Assembly: GCA_035221665.1 (NCBI GenBank)
Contig: CM069161.1
Span: forward strand, 18,352,001 to 18,416,000
Length of the DNA: 64,000 bases
From: Okamejei kenojei
Lineage: Eukaryota
Direction: 5' to 3'
Made by a program: the position numbers and the translations under genes. The notes beneath the pieces are model-generated. The model was not told the DNA's origin, did not search any database, and saw only the letters and a list, made by a program, of their open reading frames with translations. Shown here piece after piece: positions 1 through 64,000 of this stretch (positions are counted from its first letter, which is position 1; every line of letters begins with the position of its first letter).

Positions 1-712
1 CCGCCAACAGTGTGTCTGTTTTTTTGCCTTTTTTGTAATTTTTTGTGCGTTTAAAAAGTTTGTGTAAATGTTCTCCAGTTTGTTTAATGTGGGGGGAGGG
101 GGAGGAGGTCGGGGGAAACTTTTATTCAGTCTCTTACCCTGTTACGATTGTTTTCCGGATCGCATCTCCGGTCGCTTTGCAGCCGAATATCGTGACGCTG
201 GAGGCCTCCTTGGACTGACCTTGAGCCCCACTGCGGGGCTTGGACTTAACATCGGAGCTGATCCCTTGCCTGGGATGGCTCCAATGGCAGCCTGCGAACT
301 TTACATCGAGAGCTCGCAGTCTTGGGAGAGGCTGAGCCGGGAGCTCCAACAACGCAGAGGTCTGATCGCCTGGCGCGGGGGAGCTGACATCTCCCCAATG
401 CGGGAGCTGATCGCCCCAACGTGGAGCTCCCAGAATGCTGCCGGCTACGCGAGTCAAGATCGTCCCGTCAACGGAAGGCTCGAGGCCCCCGACCGCGAGA
501 GAACAATGAAGGGAAGAGATTGAACTTTATTTTCGCCTTCCATCACAGTGAGGAATGTGGAGGAGTCACTGTGGTGGATGTTTATGTTAAAATGTTTTTT
601 GTGTGTTCTGTTGCTTTTTATTTGTATGACTGACTTGGCAAATGAAATTCCTCGTATGTTGCAAAACATACTTGGCTAATAAAGTATTATTGTATTGGAC
701 TGTATTGTATTT
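1..712 (+). mobile_element. Non-autonomous retroelement (~750-bp family; 5' end cut by window edge), same family as 23436-24225 and 33400-34160
   Basis: Shares blocks with the other two copies (GGACTTAACATCGGAGCTGATCCC; GCCTTCCATCACAGTG...TGTGGTGGATGTT; CATACTTGGCTAATAAA) and ends in an (ATTGT)n-like tail. Confidence 0.7.
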
Positions 713-764
713 TTATTAGTGTTTGAAAACTGCCTGACTTTTGCAATAGTAATAGAACTAGTCC

Positions 765-1112
765 TAGAACGATAACGCACAGAAACAGGCCCTTCAGCCC
801 ATCTTGTCCATGCCAACTAAGTTGGCATCCTGGACGACTCTCATTTGCCTGCATTTTGGCCCATTGCCCTCTAAACCATTCCTATACATATATCTACCTG
901 GATGTCTTTTAAAAGTCATCATTGTATCCACTTCTATAGCTTCCTCTGGCAGTTCATTCCAGATATAGACTACCCTCTCCTAGAGTGAAAAAAATTCCCC
1001 TGAAGTCCACTCTCCTCTTAAATCTCTCTCCTCCGCTCTCTACTTCTATAACCTCTATGCTGGGAAAAAAGATTCTGAGCATTCACTTTATCCATGTCCC
1101 TCGTGATCTTGT
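765..1112 (-). mobile_element. CR1/HER1-type LINE 3' fragment
   Basis: GAAACAGGCCCTTCAGCCC...CATTTGCCTGCATTTTGGCCC...TCCTCTGGCAGTTCATTCCA, reverse complement of the CR1 3' end seen many times in the window. Confidence 0.65.
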
Positions 1113-1889
1113 AAGTTTTCATTTTGCTTTTGAGTAATTTGATCCCAATACATTACAATAATGCTCGGATAAATTAAGCCAAATTTCACAAGATCACACT
1201 CCCTTTATATCACCCACAGTGGTGGCAAATGCAAGTATTTGAATATATCATTTAGAAATAAGTAGTGGAACCAATATGCTGCCATAAATTAATGGCAATT
1301 AGCTTTTGCTGCCAAGTAAACCCTAGCGTTTGTGTTGCAATTTTTTTCTTAATTGACTGAGACATGAATCAATATTTTGAAAGTGTTGCTGTGAAAGAGT
1401 TGGCTGACAAATAAACTGCAAGAAATCAAACACTGTGCCCTTACAAGACATTTAGCTGTGTTTTGATTACCATTCCATCATGTGCTACATGATCAAGGTG
1501 CTACATAAAAATCATTGTTGGTACATTAGAAAACACAGCAACCCTTAATGTTAGAAAAGTTATTTTCTAAACCTTTGACCCTTTGTATGATAATTTATTT
1601 TAAGGTTTTGCATACTTTTGCCACATAAAACCTGTGAGTCACAGTGTCATAGACCAATACAACATGGAAACAGGTCCCTCAGCCCAACCTGTCTATGCTG
1701 CGAGAGTTTGGACCATGGAGACAGGAAACTCTGATGTGCAGAGGAACATTAACCTTGTTGTTTTATTAAAAGTTTTACTGTACTTGGCTTTAATAAATGT
1801 TTGCTTGTGCTCTTCAAAATGTTCTTTCTCTGGTCATTCATCCAAATCTTTGAATTCTGCATATATTTCATTTCAAATGCCCAGCTTGA

Positions 1890-2595
1890 AGGAGGCTGCA
1901 GAGAGCAGTAGACTGACCTCCCCACCATCAAAGGGATCTGTAGGAGGCACTGCCTCAAAAAGGCAGTCAACAAAAGATATATTTCATTCTGGCCACGCTC
2001 TCATTTCTCTGCTACCACAGAGAAGAAGATCTACGAGTAGTTGCTGTACTCAACAGCCAAAAATCTGTAGCCTCCCTTTGATCTGGTATTTTGTTAGTTC
2101 ACATGCATGATCAATGGTGTTTTATCATTAATATTTTTTTATTCTTGATGTTTAGTGTTTTCTGAGTCATTCATAACTGTCACTGTATGTCATGTTGTTA
2201 CATGTGGGTGGAGCACCAAGGCAAATTACTTGTATGTGAATACTTGGCCAATAAACTTACTTACTTCCAATAATCTGAAAACCATTACCTCCAGGTTCAA
2301 GAACAGCTTCTTCCCAGCAACCATCAGGTTCGTGAACACTGCACAACACTAACCAAAAGCCCATTTCACCAACTATCATCTTCAATAGACTTTGCTTTTG
2401 GTTGCAATGCAGGTTTCAGTTTTGCACTGTTTTTGTTTGGTTACTTAGTATTAGTGATTATTAATTAATCATATTGTTGATTATTGTATATTTATTTGAG
2501 TGTTATTGTGATAACATGCCTGTGAAGCTGCAGCAAGTAAAAAAAAACATTGTTCTGTTGCCGGTAAATATGACAATTAAACACTCTTAACTTTT
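1890..2595 (+). mobile_element. Rex1/Babar-like LINE 3' fragment (interrupted)
   Basis: Encodes ...TSRFKNSFFPATIRFVN, the C-terminal motif also seen at 56677-57155; 3' tail ATGACAATTAAACACTCTT. Confidence 0.55.
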
Positions 2596-2640
2596 GAATA
2601 AGAAAAAAGAGCATGAAATATCAAAAGCTGCTGCATTACC

Positions 2641-3677
2641 TAGCAATGTTACAATATTTTGAGATTTTAAAAATCAAGTCTGCAATTTATCCCATCAGAT
2701 AAAGCATCAAAATAAGTTTAATTTGACACCTAATTCACTTTCATATCTTCAGTATTAAAAAAGTTATGGCCATTTTCATACTCGGAAATTAGCATCTTGT
2801 TCCCTATTGCTTTCCATTGACTTAACACAAAAGTTGTGATCGAGGACAGTCAAAAGCCCATAAATTTATTAAAAATTAAGAGAACTGAAATAAATTTTTA
2901 GTTATTATAAATTGAAGCATTCTGAAACATATATGAAACAATCTTACTTGGATGACCTGAAATTAAATCATATAATTAGTTATTTACCCAATTGTAGCTA
3001 ATTACAAAATTCAATTACTTTATGATCTAACCATCTATCCATTTCTTAAGAAAATATTAACTTTTTTTTAAAGCCTAAGTGTCCAAATAACATTCACACA
3101 AGAATTCACAATATTACATGATTTTTAAATCTCATTGTTATGAATTTATAGGCTAAATTGAAGGAAATTAGTGTTTAATGCCCATAAATTAATGGGCATT
3201 TAAATCAGCTTGCGAGTGGGATTTTATGGAACACGGTGGATTGGAACGTTGCGGTTGCGGTGAATTTAAACCCCATATCGGCAGGAAAAACACTGCCAGT
3301 TCGTATGGGGAATAAATCACCGTTTCGCAACATGAAATATTGATTAAGGTTATCTTGAAAGGTTATATGAAAAAATAAACAGCTTTCACTTACCTGTCGC
3401 CTACGTAAAATCTGTCCCCGTTGTCGGCGTTCACGGCATTAGGAGCTAATTTTTATTTTACTGTGGCGCTGAAATAGTCGGGCGATTAAAAAAAAAATTT
3501 ACTTACCGGCAGTCGGAACGAATCTCCAGAAAAAGCTTGCACTCCAAGAAAATATAATTCCGGATGGCAGGGAAAAATCGCATTTTAACCCCGGCCCCCC
3601 TTAAAGGCGCCAAAGTCGCACACACGGCCAGTGACAGAACTGCAGCACTGCTAAAGGTAACTTTTGTAACATACCTA
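2641..3677. mobile_element. Non-autonomous DNA transposon, hAT-like
   Basis: Imperfect TIR TAGCAATGTTACAA (2641) / TTGTAACATACCTA (ends 3677); direct repeat CATTACC on both flanks (2634-2640, 3678-3684); no ORF. Confidence 0.7.
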
Positions 3678-3747
3678 CATTACCTGCCTGGGTATTTTGT
3701 ACTGGAAAATGAATTGTTAAATATGGTTCTGTGAATTTTGTTTGGTG

Positions 3748-4110
3748 TTAGAGTCATAGTCATAGAATGATACAGAGTGGAAACAGGCCCTTCGGCCCAA
3801 CTTGCCCACACCAGCCAACATGTCCCATCTACACTAGTCGCACCTACCCACATCCCTGGTCCATATCCCTCCAAACCTGTCCTATACATGTACTTGTCTA
3901 ACTACATCTTAAACGTTGAGATAGTCCCTGCCTCAACTACCTCCTCTGGCAGCATCTTCCAATCTTTGTGTGAAAACGTTACCCCTCAAATTCCTATTAA
4001 ATTATTTTTCCCCTTCACCTTAAACCTATGTCCTCTGGTCCTTGATTCACCTACTCTAGGCAAGAGACTCTGTGCATCTACCCAATCTATTATTCTCATG
4101 ACTTTATGCA
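3748..4110 (-). mobile_element. CR1 LINE 3' fragment
   Basis: Tail TAGAGTCATAGTCATAG; minus-strand translation MYRTGLEGYGP matches the CR1 ORF2 C-terminus. Confidence 0.75.
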
Positions 4111-4365
4111 TTGGTAATAGGTAGTACAGCTGGAGACAATGTTGCTGTGAGATTTCCCCTGGGTGTTAGAAAGCCTGGAGAAGTACTTACAGATCTTGAA
4201 TTTAAAGAAGCATCCATCATGAACATTCGCAGGGTAGGTTTAAATCAGTAGATTTAATCGGGCTTGCATCAGCACAGCCCTGCTGGTGCAAAGGGTGTGC
4301 AAATTGCTCTGTCAAGGTGCAGTCACGGATTCATAGAGCTGCATAGCACAGTAACTGTTCTGGAG

Positions 4366-4498
4366 TGTGCACGAAGGAACTGCAGATGCTGGTTTAAACT
4401 GAAATTAGACACAAAAAGCTGGACTAACTCAGCGGGACAGGCAGCATCCCTGGAGAAAAGGAATGGGTGACGTTTCGGGTCGGGAACCTCCTTCAACT
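4366..4498 (-). mobile_element. Penelope-like terminal (pLTR) fragment with degenerate hammerhead core
   Basis: GAAGGAACTGCAGATGCTGG...CTCAGCGGGACAGGCAGCATC...GGGTGACGTTTCGGGTCG; same sequence that abuts the GIY-YIG ORF at 10805-11760. Confidence 0.65.
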
Positions 4499-5121
4499 GT
4501 TCATACTGAGCTAGTCCCATTTGCCTGCATTTGGCCCATATCCCTCTCTAAAACCCTTTCTATGTCCAAATGTCTTCTTTATAAGTTGTAATTGCGTCCG
4601 CCTCTATAGCTCCGCCTAGCAACTCATTGTGGATACTGACTACCGTCTGAATGAAGACGTTGCCATGGCGATACATACAGTAAGTGGTTGAAACCATTAG
4701 CTCCCTGCCTGCAGAGTGGCAGAGTGAATCGGAGTGACGGAGGGTCACAATGGAATGCTTTCGCAAACCTGCCAGCAGGCATTCACCAAGTACGTTGATT
4801 TAGAGTTGAGAAATACGACCCCTTATGTTCTCATTTGAAACTACATCTGACTGATTGGGTTATTTACTGATTCCAAATCAATCTTGTGCTCAGAGTCTAT
4901 AAGTTACCAAAGAAGTGGTTTGAATTGAATTGTTGTTAGTGCTTTTATGGTACACCCTGGCACAGTGTCCCAGCATCTCTAAGAAAGTTAATAACTAGAT
5001 TTTCAAATCTTTTGAATATTGAATTATCAATTTTAGCACAAAAAGACGACTAAATTTAAAAAAGTAAAATTTCTTAGAATAGCTTGAGCAGTTTACAGGA
5101 TGATGATCTATCAAAGACACA

Positions 5122-5392
5122 AGGGCGGCAGAGTGGTGCAGCAGTAGAGCTGCTGCCTTACAGCGCCAGGGACCTGGGTTCGATCCTAACTATGGGTGCT
5201 GTACTTTTGTATGTTGTCCCGTGGGTTTTCTCCGGGTGCTCCGGTTTGCTCCCACACTCCAAAGACATACAGATTTGTAGGTTAATTGGCTTCGGTAAAA
5301 ATTGTAAATTGTCCCTAGTGTGAAGGACAATGCCAGTGTACGGGGATCATTGATCAGGACGGACTCGGTGGTCCAAAGGACTTGTTTCCGCC
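5122..5392 (+). mobile_element. HE1-type tRNA-derived V-SINE
   Basis: tRNA-like head with A box (TGGTGCAGCAGTAGAGC) and B box (GGTTCGATCC), V-domain GGGTGCTCCGGTTT...CCCACACTCCAAAGAC, CR1-like 3' end. Confidence 0.8.
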
Positions 5393-5772
5393 AACACCGA
5401 GGAACAATACATGTACCGACACCTTGTTGTTTCCAGTAAAATAACTGGTTATCATTAATGGGTAACATACCTAGTGATATATAAAATTGTTGAGCATAAT
5501 GATACCTAGATTCCATTATAATTAAACAAAATAAATAAGGCTACAGTTATGGAGAATTAGACACAAGGACTGCAGTTTGAAAACCATCTCAGTGTGAAGT
5601 GTGTTCATTAAGCTGAGCTTGCTCCCTTCACCCATTGCTTTTGTATTTAAGGACTGTCCTTAAATATAAAAGCAGTGGGTGAACAGAGTCCTCTAGTCCT
5701 TCTAGTTTTAATCCAGGGTCCTCTAGTGCCTCAGTTTTACGGTTCCCATTCTTCTCTTCAATGTCCTTGCAA

Positions 5773-6760
5773 CAGGGCCGGATTTAGATGAAGAGAGGCC
5801 CTAGGCTATTCCACTTGTGAGGCCCCTCCCAATCCCCCACCCCCACGACGAGAGGAAGATGGAAGAGTCCACCAGATTGACACTGATGTGCCGCCGAGTG
5901 TGGCCAATGAGATAAGGGCTGGAAAGCTGCGCTTTTTATTTATTGCCAGTGCTAGTGTCGAATTATGTTTTGTGTGTTGATTTGATTGCCTGTTACTGTT
6001 CGACCGTGTTAGTGTGTGCACATTAAAAATATGATGCAAAATGAAAGTCGAAAAAAAAAGGAATACATATTTTTCAGTATTGTTATCAAGGAAAATAAAG
6101 CAGTTCCAATTATTTGATATTATTTATATGGAGGAGAAAATATATTTGCTCTAAAACCTAACTTAATTTTGCTATCTCACTAAAAATAATCCCCCTTTCC
6201 CTCTCCCCTCCTCCTTCCCCTCCTTCCCCACTCTCTTTCTCCCCCTCTCCTCCCCTCCCTCTCTCTCCCCCCTCTGTCTCAACCCCCTCTTTACCCCTCT
6301 CACATCCCTCCCTCCCCCTTTCTCTTTCCCTCCCACGCAGCGAGGCTCCGACTCCGCGCCGCAGACACCGCAGCCCCCCCACCACCTCGGCCCGGAGAAA
6401 TGGGCCCTCCCGCAACGCAATGTTCCACTACTTACCTGGAGTAGACACGAGGCACTGAGGTGAGTGCAAATGGAGATCTGAACCCGCCCGGGCCCACTGC
6501 GCACGCGCGGAGTGACAGCGTCATTTTGCGTCGCTACTGCATTACCGGCATCCCCCAACTGCGCAGGCGCGGATGGTTGCAATTTTTTCCCCCAAAACAT
6601 CCAGTGGGCCGGCACAAGAATTTCGGGTAATTTCCGTCAAAGTGGAAATTTTTCTCGGGAATTTATCTACTCTGGGGAAAAAAACACCTTGGCTGGAGGC
6701 CCCCTAGATTTTGAAGCCCTGGGCTTCAGCCTATGAAGCCTATAGGTAAATCCGGCCCTG
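5773..6760. mobile_element. Non-autonomous DNA transposon, hAT/Tip100-like; second right-end copy to 6828
   Basis: Perfect 14-bp TIR CAGGGCCGGATTTA (5773) / TAAATCCGGCCCTG (ends 6760); repeated subterminal GAGGCCC motifs; extra TAAATCCGACCCTG ending at 6828. Confidence 0.75.
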
Positions 6761-7026
6761 CTGAGGCCCAGCTAGATCCCAAGGCCCTAAGCTTAAGCTT
6801 GCGAACCGTATATGTAAATCCGACCCTGCAACTAGCTCCACCTCTGTCACCTCCTCCAGCCCAGCACTGCTCCAGGGTTGCTGCATTCCTCTAACTTTGT
6901 TTCCTTCAGCCTGACTAACCATACCTCAGATGTAACAGTCTGGAATTGTCTCTGCAAACAACTTCACACTTGCACCTTTCTTTTCTTTAAGGCATGTTGT
7001 GAAACCCATTTTTACCCAACTTAGTT

Positions 7027-7775
7027 TCATAGAAATATAGAAAATAGGTGCAGGAGTAGGCAATTCGGCCCTTCGATATGATCATGGCTGATCATCCAAC
7101 TCAGTATCCCGTACCAGCCTTCTCTCCATACCCTCTGATCCCTTTAACCACAAGGGCTGCATCTAACTCCCTCTGAAATATAGCCAATGAACTGGCCTCA
7201 ACTACCTTCTGTGGAAGAGAATTCCAGAGATTCACCACTCTGTGTGAAAAATGTTTTTCTCATCTCGGTCCTAAAAGATTTCACCCTTATCCTTAAACTT
7301 GTCCTGGACTTCCTCAACATCGGGAACAATCTTCCTGCATCTAGCCTGTCCAACCCCTTAAGAATGTTGTAAGTTTCTATAAGATCCCCCCTCAACCTTC
7401 TAAATTCTAGCGAGTACAAGCCGAGTCTATCCAGTCTTTCTTCATATGAAAGTCCTGACATCCCAGGAATCAGTCTGGTGAACCTTCTCTGTATTCCCTC
7501 TATGGCAAGAATGTCTTTCCTCAGATTTGGAGACCAAAACTGTACGCAATACTCCAGGTGTGGTCTCACCAAGTCGCTGTAAAACTGCAGTAGAACCTCC
7601 CTGCTCTTATACTCAAATCCTTTTGCTATGAATGCTAACATACCATTCGCTTTCTTCACTGCCTGCTGCACCTGCATGCCTACTTTCAATGACTGGTGTA
7701 CCACGACACCCAGGTCTCGTTGCAAGGTGTACTTCAATGACTGGTGTACCATGATACCCAGGTCTCGTTTCACCA
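7027..7775 (-). mobile_element. CR1 LINE 3' fragment (ORF2 C-terminus), same subfamily as 49286-53625
   Basis: ORF 7198-7776 (KANGMLAFIAKGFEYKSREVLLQ...VRPHLEYCVQFWSP); CATAGAAA tail; short tandem duplication at its 5' truncation point (~7682-7770). Confidence 0.9.
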
Positions 7776-9054
7776 CTGTGCTGCCTTAGTTCTCAGCATT
7801 GGACAGAACCCTAGCTTATGGAAGGACCATTCAGAAGCCTGATGACAGGGGAAAAAGTTATTCCTGAATTTGGTGTAACATGGTTTCAGTCTGCCACGTT
7901 TTAAGCATTTCCCTCCTTAGACGTTAAATATTTACATCAAAACAAAGCATTCAATAATGTATTGTGGCTTTGGCATGTATTTGACATCGCGGTGCCGTGT
8001 CATATTCTGGCACTGTTACTGTTGTTGGTGCAATGTTTGTGTTTCACTGAAAGCTGATCATGAGCTGCTTTAGAATAAACCAACACAGCACATAAGCCTT
8101 ACGACAGATGGGCACACTGTGAGGCATGCAAAATATATTCCCACGAGGCAGCCGCATTTTAATAATTGACGTTGTTTTTTAATTGGCTTTATTCTCAACT
8201 TCTTCATTAGTCATTGTTAATATTTTGAAAAACAAATTGGAATCAGGCCATTGTCTCCGCATTACACCTCCACTCACTTACCTCACTCTCCCCACCTACA
8301 CTCCAAATCTCACAAGTGCCTTTAAAAGCCTCAAGGTGATTTTTGAGTATCAAGGATGTATCCTTTGGGACTGAAGGCTCTCGTTGAGGAGATTTGTGGA
8401 TCTAACTCCTTGAACTTCAAAACCCAAACAAAAAGCCATCTGCTGGCTCCATTGCCAACAGAGTGCTCTATCTATCTCCAATCCCTTCAGTTACAGAGCT
8501 CAAGATAGTAAGAGCAAGAGTAGGTTACCAAGCCCCTTAATCTTGCCCCAACACTCTATATGATCATAGACAATCTATGCTGTCCTCAACTCCTTCTTAT
8601 GTCCCAGTTCCCCTTAGCTCTCAATTCTTTGATCTTTCCAATATTTATCTATCTCCACCTGAAATATATCCAATGACCTGGCTTCCACAGCACTTGGCGA
8701 CAATGAATGTTAGAGATTTACTAGCTCCTGAGAGAAGAAATGTCTGCGCGCATTAGTGTTGAAATGACCAGTCCCTTATTTTGGAGCTACGTTCCCTTGT
8801 TCTCACTAGTGGGAGAGTCATGAACACTCAGCATGCATCCTGTAAAGGTTCTTTTACATGTTATATGTTGGAATAAGGTCATCCCCCATTCTGCTAAAAC
8901 TCCATGAATACTGATCCCAACCGTCTAGCCTTTCTTGGCAGGACAACTTCTCATCTCAGAAATTAGCTTGAGATGATTCAAGATTCATGATTCAATTTAA
9001 TTGTCACATGTACCAATTAAGGTACAGTGAAATTTACCATGTAACACCCCATGC

Positions 9055-9334
9055 AATGCCCCTGTCCCACTTAGGAAACCTGAACGGTTTCCTGAGACTT
9101 TGCGCCCCACCCAAGGTTTCCGTGAGGTTCCCGGAGGTTTTTGTCATCCGGCAATGACCTTCAACTAGCATCACAACCAGCTTCGACTAAAAATTTACCG
9201 ATTTTTAAAACAGAAACCACTTTTGACCATTAGGGAGACTGACAAAAACCTCCGGGAACCGCATGGAAACCTTGGGTGGGGCGCAAAGTCTCCAGAGGTT
9301 TCCGTTCAGGTTTCCTAAGTGGGACAGGGGCATT
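9055..9334. mobile_element. Fold-back MITE, PIF/Harbinger-like
   Basis: ~90-bp inverted arms AATGCCCCTGTCCCACTTAGGAAACCTGAACGG... / ...CCGTTCAGGTTTCCTAAGTGGGACAGGGGCATT. Confidence 0.75.
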
Positions 9335-9423
9335 AAGGTTCCAGAATCTCCCTCATGCAGATTCAGGGACAGTTTCTTCCCAGCTGTTATCAGGCAACTG
9401 AACCATCCTACCAACAACTAGAC

Positions 9424-9740
9424 AGCGGCAAACGGAAAAGAGGTGGACAAAAGAAGAGATTCAAAGACGCCTTAAAAGCTAGCATGAAGAAATGTGCAAT
9501 CGACATCGACAATTGGGAAACCAATGCCAAGGACAGGAAACTCTGGCGAGCCATCATCCAAGAAGGAACAGAGACCTTTAAAGCCAAGAGATGCGCAGAA
9601 TTAGAAGAAAAGAGAAGAAATCGGAAAGAGAGGCAGCAACAACCAAAGTAAATGAAAGTAAAAATATTGTTTGCCTTCTTAACTACTTGTTGGATCTGCC
9701 TGTTAACTTTTGGCGATTCATGCACTGGACTAGAAGAGCT
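9424..9740 (+). mobile_element. RTE-clade LINE ORF C-terminal fragment
   Basis: GKRKRGGQKKRFKDALKASMKKCAIDIDNWETNAKDRKLWRAII resembles the conserved RTE C-terminal GxRxxGxQxKRxKD...W...AxDRxxWR region. Confidence 0.7.
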
Positions 9741-10039
9741 AGATCGCCCAAACAGCTTATTTGCAGTGTCTCCATTTAAATAAAATCCTTTTGAACTGCT
9801 AGCCAGAAAATCCCATTTTCATATTTAAAGTTGATGTGTGGAACTATGATAGAGAACAATTTAACTTTGCACCTTATATCCTTCCTCAGCTAATGATGCT
9901 CCAAGAACATCAATGATTGGCCATAAAGACCATTTTTCTTTTTTTATTGACATCCTCTGTCTCGGTTTATATCTGTCTGCAGTCTCTATCTTGCTTTCTC
10001 TGATTTTTTTAATTTTCCTACCACTTCCTGGTTCTCTTT

Positions 10040-10128
10040 CGTGCTCTCTTCCTCCCCCTCCCCCGTCCCCCTCCCCCTCCCCCTCCCCCGTCCCCCTCCC
10101 CCTCTCCTCCTCCCCATCACTCCCCCTC

Positions 10129-10172
<44 letters not shown>

Positions 10173-10205
10173 CTCTGTATCTCTAAGTCTTTCACCTCTA
10201 TTTCT
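10040..10205. repeat. Polypyrimidine low-complexity tract with (CCCCCT)n and (CT)n microsatellite
   Basis: Directly visible. Confidence 0.9.
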
Positions 10206-10804
10206 GTCTGACAGGTTCTGCTCACAAGTGTATACATGTGTGTGTATTACTTTTTCTCATTGATGTTCAGAAGGCTTGATTGTTTTCATTTAACTCTTTA
10301 ACGAAGTTCTACAATGCGACAGGCAACTGCACTTACACATTACAGAACCATCTGACTGAACCGCCATAATAAGTTGGACCTTTAAATAAATTGTTTCAAA
10401 TGTCTTGCGTGAATACAAATCAGCTTTCTCAGCTGGATGCCTTTGTAAATACCTCGGATACAACATGTTCATAGTATCTGCACTCACCAGTCAAGCCATC
10501 CCCACCCCTCTATCCCCATCCCCCCTCCTTTCCACCAGCAACTTACAACAAGGGAAGAGATGAGAAATGAGTTATGACTTGACGATTTATGTTATTTCTC
10601 CATTAATCTCACAAAAATCTGAAGTTCTGACACAATTCCTATTGATATTCATTGAATGTCATGAAGTTGCTGGATTTGTGGCATAAGTAACAGATGATTG
10701 TCACTGCAGCTTTCAAGTTGGTACTTCATGCAACAAGGTCCATTTTAACGTTGTGATTTAAAGTCCTGACACAATGCATAATCTTGGAAGCTCAGCAGAG
10801 GAGG

Positions 10805-11760
10805 TAAACAAAATTGCTGGAGAAACTCAGCGGGTGCGGCAGCATCTATGGAGCGAAGGAAATAGGCAATGTTTCAGCCCGAAACCCTTCTTCAGACTGA
10901 TGCAGGGTGGGGAGGGGGGATGGGACGGGAAGAAGAAAGGAAGAGGAGGAGCCAGAGGGCTGAGGGAGAGCTGAGAAGGGGAGGAGACAGCAAGGGCTAC
11001 TGGAAATTGGAGAAGTCAATGTTTATGCCGCTAGGGTGCAAACTGCCCAAGCGGAGTATGAGGTGCTGCTCCTCCAGTTTCTGATGGTGCTCACTCTGGC
11101 AATGGAGGAGGCCCAGGACAGAAAGGTCGGATTCGGAATGGGAGGTGGAGTTGAAGTGCTGAGCCACAGGGAGATCAGGTTGGTTAATGCGGACCGAGCG
11201 GAGGTGTTCGGCGAAACGATCGCCAAGCCTACGCTTGGTCTCACCGATGTAGATCAGCTGACATCTAGAGCAGTGGATGCAATAGATGAGGTTGGAGGAG
11301 GTGCAGATGAACTTGTGTCGCAACTGAAACGACTGCTTGGGTCCTTGAATGGAGTGGAGGGGGGATGTAAAGCGACAAGTGTAGCACCTCTTGCGGTTGC
11401 AAGGGAAAGTGCCCGGGGAGGGGGTGGTGCGGGAGGGAAGGGAAGAATTGACCAGGGCGTTACAGAGGGAGCGGTCTTTGCGGAAAGCAGACGGGGGGAG
11501 ATGGGAAGATGTGGCGAGTGGTGGGGTCACATTGGAGGTGGCGAAAATGACGGAGGACTATGTATTGCATGTGCCGGCTAGTGGGCTGGAAGGTGAGGAC
11601 TAAGGGGACTCTGCCTTTGTTCCGAATGGAGGGGATGGGGAGAGAGAGAGCAGTGTTGCAGGGTATTGAAGAGACCCTGGTGAGAGCCTCATCTATGGTA
11701 GGGGAGGGGAACCCCTGTTCCCTGAAGAATGAGGACATTTCCGATGCCCTGGTGTGGAAC
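10805..11760 (-). mobile_element. Penelope-like retroelement 3' part: GIY-YIG endonuclease plus terminal repeat
   Basis: ORF 10997-11530 has PCNRKRCYTC...NLIYCIHCSRCQLIYIGETKRRLGDRFAEH...VAQHFN; frameshifted upstream part 11460-11738 (RVPLVLTFQP); terminal repeat with CTGAAGA...GAAAC core at ~10868-10897. Confidence 0.9.
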
Positions 11761-12714
11761 AGAACAGAGGAACAGTTTCAATATTTTTCTTCATTCTTCT
11801 TTCTTTGCCTTAACTCAATCTTTTTTCCCTTCTCTTTATTACTCTTTTGATACTCTGATTAGACCCTAACAGGATTTGTGCACTTTTTTTGAACATTTAC
11901 ACCCAGTCCTTTTTTTTTGTTGACAAAAAGATGCCAGTGAGCAGATCAATTAAAAACTCAGCTACAATTAACAACATTTACCAATATACCCCACCCTTCA
12001 GTTTTGATTTTGTGACCATTTAATTTCTAATTTAATAAACTAATAACTAAATATATAAAGTATATACAATTTGAAAATCTAGCAAATAATGTTTATGATG
12101 TGAGAACATGTTCCTTTTAGACTTTAGCGACACAGCATGGAAATAGGCCCTTTGGCCCACCGAGTCCATGTTAATGGTAAGATTAAACGAGCTTACCAGT
12201 TTGAAGTTTGATCTTGATTTTATGAGGAGTTACGTTGGTGATTACGTGAAGAAGACCCACCAGGCCGCATGCTCACCAATCTTCAAAACAGCGGTATGAA
12301 ATCACAAATAACAACACTGAAGTGACATAGTAAGATGCGTGACTCGAGAACTACCAGATGATCCTTTATGAGAGAGGGTTGGGTGTGGCGGGCATGTAAT
12401 CACCAACGTAACTCCTCATAAAATCAAGATCAAACTTTAAACTGGTAAGTTATCGTTTAATCTTACTATTTTACTTCGGAGTCACGTGAGTGATTCCGTG
12501 AAGAGTTCAAAGCTTTGTGATTTCATGCCGCAGATTACAAATCTCGGCATCCCACTTCAGTGATTGACTCGAATGAGAAATTAATGCATTAGTAGTAACA
12601 TTGCTTTTAATGCAGTAATAAAGTTTATTTAAAAAATATTTTAAAAAACAGTACCCCTCTATCCCAGGCACTTTAAACAGAACTTAAAATAGCATTGGCA
12701 AACAGCCCTGGATC

Positions 12715-13140
12715 GGCAATCGGCCGATGATAGAAATACTGAAATATCAACTCATTTGCCCATGATAGTTGGGGCCGGATGATACGCTGACGTTGATGCT
12801 CACCTGGTGGAATAAGATATACAATCATCAGTGTAAATACCTGTGTAACCCAGAACCTGCTGCAGCCACCTTGAAATAGTCTGCGACCTACCTCAGTGTA
12901 GTTGTTTGTTTACTAATAAACAATGCTGATTCCATACTTCTTAGGTTTTTGGTGTCCTTGATAACATAGACGTGAGACCGTGGGGTATCCAAAATGATCT
13001 TAAATCATGCCACCCCTAGTCTACTCTGCTTGTGTAGACCAGAATGTAAAATGCAATGGCACCTGCAGCCAATTCCATCCCATCTAGCCGCAGCGTTTGC
13101 AATGTTTGCCGTCGTTGTGCTGATATTAGTGTCATAACAA
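12715..13140 (-). pseudogene. DIRS tyrosine recombinase remnant
   Basis: Manual minus-strand translation gives the SAQR box, the (H/Y)STR-ASTS box with an in-frame stop, and FYHRP containing the catalytic Tyr position. Confidence 0.8.
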
Positions 13141-15597
13141 AGGATATAGCTGGAATCCCTTGGTGAAGTAATGTTTACACATTTACAATAACCAACTGCA
13201 TAATCTTGTAGTGGGAGAACTTGGGTCCAGTTCTTTTAACAACTCAATATCCGGGTTGAGCCCGACAGCGTAGTTCCCTTACGTTGCAGTTGTAGTGTCT
13301 CTATAACTAAATTATTGTCAAATACCATTTAAAATCAACTGGAAAACATCAGTAATCTGTACCGTATTAAATGTAACATTAACACTTAACAAACAACACT
13401 TCCGATCCCCTCAATAGAAATGTACTGCTTTTTGGGTGCTATCCCTGCAAACTGCAGTGAGCACCTTAATGGCTTGATGTGACAACCTGAGGCAATCCAT
13501 TAAAAATGTGTAAGTCAATAATTGTTTTACTGTGCAAAGGCTGGTCTCCTGAACCACAGTTTGAACAGCAAGTTCTTGTTTTTTGGAATAACCGTATATC
13601 GTTGTGCCATAATGCCTGATGAAGCAGGCAACATGGACGCTTGGTCAGTCCAATAGTACGAACACAAGTGAAGTCTTGCTGACTGTTTTAAGACCTGGCT
13701 AATGAGGCAAAAATTAGGAAAACAAAAAAGACCATTCCTCCTATTCAAGCAAGAATGTATTTCTCTGCACTGTTGTGCCACATATTTTTGCAATCAGTGA
13801 ATAAACGTACACCAACATGTCGATATTTTATGTAGTATTGAACCATACTTTCATCATACTTTGAGATCCAACTTATTCTGTGTTACCATCGATCTGAACT
13901 GGATGATACACCAGTGGCAAAGAGATCAATTACAGGATATTTTTACTTGATGACCATGTGACTAACATATGTCACCATCGTAGAGTAGCAACTTGAATTT
14001 GAGCATGTAGAATATGTATATTCACTCAAAAACCCCTTATGGGTGCATTTAGTGTACATATTTAGTTGATACCAACAACTGAAGAATTGTTAACTCATGC
14101 AATCTCCAATACCTCTGAGTAGGTGATGGTATTTGGAACTTCTCATCTTAGAGTCCTAAATATCAGTTTGTAATAACTGAATTCAACCGACCACACTACA
14201 GTAGCGAGTTTCAAGTTCAAGTTCAATGAGTTATTGTCATGTTCAGCAATGCTGAATACTGTTACTTCATCATTGTGGCTGAGGTAGCTTCAGCTGACAA
14301 TAGCATAAAGTTGTTAACAATGATCTAATTGCTACTTACACAATATCAGTTCCTTGATTTGCTCGGCTGAAGCACAACTGCTATATTGCCATTTACTCTT
14401 GATGAAAATAACTCAGTTTTGTAACAGATTGCTATAACTCCAATCTCTTGCCACAAGGCGTAGACAATGCTAATAATAATTAAAGGTAAATCCCAATGAC
14501 CAACAAACAGTTTATCCCATACCACAAAGCTTTACTGTTATAGTACAGTTATATTGTCTTTGATAGCCTCTGCAATGGGATTTGTATAGCATGTATCTCT
14601 TACCTTATGAATCTGTTGTAGTCAGGAAAATAAGTTTTCATATTCGGAAAGTTCATATGCTCGATACTCTCCATATGCCACTCCTGCCTTATTCCATGGG
14701 TGGTTTGCATGAGAACTTTTGCCCAATTCCCAAACCCTGGCCATAATCCAAACTTACTTGGAATGCTTCAGCTATGCCTCATCCAAATAATTTTACTCTT
14801 TGTGTGTTGTACAAAACAAATGTAAATATTACAACTTGTGAATGGTGCACTACCCAAATTTTGGAAGAGCTAGACTCATTTAGTTGAGTATGATTGGAAA
14901 GTGCATGGAATTTCTGAGCTATCATGCTGCCCCCAGCTCCAGTGAACCGCTATTGCCGATGAGCGCCTGGGGTGCGTTCTGAACGATGTCTTTTGCCCGC
15001 CGTAGGCCTAATTGATTCGCCTGCCAGGCTTCTTCCCCTGTAGAATAGACCTACCTGAATAACAGATTCAGCGGCTGGCTCTCACATCCCCCTGTTGGCG
15101 TTGTTCACTGCCGGCACATATCTGCTTGAGTCTGTTTTATTGACATCTTTAGAGCCTGGAGTCATCTTGACCTTTTTCTCTTCCCTCCTCAGAGAGGGTG
15201 ATTCGTAGGCAACTCAGGCGCTGCCACAGGCCGCAGGATACCAATACTGATACGAACCCATTGGCCTTAACCCAATAGAAGATTCTACTGGGATGGCAAC
15301 TTTGTTGTCAGGAAAAGGTACCTCTGACACATGCCCTTCATCCCTTTGGGTATGTCCCACGGCCATACCCTGAGACTCAGTGTCAGCAGGATACTGACCC
15401 ATCTTGGTCTCTGCCTCCGAGAGGGAGACCTCTGTAACACTGTATGCAACAGTTGCTGTATTTGGGATAGTCGTTTCAAACGCACTATCCAGCCCCGGTG
15501 AGGAATTCATCCCCCGACTCCGTGGGCCTTGCTCTCGAGCCCCAGTGGAGAATCATCTCCCGTCTCCGTGGGTGAGCAGATTATGTGTGAACTTGAG

Positions 15598-15872
15598 CAA
15601 CCCTGTCCCAGGCGTTGCTGGTGCTGCCTTACGTAAAGGCCGGCGCTTTTTGACATGAAACAGCCCTGCATCAGGCGCTCCCGTAGGCCGGCACTTCACA
15701 CATGAAGCAGCCCTATCAGGCGCTGCTGGCACGGCTCTCCCATAGGCCGGTAATGTCACAAATGAAACAGCCCTGTATCAGGTGCTGCTGGCACGGCTCT
15801 CCCGTAGGCCGGCACTTTCATACATGAAGCAGCCCTGTCAGGCGCTGCTGGCGCGGCCGGTCCCATAGGCCC
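15598..15872. repeat. ~59-bp tandem repeat (about 4.5 units) inside the DIRS element
   Basis: Unit like CAGCCCTGTATCAGGCGCTGCTGGCACGGCTCTCCCGTAGGCCGGCACTTCACACATGAA. Confidence 0.85.
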
Positions 15873-16623
15873 GCGCTATTGCAGTGTAAGCTCACTAAAT
15901 CATCATTTTTAGTGTACAACTTTACCTGTGAAGGGTAAAAATAATTCATAGCAACATGTGCCTAAACAACGAGGATTACATTGTCAGAACATTATGATTT
16001 TAACTTTGCCTTTAGCTTTTAACTTTAAGAAAAACACTATAAAATACATACATTTTATTAAAGGAGAAACCCTTTATAGCCCGACTCATCTGAGTCCAAA
16101 TAGGGCTGAATGAGTCCCATTTAATTTCTTGCCTGGGACCAACGTCCGTGAGCCACTGACCCCACTGTTAGTGACTCCAGCGTTGTTTCCTTGCCGTTCC
16201 AACAGCATCCCACAGGCTGGGAGCAGATGGCCTCCCTGTCAGCCACTCTGCTTAAATTTCTTGCCGTTTTTACGGCATTCCTGCAGGCTGGGAGCCGCTG
16301 ACTGTACTGTTAGCGGCTCCTTATCTTGAAACCTGAACTTTGCTGGTTATCCGCATTTGCGGTCGGAATGGGGTTTCCCCACAGTCCATAACCGGCAACT
16401 CGTCGGGCTGCGAAACTGGCAGGAAAAACCTCTGTAAAAAGAAGCTCCTGCCTGAAAAACCCTGGTAAGTAAAAAACCGAACTTACCTTTTAGGTTTAAC
16501 TTACCACCGGCAGGAGCTCTGTCCTGCCAGACTGGTGCTTGCGCCAATGCGGCTGACGTACTGGTGCGCATGTGGCCTGGCGGGTCTTCTTCACGGAATC
16601 ACTCATGTGAGATAGAAGTAAAA

Positions 16624-16870
16624 CCAGTGATCACTGCATACACTAGCACTATCCTACACACTAGAGACAATTTACAATTTATAGAAGCCAATTAACCTAC
16701 AAACCTGTACATCTTTGAAGTGTGGGAGGCAACCGGAACACCTGGAGAAAACCCACATGGTCACAGGGAGATTGTACAAACTCCATACAGACAACATCCG
16801 TGGTCAAGGTTGAATCTGGGTCTCCTGCACTGTAAGGCAGCAACTCTACCGCTACACCACTGTGCCGCCC
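16624..16870 (-). mobile_element. HE1-type V-SINE, 5' portion (3' portion at ~12115-12172, separated by the DIRS insertion)
   Basis: GAGTCCATGTT|...|CCAGTGATCACTGCATACACTAGCACTATCC reconstitutes the SINE sequence across the DIRS element. Confidence 0.8.
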
Positions 16871-17454
16871 AAAAAGGTACCATCGCAAAAAAAGGCTGTG
16901 GTAATACTACAGAAGATGCTTCAGTACAGGAAATGATCATGTTCAAATCTGACGTCACTTCTGGCAATTCTATTCACTTACTTATTTTTATCTTTCTTCT
17001 CCAAGGCTCAGCCACTTGCTATGCTGGTGATTGCTTTGATGGGATCTGAATAATAAAATCCTCCTTTTATCAACTCCCTCTTTGGCCTTCTTCAACTCTC
17101 CTTGGGCAACAAATTTCAAACCTATATATCTTTTATATTTTGTCACTGCTCTGAAGCAGAGAATGTGAACTTTCTTGATATAATCAGCCAACAATGGCAG
17201 CTGCATTTTCTGTTGCCTTGGCCCTAAATTCTGGACTTTACTCTTGGAATTTCCACCTCTCCCCTCCGTTGTGCTTCTCCTGAAAACATGTCTGTTTGTC
17301 ATCTCTCCTGATTTCCTTAATTGTAAATGATTTTATTATTGTTTGATGACAGTCCTGTTCAGTGTCCTGTGATAGTTATTATATTAGAGGCACTATTTAA
17401 ATACAACACTCCACGGAGCAGAAGACCACATGGTCAGAGCACTGAATCATTAAT

Positions 17455-17755
17455 AAGGTGCTGTCTGTGTGGATTTTGCACGTTCTCCCGATGAGCGTAG
17501 GGCAGCTTCCTTTGGATGCTCCGGTTTCCTCCCACATCCCAAAGATATGAGGGTTGGAAGATCTGTTGGCCACAATAAACTGCCCTGAGTGTGTAGGTGA
17601 GTGGTGGAATCTGGACTGAAGTTGAAAAAATGTAAAAAGCATTAAAAAAAAAAGATTAATGTTGGATTAGTGTACATTGGGAGTTGATGGGCAGCACAGA
17701 CTTGGTGGGCCGATGAGCCTGTTTCGGTGCTATATAACCCTGCAACTCTGACTCT
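17455..17755 (+). mobile_element. Older V-SINE copy
   Basis: GGTGCTGTCTGTGTGGATTTTGCACGTTCTCCC...GCTCCGGTTTCCTCCCACATCCCAAAGA V-domain. Confidence 0.65.
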
Positions 17756-17759
17756 TTAT

Positions 17760-18600
17760 GGTTAGTTTTGCGTATTGTCACGTGTACCGAGGTACAGTGA
17801 AAAGCTTTTTGTCGCCTGCGATCCAATCAGCGAAAAGACTACACATGATTACAATCGAGCCATCCACAGTGTCCAAATACAAGATAAAGGGAAGAACATT
17901 TATTAAAAGGTAAATTCCGGTAAAGTCTGATTAAAGATAGTCCGAGGGTCTCCGATGAGGTAGAAAGGTAGCCCAGGGTTGCTCTCTAGTTGTTAGGATA
18001 GTTCAGTTGCCTGATAACAGCTGGGAAGCAAACTGGCCTTGAATCTGGAGGTGTGCCTTGTCACACTTCTGTACATCTTGCAGGATGGGAGTGGGGGGAA
18101 GGGAGAGTGACCAGAGTGAGACACATCCTTGATTATGCTGGCGGCCTTGCCAACGTGAAGCAAAAATCCTATAGCGAGCAAGATAGTCCGCTCGATTAAA
18201 AAGACGTAGTATGGTCATGGGCAGATTCATGGGTCCTGTTTCCGTAACTGGCTTCCGTCTCCGCACCAAAGATCCCATAGGATAATAGTGCGGAGACGGA
18301 AGCCGGTTACGGAAACATCCTCGTAAAAATAAAAGTTATTTGGTAAAAATCTTCCCCTCATTTTCAAAATTTAAATTTATTAACACAAACTGTTCCCCCG
18401 CAACGTTGATTACACTGTGAGTCGGGTCGGGTCGGGTCCGGTTACGAAAATGGATGAAAAAAATGCCCATGTTCCGTTCCGTTGCGTACTACATGTCAGC
18501 CCATTGCATTTAGCAGGAGTGGTCTATCTTGCTCCGCTATAGGATCTTTGGCGTGAAGTGTAGATGGAGTCAATGGAAGGGAAGTTAGTTTGCGTCTGCA
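17760..18600 (-). mobile_element. Rex1-like LINE 3' fragment interrupted by a DNA transposon
   Basis: Minus-strand KAASIIKDVSHSGHSPFPPLPSCKMYRSVTRHTSRFKAS; 3' UTR AAAAGCTTTTCACTGTACCTCGGTA shared with the 56677-57155 copy. Confidence 0.75.
18161..18550. mobile_element. Non-autonomous DNA transposon with 8-bp TSD (P- or hAT-like)
   Basis: TIR CAAAAATCCTATAGCGAGCAAGATAG / CTATCTTGCTCCGCTATAGGATCTTTG; TSD ACGTGAAG (18153-18160) / GCGTGAAG (18551-18558). Confidence 0.8.
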
Positions 18601-19787
18601 GCACTGGTTTAGAAAATGAAGGCTTGACCGCCTTTTCTTTACAATCCAAACTCCATTATAAATCAAATGTGTTGTACAGTCGCGTCAGCAATTTCACTCC
18701 AGCCTCTGAAATTTATCAACGGAATAAATTTCAGGATAGAATCGAGTGTGCTGTCATGACTAAACAGACACGTGTAGCATCCCGAACTGTGGGTGGATTC
18801 CTGAGCAATTAACAGTCTGTTTCTCTCCATGCACAGCTCCCTTGTGAATAAACAAAGGATTGGTAACTACTCTACTTTGTGGCCTTCCAATTCTCTGTTT
18901 CTCAGTCACAGTTTTCTTGGCATGTACACCATTGCAAAGAGATGTATAGCAGTGTGGCGCAACACAGTCTCATAATTATTTTTCTGGTAAACTCTCACCA
19001 CTTTCTATGGGCAAATGGGACTCGCCTCATAGTGCTAGGGGTAACTTCTTTGGCAATTTGGTCGGCATTGGGCAAAGAGGCCTGTTTCCGCACTGTGTGG
19101 CTCTATGACTCAATTATTCCATTACTGACTTTAAAAGAATTATAGCCTGTCAAAGTATAATTGCTTTGTTGAGAATGTAGATAAGTAGATTGTGTCCTGA
19201 ATGTGTGTGTAAAAACAACTACTTTATTTTATTCTGCACCTTGATGCATGTTCCTTTTAAAACAAAATACTGTGTTTTAATCATGGTGTCCTGGGATATA
19301 CATTTTGGTCATTTTTTGTTCAATATTTCTTTAATGCTTGGCATACCATAAGTTAAATGCATTCTTGGTGACTGAATAATATCTCATAAACATTACACTA
19401 GATGAATCAAAATTGTCACAAAAGTTAATATTTTTTGGAAGGGCTTTACATATATTTTGATAAGGAGTCCAATACTACGTTAGAACAGTTGCTATCAACA
19501 GTTTTGGTTTCAAATTGAACCTGACCACATGAAAAAACCCATCTTTCCACAAGGGGTCATTGTTTGATTAAAAACAGAGAACCATTTTGATACGCCTGTA
19601 ATGGAAATTCTAAAAACAATTGAAAAAACAATTAAGTTTATATTTAGACTTCCTGCAATAGAATTTAAATTATTGCCCTATAGACCCCCATCAATGGTGT
19701 CCAAAAAACTTCTCATTATTGAATTTACTCACTGACACCTGTAGCAAAATTCTATATTCAAATGCATTTCTTCAATTTTTGTCACCT

Positions 19788-20595
19788 CATAGAAAACATA
19801 GAACCGTACTGCACAGGATCAGGCCCTTCAGCCCACAAGATTTGTGCTGAACTTGATGGCAAGGTAAACCAATCTCCTCATGTGGTCCATATCCCTCCAT
19901 TCCCAGCATATCCACGTGCCAATCTACAAGCCTTTTAAATACCCCTATCATATCTGCTTCCACCAACACCATTGGCAGCACATCCGAGGCACCTGCTACA
20001 CTCTGTGTAAACGATTTGCTCTCCACATCTCCTTTACATTTTGTCTTTCTCGCTTTAAGGCTACGCCCTCTAGCCCTTGACATTTCCATCCTGGGATAAA
20101 GAGGGACATAAATAGGGACTAGTCTTTCCTATTTATGCCGAACATGTTTTTATATATTTCCATCAGGTCACCCTGCAACCTCTGACTCTCCAGAGAAATT
20201 ATCCAAATATGTCCAACCTCTTCTTGCAGCTAAGATGGCATTCTGGTAAACATCTCCTGCACTCTATCCAAAGGCTCCACAACCTTCCTATAATGGGGCG
20301 ACCAGAATGACTTTACTCCAAATGCAGCTAAACCTTCTTCTTCTTGCATATGGCATGCACAGCCTAAGGTTGCAGATCAAATTGTTCTCTTTGATCTTGT
20401 TTGTGCACATCGGGTTGATTGCATTAGTCGAAACAGGGCGGACCATATGAAGGTTTCAATCTCCCACTCTGCAGCTAAACCAAAGACCTATAAATATGTA
20501 ACACGACTTGCTGATTTTGTACTCAAAGCCCCAACTTTGAGGGCAAGCATACCAAACGCATTCTTTACTACCCCATCTACTTGTGCTGTCACAAT
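19788..20595 (-). mobile_element. Old CR1 LINE 3' fragment (hosts the 20335-20469 insertion)
   Basis: CATAGAAAACATAGAAC tail; minus-strand SRARGRSLK...SFTQSVAGASDVLP...FKRLVDWH, a degenerate CR1 ORF2 end. Confidence 0.7.
20335..20469 (-). mobile_element. 135-bp non-autonomous retroelement (Ingi/Vingi- or RTE-type tail) with 5' HDV-like ribozyme fold, copy 1
   Basis: 12-bp TSD TGCAGCTAAACC (20323-20334, 20470-20481); 3' end CCATATGCAAGAAGAAGAA; homologous to 60411-60547. Confidence 0.8.
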
Positions 20596-21902
20596 TTCTG
20601 TTAGAATCAGAAGCATTCATTCTAACTCCATAAGAATACCAAGATACCAAAAACTAAATTTGCCATTCACTACAACACCAAAGAATGGCAGTGTGTACTT
20701 TGAGTTCACATCAATGTAATCCATTGTCAGATGAAGGCAGTGGGATGAGTAGATTTGTTCTTGCTGGCCTTTGTTTTCTCTGGACTCTTTTCGTGACCGA
20801 GCCTTCGAGCTCTCTGTACATCCTTCTACAGATGTGCCGTGGGAAGCATTTTATCGGGATGCATCATAGTGTGGTTTGGGAACAGTTCCAAGCAAGACTG
20901 CAAGTCAGTGTAGAGAAATATGGACGCAGAACGAGCCATCACTCAAACCCACCTCCCTTCCATTAACTCAAGTTACACTTCACGAAGCCTGATGACTTGA
21001 TGTTTGGTGGAGTCATAGTTCAGAGGGAGATGTCCGATAACTAGTTCTGCAATTTGTGAAACCACAGCAGCACTACCCTTGGAGCTCGGTTGGAGTTGAT
21101 ATTTTGTAACTAGTGCAAGGATCTGAGCTACACCTGACAATGGAGAACATTGATGTGACCTCAAAGTACAAACAGTCATTCTATGGTTCAGTAGTGAATG
21201 GCAACTTTTGTTTTTGGTCTGTTGGTATTCATATGGAGTTAGCATTACTACTTCTAATCCTAATGAAAATTGAGACATCACAAGTAGATAAAGTAGTAAA
21301 GAAGGCTTTTGGTTTGCTTGCCTTCATCGGGTGGGGCAAAGAGTATAAACGTCAGGAAGGCATGTTTAGGTTGGATCATGTTCGAGTAAGTATAGGGGTG
21401 GAAAAAATTGAGATGGTCTGCAATTAGCCTTAGGTTAGAGTTTGTCATTTACTCTGCTTGATAATGTAGTTGAAAGCTTCCAAACAGCTAATATTAGAAA
21501 GATTTGAAAGAAGGGAATATAGTAATATAGACCATTAGAGTCAGATTAGCAACTTACCTCTTCATGCCTGATATATTGTTCAGCCACATTGTTGCTGAAT
21601 GGTTTCCTTTTCTTTGCCTTGTATTCTTTGATTAGCTGCCTGGTACTTTCTGTAATAGTTCAATTTAAAAACAATGCTCAATAAAACATGGTATGATTGG
21701 ATTTTTTTATGCTGATGTTTCTTTTATGACTTACGGCAATGTTGCAGAACACCAATCAGACTGTAAAAAAATATATTGATATCTTACAAAAAGAACAAAC
21801 TGATTGTAGGCATCATCCCTTAACCTGGTGTATATATGCCTCCATGCCCATCTCATCATTATAGCATTTATTCCTGAGTTGCAATATCTCCCTGTTTCAG
21901 AT

Positions 21903-22410
21903 AGTTTAGTTTAGTTTAGTTTAGTTTAGTTTAGTTTAGTTTAGTTTAGTTTAGAGATACAGCATGGAAACAGGCTAGACACAAAATGCTGGAGTATCTC
22001 AGTGGGACAGGCAGCATTTCTGGATGTCACCCATTCTTTCTATCCAGAGATGCTGCCTGCCCCGCTGAGTTACTCCAGCATTTTGTGTTTATCTTCAGTT
22101 TAAACCAGCATCTGCAGTTCCTTCCTACACATGGAAACAGGCTCTTCTGCCCACGCCAACCATCAATCTCCCATTCACTAATTCTATGTCATCCTACTTT
22201 CGTATCCTACGCACTGGGGGCTATTTACAGAAGCCAATTAACGACAAAATTGAACATCTTTGGAATGTGGGAGGAAACCGGAGCACAAGGGAAAAGCCCA
22301 TGCAGTCACAGGGAGAACGTACAAACTCTGCACAGACAGCAACCATAGTCAGGATCGAACCCCGACTCTGGTACTGTAAGGCAGCAGCTTTACCGCCGTG
22401 TCGCCCTTTG
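21903..22410 (-). mobile_element. HE1-type V-SINE with expanded (CTAAA)n tail, interrupted by a Penelope fold-back fragment at 21977-22129
   Basis: (TTTAG)n at 21903-21955; V-domain and tRNA head at 22250-22410; nested insert flanked by 14-bp TSD CATGGAAACAGGCT. Confidence 0.8.
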
Positions 22411-22924
22411 GTATTGTGGAACATTCCTTGAAGAACTTGCTGTCATGACCATACTCACAATGCAATAACAACATGTAGAGATCACTACTGTAATCTGATC
22501 ATAGAATCATGGAATCATGGAAAACTTTATTGTCATTCAGACCTTGCGGTGATGCACATGGCACAAACAATATTGAACGTAGAGACACGCTGAGAATATA
22601 TTAAGAGTTTTGCACTGTTTTTGTTTTGTATATATTTATTTATTTTTTTAAAATATTGTAATATTTCCTTTGTAACCACACTTCACCCCACATGAGTAAG
22701 ACAAGACCCATCCAATGATCCATTCAGCTCAAATTTGGCACACAGCTCAGAGCTAATGATGTTTGATTATTAGATTAGACTAGATCCCTTAAGGTTTGCA
22801 AGGTTGTTTGAGAGGCTGCCTTTATTAATACAATAATCTCATTAATGCAAGAGTAACATTGCTTGTGGTATATTCTTCTCTGACTTCTACCCAAATAGTA
22901 GACACATAGAGATTTATTCCTCCC

Positions 22925-23155
22925 AAGTTTAGTTTAGTTTAATTTAGTAAAGAGATACAGCGTGGAAATGAGCCCTTTGACCCGCCATGTCAGCACCGAC
23001 CAGCAATCCCCGTACACTAGCACTATCCTACACAGTAGGGATAATTTATAATCTTTACTAAAACTCTGTACAGAGAACACCCATAGTCAGGATTGAACCC
23101 GGGTCACTGATGCTGTAAGGCAGCAACTCTACAGCTGCGCCATTGTGCCACCCAC
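22925..23155 (-). mobile_element. HE1-type V-SINE with internal deletion
   Basis: TTTAG tail and tRNA head (CAGGATTGAACCCGGG...GTAAGGCAGCAACTCTAC). Confidence 0.75.
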
Positions 23156-23435
23156 TAACTGTTTTAGCCGAATAATTTCCTCCCACTGTTCCAATATTAT
23201 TGAGATGTTTCCTGTTCTAGATATGAAGAAATGTTAAATATGATAGGGTTGGAACAAATTAAATGTGTCCAGTATACTTGTGCTAGCATGCCTGAAGTGA
23301 TAATTAATATTTACATTCAAATTCACAGCCATCTACAATGCCTTATCCTTATAAAGTGGATAATTGCCAAGATCATCAAAAATAACTGGTGACAGCAATG
23401 GAAATTGTAAAACATGAGAAGTGAGATGACATTAA

Positions 23436-24225
23436 AGGAGCCACCAGGTGGCGCCGTACGCTGGCAGCCTTACCAAAAGTCTGTCTCGTCCTTTTCTTCT
23501 TGTTGTTTTTAGTCTGTTGTTTAATATATGTTTTAGTGTATCTTGTGGTCAAGGAAAGAGCATTCACATCGCGGCCCTGTTTTTACCAATGTTTCCACCG
23601 CCATGCACAAGAAGTGCAAGTCAGACACCATTGTTTGCAGATGCCGAGAAGTGTGGTCAGCTCTGGCTGAACAGCTTCTAATCTTGTGTGTGGACTTGAT
23701 AAGAAGTGTATCTTTAGTTTAGTATTATGTGGGGGGGTGGGGGAAAACTTTTTTAATCTCTTTCTTCGAAAGAGATGCGACTTTTCCTTATCGTACCTCC
23801 GTCCCCACTGCGGCCCAACATCGAGGAGCTGGTGGCCCCTTGCTGGGGATCGATTTTAGGAGCTCCAACTGCGGGAGCCTGTGGACTTAACATCATGGAG
23901 CTGGTGATTCCTTTGTCAGGGATCGACCGGAAGCTATAACTGCGGGAGCTTCGACCGCCTCGATCGCGGGATCTTTGATCGCCCTGACGCGGGAGCTTCG
24001 AGCACCGCAACTGCGCATGGTTCGACTGCCCCGACCGCAGGAGAAAAGGAGGGAAGAAGATAATACGTTACTGCCTTCCATCACAGTGCGCTGTGGTGGA
24101 TGTTTATGTTAATTTGTATGTAGTTGTGTGTCTTGTTGCTTTTTTGGTATGACTGTATGGCAAATCAAATTCTTATATGTTTTTACATATTTGGCTAATA
24201 AATTAATTGCAATTACAATTACAAT
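23436..24225 (+). mobile_element. Non-autonomous ~750-bp retroelement family copy, with a nested 160-bp insert
   Basis: Starts GCCACCAGGTGGCGCC; homologous to 1-712 and 33400-34160; (ATTACA)n tail after GGCTAATAAA. Confidence 0.7.
23441..23454 (+). promoter_or_regulatory. Consensus CTCF core motif
   Basis: CCACCAGGTGGCGC matches CCASYAGRKGGCRS exactly; occupancy unknown. Confidence 0.4.
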
Positions 24226-24574
24226 AATCTGAGGATGTGCTTGAGACAGGTACAAAAACATTTAGAAGAGCTTTGGACCAGTACATGAATAAGAAAGGTT
24301 TAGAGAGATTTGGGCCAAACACTGGCAATTGGGATTAGCTTAGATGGGGCATCTTGGTCAGCATGGACACGTTAGGTGGAAGGGTCTCTTTCTGTGCTGT
24401 ATAACTCAATGATTCTAAAGTCCAATTTGTTCATGTTTATTCTTTTATTCAGTCTCTCCTGCACTTAGTTCATCACTGGTACCTTTCCATTTTCCTGTTG
24501 TATATAGGGCACCGTGTTGTATATAGGTGGCACCACGGTAGAGTTGCAGCCTTACTGCGCCAAAGACCCGGGTT

Positions 24575-24985
24575 CCTCTGGACTTTATTTCTTAAATCGT
24601 AGGAGGCTGAAGGATGATATTATTGAGGTGCATCAAACTATGAGGGGAATAGAAAAGCTGAACACATGGAGTCATTTTCTCAAGATTGGGGAATCTTGAA
24701 CTAGAGGGCATAGGTTTAAAGAAAAAGGGGAAACATTTAATACAAACCCGAGGGGCAACTTTTTCCACAGAAATTGTGATGGGATATGGAACGAGATGCC
24801 AGAAGAACCAGGTGAGGTAGATACAATGGCATTTAAAAGACATTTGGGCAGGTACATGGATAGGAAAGGTTTAGAAGGATATGGGTCAAATTGGGCAAAT
24901 GGAACTAGCTTAGATGAGGCATCTTGGTGGGCACAGAGTAGTAGGGATGAAGGGTCTGTTCCCCAGCTATATGACTATGATTCTT
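24575..24985 (+). mobile_element. CR1 LINE 3' fragment
   Basis: LYFLNRRRLKDDIIEVHQTMRG and FKRHLGRYMDRKGLEGYG; tail CTATATGACTATGATTCT. Confidence 0.75.
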
Positions 24986-25579
24986 ATTCTGACTGTATGA
25001 CTTGCTTAATCCAATTCCCAGCTTTTAGTCCCTAGTCCTGGAGTTACCCAAAAGTACTTTTTAAGTGCAATTAACCTTTCTGCCTCCATCACCTTTTAGC
25101 CAGTGAGTTCCCGATCCTATCCTGCATGCAAACTATTTTCTGAAACTTTGCTCTAATGCTATCAGTTGGTCTGTCGCCCTTGTTTGTTGAGACCCCTCAA
25201 ACCCTTTCCTCTCAAAATGTTACTGTCAGCTCAGTGCTAGCCAACTCTCACGAAATGGGGCGGCTCCTACAAGATAGCAGATGCGGCAGTTTTGTCAGTT
25301 TTGGGCCGAGATGATCTGCCATAAATTACAACACTATTGTGAAAGTATAAAGAACATAAATGAAGGGGAACAAATATGTGCATACATTATTGGTGTTTGG
25401 TTATAGGTACATTAAATGAATACTGAACAGAATTTTTTTTTCATTTTCATTCCCAGTAATTATCAAGATGGATTTTGTTTCAAACATCGTTGATTGGTAA
25501 GATAACAGTGTAATCTTTTGCCTTTGTGTCTCTATGCACTCTGTGCCAGGAGTGGTGTGAATCAGTCAGCTGGTAAATT

Positions 25580-26118
25580 AGAAACAAGGAACTGGAGATG
25601 CTGGTTTATAAAAAAGGACAAACAAAGTGCTGGAGTAAACTCAACAGTTCAAGCAGCATCTCTGGAGAACACGGATAGGTGACGTTTAGGGTCAGGACCC
25701 TTCTTCAGACTAATTGTAGGAGAAAAGGGTGGGGGGGGTGGAAGAAAACTGGAAGAGAGGAGAGGTAGGATGATACAGGCAAGGTTGGGGGGGTTGATGG
25801 TTAGAACTTTGTTTTTGTTGTTTGTACTTTTTTTAAAGGACTTTTGGTTCAGAGAAACATTTCGTTCAGAGTCCTTTTCTCCAAGGTTGGGATGTCTAGA
25901 GCAAGTTCCAGCACTCTGCCTGTCATAAACCACCTGCCTGTGTTCACCAATTACCTGCTGCACTTTGCCTTCCTCTTTTCCCTTTCTATCCCTCCTTCCC
26001 CACCCACCCCTCCCCCGCCCACATAGACTGAAGAAGGACCCCATAACCTGAAACATCACCTATCGATCATCTCCAGAGATGTTGCCTGACCCACTGTTAC
26101 TCCAGCACTTTGTGTCCA
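25580..26118. mobile_element. Penelope-like terminal repeats in inverted arrangement
   Basis: pLTR sequence on - strand at 25580-25712 and on + strand at 26025-26118 (CTGAAGAAGGACC...TGAAACATCACC). Confidence 0.65.
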
Positions 26119-26639
26119 GGCTGGTAATCTACATTTTCATTTGCAATACACAGGATATCAGGCATCATATCAGACATTGCAAAGTTTCACGGAGATGCAA
26201 GTGACCGCAGATGCTAGAATCTGCAGCGACAGATGGAACTCAGCAGGTCGAGCAGCATCTGTGGGTGAAAGGTCCAGTCAACATTTTGGTCAAAACCCCT
26301 GCATCAGATCCAAGAGTGGAGAGGGCAGATCCCTTCCTTCACCAGGGCTTCATTCCTGCTATTTCAGATCAATCTGTTGAGTCCACTAGATGTGGAATGT
26401 GCTGGTCTAGAAATAAATGTCATGTTGTCTTGGGTGCAGTGAAGCTTAATGGCTTATCTTTGATTCCACTAAAAACACAGTCAAAAAGAGAAAAGCTGAA
26501 TAGGATTTCCCAGAGGAATGGAAACATAAATCAAAGGGCGAATCAACCCACTTACTGGCATGTCAACTGAGTCGGCTTCTTAGTATAAGGTGCTGTTTAT
26601 CAGTATTATTATTTCCAATCATTTTTTTCAGATTCATTA

Positions 26640-26910
26640 CTTTAATTTAGTTTAGTTCAGATACAGATCGGAAACAGGACCTTCAGCCCTCCGAGTCTGC
26701 GTTGACCAGCAATCCCCGTACATTAACACTAGCCCACATACTAGGGACAATTTACATTTATACAAAGCCAATTAACCGACAAACCTGTTTGTCTTTGGAG
26801 TGTGGAGGGAAACCCACGATCTCGGAGAAAATCCCACGCGGTCACAGGGAGAACATACAAACTCTGTGCAGACAGCACTGGTAGTCAGGATTGAACCCCG
26901 GTCCCAGGCC
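26640..26910 (-). mobile_element. HE1-type V-SINE
   Basis: TTTAG tail, V-domain, B box CAGGATTGAACCC. Confidence 0.8.
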
Positions 26911-27167
26911 ACTGGATGGCATTAATAGCTTTATTCTGTGAGGGAAATGTCTGTGATCCTATGTTATCTAGACAGCCTGCAACACAGAGAGAGGTGGCGT
27001 TATTTCCTTGTTTCATTTGGGCCCAGAGGAAGATCAGATGAAAGAATATCAGACAGGTTAGGGACCCAACACATTGCTCATTGACTCAACACATTAAAGA
27101 ACATATGAAAATTGAAATAAATGGGGTTTGTATTTTGGTGCCCTGCATGCAGAAAATTGATTTTAAA

Positions 27168-27300
27168 GTCTGAAGAAGGGTCTCGACCCGAAACATCACC
27201 CATTCCTTCTCTCCAGAGATGCTGCCTGTACTGCTGAGTTACTCCAGCATTTTGTGCCTATCTTCAGTGTAAACCAGCATCTGCAGTTCCTTCCTAAACA
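27168..27300 (+). mobile_element. Penelope terminal fragment beginning at a hammerhead core
   Basis: CTGAAGA-AGGGTCTCGACCC-GAAACATC at 27170-27197 followed by the conserved pLTR body. Confidence 0.75.
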
Positions 27301-29054
27301 AAATGATTTTTAATATGATTTGTTGTGTCCTTGGGAAGAAAGAATGGATGTATTAGTCTGGAATTAAAACTGTTCCTTTGCAGCTATTTGCCTTTGACTG
27401 CGGCGGTATATTTTACAGTTGTGCAAGAGTGTAACATCGGGTTTCCGGATGAGGTAGGCCTTGCACAATGTCCTGATGAAGGCGAATTCCAGATCTCCAG
27501 TTTGGGAATAGTTGCTAAGCAATAAACTAATTGTTTGAATACTTCTGTTGTCTGCTAAAGAGACTATTAAAAAGTTTGCAAATTGTACATTAAAGTGGAA
27601 AGGTCACAACTGCAGGGAAGGATGGAACGTAGAACATAGAATAGTACAGTACAGGAAGAGGCCCTTTGGGCCACAATGTCTGTGCTGAACCTGCTGAATC
27701 ATCTTTCTCCTCTTGCAATCTTCTCCCCACTGCACTCCCGCCTGTCATCTCTTGATGATGTCTCTCCATTTGCACCTTCCTGCATCCTCCAACAATGTCA
27801 TAATCATCTACTCAATTAAACCTTAATTGGAAGGTGCTAGGAGTCAATTAAACTGTGCAAGAGTCAGTAACTTTAATCGATGAGGAAGATGCTCCTCAGT
27901 TGCCCTATGACTTTAAAGAAAAGGAACCACCTTACATTCGTGGACCGATTTCCATGCCTGGGAACATTTCAATTAGTATATAATTCATGCTGGAGGCTGC
28001 CATCTGTAAATGGGACACCGAATAGCAGTATAGGAGCAGCATCCTGAATTGTCCAAGTGTGCATGCACGGCATAACTTCAAATGTCCCTGACTGTAGCAT
28101 CTGGATCCCAGGCATGTGGTATTTTTCAGGATTTGTTGGAGACACTGGGCCAAACCATGTGGGTTCTCAACAATGCTGGTGACCAGCACAGAATTAGAAA
28201 TGTTGCTGCAATCTTTTGCTGCAAATGATCATCAGAGATGTTATCACTAATGATTTGCTGGTTGTCACTTCAGGAAAAATTCTGACATAGATTGTCCATG
28301 AATGCAATACCATAGAAACAAAATTGAGGAAACTTTTTAATGCCCAAGGTCCAGGTTGCAGATGCATGGGAAGTATTCCATGAGCACAAGGCCCTAGTCT
28401 TTGCCCTGTTTGCTGAATTAGATTCATATCCAGTATTCCATTCCTTGCCGTTCCCTCATCAGTTATGCAGCCACCCACCCATCCTTCAACAGAGGAGCAC
28501 TTAGTTGTCAAGCACCTCCGCAATTATTGTGGAAAATTCGTGACGCACAAGCAGCAAATATGGCAAATAAATAATTAACGTCCATCCACAGAGTCACTTC
28601 ATTAATTATAATAAAAAATAATTCACTCTTGCTCTAACTTCCAGACTATCATTCATCATTGTTTTTAATATAAAATGCTAGCTGTCCAAAGACCAAACAT
28701 TAACACAAAGTGGTACGTGCTTTCAAGCTTTTGTATCTTCTGCGCAATGAGAGGGGGAGAAGAGGGAATGAGTGGGGTGAGAAATGTCTTTGATTATGTT
28801 GGCTGCTTTTCCGAGGCAGCATGAAGTGTAGATGGAGTCAATGGTGGGGATTCTAGTCTTAGTGATGGACTGGGCTACATCTATAACTCTTCAGCAAATT
28901 CTTGTGGAGAGCTGATCCCAAACAAAAAATGACAGCAAGCTTGGAAGAAACAAGTTCTATGGGGCAACAATAGGTGGAAACAATGGGTCTGCTGGTCCTG
29001 GGAAGAAGTAGGAGATCTCGTGACAAAGTGAGGGCAGTGACTATTCTGGAAGAA

Positions 29055-29182
29055 GGGTCTGAAGAAGGGTCTCAACCCGAATCGTCACCCATTGCTTCTC
29101 TCTAGAGATGCTGCCTGTCCCGCTGAGTTACTCCAGCTTTTTGTGTCTATCTTTAAATCAGCATCTGCAGTTCCTTCCTACT
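29055..29182 (+). mobile_element. Penelope terminal fragment with hammerhead-like core
   Basis: GGGT-CTGAAGA-AGGGTCTCAACCC-GAATCGTC-ACCC, then pLTR body. Confidence 0.7.
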
Positions 29183-30555
29183 CCATTTGGGAAGCAATGG
29201 CTTGATGTTTGGTGGAGTCATGGTTCAGAAGTCTGCTAGCTAATTCTGCAATTTGACAAACCACAACAGCCCCATCCGTGGTGCTGGGTTAGGGTTGGTC
29301 TTTTGTAACCAGTGTTGCGTGTTTCGATTGGATTATGTTTGAAAAAGTAAAGGGGTGGAAAATCGACAAGGTCAGCAATTTGCCTTAGAGTAGAGTTTGC
29401 CCTGCATGATACAGCAGCTGCATCACACCATCCTTATGGTCTATGCGTGAATTTCCTCACTGCTTTTTTGCTCAAGGCATTAACCAATTTTCAAAGATTT
29501 TCCGAGACCATGAGAGAAAATTATCAAAGCAGCCCGCTCAGTTCTGGCAGAAGATTTCAAGGCTCTTGTTTTCTTTGATTTTACAGTGACTTTTATCAGT
29601 AGGGGGCAGCATCATATCTCATTCACATTTTCATTGCAATCCTTGACAAATTGTAGCTTTGTAAAGGATACGGCTTTTGTAATATATAAACTGAATTTTC
29701 CTTGATATATTTCATTTGATTATTTATCAGCATTTTAACATTTTCAAGATACTCCCCCACATTTAAACATTGTAGTTATTCAAGTTAGAATAACTTTTTA
29801 TTTTTACTGTCACAATGATTTTTTTCCTGGTACAACAGAACGTACTTTAAAGAAAAATGGAGAAGGAATGGAATATTTTATTGTCATATCTGACAATGCA
29901 AATTCTTTCATGGCAAATGTAATCCTATTAAACAATGGTCTTGAATGCTTAAACTTTGTATTGTTAAAATGATGTGTGATTCTCACTTAAGTTACTTCTG
30001 CCTGTGCCTTGGTGTTTCGTTTTATTTCACGGTCCTGCCAGTCTCATTTGTACATCACTTTATCTTTTTTTTAGTTGTCTGCCTCTCTTTCTCACTGTTG
30101 TTTGCTCATTCTGTTTATCACTTCCCCGAGGGGAAGATTGCAAGGCAGCAGTGTGCTCCAATTGGCCAGCCCACTGCCGTGTACAGCTCCCATCTCTACA
30201 AGCACCGTGATGCTGGGTAACAGTTCTCAGGGAGTCTCCAAGACCACAACAGCATTCCTGTTACAAAGCTGCACATGCTCCCGAGCTTCTAACCTCTTCT
30301 GATCATCACAGAGCAGCTGAATCGACGAGTCCCTACTTCCCTTCGCTGTCTCGAAACGTTAAACTCCCTAGCAACGGGGAAAGCATCCCTCAAAGTGAGA
30401 ATCCTAAGCTACCTAGCAACTAAACAATGTCATTTAGTGCCTTTCCAACTTCCAGATTTGAAAGGAGACCGGTGTCATTGCACAAAGACTGAAGCTACAT
30501 CAAGGATAAAGCAACACTGGACGAGGATTAATGGTCTCAGGGCACAGCTGAAAGG

Positions 30556-31221
30556 ATGTCTGCACTCCGTCGGAAATTCGGTGAAGACTACCAAGTTGTC
30601 AATACTTCCAGGGGTTCCACCTACAACGCTCCCATAAAAAAGAAAAGACAAAGGTTTGTTGACAAGAACGGTCGGTGTAACGTGCAGCATGGGAACTTAG
30701 GCGGAGAGACAAGTAGGTACATTTCTGATTTGTTCACAACTTTAGTGGATCTGAAGTGGAGATGGAACCTCTTAATTTTCATTATGACTTACACGATAGC
30801 CTGGCTAGTGATGGCTTCAATGTGGTGGATCATAGCCTTCATCCGTGGAGACATAGATCAGACCCACGGTGAGAACTACACTCCGTGTGTGGCCAATGTC
30901 TACAACTTTCCATCCGCTTTTCTTTTCTTCATAGAAACAGAAGCCACCATTGGTTACGGCTTCAGATACATCACCGAGAAATGCCCCGAGGGCATCCTCC
31001 TCTTCTTGTTCCAGTCCTTGCTTGGCTCCATTGTGGATGCCTTTCTGATCGGGTGCATGTTCATGAAAATGTCCCAGCCAAAGAAAAGGGCAGAGACTTT
31101 GATGTTCAGCCGCAGCGTAGTCATCTCCCAGCGCGACGGCAAAATGTGCCTGATGTTTCGAGTAGGGAACCTTAGAAACAGCCATATGGTCTCTGCTCAG
31201 ATGAGATGCAAAGTGATAAAG
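30556..31221 (+). CDS. KCNJ3: G protein-activated inward rectifier K+ channel 1 (Kir3.1/GIRK1)-like, coding exon 1 (N-terminus, M1, pore, M2)
   Basis: [15 protein letters not shown]...[20 protein letters not shown]...[15 protein letters not shown]...[13 protein letters not shown]; 222 codons ending AAG|GTAAGC (phase-0 donor at the position known for KCNJ3). Ortholog versus paralog unresolved. Confidence 0.95.
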
Positions 31222-31629
31222 GTAAGCGCTGTCAAACATTAACTAATTTCCAGGTAAATGTGTTTAAGCCAAACCAGGCTCTCTAACTAGATTTGGCTAT
31301 GCAGATAAAGTGTTGGACTGAACTAGTTAATTAAAACAAACCTTTTTTTTAATTGCAAGATGTTATTGTCCTCAGTAATGGAGATGTTGCAAATGTAATT
31401 TACTGAGTGGAAAATAAAATGAGGCTTAAGGAAGAGCAATATTGTTCCCAGGGCAATTCAGCAACAGAAGAGTTAACATGGTACGGCTACGTCAAGTGAT
31501 ACTTTCATGAATAGACTGCTTCAGAGTATGTTCAAATACTACAAGCATTTGCTTTGGTTTCGGATCTCTGCATAGATAGCAAAATGATGGGACGGGAGGT
31601 CAGAATAAGTGTGCTATCATCAATACACA

Positions 31630-31935
31630 GCGACTGATAGAGCTGCTGCCCCACAGTACCAGAGACCTAGGTTCGATCCTGACCTCAGGTGCTGTCTGTA
31701 TCGAGTTTACACGTTCTCCCTCTGACTGCATGGGTTTCCTTCGGGTGCTCCGGTTTCTTCCCACATCTCAGATTTGGAGGTTAATTGGCCCCTGTAAATT
31801 GCCACCAGTGTGTAGGGAGTGGATGCAAAAGTGGGATAACATAGTAACAGTGTGAACAGGTGATCGATGGTCGGTGTGGACTCAGTGGGCCGAAGGACCA
31901 GTTTCCATGCTGGATCTTTCAATTAGTCTACCAAA
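31630..31935 (+). mobile_element. HE1-type V-SINE
   Basis: B box GGTTCGATCC, V-domain GGGTGCTCCGGTTTCTTCCCACA, CR1-like tail GGGCCGAAGG. Confidence 0.8.
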
Positions 31936-32424
31936 ACTCATATGTTGTTTCTCTCTCCTGCCCAAATGTTACTCAATGTGCACAATAATGAAACTATACC
32001 ACCTTCATAATATTACACTGCTGTGCAATGAACATTGTCAATGTATAACTTTAATCATTATTTATGAAGCATTGCCCCAGAATTTGTCGGATGGAATCCC
32101 CAGCAACTGAGTGGGAGGTGTCCACACTGCCAGGTACTGCCGGGGCTCAGTCAAATGCAGGCACTAATTGGGACACAACTTTGGGCAGTTACATGGTTAA
32201 TGGGAACACAAGTATCTGATGAAGGGCAACGAGAGGAAGGTGGTGATAAAGTGCGTGGATTATTTCTCCCATCCATAACTATAAACTTTTTTTTTTAAAT
32301 GATGGGGGGACCTTTGGAGAATTGGGGTCTATGAGTGACTGAATAAACATGATGTCAAACCCATGTACGTTTACATTTATGATGTAGCTACTGGACACTA
32401 ATGCCTTTGACAGTCAATGTAATG

Positions 32425-32756
32425 TTCTTGAAATGCAATCACTGTTATCATATAACATGTCAGGGAATGGATGTGTTATAAGGTCCTACCAGTGGTAATG
32501 AGGTAAATCACAAAATAAGGTCATGTTGATGGATTAATTTGAGGACCTTTACCAGGAGAGCTTTATGTAACCCGCTGAAAAGGGTGGACAGAATATTGAT
32601 TAATGCTTCATGTATAAATGATCATACTCCCAACAGTGCAACTTGTCTTCAGAGCTGCTGTGAAATATCAATTGAAATAGAAGGCCTGAATGAGATTTAA
32701 ACCCATGGCCATCCAACTCTGGAGACTAGAGCACAGTTATTGAGTTGAGGCTGACC
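32425..32756 (-). mobile_element. Highly degenerate Deu-domain SINE (SacSINE1/AmnSINE-related)
   Basis: Reverse complement of GCACTGTTGGGAG...ATGAAGCATTAA and a tRNA-like head (GTCAGCCTCAACTCA...GGGTTTAAATCTC); recognised from memory of the consensus. Confidence 0.45.
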
Positions 32757-32874
32757 TGATACCTGACAGGTAGAAAGAATAGAAACTAGACTCTGCATCA
32801 TCAGCTCTACACATGCCTCGTGAAAGCAGCCAACATTACCAAGGACCTTTCTCATCCCACTCATTCCCTTACCA

Positions 32875-33278
32875 CTACAACATGGAGCGCAGGAGGATGA
32901 GGGGTGATCTTATACAGGTGTACAAATTCATGTGAGGAATAGATTGGGTAGTGTCTTGCCCAGATTAGGGGAATCGAGGACCCGAGGACATACTGTAGGT
33001 TCAAGGATGAGGGGGAATAGATTTAATAGGAATCCGAGGGGTAACTTTTTCACACAAAGAGTGGTGGGTGTATGGAACAAGCTGCCTGATGAGGTTGTTG
33101 AGGCTGGAACTATCCCATTGTTTAATAAACAGTTAGACCGGTACATGGATAGGACAGGTTTGGAGGGACATGGACCAAACGCAGGCAAGTGGGACTAGTG
33201 TAGCTGGGATATTGTTGGCCAGTGTGGGCAAGTTGGGCCGAAGGGCCTGTTTCCACACTGTATCACTCTATGACTCTA
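32875..33278 (+). mobile_element. CR1 LINE 3' fragment
   Basis: GESRTRGH...GNFFTQRVVGVWNKLPDEVVEAGTI...DRYMDRTGLEGHGP; tail CTCTATGACTCTA. Confidence 0.85.
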
Positions 33279-33363
33279 ACCTCAAATAAGCTCTGAACTA
33301 CATAGACTATTATTGTTATTATTGCACTATTATTGTTTTTTTGTTGTGTATAGGTATGTGTGC

Positions 33364-33394
<31 letters not shown>

Positions 33395-33399
33395 CTACA

Positions 33400-34160
33400 T
33401 CAGAATCAGAATCAGAATCACACTTTATTTGCTACGTATGTTTTGCAACATACGAGGAATTTCTTTGGTCAGTCATACAATTAAAAATAACAGATTACTC
33501 AAAAACACATTTTAACATGAACATCCACCACAGTGACTCCTACACATTCCTCACTGTGATGGAAGGCGAAATAAAGTTCAAGTCCTTCCCTTAGTTCTTC
33601 CTCGGTCGTGGGCCTCAAGCCGCCGTTGACGGGACGATTTTGACTCCCGTAGCCGGCGGCGTTTGGGCCCTCCACGTCGAGGCAATCAGCTCCCACATTG
33701 GGGGGATGTCAGCTCCCCCGCGCCCAGCGATCAAACCTCGTGCCGGGGCTGGTCGAGCCTTCCGTAACGTTGGAGCTGCCGACTAGCCTCACCCGAGACT
33801 GCGAGCCCTTGGTGTTGGTTCTGCGGTGGTCACGGTGGGAGCGATCCCAGGCAAGGGATCAGCTCCAATGTTAAGTCCGCGCCCCACGGTGGGGCTCACG
33901 ACAGTCCGAGGAGGCTTCCAGCTCCAGCGATGGTAGGCCGCAGATCCTGGAGAGTGTGTGATCCGAAAATTAATCACATCTCCGGCAAGGTAGGAACTTG
34001 AAAAAAAGTTTTCCCCGATCCCCTCCCCCCTCCCCCCACATAAAACAAACCGAAGAACATTAAAACAAAAACTTTTAACAAACTAAAAAATAACAAAAAG
34101 AGTGAAAAGACAAACAGACTGCCGGCAGGGCTGCCATCTCCCCGGCGCCCCTGGTGGTCC
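33400..34160 (-). mobile_element. Non-autonomous ~750-bp retroelement family copy
   Basis: (TTCTGA)n tail at ~33400-33420; 5' end GGACCACCAGGGGCGCC; homologous to 1-712 and 23436-24225; inserted in a Rex1-like 3' UTR. Confidence 0.75.
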
Positions 34161-34711
34161 CATATATGTGTATTTGTGAGTATGGGTATCTGTACATGCA
34201 CTGAACTCTGTTTTCTCTTTCTCATTTATTATTTTGTTTACATTGTTCTATGTTTTCATATTCTGTCGTGCTGCTGCAAGTAAGAATTTGATTGTTCTAT
34301 CTGGGACATATGACAATAACACACTCTTGACTCTTGACTCTTGAACTCCTGTCTCCCATCAAGAGATAAAAGCTTGAACAGCTTCTTCCCCACCGTGTTC
34401 AGATTACTGAAAGAACCACCCATAAACTAGGACATAGTCCCAATCTTCCAATCGACTTCATTGCAGACCTAGGACCTTTCCTCCGTAACTGTAAAACTAT
34501 AACATTGTAACATTATATTCTGCATTCTGATATTTTTCTCTTTGCGCTATTGGTAGTACTTACATGTGACTATGTATAGTACGATTTTTAATGGATAGCA
34601 CACAAACAAAGGCTTTTTACTGCATCTCAGTACACATGACAACAATAAACTAGTATCAATATAGTAGCAGGGACATCCGACCTGTGGAGATTTCTGCCCT
34701 TCAATCAGTCC

Positions 34712-34712
<1 letters not shown>

Positions 34713-34755
<43 letters not shown>
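34713..34755. repeat. Poly-C run (43 nt)
   Basis: Directly visible. Confidence 0.9.
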
Positions 34756-34757
<2 letters not shown>

Positions 34758-37325
34758 AGCTGAGCTCAATAATTTACCCCTTGTAAGGGACAGATGGAAG
34801 TTCTACATTTTAGCTGAAATTGAAAACAAGTTCATCTGTGTCACTCCCTTTTTCCCAGTGAGCACTGCCAGCCATCAAGTGGATCTCTGGTGAAATTACT
34901 GGGCAGTTTATGGGCCATCACATTCAACGTAACATCGGGCGATATAAAAAGAGAAAATGTTGGAAAAACTCAGCAAGTCAGGCAGGATCTGAAGAAAGGG
35001 TCTGAAAATTTGTCAGAACTATCACTTCTGATGAAGGTGTCAGGGGTAATGGGGAGAAGGCAGGAGAATTGGGTTGAGGGGGAAAGATAGATCATCCAAT
35101 GATTGAATGGCGGAGTAGACTTGATGGGCCAAATGGCCTAATTCTGCTGCAATCATTTATGAATTTATGAACTTGTGAAGGCTCATACATCCAAGACATT
35201 GACTGTCCCTTTTTACAGAGATACTGCCTGACCCACTGAGTTTTTGCAGCATTTTCTGTTTTTTTGTATCAGAGTTTTAGCATCTGCATTTTTATTTGGT
35301 TTCCATTTACCCAGCTGACTCACAGTCATGTCGAAGTCCTGTTTTGTACAACTCGAAGGTGTGAAGATATCTACAGCATTAACAGAAAACTGAGCACCTT
35401 CAAATCACCAAAATCAATAGTGAATTCAAAGGATGCTTGTAGATCATCACTGTGTCAGGCAATTTAATTACATTTTCAAATATTAGTGAATGTGAAAATG
35501 TTAAAGTGAGAAAGTGCCAAAGGCAACTTGGGGGAGAGAAAATAAAGCTATCCCAAGAAGATATGTAAGGAAGAGAGGACCAGACCCCTCAGGCCTGCCC
35601 TGACATTCATTACGATCATGGCTGATTGATGCCAGCCAAATAGACCCCTCAAGCTTGCACTGACATTCATGGCTGATTAATGTTGGCCCATTGCACGTCA
35701 ATTCCCCCAAAACCTCAATTACTTGATCTTTCCAATATTTATCTTTCTCCACCTGAAATACATCTAATGATCCAGCTTCCACCCCCTTCGAGGGCAGAGA
35801 ATTCCAGGGATTCACAACCTGTGGAGAGAATAAACCTCCACAAACCTCATCTGTAAAAGAGCGGTCCTTTATCTTGTAGTTGCTTGTTTGTGACTCCCTC
35901 TCACCATGTGAACAATCCCTAAACTTAAATACAGATCATAATAAATGATAAATAAAGGATAGATGTTTAATTAATGTTTACATTGCACTGTCAGTCTAAC
36001 ACGTTATGCAAAACGATAATTATATGATTTAAATAGAACTGAAAATAGATGAGGATTTAGGGTACAGTTTGTTACAACCTCAATTTTGCTGGAAATCATT
36101 TTATAATAAAATGTGTATGATTTTAAAATCTATTTGCAAAGCCAGTTTGTTATAAAGATGTGTATCTAATCCAATGTGCAGTGGGCATAAAAGATAGTTT
36201 CATGTCTCGATTTATTTTTATGTTTGCATGAATCAAAACTATCGGAAACCAATGCAGGCGCAATAAACAATTACTAATTGTTTTGAAATTCATTCGTGCC
36301 TATCTCTATGGAAACGTAAAATATTAGCTGCAGAAGTAGTTTGTGATAATCATATATTTTGTTTCAGACTTATTTTGTAATATGCATGTAATAGATTTGT
36401 AATTTAATTTAAAAAAAAATCAAAATTATGTTAAATGGAACCATTTCATTTATAGGTCAGATAGACTCACATTTAAAACTTCTGCATCCATTTATTAACA
36501 TAAAATAAATTGTTGGAATAAGACATTGATACAAATCTAGAGGTCTTCATGGAAACTGATTATTTTTTATCAAAACACTTTTAGAAATGAAATGTCAGGA
36601 AAAGTAAAAAAATTAGTTTATTACCATAATTATGATGGGATTCGTGATCAGTTATCTTAGAATTGTTCTTGCATTTTCAGCCATGAGATTCCATGCTTTT
36701 TATTGGCAAGATAATTTAAACTCTTTAACCTTTTCAAAGCTCGAATTGACATTTCTGTCCACTAATCAAAAATGGCATTTCCTATTTATTTCTAATTGCC
36801 TCATGAATTGAACCATTTTCCCTTCCCATTGCACATGCAATGCACTCTGCTGAAGGAACACAATGCGGGCAAGGATCTTTTTCTTACAATCTGTCTCCAA
36901 GACTACCATGCAATGTCAAGGAAGCCTTGATTTCAAACTAACATCCTTTCTCCTTTTCAAATGAAAGAATTGACTACAAATCGGAACCACTTTCTTTTAA
37001 CTTCAGATAGTTGCAACCTGTTGAGGCAAAGTCTTTCATAGGATAAACTGAAGTAGAGAAGGGCTTCCAGTCCTCTGTGACACTGAGATTCTATAAGATA
37101 ATCTTTTTACCTCAGTGTCATTTTCCAACCTTTAAGAAACTGTTAGACAAGTACATGGCAAGTAGGGCAGGTTTGGAGTGATATGGACCAAACTTAGGCA
37201 GGTTGGACTAGTGTAGCTGGGATAGCTGGGAGATGTTGGCCGGTGTGGGCAAAATGGGCCGATGGGCGTGTTTCCACGCTGTATGACTCTAGGACTCTAT
37301 AATCCCATGATCTTTAATTCCCTTA

Positions 37326-37461
37326 ATGTGCAGGAAGGAACTGCAGATGCTGGTTTAAATCGAAGATAAACACAAAATGCTGGAGTAACTCAGTGGGACA
37401 GGCAGCATCTCTGGAGAGAAGGAATGGGTGACATTTCGGGTCGAGACCTTTCTTCAGACTG
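37326..37461 (-). mobile_element. Penelope terminal fragment with hammerhead core
   Basis: Reverse complement AGTCTGAAGAAAGGTCTCGACCCGAAATGTCACCC. Confidence 0.7.
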
Positions 37462-37721
37462 AATTGATTCCCTTAATATCTACAAAGCTATTAAACTTTT
37501 TCTAGAATATCTGATGCATTGAATTCACCAACCTCTGAGCGAAGAATATTCTCCTCAACAATGACTTGAATTATTTATTTTAACACTGTGATCCTCGGTT
37601 CCCAGACAGAAACCTCCAACTCACTATCTATTCTCTCGTGGCACTACAATCTTTCTTTCATGTTCAAAAATATTCCTTTGCCCAACAGTGTCTGTGCTGA
37701 ACATAATGTTAAACCAATCTC

Positions 37722-38665
37722 AGATAGACACAAAATGCAGGAGTAGCTCAGAGGGACAGGCAGCATCTCTGGTGAAAAGGAATGGGTGACGTTTCGGGTC
37801 GAGGGGGGAGGGGATGGAGGGAGAGAGAAAGCTAGGGCTACTTGAAGTTAGAGATGTCAATGTTCACATCGCTGGGGTGTAAGCTACCCAAGCAAAATAT
37901 GAGCTGCTGTTCCTCCAATTTGCGCTGGGCCTCACTCTGACAATGGAGGAGGCCAGGACAGAATGGGAGGGGGAGTTAATGTGTTGAGCAGCCGGGAGAT
38001 CAGGTGGGTTTAGGTGGACTGAGCGGAGGTGTTAAGCAAAATGATCGCCGAGCCTGCGCTTGGTCTCACCGATATATAGGAGTCCACACCTGGAACAGCA
38101 GATACAGTAGATGAGTTTGGAGGAGGTGCAAGTGAATCTCTGCCTCACCTGAAAAGACTGTCTGAGTCCTTGGACGGAGTCGAGGGAGGAAGTATAGGGA
38201 TATGTGTTGCATCTCCTATGGTTTCAGGGGAAAGTACCTGGGGAGGGGGTGATTTGGGTGGGAAGGTGTGGAAAGCGGAAAGGGAAGATGTGGCTACTAG
38301 TGGGATCTCTTTGGAGGTGGTGAAAATGTTGGAGGATTATGTGCTGTATGCAATGGCTGATGGGGTGTAAGGTGAGGACAAAGGCGACTCTGTCCGTGTT
38401 ACGAATGGGGGGGAGGGGGAGCAAGAGCAGAGCAGATCGAGGAGACCCTAGTGAGGGACTCATCTATAATGGAAAAGGGAACCCCTGTTCCCTATAGAAT
38501 GAGAACACCTCCGATGACCTGGTATGGAACACCTCATCTTGGGCACAGATGTGGCACAGACGGAAGAATTGGGAGTAGGGTATAGAGTCTTTATAGGAAG
38601 CAGGGTGGGGAAAAAATGTAGTCTAGGGACTCAGTGGGTTTATAATAGATGTCATTTAGATAGCT
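37722..38665 (-). mobile_element. Second Penelope-like GIY-YIG 3' fragment (decayed)
   Basis: Colinear with 10805-11760 (CCGAGCCTGCGCTTGGTCTCACCGAT; RVAFVLTLHPISHCIQHIILQHFHHLQRDPTSSHIFP). Confidence 0.85.
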
Positions 38666-38874
38666 AATCTCATCTGCACGTGATCCTGTACATTTTTGGA
38701 GTGTGGGAGGAAACCGGAGCGCCCGCAGAAAACCCACACGGGTCACGGCGAGAATGTATAAACTACGTACGGACAGCACCTGTAGTCAGGATCGAGCCCT
38801 GGTCTCTGGCGTTGTAAGGCAACTCTACTGCTGCGCCACCATACTGCTCCATCTGTGCCAATATCCTCAATGTT

Positions 38875-39352
38875 CTCATAGACTCATAGATACAGTGTTT
38901 AAACAGGCCCTTCGTCCCAACTTGCCCACACAGGCCAACATGTCCCAGCCACATTAGTGTCACCTGCCTGCGTTTGGTCCATATCCCTCCAAACCTGTCC
39001 TATCCATGTACCTGTCCAACTGTTTCTTAAATGTTGCGATTGTTCCAGCCTCTACTACCTCTTCTGGCAGCTTGTTCCCTACATCCACCACCCTTTGTGT
39101 AAAAACGTTACTCCTCAGATTCCTATTAAATCTTTTCCCCCTCGCCTTAAACCTATGTCCTCTGGTCCTTGATCCATCTATCCTGGGCAAGAGGCTCTGT
39201 GCATCTACCTGATCTACTCCTCTCATGATTTTATATACCTCTCTAAGATCACCCCTCATCTTCCTGTTCTCCAAGGAATATTCCTAGCCCACTCATCCTC
39301 TCCCTATAGCTCAGACCCACTATTCATGGCAACATCCTTGTAAATTCTCTCG
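38875..39352 (-). mobile_element. CR1 LINE 3' fragment (preceded by an HE1 SINE part at ~38680-38845)
   Basis: ORF 38960-39274 MRGDLREVYKIMRGVDQVD...FTQRVVDVGNKLPEEVVEAG. Confidence 0.85.
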
Positions 39353-39769
39353 TGATCTTTCTCCGCTCTGCTTTGCTAAAGTGGCAGAACTCTTCTGTTT
39401 GTAGTGTGGTGGTGGAAGCTAATTTCCATGTATCAGATCCAATTGATTCAAATCCCAGCATTGTTGTCATGTATTTTTAAAATTGAAAGACTTTAGATGT
39501 TGCAATTGAAGGCCTGTGTACAACAATGTCTTTGTGCCACATATCACTTCAGATTACTTTTGTGTGAGACGGAAAATCATTTGCTTTGCGATTCATGGAG
39601 TTAATCTAGTTGAAGCTATTAAAGTCTTGACACATGGCCGAATTAAACTGTACACTGTTTACAGAGCTGTGTCTCATTGAATCAACGAATCATAGAGCCA
39701 TTCAGTGCAGACGCAGGTCAACTGGCCACCATGTCCATGACAACCTTTGAGCAGCTCCCTCTACTAATC

Positions 39770-40750
39770 CTCAAGTCAGTCGAGTTTATAAGCGTGAGGT
39801 GTTGTATTTTGGGAAGACAGGATCAAAGCACATGGTCCTGTGTGGATCTACTTCTGACCTCACAGTGAAGGGTAGGCCTTGGGGAGTGTTGTAGAGCAGA
39901 GGAATCCAGAACAGCAAGTACATAGTTCCCAAAGCGTGGTGTTAAAGGGTGATAGGGTAATGAAGAAGGCTTTAGGCGTGCTGATCTTTATCAGCCAGGG
40001 AAGTGAGTTTAGAAGTTGGGACATTATTTTACAGTTGTACAAGATGTTGGTGCGGTCACACTTGCAGAATTGTGTTCAGTTGTGATCATCCAGCTATAGC
40101 AAAGATGCCATTAAGCTGGAAAGAGTGCTTAGAAGGTTTACAGTTGACAAAGACTTGAGGGCCAGAGCAATAGGGAAGGGATGGGAAGGCTAGGACTATA
40201 TATTCCTTGGTCTGCGGGAGGCTAAGGGGTGATCTTATAGGGGGTATAAATTTATGCAGGGAATAGATAGGGTGAATGGGCAGAGTATTTTACCCAGGAT
40301 AGGGCGATCAAGAATTAGGGAACATAGATTTACGGTGAGAGGGGAAGGATTTGTTAGGGCAACCTTTTCACACAGAGGGTGATGGGTGTATGGAACGAGC
40401 TGTCAGAGGAGGTAGTTGGGGCAGGTGCAATAGCAACATAAACCCACTGCCGCGTGGGTTTTCTCTGGATGCTCCGGTCTCCGCCCACACTCCAAAGATG
40501 TACAGGTTTGTAGGTTAATTGATTTCAGAAAAATTGTAATTTGTTCTTTGTGTGTCGGACAGTGCAAGTTTAGATGATCGCTGGTCAGAGCGGACTCAGC
40601 AGGCTGAAGGGCCTGATTCCGCACTGTATGTCTAAAGTAAAGTAAAATTAAAAGACCTTTGGACAGGAAATGGATAAGAAAGGTTTAGTGGGATATGAGC
40701 CAAACATAGGTAAATGGGACTATCTTAGATCAGACATCTGGATTGGCATG
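39770..40750 (+). mobile_element. CR1 LINE fragment interrupted by a 5'-truncated HE1 SINE (~40444-40646)
   Basis: VMKKALGVLIFISQGSEFRSWDIILQLYKMLVRSHLQNCVQL; V-domain insert. Confidence 0.8.
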
Positions 40751-41549
40751 GAATCGAGACAATTCCCTGAGTTAACCAAGCTGCTGTGTCTGCCTTGAGA
40801 AAGCATGAAAAGTACTCTGTCCCGATGTGTGACAAGAAATATTTATGCCACAGAAATATGAGTAATGACCAAATCATCCAAACGAAACTCTGACCTCCTA
40901 TCATTAACCATCACCAGTGGCAGAAACACTGAGTCACTCACCATGATATCCTGGGGACACCCCTAACACTGTGGATAAAAGAACAGTCAGCGTCTGAAGA
41001 TGGGTTCCGACCCAAAATGGCGTCTGTACATTCCCTTCTTCGATGTGTTTTGCTCAGGATTCCAGCATCTGCATTTTCTCATGACTCCATTTTTGCTTCT
41101 CCATCATTTCCTGACTCTCCATCTTCCTCAAAGGCACAAGTTTGGTGCTTGATGGACCCACTTGCCTGGATGAACGAACACCGAAGAAGATGACCACTAC
41201 CCAGGAAGAAGCAATCTGACTGAATTATGCCACATCACCGCTGTAAGAGTGGTAATGTTTAAAGGAGATGTGCGGGACAAGTTTTTTTTACACAGAGAGT
41301 GGTGGGTGCCTGGAACGCGCTGCCATTGGTGGTGGTGGAGGCAGATTCAACAGTGGCATTTAAGAGGCACTGAGATAGGCACATGGATATTGGAGGGATA
41401 CGGGTCATGTCTGGTAGAGGTGATTAATTTTATTGGGCACAATGTGCTTAGCATGGATGCTGTGGGCTGATGGGCCAGTTTCTGTGCTATGCTGTTCTGT
41501 GTTCTCCACCAAAAACACTGTAGAAGTGCCTTCTTCAGAAAGACGGCAA

Positions 41550-42074
41550 AGGGCCTGTCCCACCAGCATGCGACTCCATGCGGTGAGCGCGACCTAACGT
41601 GGTCGCTTGAGCCGTCCGGCCTCGCGGGGCCGGTCCCACTTCGATCGCCGGAGCCATATGGAGTTGTGCGGAGCTGGTCCCGACATCGCGCAGGGCTCCG
41701 AAAAACTGACCGTGTTCAAAAGTTCCACGCGGCAACGGCCTGTCGGCCCGCAGCCGCCTCGACGCATTACGCATCACGCATCACCTCAACATCGTGCCTC
41801 CATGCCCCTCTCTGTGTGCCTCCGTGCCCCTCTCTGTGTGCCTCTGTGTCTCTGTGTGTCCCTCTCTGTCCTTGCGAACTTACCGCGGATTTTGCTCCAA
41901 CTTCGCGCCACTTCGCGCCACTCACCAGACCTCCACGTGGCCCCCGCTGCCGGTTTGGTCGCGCATGCTGGTGGGACCGGCCCTGTACGGGGATCACTCA
42001 ACCTCTGCGCGGCCCCCGCTTCCAGTTTGGTCGCGCTTGCCGCATGCAGGTCGCATGCTCGTGGGACAGGCCCT
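41550..42074. mobile_element. PIF/Harbinger-like non-autonomous transposon, GC-rich
   Basis: TIR AGGGCCTGTCCCAC / GTGGGACAGGCCCT; flanks CAA/TAA; internal duplicate of the right end at ~41930-41985. Confidence 0.75.
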
Positions 42075-43553
42075 TAACAGTTTAAGAATGCACATCAACA
42101 TCACGTTCTCAAGGGACAATAGATAAATAGACAATAGACAATAGGTGCAGGAGTAGGCCATTTGGCCCTTTGAGCCAGCACCGCCATTCAATGTGATCAA
42201 AGGTCCTAATTGATTTATTTTCCTGTAATGACCAATTTCAACGTGAATAAAAGGTTGCAAATCTGAGAGCAACAACATGGAATATCCAGCTGTATTATTT
42301 TAAACACCGTTTAAAGTGATATTTGTGTGTCCTGCGTCTTATTTTGTTTTATATCCCTGATATAACATACCACTTATTTAATTCAAAAGATGGCACGCAC
42401 TGGTGCACTGATAACAAATGGATTGTCGCACTGAGTCACTGAATCACACAGCACCAAAACAGGCATTTCAGCCGGACTCTTCGGTGCTGACCAAAATACC
42501 CCATCTCAGGGAGACCCATTGCTTGTGTTTGCTTACATCTCTCCTCTCCATGTACCCATCCAAATGCATTTTAATTGTTGATATAATATGCATCAACTAG
42601 CTCGTTCCATATACTCACCACCCTCTATGTGAAAAGGTTGCTCCTCGGGTTCATATTAAATCTTTCCTCTTGCACTTAGAAACATAGAAAATAGGTGCAG
42701 CAGTAGGCCATTTGGCCCTTCGGTCATTCAATATGATCATTCAATATGACCATGGCTGAACATCCAAAATCAGTACCCCATTCCGGCTTTTTCCCTATAT
42801 CCCTTGATTCCCTTAGCCCTAAGAGCTAAATCAAACTCTCTCTCTTTAAGCCCACTGGTTCTTGATTTCCCTATCGTGGAGATTATAACTCTTTGTATTC
42901 ACCCTATCTATTCCCCTCATGATTTTATACAACTATAGAAGATTACCCCTCAGCCTCCTGCACTTTAGTAGTTTTCTTAAATGCTACTGGGAGTTTCACT
43001 GAGATCTCTTTTACTTTTTATGCATGTTCATCATTGAATAGTGATTAATTCTGCAGCACTGTGTGGAACAATCACTCAGTAGCTATAGCAACAAATATTC
43101 CTTCAGATCTTAGTTCAAATGCTAATACTTCTGTTTTTATTGCTTGCACCATGAAACAATACATTGTTCGTACTTTGACACCTACGATATCATTATCTGA
43201 AATGGGAAAAGGCTTCAGATTGGCTGCTATTTGACAGTGCACTACAGAGGCAAGTGCAGTCTCAGTGTTTGTGTGATCTTTGATAGAATGTACCTTATGA
43301 TGTCCCATTGGAATCAGGCACTCTCATCTCTCCAATATTACCAAGCATGTACTCATTTTTCTTGTCTTTTGATCTACAAATACAGAAGAGATGGATAAAT
43401 CATTTACTCTCATGAATCAGATCGTGCCGCTCTGAATCCGGTTGTCAGAGGATGCGAGGGGGATTTGATTAAAAGATTGATTGAAAGATACAGCATGGAA
43501 AAAGACCCTTCAGCCCATCAAGTTCACGCCAACCATCCTTCACCATTAATTAT

Positions 43554-43841
43554 AGTTCAGTTTAGTTTAGTGCTGCAGCGTGGAAACAACTTCTTTGGCC
43601 CACCGATTCCGCGCTGACCAGCAATCCCTACGTACTATCCTACACACACACTAGAGACAATTTATCATTTTAGCAAGCCAATTAACACGTCTTTGGAGGA
43701 AACGGGAGATCCCGGAGAAAACCCAGGCAGGTCACCGGGAGAACGTACAAGCTCCGTACAGACAGCGCCGGTAGACAGGGTCGAACCCGGGTCTCTGGCG
43801 CTGTAAGGCAGCAACTCTACCGCTGCACCACCATGCCACCC
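43554..43841 (-). mobile_element. HE1-type V-SINE, near full length
   Basis: TTTAG tail to tRNA head (GGGTCGAACCCGGGTCTCTGGCGCTGTAAGGCAGCAACTCTACCGCTG). Confidence 0.85.
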
Positions 43842-44377
43842 AACTGTTCACATGGATTCTATATTATTCCACTTTCACATCCACTCTTCACACGCCAGGG
43901 GTTGCTTGATCATTTATTCATAGAGAGATACAGCAAGGAAACTAAACAACCCTTTGGTTCACTGAGTCCACGCTGACCATACATTTACACTTATCCCACA
44001 CTCATCTAATCCTTCTTTATTCTCTTCATATTGTCAAGAATTCTCTCTGGATTCTACCAATCACCTACACAAAAAGGACAATTTTAAAGCAGCCAATGAA
44101 CCTACTGACCTTCGAGCCTTTGCGATGTGAGGGGAAACCAGAGCACCTGGGAAAACCCACGCAGTCATAGAAAGAGCTTGCTATCACCACACAGTCAACA
44201 CCTGAGGTCAGGATCAAAACCGGGTCCCCTCACTGCAAGTCAGTGGCTTCTACAGGTAGTACCACTGTGCTGTACCAGTAGTAAATGGGTTCCTTTTCTT
44301 GGCTTCAGTTTGCTGCTGTTGTACTATTGTCTGTACGCGAGAGCTTTCTGGGGTGCAAGGATTGCCCCGGAGACTTA

Positions 44378-44505
44378 AGGGTCTGTCCCACTTGGGCGTC
44401 ATTTGCGCGTCACGCAGGCGCGTCACGCACGTGCGTCATGCATCGTAACGCGTAAATTATGTTGTGTAAATGACGCGCAAATGACGCCCAAGTGGGACAG
44501 GCCCT
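44378..44505. mobile_element. 128-bp PIF/Harbinger (Tourist-type) MITE
   Basis: ~36-bp inverted arms AGGGTCTGTCCCACTTGGGCGTCATTTGCGCGTCA / TGACGCGCAAATGACGCCCAAGTGGGACAGGCCCT; exact TTA TSD (44375-44377, 44506-44508). Confidence 0.85.
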
Positions 44506-44544
44506 TTAAGCACAAAAACCTGAGCAGACGCTGTGGTGAATTGT

Positions 44545-44830
44545 TGAGAGACTGCACACTACTTCTAAGGGTGCCTCCATTCAGATGAAATGTTAAACCA
44601 AGGATGGATAACCCCCCCCAGGTCAATGCACAACATCTCATGGCACTAATTTGAAGAACAGCAGGGCTATCGTCCCTCATGTTCCAGCCAATAATTATCT
44701 GCCAGTTGACATAATTAAAACAAATTATCTGGTCATTAAATCTAGCTATTCACTGGGGGGCAAATTGCTTTCTGCACTTCCTACTTTATTATCGTCACTG
44801 CATTCAGGATATAATTCAATAATAGTGGAA
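44545..44830 (+). mobile_element. Degenerate Deu-domain SINE (SacSINE1/AmnSINE-related)
   Basis: GGTGCC..TTCAGATGAAATGTTAAACC...CTCATGGCACTAATTTGAAGAACAGCAGGG...AAACAAATTATCTGGTCATTA, recognised from memory as Deu-domain landmarks. Confidence 0.6.
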
Positions 44831-44883
44831 AGCTTGGAAAATTGAAAGGCTGCAAAAATCCTTGTATACATCTACATCTTTTG

Positions 44884-45195
44884 TGGCACGGTGGCACAGC
44901 GATAGAGTTGCTGCTTTACTGTGCCAGAGACCCGAGTTCAATCCCGACTACGGGTGCTGTCTGCATGGAGTTTGTATGTTCTCCCTGTGACCGAGTGGGT
45001 TTTCTCCGAGCTCTATGGTTTCCACCCACACTCCAAAGACGTACAGGTTTGTAGGTTAATTGGCTTGGTATAAATGTGAATTGTCCCTGGTGTGTGTAGG
45101 GTAGTGTTAATGTGCAGGGATCGCTGGTCGGTGTGGGCTCGTTGGCCAAAGGGCCTGTTACCGTGCTCTATCTTTAAACTAAACTAAACTAAACT
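44884..45195 (+). mobile_element. HE1-type V-SINE, full length
   Basis: tRNA head GGCACGGTGGCACAGCGATAGAG...GAGTTCAATCC, V-domain, CR1-like tail ending (CTAAA)n. Confidence 0.9.
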
Positions 45196-45747
45196 TTTCA
45201 TCTGCCCCTTCTTGAAGTACCTTGGCTGCAACAGTGAACCTAGCCCAAGTTATTAAGATTCTGGTGGTTGTTATAATATCTGAAAGTAGTTGAATCTGTC
45301 TTTCTCTTGCAAAGTTGTCAATACTTTCCTTACTTTGGGGTTTATTAAAATCAAACATTAAGTGCAAAAGGCAATGAAGTCTAACAATAAAATTGTATTG
45401 GACTATTTCTCTGTATCCCTTAAAGCTGCTTCAAATAGCAATTGGGTCATTAATGAGGACCCAATGCTTGCTTCCAATCCAGCCTATTGCTTAATGCAAT
45501 TGCAAATCTCAGCCTTGGTTAACTTTGCAGATATTCCTTGTGGCATTTTGGAAGGGGTTGAAACCACAGTAGTTGAAAGATCCAGTGATCTTGTCTACAA
45601 ACAGACCTTGCTTTGGTCATTGGTAGCAGACGGACTGCAGAAGGGGATACGACTCTGTGAGAGCCATCTTGTAGACATAGTGTTCCTTTATCTTTATGTG
45701 GTAATCCGAGAGCACGTCGATCCAACCGGGACCTGACTGGGACTCTA

Positions 45748-46180
45748 GGTGTTGGAAGGAACGGCAGATGCTGGTTTAAACTGAAGGTGGACACAAAAAG
45801 CTGGACTAACTCAGTGGGTCAGGCAGCATCTCTGAAGAAAACGAATAGGTGACGGTTTGGGTCGAGACCCTTCTTCAGACTGAGAGTCAGGGTAAAGGGA
45901 AATGAGAGATATGTAGATCGTGATTTAGAAAGACATAGAACAAATGGATGAAATACATGCAAAAAGTAACAATGATCAGGGAAAGGTGGAGCCCACAATG
46001 TTCCATTGTTGGCTGTGGGCTAGGTGATAACGAGTTATACAGCCAGTGAAATTCAACAGGATGACAGTGAAACTAGAACAATAACTTAGGTGGGGGAGGG
46101 AAGGAGAACGAGGGTATGCAAGGGTTACTTAAAGTTAGTGAATCAATATTTATACCACTGGGTTGCAAGCTGTCCAAACT
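45748..46180 (-). mobile_element. Penelope-like 3' end (pLTR, UTR and last codons of the ORF)
   Basis: pLTR at 45748-45882; GGGTTACTTAAAGTTAGTGAATCAATATTTATACCACTGGGTTGCAAGCTGTCCAA matches the ORF end at ~10995-11050. Confidence 0.7.
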
Positions 46181-46544
46181 GGGAAGGTGTTGGGTTTGGC
46201 TGCGAGAACAATGGGGGGGGGGGGGGGGGGGAGCTAAGTCTCCGAAGTGTGAAGGGTATTACCATTGCATTGAATGGTTTGAGCCCTTGCATTCAATTTT
46301 CAAATGCATAATCATATACACAAAGTAGAATTGCTGAGGGGTTCAATGGCACATTGCTATGTAATGAGATAGAATTAATTCCAAGGAGAATTCTGATGAG
46401 GACCATTTCTAGGTCTTCCCTGCATCACTTCATGAAGTTGGCCAGGCTCTTCCTGGTACGGGTCACCCTTATGCACCTGATGTGATTATATCATTGCCCA
46501 TGCCACGGCCCTTGTGGAGCACCATTGGCCACTCCTAGGAGAAC

Positions 46545-46932
46545 AAGGTCTACTTAAAGCAAAGCTGAATCGAGGGGGCGATATTCTAGAGATATCCAAA
46601 ATCATGAGAACAATAAATGCACAGTTTTTCGCCCAGGGTAGGAGAATCGAGAACCAGAGGACGTAGGATTAAGGTGAGGTGGGGAAAGATGAAATAGGAA
46701 CCTGAGGGGTAACTTTTTTTAACGAGGGTTATAGCTGTATGGAATGAGGTGCCAGAGGAGGTAGTTGAGGCAACATTTAAGGAGCATTTAGATAGGTTCG
46801 TGGATAGGATAGATTTAGAGGGATATGGGCCAACCGCAGGCTAGTGGGATTAATGTAGATGGAGCTTGTTGGTGGGAGTGGGCAAGTTGGGCTGATAAGC
46901 CTGTTTCAGCGCTGCACGACTATATGACTCTG
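46545..46932 (+). mobile_element. CR1 LINE 3' fragment
   Basis: GAGAATCGAGAACCAGAGGAC...GGAATGAGGTGCCAGAGGAGGTAGTTGAGGC...GACTATATGACTCT. Confidence 0.7.
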
Positions 46933-48822
46933 TACTCAGGAAACTCCAAGAAAAATCCCAGCCTTTGACTTTCACCCCCTGATCCAGCAATCTCTTGGGG
47001 GCTGCAATAATGGCCCCAACTTCCAACCCCTACCAATTAGCATGTTGTTACCATATCATAGACTACGAATGCCCTCTCCACCATACAATGGGTCCACACT
47101 CTGACAGTTCTCACCCTGCCCCTCTCAATACAAGTGACACTCGCCACAGAGGATCTTTAACTAAACCTCTGCTGCATTGCCTACCCAGCTCAACTATTTC
47201 GGATAGGTACATGGATAGGAAAGGTTTAGAAGGACAAAGGGTGGTGTGTGTATGGAATGAGATGCTGGACGAGGTAGTTGAGGCAGGTACTATCGCAACG
47301 GTTAAGCATTAAGATAAGTACATGGATAGTATAGGATTAGAGGCATATGGGCCAAACGCAGGCAGGCGGGACTAGTGTAGATAGGGCACCGTGGTTGGCA
47401 TGAATAAGTTGGGCTGAAGGACCTGTATCCGTGCTGTATGTGAATTTGTGGACGATATACTATTGAGGTGTTGCACCCTCAGTGTATGCAACTTTTGAAC
47501 ACGCGCTCTTCGAGTGAAAGATATGCCCAACGGGTGTAAAGATGATTAATTAGCCTGTCCGTCACGTCTGGTGACCACAATGCTATAAATTACTGAGTTC
47601 AATTTAATGCACCTACTTTATATGCAGCAGCTCACCACATTTTTCTGAAGGAGCTTACTTCATTGTATTTGGTGAAATAGCTGCAGGTTCTTTGATATTC
47701 TCACCTTCTTTCTTCACATTTTGTGATTGACTTTACTTTGGGAACAGTGTGATCTTTTTACTGCGGTTCAGACACCCATCATGCCTGTTTCCAGCTCAGC
47801 AATTGATGTTCGAAGTAAATTCATCACAATGGCAGCAATAGCAGCAGAACAGGAACCCAGCGCATCTTTATCTGTCACACGAATTGAGGCGGTGTAGATG
47901 AATCCTTATGAACACAGAATGTCTTTTTCAACATGAACACTCTCTCAATATCAAAATGATTATATTGTAGCTTGGTTTTGTCACTTATCCCTGTTGAAGA
48001 CTGCGTAAACCTGACAATGACACCCTTAATTTGGAAAAGTAGACACCAAGTGCTAAATGCATCCCTGGAGAACCTGGACAGGTGACGTTTCTGGTCAGGA
48101 TCCTTCTTTAGAAGGTTTCTACCTTTACCTGGTCTACATGAAACTAGTCAACAGAGTCTAATTTGTTGACGTCAATAACAGACGTCAATAAGCCTAATGT
48201 TTTAGATAATTTGACTTATTCAGTAACTATGTTTGCGTTAGGTATTTAGAACATTTAATTTGACACTGCAGAAGCAGCTCATCCATTAAAATTCCAATTT
48301 AAAATACTATAGTTTAGAACAAAACCTATTTTGCTGAGAAATAATTCATTATGATGTTGTTTAATTTTACATTTTATCTCAAAGCCTTCATTGCATGATT
48401 TTCTTGTGGGAAATAAATTTCAGTTCATTATCCATGATGGCAGAAAGGACGTTAACTGCAATTCTAATCGTCATTCAATCTTAATAATGATCTTTCAAAA
48501 TTAAGCAAGTGAGCTGTAATGAACTGGTTAAAGGGTGTGAATGTGGAAAATGTATTTACAGTAATTTATCTTCGGTTGCTACATCCGTGCAATGCTCTGA
48601 TTAGTTCCTATCTTGAGCACCCTCTACAAGGCTTCATTCAATTTTAGAGTCGTAGTGACTTAGCTCATATCAGAGAGAGTCATTTAGTCAGAGAGCTGTG
48701 CAGTACAGAAATGGGCCCTTCATCCCACCTTGTCCAAGCAACAAAACTGGCACACTGGGCTTGTCCATTTGCCTGCACAGCCCATAGCCCTCTTAACCCT
48801 TCCTATCCATATACCTGTCCAG

Positions 48823-48920
48823 GGTACACAAAAGGCTGGAGAAACTCAGCGGGTGCAGCAACATCTAAAGAGCGAAGGAGATAGGCGACGTTTCGGGTCG
48901 AGACCCTTCTTCAGGGTCTT
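48823..48920 (-). mobile_element. 98-bp Penelope-terminal insertion with intact hammerhead core and 15-bp TSD
   Basis: TSD CATATACCTGTCCAG (48808-48822, 48921-48935); minus strand CTGAAGA-AGGGTCTCGACCC-GAAACGTC. Confidence 0.85.
48887..48914 (-). ncRNA. Minimal type I hammerhead ribozyme core (predicted)
   Basis: CUGANGA, extra A, stem II GGGU(C)/(G)ACCC, GAAA, palindromic ACGU in place of stem III, UC cleavage site. Confidence 0.6.
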
Positions 48921-49389
48921 CATATACCTGTCCAGATCTTTTAAAAGTCGCAATTGCATCTGCTTCGATATCTTCCTCGGATATGGATCCCAGATATGGA
49001 TTACCCCCTGCGTGGAAAAGGTTCTCACTGATGTCCCTCTTATATCTTCCCCCTCTCATCATTAGCCTATGCCCTCTCATTTGAAAATCCTCTACTCTGG
49101 GGAGACTATGACTGGTCACTTTGTGCATGCCCCTAATGATCTTGTACCCTCAGCCTGGTCTAGTATATATGGAAATGGAAAATGTTGCCCAGCAAGTTAG
49201 GTGGCATCTGTGAAGAGAGGGCAAAATAAAGTTGCCATGGGAATCTCTGTCATCTTGTGCTGTCACCCCATTGCCATTTGTCATTAACATAGAAACATAG
49301 AAACATAGAAATTAGGTGCAGGAGCAGGCTATTTGGCCCTTCGAGCCTGCACCGCCATTCAATATGATCAATGCTGATCATCCAACTCA

Positions 49390-52190
49390 GTATCATGTAC
49401 CTACCTTCTCTCCATACCCCCTGATCCCTTCAGCCACAAGGACCACATCCAACTCCCTCTTAAATATGGCCAATGAACTGGCCTCAACTACCTTCTGTGG
49501 CATAGAATTCCACAGATTCACCACTCTCTGTGTGAAAAACAATTTTCTCATCTCGGTCGTAAAAGACTTCCCCCTTATCCTTAACTGTGACCCCTTGTCC
49601 TGGACTTCCCAACATCGGGAACAATCTTCCTGCATCTAGCCTGTCCAACCCCTTAAGAATTTTGTAAGTCTCTATGAGATCACCCCTCAATCTTCTAAAT
49701 TCCAGCAAGTACAAGCCGAGTCTATCCAATCTTTCTTCATATGGAAGTCGTGCCATCCCAGGAATCAGTGTGATGAACCTTCTCTGTACTCCCTCTATGG
49801 CAAGAATGTCTTTCCTCAGAATAGGAGACCAAAACTGTACGCAATACTCCAGGTGTGGCCTCACCAAGACCCTGTACAACTGCAGTAGAACCTCCCTGCT
49901 CTTGTACTCAAATCCTTTTGCTATGAATGCCAACATACCATTCACTTTCTTCACAGCCTGCACCTGCATGCCTACTTTCAATGACTGGTGTACCATGACA
50001 CCCAGGTCTCGCTGCATCTTCCCTTTTCCTAATCAGTCACCATTCAAATAATAGTCTACCTTCCTGTTTTTGCCACCAAAGTGGATAACCTCGCATTTAT
50101 CCGCATCTGCCATGTATTTGCCCACTCACACAGTCTATCTAAGTCATCCTGCAGCCTCTTAGCATCATCCTCACAGCTAACACTGCCCCCCCAGCTTTGT
50201 ATCATCCGCAAACTTCGAGATGTTGCATTTAATTCCCTCGTCCAAATCATGAATGTATATTCTAAATAGCTGGGGTCCCAGCACTGAGCCTTGCGGTACC
50301 CCACTAGTCACTGCCTGCCATCCTGAAAAGGACCCGTTCACTCCTACTCTTTGCTTCCTGTCTGCCAGCCAGTTCTCTATCCACATCAATACTGAACCAC
50401 CAATACCGTGTGCTTTAAGTTTGTATACCAATCTCTTGTGTGGGACCTTGTCGAAGGCCTTCTGAAAGTCCAGATATAACACATCCACTGCTTCTCCCTT
50501 ATCCACTCTACTAGTTACATCCTCAAAAAATTCAATAAGATTCGTCAGACATGATTTACCCTTCGAATCATGTCTGACTTTGTCCAATGATTTCACCACT
50601 TTCCAAATGCGTTGCTATCCCATCTTTAATAACTGACTCTAGCAGTTTCCCCACTACCGATGTTAGACTAACTGGTCTGTAATTCCCCATTTTCTCTCTC
50701 CTCCCTTTTTAAAAAGTGGGGTTACATTAGCTACCCTCCAATCCTCAGGAACTACTCCAGAATCTAAAGAGTTTTGAAAAATTATCACTAAGGCATCTGC
50801 TATTTCTGGGGCTACTTCCTTAAGTACCCTGGGATGCAGCCTATCTGGCCCTGGGGATTTATCGGCCTTTAATCTATTTAATTTACCTAACACCACTTTC
50901 CGGCTAACCTGGATTTCACTCATTTCCTCCATCTCATTTGACCCGCGATCCCCTGCTATTTCCGGCAAATTATTTATGTCTTCCTTAGTGAAGACAGAAC
51001 CAAAGTAGTTATTCAATTCGTCTGCCATGTCCTTGTTCCCCATGATCAATTCACCCGTTTCTGACTGCAGGGGACCTACATTTGTTTTAACTAATCTTTT
51101 GCACTACACATATCGATAAAAATGTTTGCAGTCAGTTTTTATGTTTCCTGCCAGTTTTCTCTCATACTCCATTTTCTCTTTTCTAATTAAGCCCTTTGTC
51201 CTCCTCTGTTGGTCTCTGAATTTCTCCCAGTCCTCTGGTCGGCTGCTTTTTCTGGCTAATTTGTACGCTTCATCTTTTTCTTTGATTCTATCCCTGATTT
51301 TCTTCGTTATCCACGGATGCGCCACCTTCCCTGATTTATTCTTTTGCCATACTGGGATGAACAATTGTTGTAGTTCATCCATGCAGTCTTTAAATGCCTT
51401 CCATTGCATATCCACCGTCAACCCTTCAAGACTCAATTGCCAGTCCATCTTGGCCAATTCACGTCTCATACCCTAAAAGTTACCTTTCTTTACGTTCAGA
51501 ACCCGTGTTTCTGATCCAACAATGTCACTCTGCATCCTAATGAAGAACTCAACCATATTATGGTCACTCTTGCCCAAGGGGCCACGTACAACAAGGCTGC
51601 TAACTAACCCTTCCTCATTACTCAATATCCAGTCTAGAATAGCCTGCTCTCTCGTTGGTTCCTCCACATGTTGGTTTAGAAAACTATCCCGCATACATTC
51701 CAAGAAATCCAATTCCTCAACACCCCTGCCAATTTGATTCACCCAATCTATATGTAGATTGAAGTCACCCATTATAACGGTTTTACCTTCGTTGCACGCA
51801 TTTCTAATTGCCTGTTTGATGCCATCCTCAACTCCACTACTACTGTTAGGTGGCCTGTAGAGAACACCCACTAGCGTTTTCTGCCCCTTAGTGTTTCGCA
51901 GCTCCACCCATATCGATTCCACATCCTCCAAGCTAATGTCATTCCTTTCTATTGCGTTAATCTCCTCTCTAACCAGCAACGCTACCCCACCTCCTTTTCC
52001 TCTCTGTTTATCCTTCCTGAATATTGAATATCCCTGGATGTTCAGCTCCCAGCCTTGGTCACCCTGGAGCCATGTCTCCGTGATCCCAACTATATCATAA
52101 TTACTAATAGCTATCTGCACATTCAACTCATCCACCTTATTACGAATACCCCTCGCATTGAGACACAAAGCCTTTAGGCTTGTTTTTACA
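49390..52190 (-). pseudogene. CR1 ORF2 (APE endonuclease-reverse transcriptase), broken by several frameshifts
   Basis: Consecutive ORF-track pieces 51473-52474, 51104-51469, 50663-51049, 50177-50599, 49484-50017 and 49393-49635 in domain order. Confidence 0.9.
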
Positions 52191-52479
52191 ACACTCTTGG
52201 CCCTTTTACAATTATGTTGAAAAGTGGCCCTTTTAGATTTTTGCCCTGGATTTGTTTTCCTGCCACTTTTCACCTTGCTACCTATTGCTCCTATCCTCAT
52301 TTTACACCCCTCTGTCTCTCTGATCACACATTTAAGAAACCCTCCACTTCTTATTCTCCGTTTGTTATTTTTTTCTTCTTTCCTCCCTACGTGTTGCGTC
52401 TGACTGCTTCTCTTCTCTGCCTCCTGCCTCACAAACGGACTACTTGCCTTCTCTATTTGAGTCCCTCCCCCCAACCGAT

Positions 52480-53415
52480 CTAGTTTAAAGTCTCCCCAGT
52501 AGCCTTTGCAAATCTCCCCACCAGGATATTGGTTCCCCTCGGGTTCAAGTGCAACCCGTCATTTTTGTACAGGTCACACCTTCCCCAAAAGAGGTCCCAA
52601 TGATCCAGAAACTTGAATCTCTGCGCTCTGCACCAGTCCTTTAGCCACGCATTTATCCTCCACCTTGCTCCATTCCTACTCTCACTGTCGTGTGGTACAG
52701 GCAGTAATCCTGAGATTGTTACCTTTGCGTACCTTCTCCTTCACACTCCTCCTAACTCCCTAAATTCTCCTTTCAGGACCTCCTCTCTTTTTCTACCTAT
52801 GTCATTGGTACCTATATGTACCACAACCTCTGGCTCCTCTCCCTCCCATTTCAAGATATCTTGGACACGTTCAGTCACATCCCGGACCCTGGCACCAGGG
52901 AGGCAAACTACCATCCGGGTCTCCTGACTGCGTCCACAGAATCGCCCATCTGACCCCCTAACTATAGCGTCCCCTATTACTGCTGCCCTCCTCTTCTTTT
53001 CCTTACCCTTCTGAGCAACAGGGCCGGTCTTTGTACCGGAGGCCCGGTCGCTGTTGCTACCCCCAGGTAGGCTGTGCCCCCCAACAGTACTCAAACAGGA
53101 ATACTTATTGCCAAGGTGTACAGCCACCGGGGTACTCTCTAGTCCCTGCCTCTGCCCCTTGCCTCTCCTAACCGTGACCCACTTTTCTGCCTCCTGTGGT
53201 TTTGGAGTGACCACCTGTCTGTAGCTCCTCTCTATGGCTTCCTCACTCTTCCTGACCAGACGGAGGTCATCGAGCTGCTGCTCCAGGTACCGAATACGGT
53301 CCATTTGGAGCGCCAACTTGACGCACCTGGCGCAGATGTGGATGTCTGGAGAGCTATCTGACTGCATGACCTCCCACATCTGACATCCAGAACAGTAAAC
53401 TGCCCTGGCACTCAT
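52480..53415 (-). pseudogene. CR1 ORF1 (zinc finger/coiled coil plus SGNH/GDSL esterase), frameshifted near 52745
   Basis: MSARAVYCSGCQMWEV...HICARC...LEQQLDDL...VIGDAIVRG...CLPGARV...VVVHIGTND. Confidence 0.85.
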
Positions 53416-54877
53416 CCTCCCCCTTACCCTGGATACAATACAATGTACAATACAATGCAAGGATTTTAGCTGAAAGAAATCAGCAGGGATCTGACTGCCA
53501 ATCAGCTGCTCCCTCGAGTCGTCTTCCACCAATCAGCGGCTTCCTCAACTGCGAGCTGGGACTTTTGAACTGCGAGCTGCGAATGGAACGTTACGGATTT
53601 GGGCTCCTCCCACTGCAACCGCTCCTGGTCCTCATTCAACTTTCTTGCGTTCTTGGTATCCTGTCTCACCCATCTTTCTCAATGTTCTAAAACTTACTTT
53701 TACCAACTCTGGAGTTTGATCATCATAATGAAAGATCATCACAATGAAACATTGACTTTGTTTCTCTCTCTGCAGATGTTGCTTGACCTGCAACATATTT
53801 CCAAAACTTTCTGCTTTTATTTCAGATCCCCAGCATCTGCATTATTTTGCTTTTTGCCGTGTTTTCTTATGTGGGGAGTTGAGGGATGTAAGCAATTAGT
53901 GTCATGATGTAAGTTGGCCATGAATTAACTGAACATTGGAAAACGCTGGAGGGGGGGAAGGAGTAGGTGGTTGAAGGTTTAACTCATTCCTTCCTGGGTA
54001 TAAAATGGAAATATTTAGTTTGGGTTGAAGTCAGCAAGTGAAATGGCTGAAGATACAAGGAACTGCAGATGCTGGAATTTGAGCAAAATACTAGATGGTG
54101 GTGTAACTCAGCAGGTCAGGCAGCATCTGTGGAGAAAATGGATAACAGAGTCTGAGGGGGTCGCTGGTCGGTGCAGACTCATTGGGCCGAAGGGGCTGTT
54201 TTTTCCATGCTGTATCTCAAAAACTAGATCAAAAACTAAATTTAAACTCAGGAAGCCTAGTTTCTTTCACTATCAGCATTAGGGGGCCACTTTCATTAGG
54301 TCTGGCCCTGGTTAGAAATGAAGGTGGTCTGCCTGATCAACCAGATGGCAGGAGTTTGATGCAACTGAAAGGCTCACTGCTCTGTTTCAAGCAGCAGTTA
54401 ATATTCAACACTGTTTCTTAAATCCAGGCCTCATAAAGATAGGTTTTGAAAATAAACCTATAGTTTTATTGACTGGTTGGTGTCAAGTTTACTGAATTCA
54501 AATTCTCAAACTGCCATTCTAGGAGTATTGATGGATTCCCAGTTAAATAAACATACTTGCTACACTGACTTATACATCTCTGTTTTACCACTCCAGCTTC
54601 ATAACCATTGGGTTATTCTACCTCATTATCACTCTTCTTTATTAACTAATCTAGCTAGTTAACACCTGTATATTCGATAACATAACTAGGACATTAAATT
54701 CGACCTTATTAGTTTTACTAACCTAGTTTTACTAACTAACTACACTTCTAGAATCAAAAGTTCCAAATGAGAGTGGAAGCATAATTTTCATTTGTATATC
54801 CTAATTAGTTTTCTAAGATCCTAAACAGATCAGAAAACATTAAATCTCACTTTCTGCCTATCTTGGTTACATGCCAA

Positions 54878-55043
54878 GAAGACACAAAGTGCTGAACTAG
54901 CTCACCAGGTCGGGCGGCATCTTTGAAGAATATGGATAAATGAGGTTTCATGTCAGGACCCTTCTTCAGTCTGCCTGACCTGCTGAGCTACTCCAGCACT
55001 CTGTGTCTTCTTTTGTAAACCAGCAACTGCAGTTCCTTGTTTC
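54878..55043. mobile_element. Penelope terminal fold-back fragment
   Basis: pLTR on - strand (to CCCTTCTTCAGT) directly followed by the same sequence on + strand. Confidence 0.65.
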
Positions 55044-55761
55044 TTAGGCCTTGTTTCTGGAGCCTGCAAGGAATGCTCTCTTCTCCTGCCTAGAAGTGAG
55101 TTAAACATTGGACCTACTGAATCTGTGAACTAAACCATACTTACTTCTCACTTCAAACTACAGGAGTAACTCGGCAGGTCAGGCAGCATCTCTGAAGAAA
55201 GAGGAGATTAAAGAAATTACGGACTTGTAAAACTCAAACAAATTATCAAGTTTAAACCCAGAGAGTTGTGAATCTGTGGAATTCTCTGCCACAGAAGGCA
55301 GTGGAGGGCAATTTGCTGGGTGTTTTCAAGATAGTTCGATACAGCTCTTAGGAATAATGGAATCAAGGGATATGGGGAGAAAGCAGGAATGGGGTACTGA
55401 TGTTGGATGATCAGCCATGATTATATTGAATGCCGGCGCTGGCTCAAAGGGCTGAATGGCCTACTCCTGCACCTATTTTCTATGTTTCTATATTAAAATG
55501 AAAGTCAACTGACCAATTTTGTTTTCTGAAAACTACAAACAGTCATGGAAGTGAATAAATGAGATGCAAATTGACATGTTTAAGAAAGAACTGCAGATGC
55601 TGGAAAAATCAAAGGTAGACAAAAAAGCTGGAAAAACTCAGCGGGACAGGCAGCATTTATGTAGCGAAGGAATAGGCGACGTTTGAGATAGTCAAGACCC
55701 TTCTTCAGACCAATGTCGGGGGGGGGCAAGAAAAAGAAAGGAAGAGGCGGAAAAAGTAGAT

Positions 55762-55980
55762 TGACGCAGTCGGATAGTCGGCGACTAAACTGTCTCCCCC
55801 ACCTTGTTTGACATGTGAGGAGGGGCCTGTGAACCCCCAGCAGGACCAAAAACAAGACCTGTCAAAGGGCAGATGAGCTACTAGCGAGCCATCCACACCA
55901 GTAGATGTTGTGATCAGTGTCGTACATGGCATTGTAACGCACCGTGCCCGTTGATGTTTTCAACGATGATGATGATGATG
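55762..55980 (+). mobile_element. Short retroelement with (GAT)n tail, probably RTE-related non-autonomous element
   Basis: Ends CAACGATGATGATGATGATG; follows a Penelope 3' piece (55580-55760); no tRNA head. Confidence 0.45.
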
Positions 55981-56074
55981 GTATAAAGAGGGGACGTTCT
56001 ATTTAATAATCAAGCGGGAAAGTTACATTGAACTGGGTCCAATAATAATATTGTTTTATCTCTCATGTGTTCAG

Positions 56075-56291
56075 TCCAGGCAGACCCCGGAAGGAGAGTT
56101 CTTACCCCTGGATCAGTGTGAGTTGGATGTCGGCTTTGGCACTGGCGCCGACCAGCTGTTCCTTGTTTCACCTCTGACTATTTGCCATGAAATAACCCCT
56201 GCCAGCCCCTTCTTTGATCTATCCCAACGATCTCTCCGAAGTGATCAGTTTGAGATTGTGGTGATACTGGAAGGAATTGTCGAGACTACTG
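56075..56291 (+). CDS. KCNJ3: Kir3.1/GIRK1-like coding exon 2 (cytoplasmic domain incl. G-loop)
   Basis: Acceptor TGTGTTCAG|TCC; [39 protein letters not shown]...[14 protein letters not shown]; donor G|GTAAGT; 217 nt, phase 0 to phase 1, in frame with exon 1. Confidence 0.95.
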
Positions 56292-56676
56292 GTAAGTCCG
56301 TTTATTTATGCAGGTCGTTAATATATTTTATTTCCTCTTTGTATATAATCAATAATACTTCCAACTGCCTCCTATGTCCTTTTACCCATCAAGATTTTTC
56401 ATTGTGGAATGTCATTAGGTTTAACTGGACCTACTTTTTAAATGAGCTTGAATGAGGGCAGGGAAGGTTTACAAGGATGTTGCCAGGACTCGAGGGCCTG
56501 AGCTACAGTGAGAGTTTGGACAGATCTACACTTTATTCCTTAGAGCACAGGAGGCTGAGGGATGATCTTATAGAGGTGTATAAAAAGAGGACGATTTATT
56601 GGGAGCCTAAGGGGCAACTTTCTCACTTAGAAGGTGGTGGGTACGTGAAACAAGCAACAAGCTGGAATCTTGAGCA

Positions 56677-57155
56677 AATCACAGCTTGGTTTGGGAACAG
56701 CTCCATCGAAGACCGCAAGAAATTACAGCGAATTGTGGATACAGCCCAGACCATCACACAAACGAACCTCCTTTCTATTCACTCCATTTATACCTCACGC
56801 TTCCTCGTCAAGGCCAGCAGCATAATCAAGGATGAGTTGCACCCTGGCCTCTTCCTCTTCTCCCCTCTTCCATCAGGCAAAAGGTACAGAAGTGTGAAAA
56901 CGCACACCTCCAGATTCAGGGACAGTTTCTTCCCAGCTGTCCCAGGCAGCAGTGCTGAACTACTATCTACCTCATTGGTGACTCTCGGATTATCCTTGAT
57001 CGGATCTTGCTGCTTTTACCTTGCACTAAATGTTATTCCGTTATCATGTATCTGTACACTGTAAATGGCTCGATTGTAATCATGTATTGTCTTTCTGCTG
57101 AACGCAACAAAAGCTTTTCACTGTACCTCGGTAAACGTGACAATGAACTAAACTG
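56677..57155 (+). mobile_element. Rex1/Babar-like LINE 3' fragment (after a CR1 piece at ~56455-56660)
   Basis: ITAWFGNSSIEDRKKLQRIVDTAQTIT...FSPLPSGKRYRSVKTHTSRFRDSFFPAV; tail GTGACAATGAACTAAACTGA. Confidence 0.8.
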
Positions 57156-58031
57156 ACCTGAAGTGCTGGAGTAATTCAATGGGTCAGGCAGTATCTGTGG
57201 AGGGACCCTTTCTTCAGAGTGATTGTGGTAGGGGACAGAAAGCTGGGAAAAAGAGGTAGAGACAGGACAAAGCCTGGCAAGTGCTAGGTGGATATAGGTA
57301 AGGGGGGTGATTAGCAAATGAGTGGATAAAGGCTGGAGCTGAAAATCAGGCAAATGGTGACCAACAAAGACAAAAGGGTGTTAGTTGATGAACGAAGGGG
57401 AAGTGAAATGTAAAGCCAGAGGGCGGGATATACGTAGGCAATAAGGGGATGAGAAAGTGTTATAATCATCTTGTTCTTGTGAAAAGACATGAGTAACCCA
57501 GCAGAAACTTTCAAGTAAAGCAATCCATCATTTTGCTTTAAAAGTCAATCTGAAGAATCTGGTTGCTTGCTATCAGCACAATGTATGTTTTTATTACATT
57601 TCAATCACACAAAAGTACTGAGGGAAAAATTGCTGCCAGGCCTAACATGAACCATTCAGGAGGGTCCCGACCAGAAACGTCACCCATACATGTCCTCCAG
57701 AGATGCTGCCTGACTCGTTGAGTTACTCCAGCACTTTGTGTCCTTTTATGTAAAACAGCATCTGCAATTCCTGGTGTCTATGGTCTCTACTTGGTTTGTT
57801 GTTTATGTGGCATCGGTTGCAACGCAAAATACCAACCCCGTTGAGATATTTGTCAGCGGTGAAACTAACATGATTATAGAATTTACTGAGAGAGACAGGC
57901 TTGCAAGTTATGTACAAGTAATTTAAAATTTAGGCTTAGAACCGTATAAAGTGCAAACAGTCAGTGGTCTGAAATTATGAGTAAAGTCTGGTTTCCGTAT
58001 AAGACAACTGTTTTTGATAAAGGCATCAACG

Positions 58032-58556
58032 CAATAGACAATAGACAATAGACATTAGGTGCAGGAGTAGGCCATTCTACCCTTCGAGCCAGCACCGCCA
58101 TTCAATGTGATCATGGCTGATCACCCCCAAGCAGTACCCCATTCCTGCCTTCTCCCCATATCCCCTGACTCCACTATTTTTAAGAGCCCTATCTAGCTCT
58201 CTCTTGAAAGCATCCACCGCTCTCTGAGGCAGAGAATTCCACAGACTCACCACCCTCTGTGAGAAAAAGTGTTACCGCGTCTCTGTTCTAAATGGCTTAC
58301 TCCTTATTCTTATCCTGTGGCCCATGTTTCTGGACTTCCCCCAACATCGGGAACATGTTTCCTGCCTCTAGCGCGTCCAAGCCCTTAACAATCTTATATG
58401 TTTCAATGAGATCCCCTCTCATCCTTCTAAACTCCAGAGTGTACAAGCCCAGCTGCTCCATTCTCTCAGCATATGACAGTCCTGCCATCCCGGGAATTAA
58501 CCTTGTAAACCTACGCTGCACTCCTTCAATAGCAAGAATGTCCTTCCTCAAATTAG
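58032..58556 (-). mobile_element. CR1 LINE 3' fragment
   Basis: (CAATAGA)n tail; ORF 58297-58551 KDILAIEGVQRRFTRLIPGMAGLSY. Confidence 0.9.
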
Positions 58557-58689
58557 GAATAGGAATTGATGTTCAAACAACCAAATATTTAAATATAATA
58601 AAATAACAATTAATACATTAAGAACCAGGCCATAATAGTGCAAAACTTAATTCCGTGGTGCAACCAAAACAAAGTTCACAGTAGATCAT

Positions 58690-59245
58690 AGTTGCTGAGG
58701 TAAGGCTGTGGTTAGTGTTGTGCAGTGTTCAAGAGCCTGATAATTGAACACTGCATTTAAGAAGCTGTTCTTAAGCATGGAGGCTCCGGCAACATCTTTC
58801 CGATGGTAGGAGCAAATTGAGAGACCAGGATGGTGTGGGCTTTGATGATACTGGCGGCCTTTCTGAGGCAACGCCTCCTGTAGATCCTTTCAATGGTGGG
58901 GAGGTCAGTGCCCGTGATGGAATGGGCAACGCCTCACTCTTTCTGTAGCCTCTTTCATGCCTCGGTGTTTGATTTGCTGAACCAAGCCACGTTGCAACCA
59001 GTCAATATGCTCGTTGCTGTATATCCGTAGAACTTCAATAGGTATTCGACGATATACCAAATCTCCTCAATCTTCTAAAGAAGTAGAGGCACCAATGAGC
59101 TTTCTTTGAGATTGCATCAATGTGCTGTGCCCAGGCCAAATCTTCAGCAAAAACACACCCAAGAACTTGAAGTTGTTCATTCTCTCCACCACCTTCTCGT
59201 CCATAAAGACAGCTTTGTGGATCCTCAGCTTTCCCTTCCTGATGT
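58690..59245 (-). mobile_element. Rex1-like LINE RT C-terminal fragment
   Basis: VERMNNFKFLGV / EDLAWAQHIDAISKKAHWCLYFFRRLRRFGIS. Confidence 0.75.
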
Positions 59246-60410
59246 TTCCTCTCACATCCCAAAGATGTTCAGATTAGGTGGATAATTGGCCTCTGTAAAT
59301 GGCCTCTGTAAATGAGCCCCTATTGCGTCAGCTGTGGATGAGAACATGTGAAGACATAGAACTAGTGTGAATGGGTGATTGATGGTTGGCATGGATTTGG
59401 TGGGCAGAAGGACCTGTTTCCATGCTGTATCGTTGTACCAAACTAAACTGAAGTGTCTGGCAGAGGGAGCATTGGAGTCTGAAATCTTATTATGAAACCA
59501 CATAATTCCAATGTTTGCCTTTAACAGACAGGAGGTAAGCACTCTGCTCAGCAGTATTATCTCTTATCAATGCCTGAGTATAATCTTCTCCCTTATATTT
59601 CCAAGAAAAAGGATTGAAATCTATTTATTAAAATCTACGTAGATAGAGGGTTTTTTTTAATGAGCTATTTCCTGCTTCGTGTTGGCTGTTCAATTCTTGT
59701 GACGAAGCAATAGAGAAAATAGCATTTCTTTATGATCTGTTTGGCCGTCTTTTTAATGAGGTTTGACAGTGCAAGAGAAAGGAAATGTTTTTATGTTTTC
59801 AACAAATCAGAGTAGTAAACAGTCTGAATGGTGTGGTCTTTGTCGATATTGGCTGCTTTTCTGAGACACCGCCTCCTGTAGATCCCTTCGATGCTGGGGA
59901 GGTCAGTACCTGTGATGGACCGGGCAATGGCCACCACTTCCTGTAGCCACCTTCATCCACAGGCGTTTGAGTTGTCAAACCAGGCCATGATGCAACTGGT
60001 CAGAACGTTTGCAGTGTGCCTTCACTGGAGGTTTTGGAGGGACCCCTTGCTTTTTTGCCTCCTTCTTGCTCAAACCATGCAACATTTCCAGGCATTTCCG
60101 TCAGTTTATGGGTGAGGAATCTCCACTCATCAAATATAAGATCAAACTGTTTTACTAAATCAAAAGAAGAAATTGTACAAGTCATTGGTGAGACCACACT
60201 TGGAGCACTGTGTGCAGCTCTGGTAGCCCAGCTAGAGGATGGATGTCATTAAATTGGAAAGACTGCAGGTCTGCAGAAATTAGAGATTCGCCAGGATGTT
60301 TTCAAGAGGGAGATTTAGCTCTTAGGGCAAAAGAATCAAAGGATATGGGGGAAAAAGCAGGAACGGGGAACTATTTTTCTATGTTTTTATGTTTCTTTAT
60401 CTGGGCTTGT

Positions 60411-60464
60411 GGAGTGGGAGATTGCAACCTTCACGTGGTCCGCCCTGTTTTGACAAATGCAATC
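60411..60464 (+). ncRNA. Minimal HDV-like self-cleaving ribozyme (predicted)
   Basis: P1 GGAGTGG/CCGCCCT (G1.U wobble, one A-C mismatch), P2 GATTGCA/TGCAATC, P3 ACC/GGT, L3 TTCACGT, vestigial P4, J4/2 CAAA with C60454 in the catalytic position. Confidence 0.7.
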
Positions 60465-60547
60465 AACCTGTGCGCACAATCAAATAAGATCAAATAGAAC
60501 AAGTTGTCCTACAACTTTAGGCCGTGCACGCCATATGCAAGAAAAAG
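60411..60547 (+). mobile_element. 137-bp non-autonomous retroelement with 5' HDV-like ribozyme fold, copy 2
   Basis: TSD ATCTGGGCTTGT (60399-60410, 60548-60559; extendable by one G); 3' end ACGCCATATGCAAGAAAAAG. Confidence 0.85.
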
Positions 60548-61470
60548 ATCTGGGCTTGTGCGTGAGTTGCAGGGAGAGGTTGAAAGACTGGGCCTTTTCC
60601 CTTTGGAGCATTGGAGGCCGAGGGTTAATCTTTTTGAGATCTACAAAATCCCGAGGGGCATGGATAAAGTGATCATTTACAGTCTTTTTCCCAGGATAGA
60701 GGATTCTAAAACTAGAAGGAATAGGGTTAAGTGAGAGAGGAAATTTAAGAGGGATCTTAGGGTCGACTTTTTAACTCCGAGGTAGTTCATATCTTTAATG
60801 ACGTGCCAGAGGAAGCTATTGAAGTGAATACAATTGCGACTTTTAAAAGACATTTGGACAGATGTATGAATAAGCCAATATTCATGAGTATGAGTAGTCC
60901 AATATGGCAACTTGGTCAGCATGGACTAGGAGGCCCAAAGGGCCTGGTTCTGTGATAAAGAGCTCTATGACTGAGAAAGTATCCTTCCTCTTTTATCACT
61001 TCCTTTTCAATGGCAAATATTCACCATTATGACACGAAAAGTTTCCGACATGCCTCATCATCCCTCATTCCAATCTTCAAAGTCTAATATTGACTTTCAT
61101 AATAGAGTCAAACATTATCTTTCTAACCCTACACATGCAGTAGGTTTCTGGCGGTACGCTGCTTTGATTGTACAAAATCATGCCATGCATCAGAGGGGCA
61201 TATTTTGTGCATGAGTAACACTGTATGTAGTTGACATCATATTTAGACAGACAGCTTCCTCCAAAAATATCCACGTGTCAGTTTTCGGAAGTGAACTCTC
61301 AATAATCACATTTCGAGCACTTCAGTTGATAATGTGGTTCCATTTTAGCATTTTGAAGAAGCACAATGAACTGCATGGGTTAAGGGCTGGACTGATGCTA
61401 ATCATTTTATTCAAATAGAAAATTTGACAAAGCTTGCTTTAATTCTGTACTGATGTCGTGATTGTTTGTT

Positions 61471-61782
61471 GCATGTCTCTGCATGCGCGCGGTGTCATGC
61501 CTCTGCATGCGCGCGGTGTCATGTCTCTGCATGCGCGCGGTGTCATGTCTCTGCATGCGCGCGGTGTCATGTCTCTGCATGCGCGCGGTGTCATGTCTCT
61601 GCATGCGCGCGGTGTCATGTCTCTGCATTGCGCGGTGTCATGTCTCTGCATGCGCGCGGTGTCATGTCTCTGCATGCGCGCGGTGTCATGTCTCTGCATG
61701 CGCGCGGTCATGTCTCTGCATGCGCGCGGTGTCATGCCTCTGCATGCGCGCGGTGTCATGTCTCTGCATGCGCGCGGTGTCA
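61471..61782. repeat. 24-bp minisatellite, ~13 units, CpG-rich
   Basis: Unit TCTCTGCATGCGCGCGGTGTCATG, nearly identical copies without spacers. Confidence 0.95.
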
Positions 61783-61859
61783 ATGGCTTTAGATGGGACG
61801 GTCCCTTTGAAGAGACCAATGTTGGATTAATCACTGGAAATAAAATAGCCTTCCTGATT

Positions 61860-62266
61860 GTCAGAAAGGCAGAGACACCAACACCACCCTGGCCACACAC
61901 TCATTTCACCCTTGCCATTGGGAAGAAGGTACAGGAACCTGAAAACTATAACGTCTGGGTTCAGGAACAGTTTCTTACCTACAGCCATTCGGCTATTAAA
62001 CACAACAACCTCAAATGAGCTCTGAACTGCATGCACTATTATTGTGTTTTTTGTACATGTGTGTGTGTGTGTATATCTATGATCTCTATATATATGTGTG
62101 TATTTGTGAGTATGTGTATATACACACACACTGAACCTTTGTTCTCACTCTCGTTTATTATACTGTTTACAGTGTACTATATTTACATATTCTGTTATGC
62201 TGCTGCAAGTAAGAATTCCATTGTTCTATCTTGGACATATGACAATAAAACACTCGACTTTTGACT
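61860..62266 (+). mobile_element. Rex1-like LINE 3' fragment
   Basis: CACCACCCTGGCCACACACTCATTTCACCCTTGCCATTGGGAAGAAGGTACAGG...TTCAGGAACAGTTTCTT; tail ATGACAATAAAACACTCGACTTTTGACT. Confidence 0.7.
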
Positions 62267-63532
62267 AATCCCATTTCTATTTTTCTGATTTTCCTTTCCA
62301 AGTGCCCCAGATTCCACCATTTACTTGGATATGAGGGGCAATTTATATTAACCTATCAACCTGCATGTCTTTGGGAGCATTGTGACTTGTAAACTAGGCT
62401 GCCTGGAACCTGAAGCTGGTTGATATAAAAGTCTTTATTTGTCAGGAGAAGCAAACATTCTCTTGAAATCCTATCAGTAGCATCTCCTAAACTCAGACAA
62501 CATCAGGTTTTTGTGCTCAAGATCAAAGATAACAGCATGTCATTCATTACCAGTTCAATAGCTGCAGTGAAGGTTTGCACACTTTGATATTTAAGTCTGA
62601 CAAGATGTTGCATTGAACTACAGACTGTAGCTGACAAGACAGTCCCTGACTATCTAAACATCTTTAATGAGACAAAATAATTAATCTGGATGATCTAAAA
62701 ACTTCTGAGAACAGGGAACCGAGACACCCATCATGGTGTGATGGCTGGCTCTCGTGAGTGAACAAATACCCTAATTGTTGATAGACAGAAATGCCAATGA
62801 TCAAAGCGCTGGAGGAACTCAGCAGGTCAGGCAGCATCTAGGGAGGAAATAGAGAAGTGACGTTTTAGGTTGGGATATTGATTTGGTTCTTGATTTGGAT
62901 TTTTTTTTAATAGTCCAAACTAAAATCAGAATAGATTTACTATCAGAATTGATAGTAACAGCCTGGATCTTGTTAATCAAGGTTTTCACAGAAATCGTAG
63001 AGGTTCATAACTTCTAGGAGCTGAATTTGGCCATTTGACCCATCAAGTCTACTCCACCATTTAATCATGGCTGATCTATCTTTCTCTCTCAACCCTATTC
63101 CCCTGCCTTCTCCCCTAATCTGAAACAATTCAGATCACTTACAGAAGGACTGAAGGAGGGTCTTGACACAAAACATCACCTACTGATGTTCTTCAGGGAT
63201 CTTGCCTCACCCGTTGAGTTACCCCAGCAATTTGTGTCTTTTTTTGTAAACCGGCATCTGCAGTTCCTTGTTTTGACTTTCTATGTCATTTACTCGTGAT
63301 CATAGTCACTCATGCTGATTTGACAGTAGTTGAGAAATGTGGTGCCTTAAAATGAATAGTGCTTACCATTCTACAACTCCCACTGCTTTCTGTCAGCTTT
63401 AGTGTGGAATCTGTTAAGAAGTGGGCTGTGGCTTTCCATTGACGAGGTTTGAGTTGTGTAGGTTGGTTTCAAGAATTTGCTAGTTGTAGGAAAGTAGCTG
63501 TTCCTGAACCTGCTGGTGTGGAACTTCAGGCT

Positions 63533-63655
63533 TCTGAAGAAGGGTCGCAACCCGAAACGTCACCCATTCCTTCTCTCCAGAGATGCTGCCTCTCCCGCAG
63601 AATTACTCCAGCTTTTTGTGTCTATCTTAGGTTTAAACTGGCATTTGCAATTCAA
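63533..63655 (+). mobile_element. Penelope terminal fragment beginning at an intact hammerhead core
   Basis: CTGAAGA-AGGGTCGCAACCC-GAAACGTC-ACCC at 63534-63565. Confidence 0.75.
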
Positions 63656-64000
63656 CACATTTCTACACATGGTCCAAGCTCTTCAGCTGTTTACGACACA
63701 GCTTGGTGCAGGGGGCCATCTTCTCATGTTGGTAAACTTGTGCAAGGTGCAGGAGACCAACAACAGCTCAATTTAGGAAGCAAACCAACCATCCTAGCAG
63801 CCTCTTCATTTAACATTACAGAACGCCAGCTCGAAGACTTGTTCACCCTCAGTCTCCTTAGTTTGCCAAGCACTTATCCCCCAGTGATCGAGATTATTGT
63901 AAGATCCTTCCCTCTTTATTCCAGCTTCCCTTTTGCTCACTAATTTTCTCTGATTGTTAGGTTGCTTTTAAAATCTTCAGAAGACAGATAAAGAAAATGT

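Follow-up and report, generated by a model that had tools for sequence, protein, structure and literature searches.

A short Vingi-type retroelement with a predicted P4-less HDV-like ribozyme at its head in an intron of a Kir3-type channel gene of Okamejei kenojei

What kind of element is a 137-bp insert with matching short flanks in an intron of a channel gene, how did it come there, and can it cut the transcript in which it lies? These questions were raised by the window, the 64,000-nt stretch of Okamejei kenojei DNA analysed here, for which an earlier note had described a minimal HDV-like ribozyme joined to a LINE tail. Our analysis points to a non-autonomous deletion product of a Vingi-type LINE, headed by a predicted P4-less HDV-like ribozyme that likely cuts before G1 and likely copied in trans by the LINE protein, a reading to which we give a probability of roughly 0.8. 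Sequence and coordinates agree with the insert of 137 bp and the target-site duplication (TSD) of 12-13 bp noted before. The flanking direct repeat is identical at 13 of 13 positions (60399-60411 against 60548-60560), and since its thirteenth base is G60411, the TSD is 12 nt long and the element starts at G60411; the 5' boundary, placed earlier within 1 nt of the predicted cleavage site, is exactly that site. With six substitutions and one indel, this copy is like the average copy of its family. The features are collected in Table 1.

Table 1. Positions in the window of the insert, its parts and related features
Feature	Position	Strand	Basis or remark
Bipartite non-autonomous Vingi-type element	60411..60547	+	137 bp; family majority 138 nt
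Left TSD, 12 nt	60399..60410	+	family TSD median 11 nt
Right TSD	60548..60559	+	direct repeat
Predicted P4-less HDV-like ribozyme, 54 nt	60411..60464	+	helix order, descriptor, sister-family comparison
P1	60411-17/60440-46	+	predicted HDV-like fold
P2	60420-26/60458-64	+	predicted HDV-like fold
P3; L3	60427-29/60437-39; 60430-36	+	predicted HDV-like fold
P1.1; loop; J4/2	C60432-G60447; 60448-53; 60454-57	+	predicted HDV-like fold
Predicted catalytic cytosine (C75 equivalent)	60454	+	opens J4/2 in family heads; intact in 64/78 copies
G-to-A change of this copy	60413	+	gives A.C mismatch in P1
Part common to partner LINE 5' end	60411..60486	+	blastn 83-88% to L138, L155, L154, query 1-76
Post-ribozyme segment, predicted to pair with 3' end	60470..60478	+	10 bp in family majority, weakened in this copy
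Deletion junction	60487..60503	+	gap between 5' and 3' blastn matches; absent as such from either LINE end
Part common to partner LINE 3' end	60504..60547	+	last ORF codons, stop 60518-60520, short 3' UTR
3' pairing segment	60523-60532	+	inside LINE-derived 3' part
GAA-type tail	60539-60547	+	end of LINE-derived 3' part
Older second family copy	20337..20469	-	own 12-nt TSD; L3 decayed; antisense to channel gene
Coding exon 2 of Kir3-type host gene	56063..56302	+	Pfam IRK_C match

A LINE sharing both termini with the insert, as the earlier note had proposed to look for, was found and is of Vingi type. Two loci of about 3.05 kb (L137, L138) carry the head, the APE endonuclease, the reverse transcriptase (RT) and the tail in one span with a single ORF, and a third (L089) has the same tail behind a protein C-terminus. 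The short element consists of the first 76 nt of this LINE, a junction of about 17-22 nt, and the last 39-44 nt, which blastn matched to the LINE 3' end; longer internally deleted intermediates also occur (L112, L141). The L089-type 3' end gave 725 genome candidates and the endonuclease region 57. At the other end, the first few bases are often missing from LINE copies. No intact ORF of this LINE, here called family A, was present in the 20 loci examined, and all copies seen were broken. Its closest protein (P0001, 1019 aa) is 75% identical, and L137 is colinear with residues 31-1019. No RNase H family was found in P0001 at E<=1, and it is the absence of RNase H that separates Vingi from Ingi (PMC13708176). 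Pfam recognised the APE endonuclease and the RT on pieces of L137 and L138. In the RT tree, where F2 was left out, C (L226) was dropped as too short and no named Vingi protein was among the rows, seven families formed one clade (100/99) with relatives of about 1000 aa, apart from rows that we take to be Nimb-like and CR1-like. When the genome was searched with PF14529, the top 30 loci and 15 more proved to be other LINEs that lacked the family A head, and none of 127 pattern matches in a metagenome scan with P0001 was confirmed. One young-family LINE (L066; G000:C2:28223500-28231000), presumably Nimb/I-like, carries a gag-like ORF1 together with an APE-RT-RNase H frame that is intact over 1276 aa. 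An inverted 3' piece lies directly upstream of the head in 8 of 20 LINE loci of one set (L143, L144, L147-L149, L153, L154, L156) and in 7 of 20 of another (L282-L286, L292, L293); these pieces resemble twin-priming inversions running to the RNA 5' end.

The short element belongs to a large family. A DNA search of the 2.76-Gb genome gave 3,404 candidates, 40 of them scored; the exact 22-nt head motif occurred 9,563 times and the exact 22-nt tail motif 3,509 times, with 0 occurrences for either reversed control. The head motif was present at 25 of 90 tail-anchored loci (the first 90 of 100 listed tail matches, which all lie within the initial 62 Mb of contig C1), which together with its 9,563 exact matches gives a rough figure of 34,000 copies. 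All but one of these 90 loci were short copies or pieces of them. The 5' ends were not randomly truncated: 68 of the 90 began at base 1-2 and 11 at base 3-8, ten were truncated or disrupted, and one was a LINE end. After removal of the LINE and one duplicate, the remaining 88 copies differed by about 5% from the column majority, and judged by this and by the broken ORFs the family looks old. A TSD was detectable in 45 of 59 full-length copies (median 11 nt, mostly 10-13 nt). The base before the element was T in 36 of these 59 (background 29%, p=3e-7) and G in just 7; the T is partly the last TSD base and partly an extra base, and we infer that it may arise when an A added to the cDNA without a template anneals to the target site. 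An extra G at the 5' junction is the signature left by a cap, and no G excess of that kind was seen in the 59 copies. Contigs from four sequencing runs of other organisms also carry the family, with loose ends that pile up at the same two boundaries; no empty insertion site was among the joints listed for them.

The nested helix order that the earlier note had written for the first 54 nt is there in all its segments, from P1 through J1/2, P2, P3, L3, P3', P1', the following G and its loop to C60454 and P2', except that the third pair of P1 is a mismatch of A60413 with C60444. In the family majority this position is G and all 18 pairs form, so the consensus does not lack the P1, P2 and P3 pairing. 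An HDV descriptor gave 41 matches in 1.68 Mb of fetched loci, all at the heads of these LINE-type families, against 0 in 3.84 Mb of Markov sequence; the 60411-60547 copy itself fails it because of the P1 mismatch. The family A head matches the HDV criteria of a G1 pair, the L3 U..CG motif and a catalytic C opening J4/2 (descriptor of PMC6326823), a descriptor that also wants a purine after the catalytic C, where the LINE head has U. It is the smallest head among the sister families, with a P1.1 of one Watson-Crick pair. The earlier remark on an unusually small fold with almost no P4 was thus right as to size; P4 is absent altogether, and the P4-less form is inherited from the LINE itself. The proposed Infernal search did not reach the HDV gathering score: Rfam gave no HDV match on 1.2 kb around the insert, and on 86 nt, among 4227 families, only two matches in the correct place and far under the cut-offs, RF02682 (E 5.7; 10.5 and 17.5 bits against 44) and RF00622 (E 5.2; 9.2 against 35), both models that expect a P4 region. 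Simple folding of the head, by a method without pseudoknots, gave no signal (z=+1.2).

Variation within the family was also compared with the fold. The three frequent head variants (positions 8, 32 and 45) all fit the structure, compared with 49 of the 162 changes that are possible; they affect J1/2, a U-A/U.G pair and the base that follows the catalytic C. Rare substitutions showed no depletion at paired positions (3.8%) relative to unpaired ones (2.4%) or to the 3' positions (3.4%), and all pairs and core bases are kept in only 12 of 78 copies, both as expected for neutral decay after insertion. Applied to some 34,000 copies, this proportion would leave a few thousand potentially active ribozymes in the genome. 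In the LINE of family A (heads of L146 and L155) the ribozyme is also an open frame continuous with the ORF, in which bases 47-49, within J4/2-P2', form the first in-frame AUG.

Stronger information on the fold came from sister families. A protein search found further LINE families at 30-40% identity, among them four Vingi-type families, B-E (L217-L236), which have GAA tails and whose HDV-like heads, 67-95 nt long, are distinct; three more (F, F2 and F3) came from a search with RF00622. An HDV-like head stands at the start of each of these families. Across the six families A-F, which have 30-50% protein identity to P0001 (60-75% for A), and with helix registers picked for best pairing, 106 of 108 helix cells pair, the two exceptions both lying in the single, 5'-truncated copy of family E, and at least two Watson-Crick pair types occur at 14 of 18 positions; these counts exclude F3, whose P1 register is an artefact of a truncated seed, and become 120 of 126 cells and 15 of 18 positions with it. 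J1/2 is 2 nt in all six, the region from P1.1 to J4/2 ranges from 7 nt (A) to 47 nt (D), and the catalytic C, the L3 U..CG motif and the G1 pair are kept in all families. The covariation that had been proposed as a check is therefore seen across the six sister families; within family A there is none beyond one-sided subfamily variants. Rfam on the heads of B, C, D and E and one LINE of A (31 kb) returned a single weak HDV match, in family D (E 6.7). No large short-element family was found for C (84 candidates; 19 of 20 loci run on into LINE sequence).

The two ends of these elements also appear to match each other. Across seven families, the 30 nt that follow the ribozyme find their best partner in the 35 nt ahead of their own family's tail, which took rank 1 in all 7 columns and in 6 of the 7 rows (permutation p=1/5040); in this test E, and the tails of F and F3, rest on single copies, and several duplexes had been spotted by eye beforehand. 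Against shuffles, the pairing was matched by 4-12 of 1000 for A, D, E, F and F3, and was not significant for B (112 of 1000) and C (117 of 1000). The stem of the short element has 10 bp and at its inner end extends one pair beyond what is possible in the majority LINE; beside it a 7-bp hairpin has arisen. From the modelled duplexes we infer that both ends may form one recognition unit.

As a mechanism, Pol II would transcribe a source copy through host read-through, an internal promoter or both, and between release from read-through and an internal Pol II promoter we see the balance as about even. Self-cleavage 5' of G1, which we hold to be probable, would fix the RNA 5' end at that base, as the L1Tc/NARTc ribozyme cuts just 5' of +1 (PMC3383444). 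The segment behind the ribozyme would pair with the 3' UTR and make both ends one template unit, and such a clamp would explain why both were kept in the deletion product. The LINE protein would then mobilise the short RNA in trans, with target-primed reverse transcription from the GAA tail leaving TSDs of 10-13 nt. The same origin could be combined with a head that no longer cleaves; the 5' end would then be set by an internal Pol II promoter within the first ~76 nt, and the fold would be retained for some other role, such as end protection or protein binding. In Pr77, promoter and ribozyme share the same bases (PMC3383444); the missing P4, the one-pair P1.1 and the weak Rfam scores would suit an inactive head, and a fixed 5' end of the 138-nt element is expected from a promoter too, so the 5' ends do not separate the two readings. 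This alternative is nevertheless unlikely in our view, given the core bases kept in all families, the natural P4-less HDV-like ribozymes on record (PMC10879173, PMC6326823), the fast cleavage that is possible with a one-pair P1.1 (PMC13635239), and a base -1 at which G is not in excess.

The host gene is a + strand inward-rectifier channel gene of Kir3 type, whose best solved relatives are GIRK2 chains. The element lies in sense in the second coding intron, as had been said before, and exon 3 begins near window position 77,500, about 17 kb past the element and outside the window. The same intron holds a tandem array of ~21-nt units with repetitive open frames (61439-61900), and the first coding intron a near full-length broken LINE on the - strand (49484-53532), which we take to be CR1-type. 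Whether this copy now serves the gene as a co-opted intronic ribozyme of the CPEB3 kind, tuning Kir3 mRNA by cutting before splicing, can be judged from its position and its fold. Besides the sense position well before the next exon, its catalytic C and L3 are intact, and in two contigs of other organisms the final 24 and 30 bases of the element are followed by the same 3' flank, a weak hint of shared insertion that is under the 31-letter bar. Against this stand its average load of changes and the A.C mismatch in P1, the most mutation-sensitive helix of the CPEB3 ribozyme (PMC9901934). In a nearest-neighbour model without pseudoknots and with P2 held open, the P1 probability was 0.0 with 10-50 nt of upstream flank, the TSD pairing with P1' instead, whereas 32 of 49 other copies with their own flank exceeded 0.5. 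The majority head placed in the same flank reached only 0.00-0.26, so the site itself is unfavourable. The suggestion that this copy could cut the nascent pre-mRNA is thus not borne out, with P1 mismatched and out-competed by the upstream TSD in the folding model. Significant cutting of the channel pre-mRNA is unlikely on this modelling, co-option is improbable, and a decayed, neutral insertion is most likely.

An ordinary tRNA-, 5S- or 7SL-derived Pol III SINE with a LINE tail and a ribozyme shape by chance would fit the size and copy number, and has next to no probability, as the head is the LINE's own 5' end, which refutes it, no tRNA, 5S or 7SL head with A and B boxes was found, a B box was missing from its usual place even when one mismatch was allowed, and the descriptor control was empty. 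The earlier label of a SINE-like element mobilised by an Ingi/Vingi-type LINE therefore holds for the missing Pol III promoter and the Vingi-type partner; more exactly, the element is a bipartite, internally deleted LINE. With no tRNA, no B box and both termini from the LINE, it is a bipartite non-autonomous LINE like NARTc (PMC3383444, PMC4035085).

NARTc, RIME and SIDER are likewise short and non-coding, have ~77 nt at the start and 30-40 nt at the end in common with their own LINE, and carry an HDV-like Pr77-L1TcRz head that would cut just 5' of base 1, as predicted here (PMC3383444, PMC4035085). In contrast to NARTc, the present family has a vertebrate host, a partner without RNase H, 138 nt instead of 263 nt, a GAA tail, a predicted ribozyme of 54 nt without P4, and tens of thousands of dispersed copies. 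Vingi-1_EE deletion products, SINE2-1_ACar and SINE2-1_AMi also join Vingi 5' and 3' parts by internal deletion (PMC5786205), and the family differs from the non-autonomous Vingi derivatives of that paper in having no tRNA head. R2 SIDE of Drosophila similarly combines a ribozyme head with a LINE 3' end and is released from a co-transcript (PMC3414825, PMC4035085); R2 is rDNA-specific with a restriction-like endonuclease, whereas family A is dispersed with variable TSDs. A short loop in place of P4 is found in drz-Mtgn-1 and the theta ribozymes, but those come from metagenomes and phages (nearly 99% Caudoviricetes, PMC10879173), and the family A head sits on a vertebrate retrotransposon. Short derivatives with a ribozyme at the head are thus already known from trypanosomes and flies, and so are bipartite derivatives of Vingi. 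No Vingi ribozyme, P4-less ribozyme heading a vertebrate element, end pairing or Vingi-CPEB3 link was found in the literature searched, with Repbase, Dfam, patents and most subscription papers outside the search and a prior description possible. The clades listed with 5' ribozymes in PMC5786205 are R1, R2, R4, RTE and Ingi as well as LOA, Vingi not being among them there. If our reading is true, Vingi joins the LINE clades with self-cleaving heads, and the minimal P4-less HDV-like ribozyme, for which PMC10879173 left origin and function open in metagenomes and phages, gains a eukaryotic setting and a clear job. PMC5786205 left open why bipartite short elements arise in only a few clades, and the 5'-3' pairing would suggest an answer that can be tested. 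It also matters for gene-writing templates derived from Vingi, in which both UTRs are required (PMC13708176).

The search with RF00622 also points to the mammalian CPEB3 ribozyme. That ribozyme shares with the family A head the same L3, the G1.U pair, a one-pair P1.1 with adjoining U.U and an intronic sense position, whereas the family A head has other P1, P2 and P3 sequences and no P4, and scores 9.2 bits. By comparison, 30 of 59 scored matches exceeded the 35-bit cut-off of RF00622 (best 66.8 bits), with none above it in 14 control genomes, and they were the heads of the three low-copy Vingi-type families F, F2 and F3 (L257-L276, L279, L294). These heads carry compensatory changes in P2 (e.g. 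G000:C14:40547617-40547690), and in L279 and L294 they lead into Vingi-type ORFs. By eye, the head of family F looks like the Repbase Vingi-2_Gav sequence given in the supplement of PMC5786205. The 5' end of this gharial element, also counted by eye, agrees with the RF00622 consensus at 38 of 40 bases on one side of the P4 interior and at 14 of 14 on the other. According to PMC8233481, the CPEB3 ribozyme had not been found beyond mammals and had no outgroup, and a Vingi relic is present in the human genome (PMC5753468). The sequence likeness suggests that the mammalian CPEB3 ribozyme may be of Vingi origin, the direction from element to gene being drawn from the role of the head across the Vingi-type clade; sister families and the gharial Vingi-2 would then give it outgroups and a source. 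With some reserve we favour a wider picture in which HDV-like ribozymes would be the standard Vingi 5' end, always together with a 3'-clamping segment, the CPEB3 ribozyme a domesticated Vingi 5' end, and the 138-nt element a means of scattering such ribozymes in a vertebrate genome, in this case with tens of thousands of copies of the 54-nt P4-less form, some thousands of them perhaps still able to cut. The Vingi part of SINE2-1_AMi, also given in that supplement of PMC5786205, comes close by eye to the consensus of the CPEB3 ribozyme, and the "unknown" 3' end of the same element resembles the tail of family F3 (L294).
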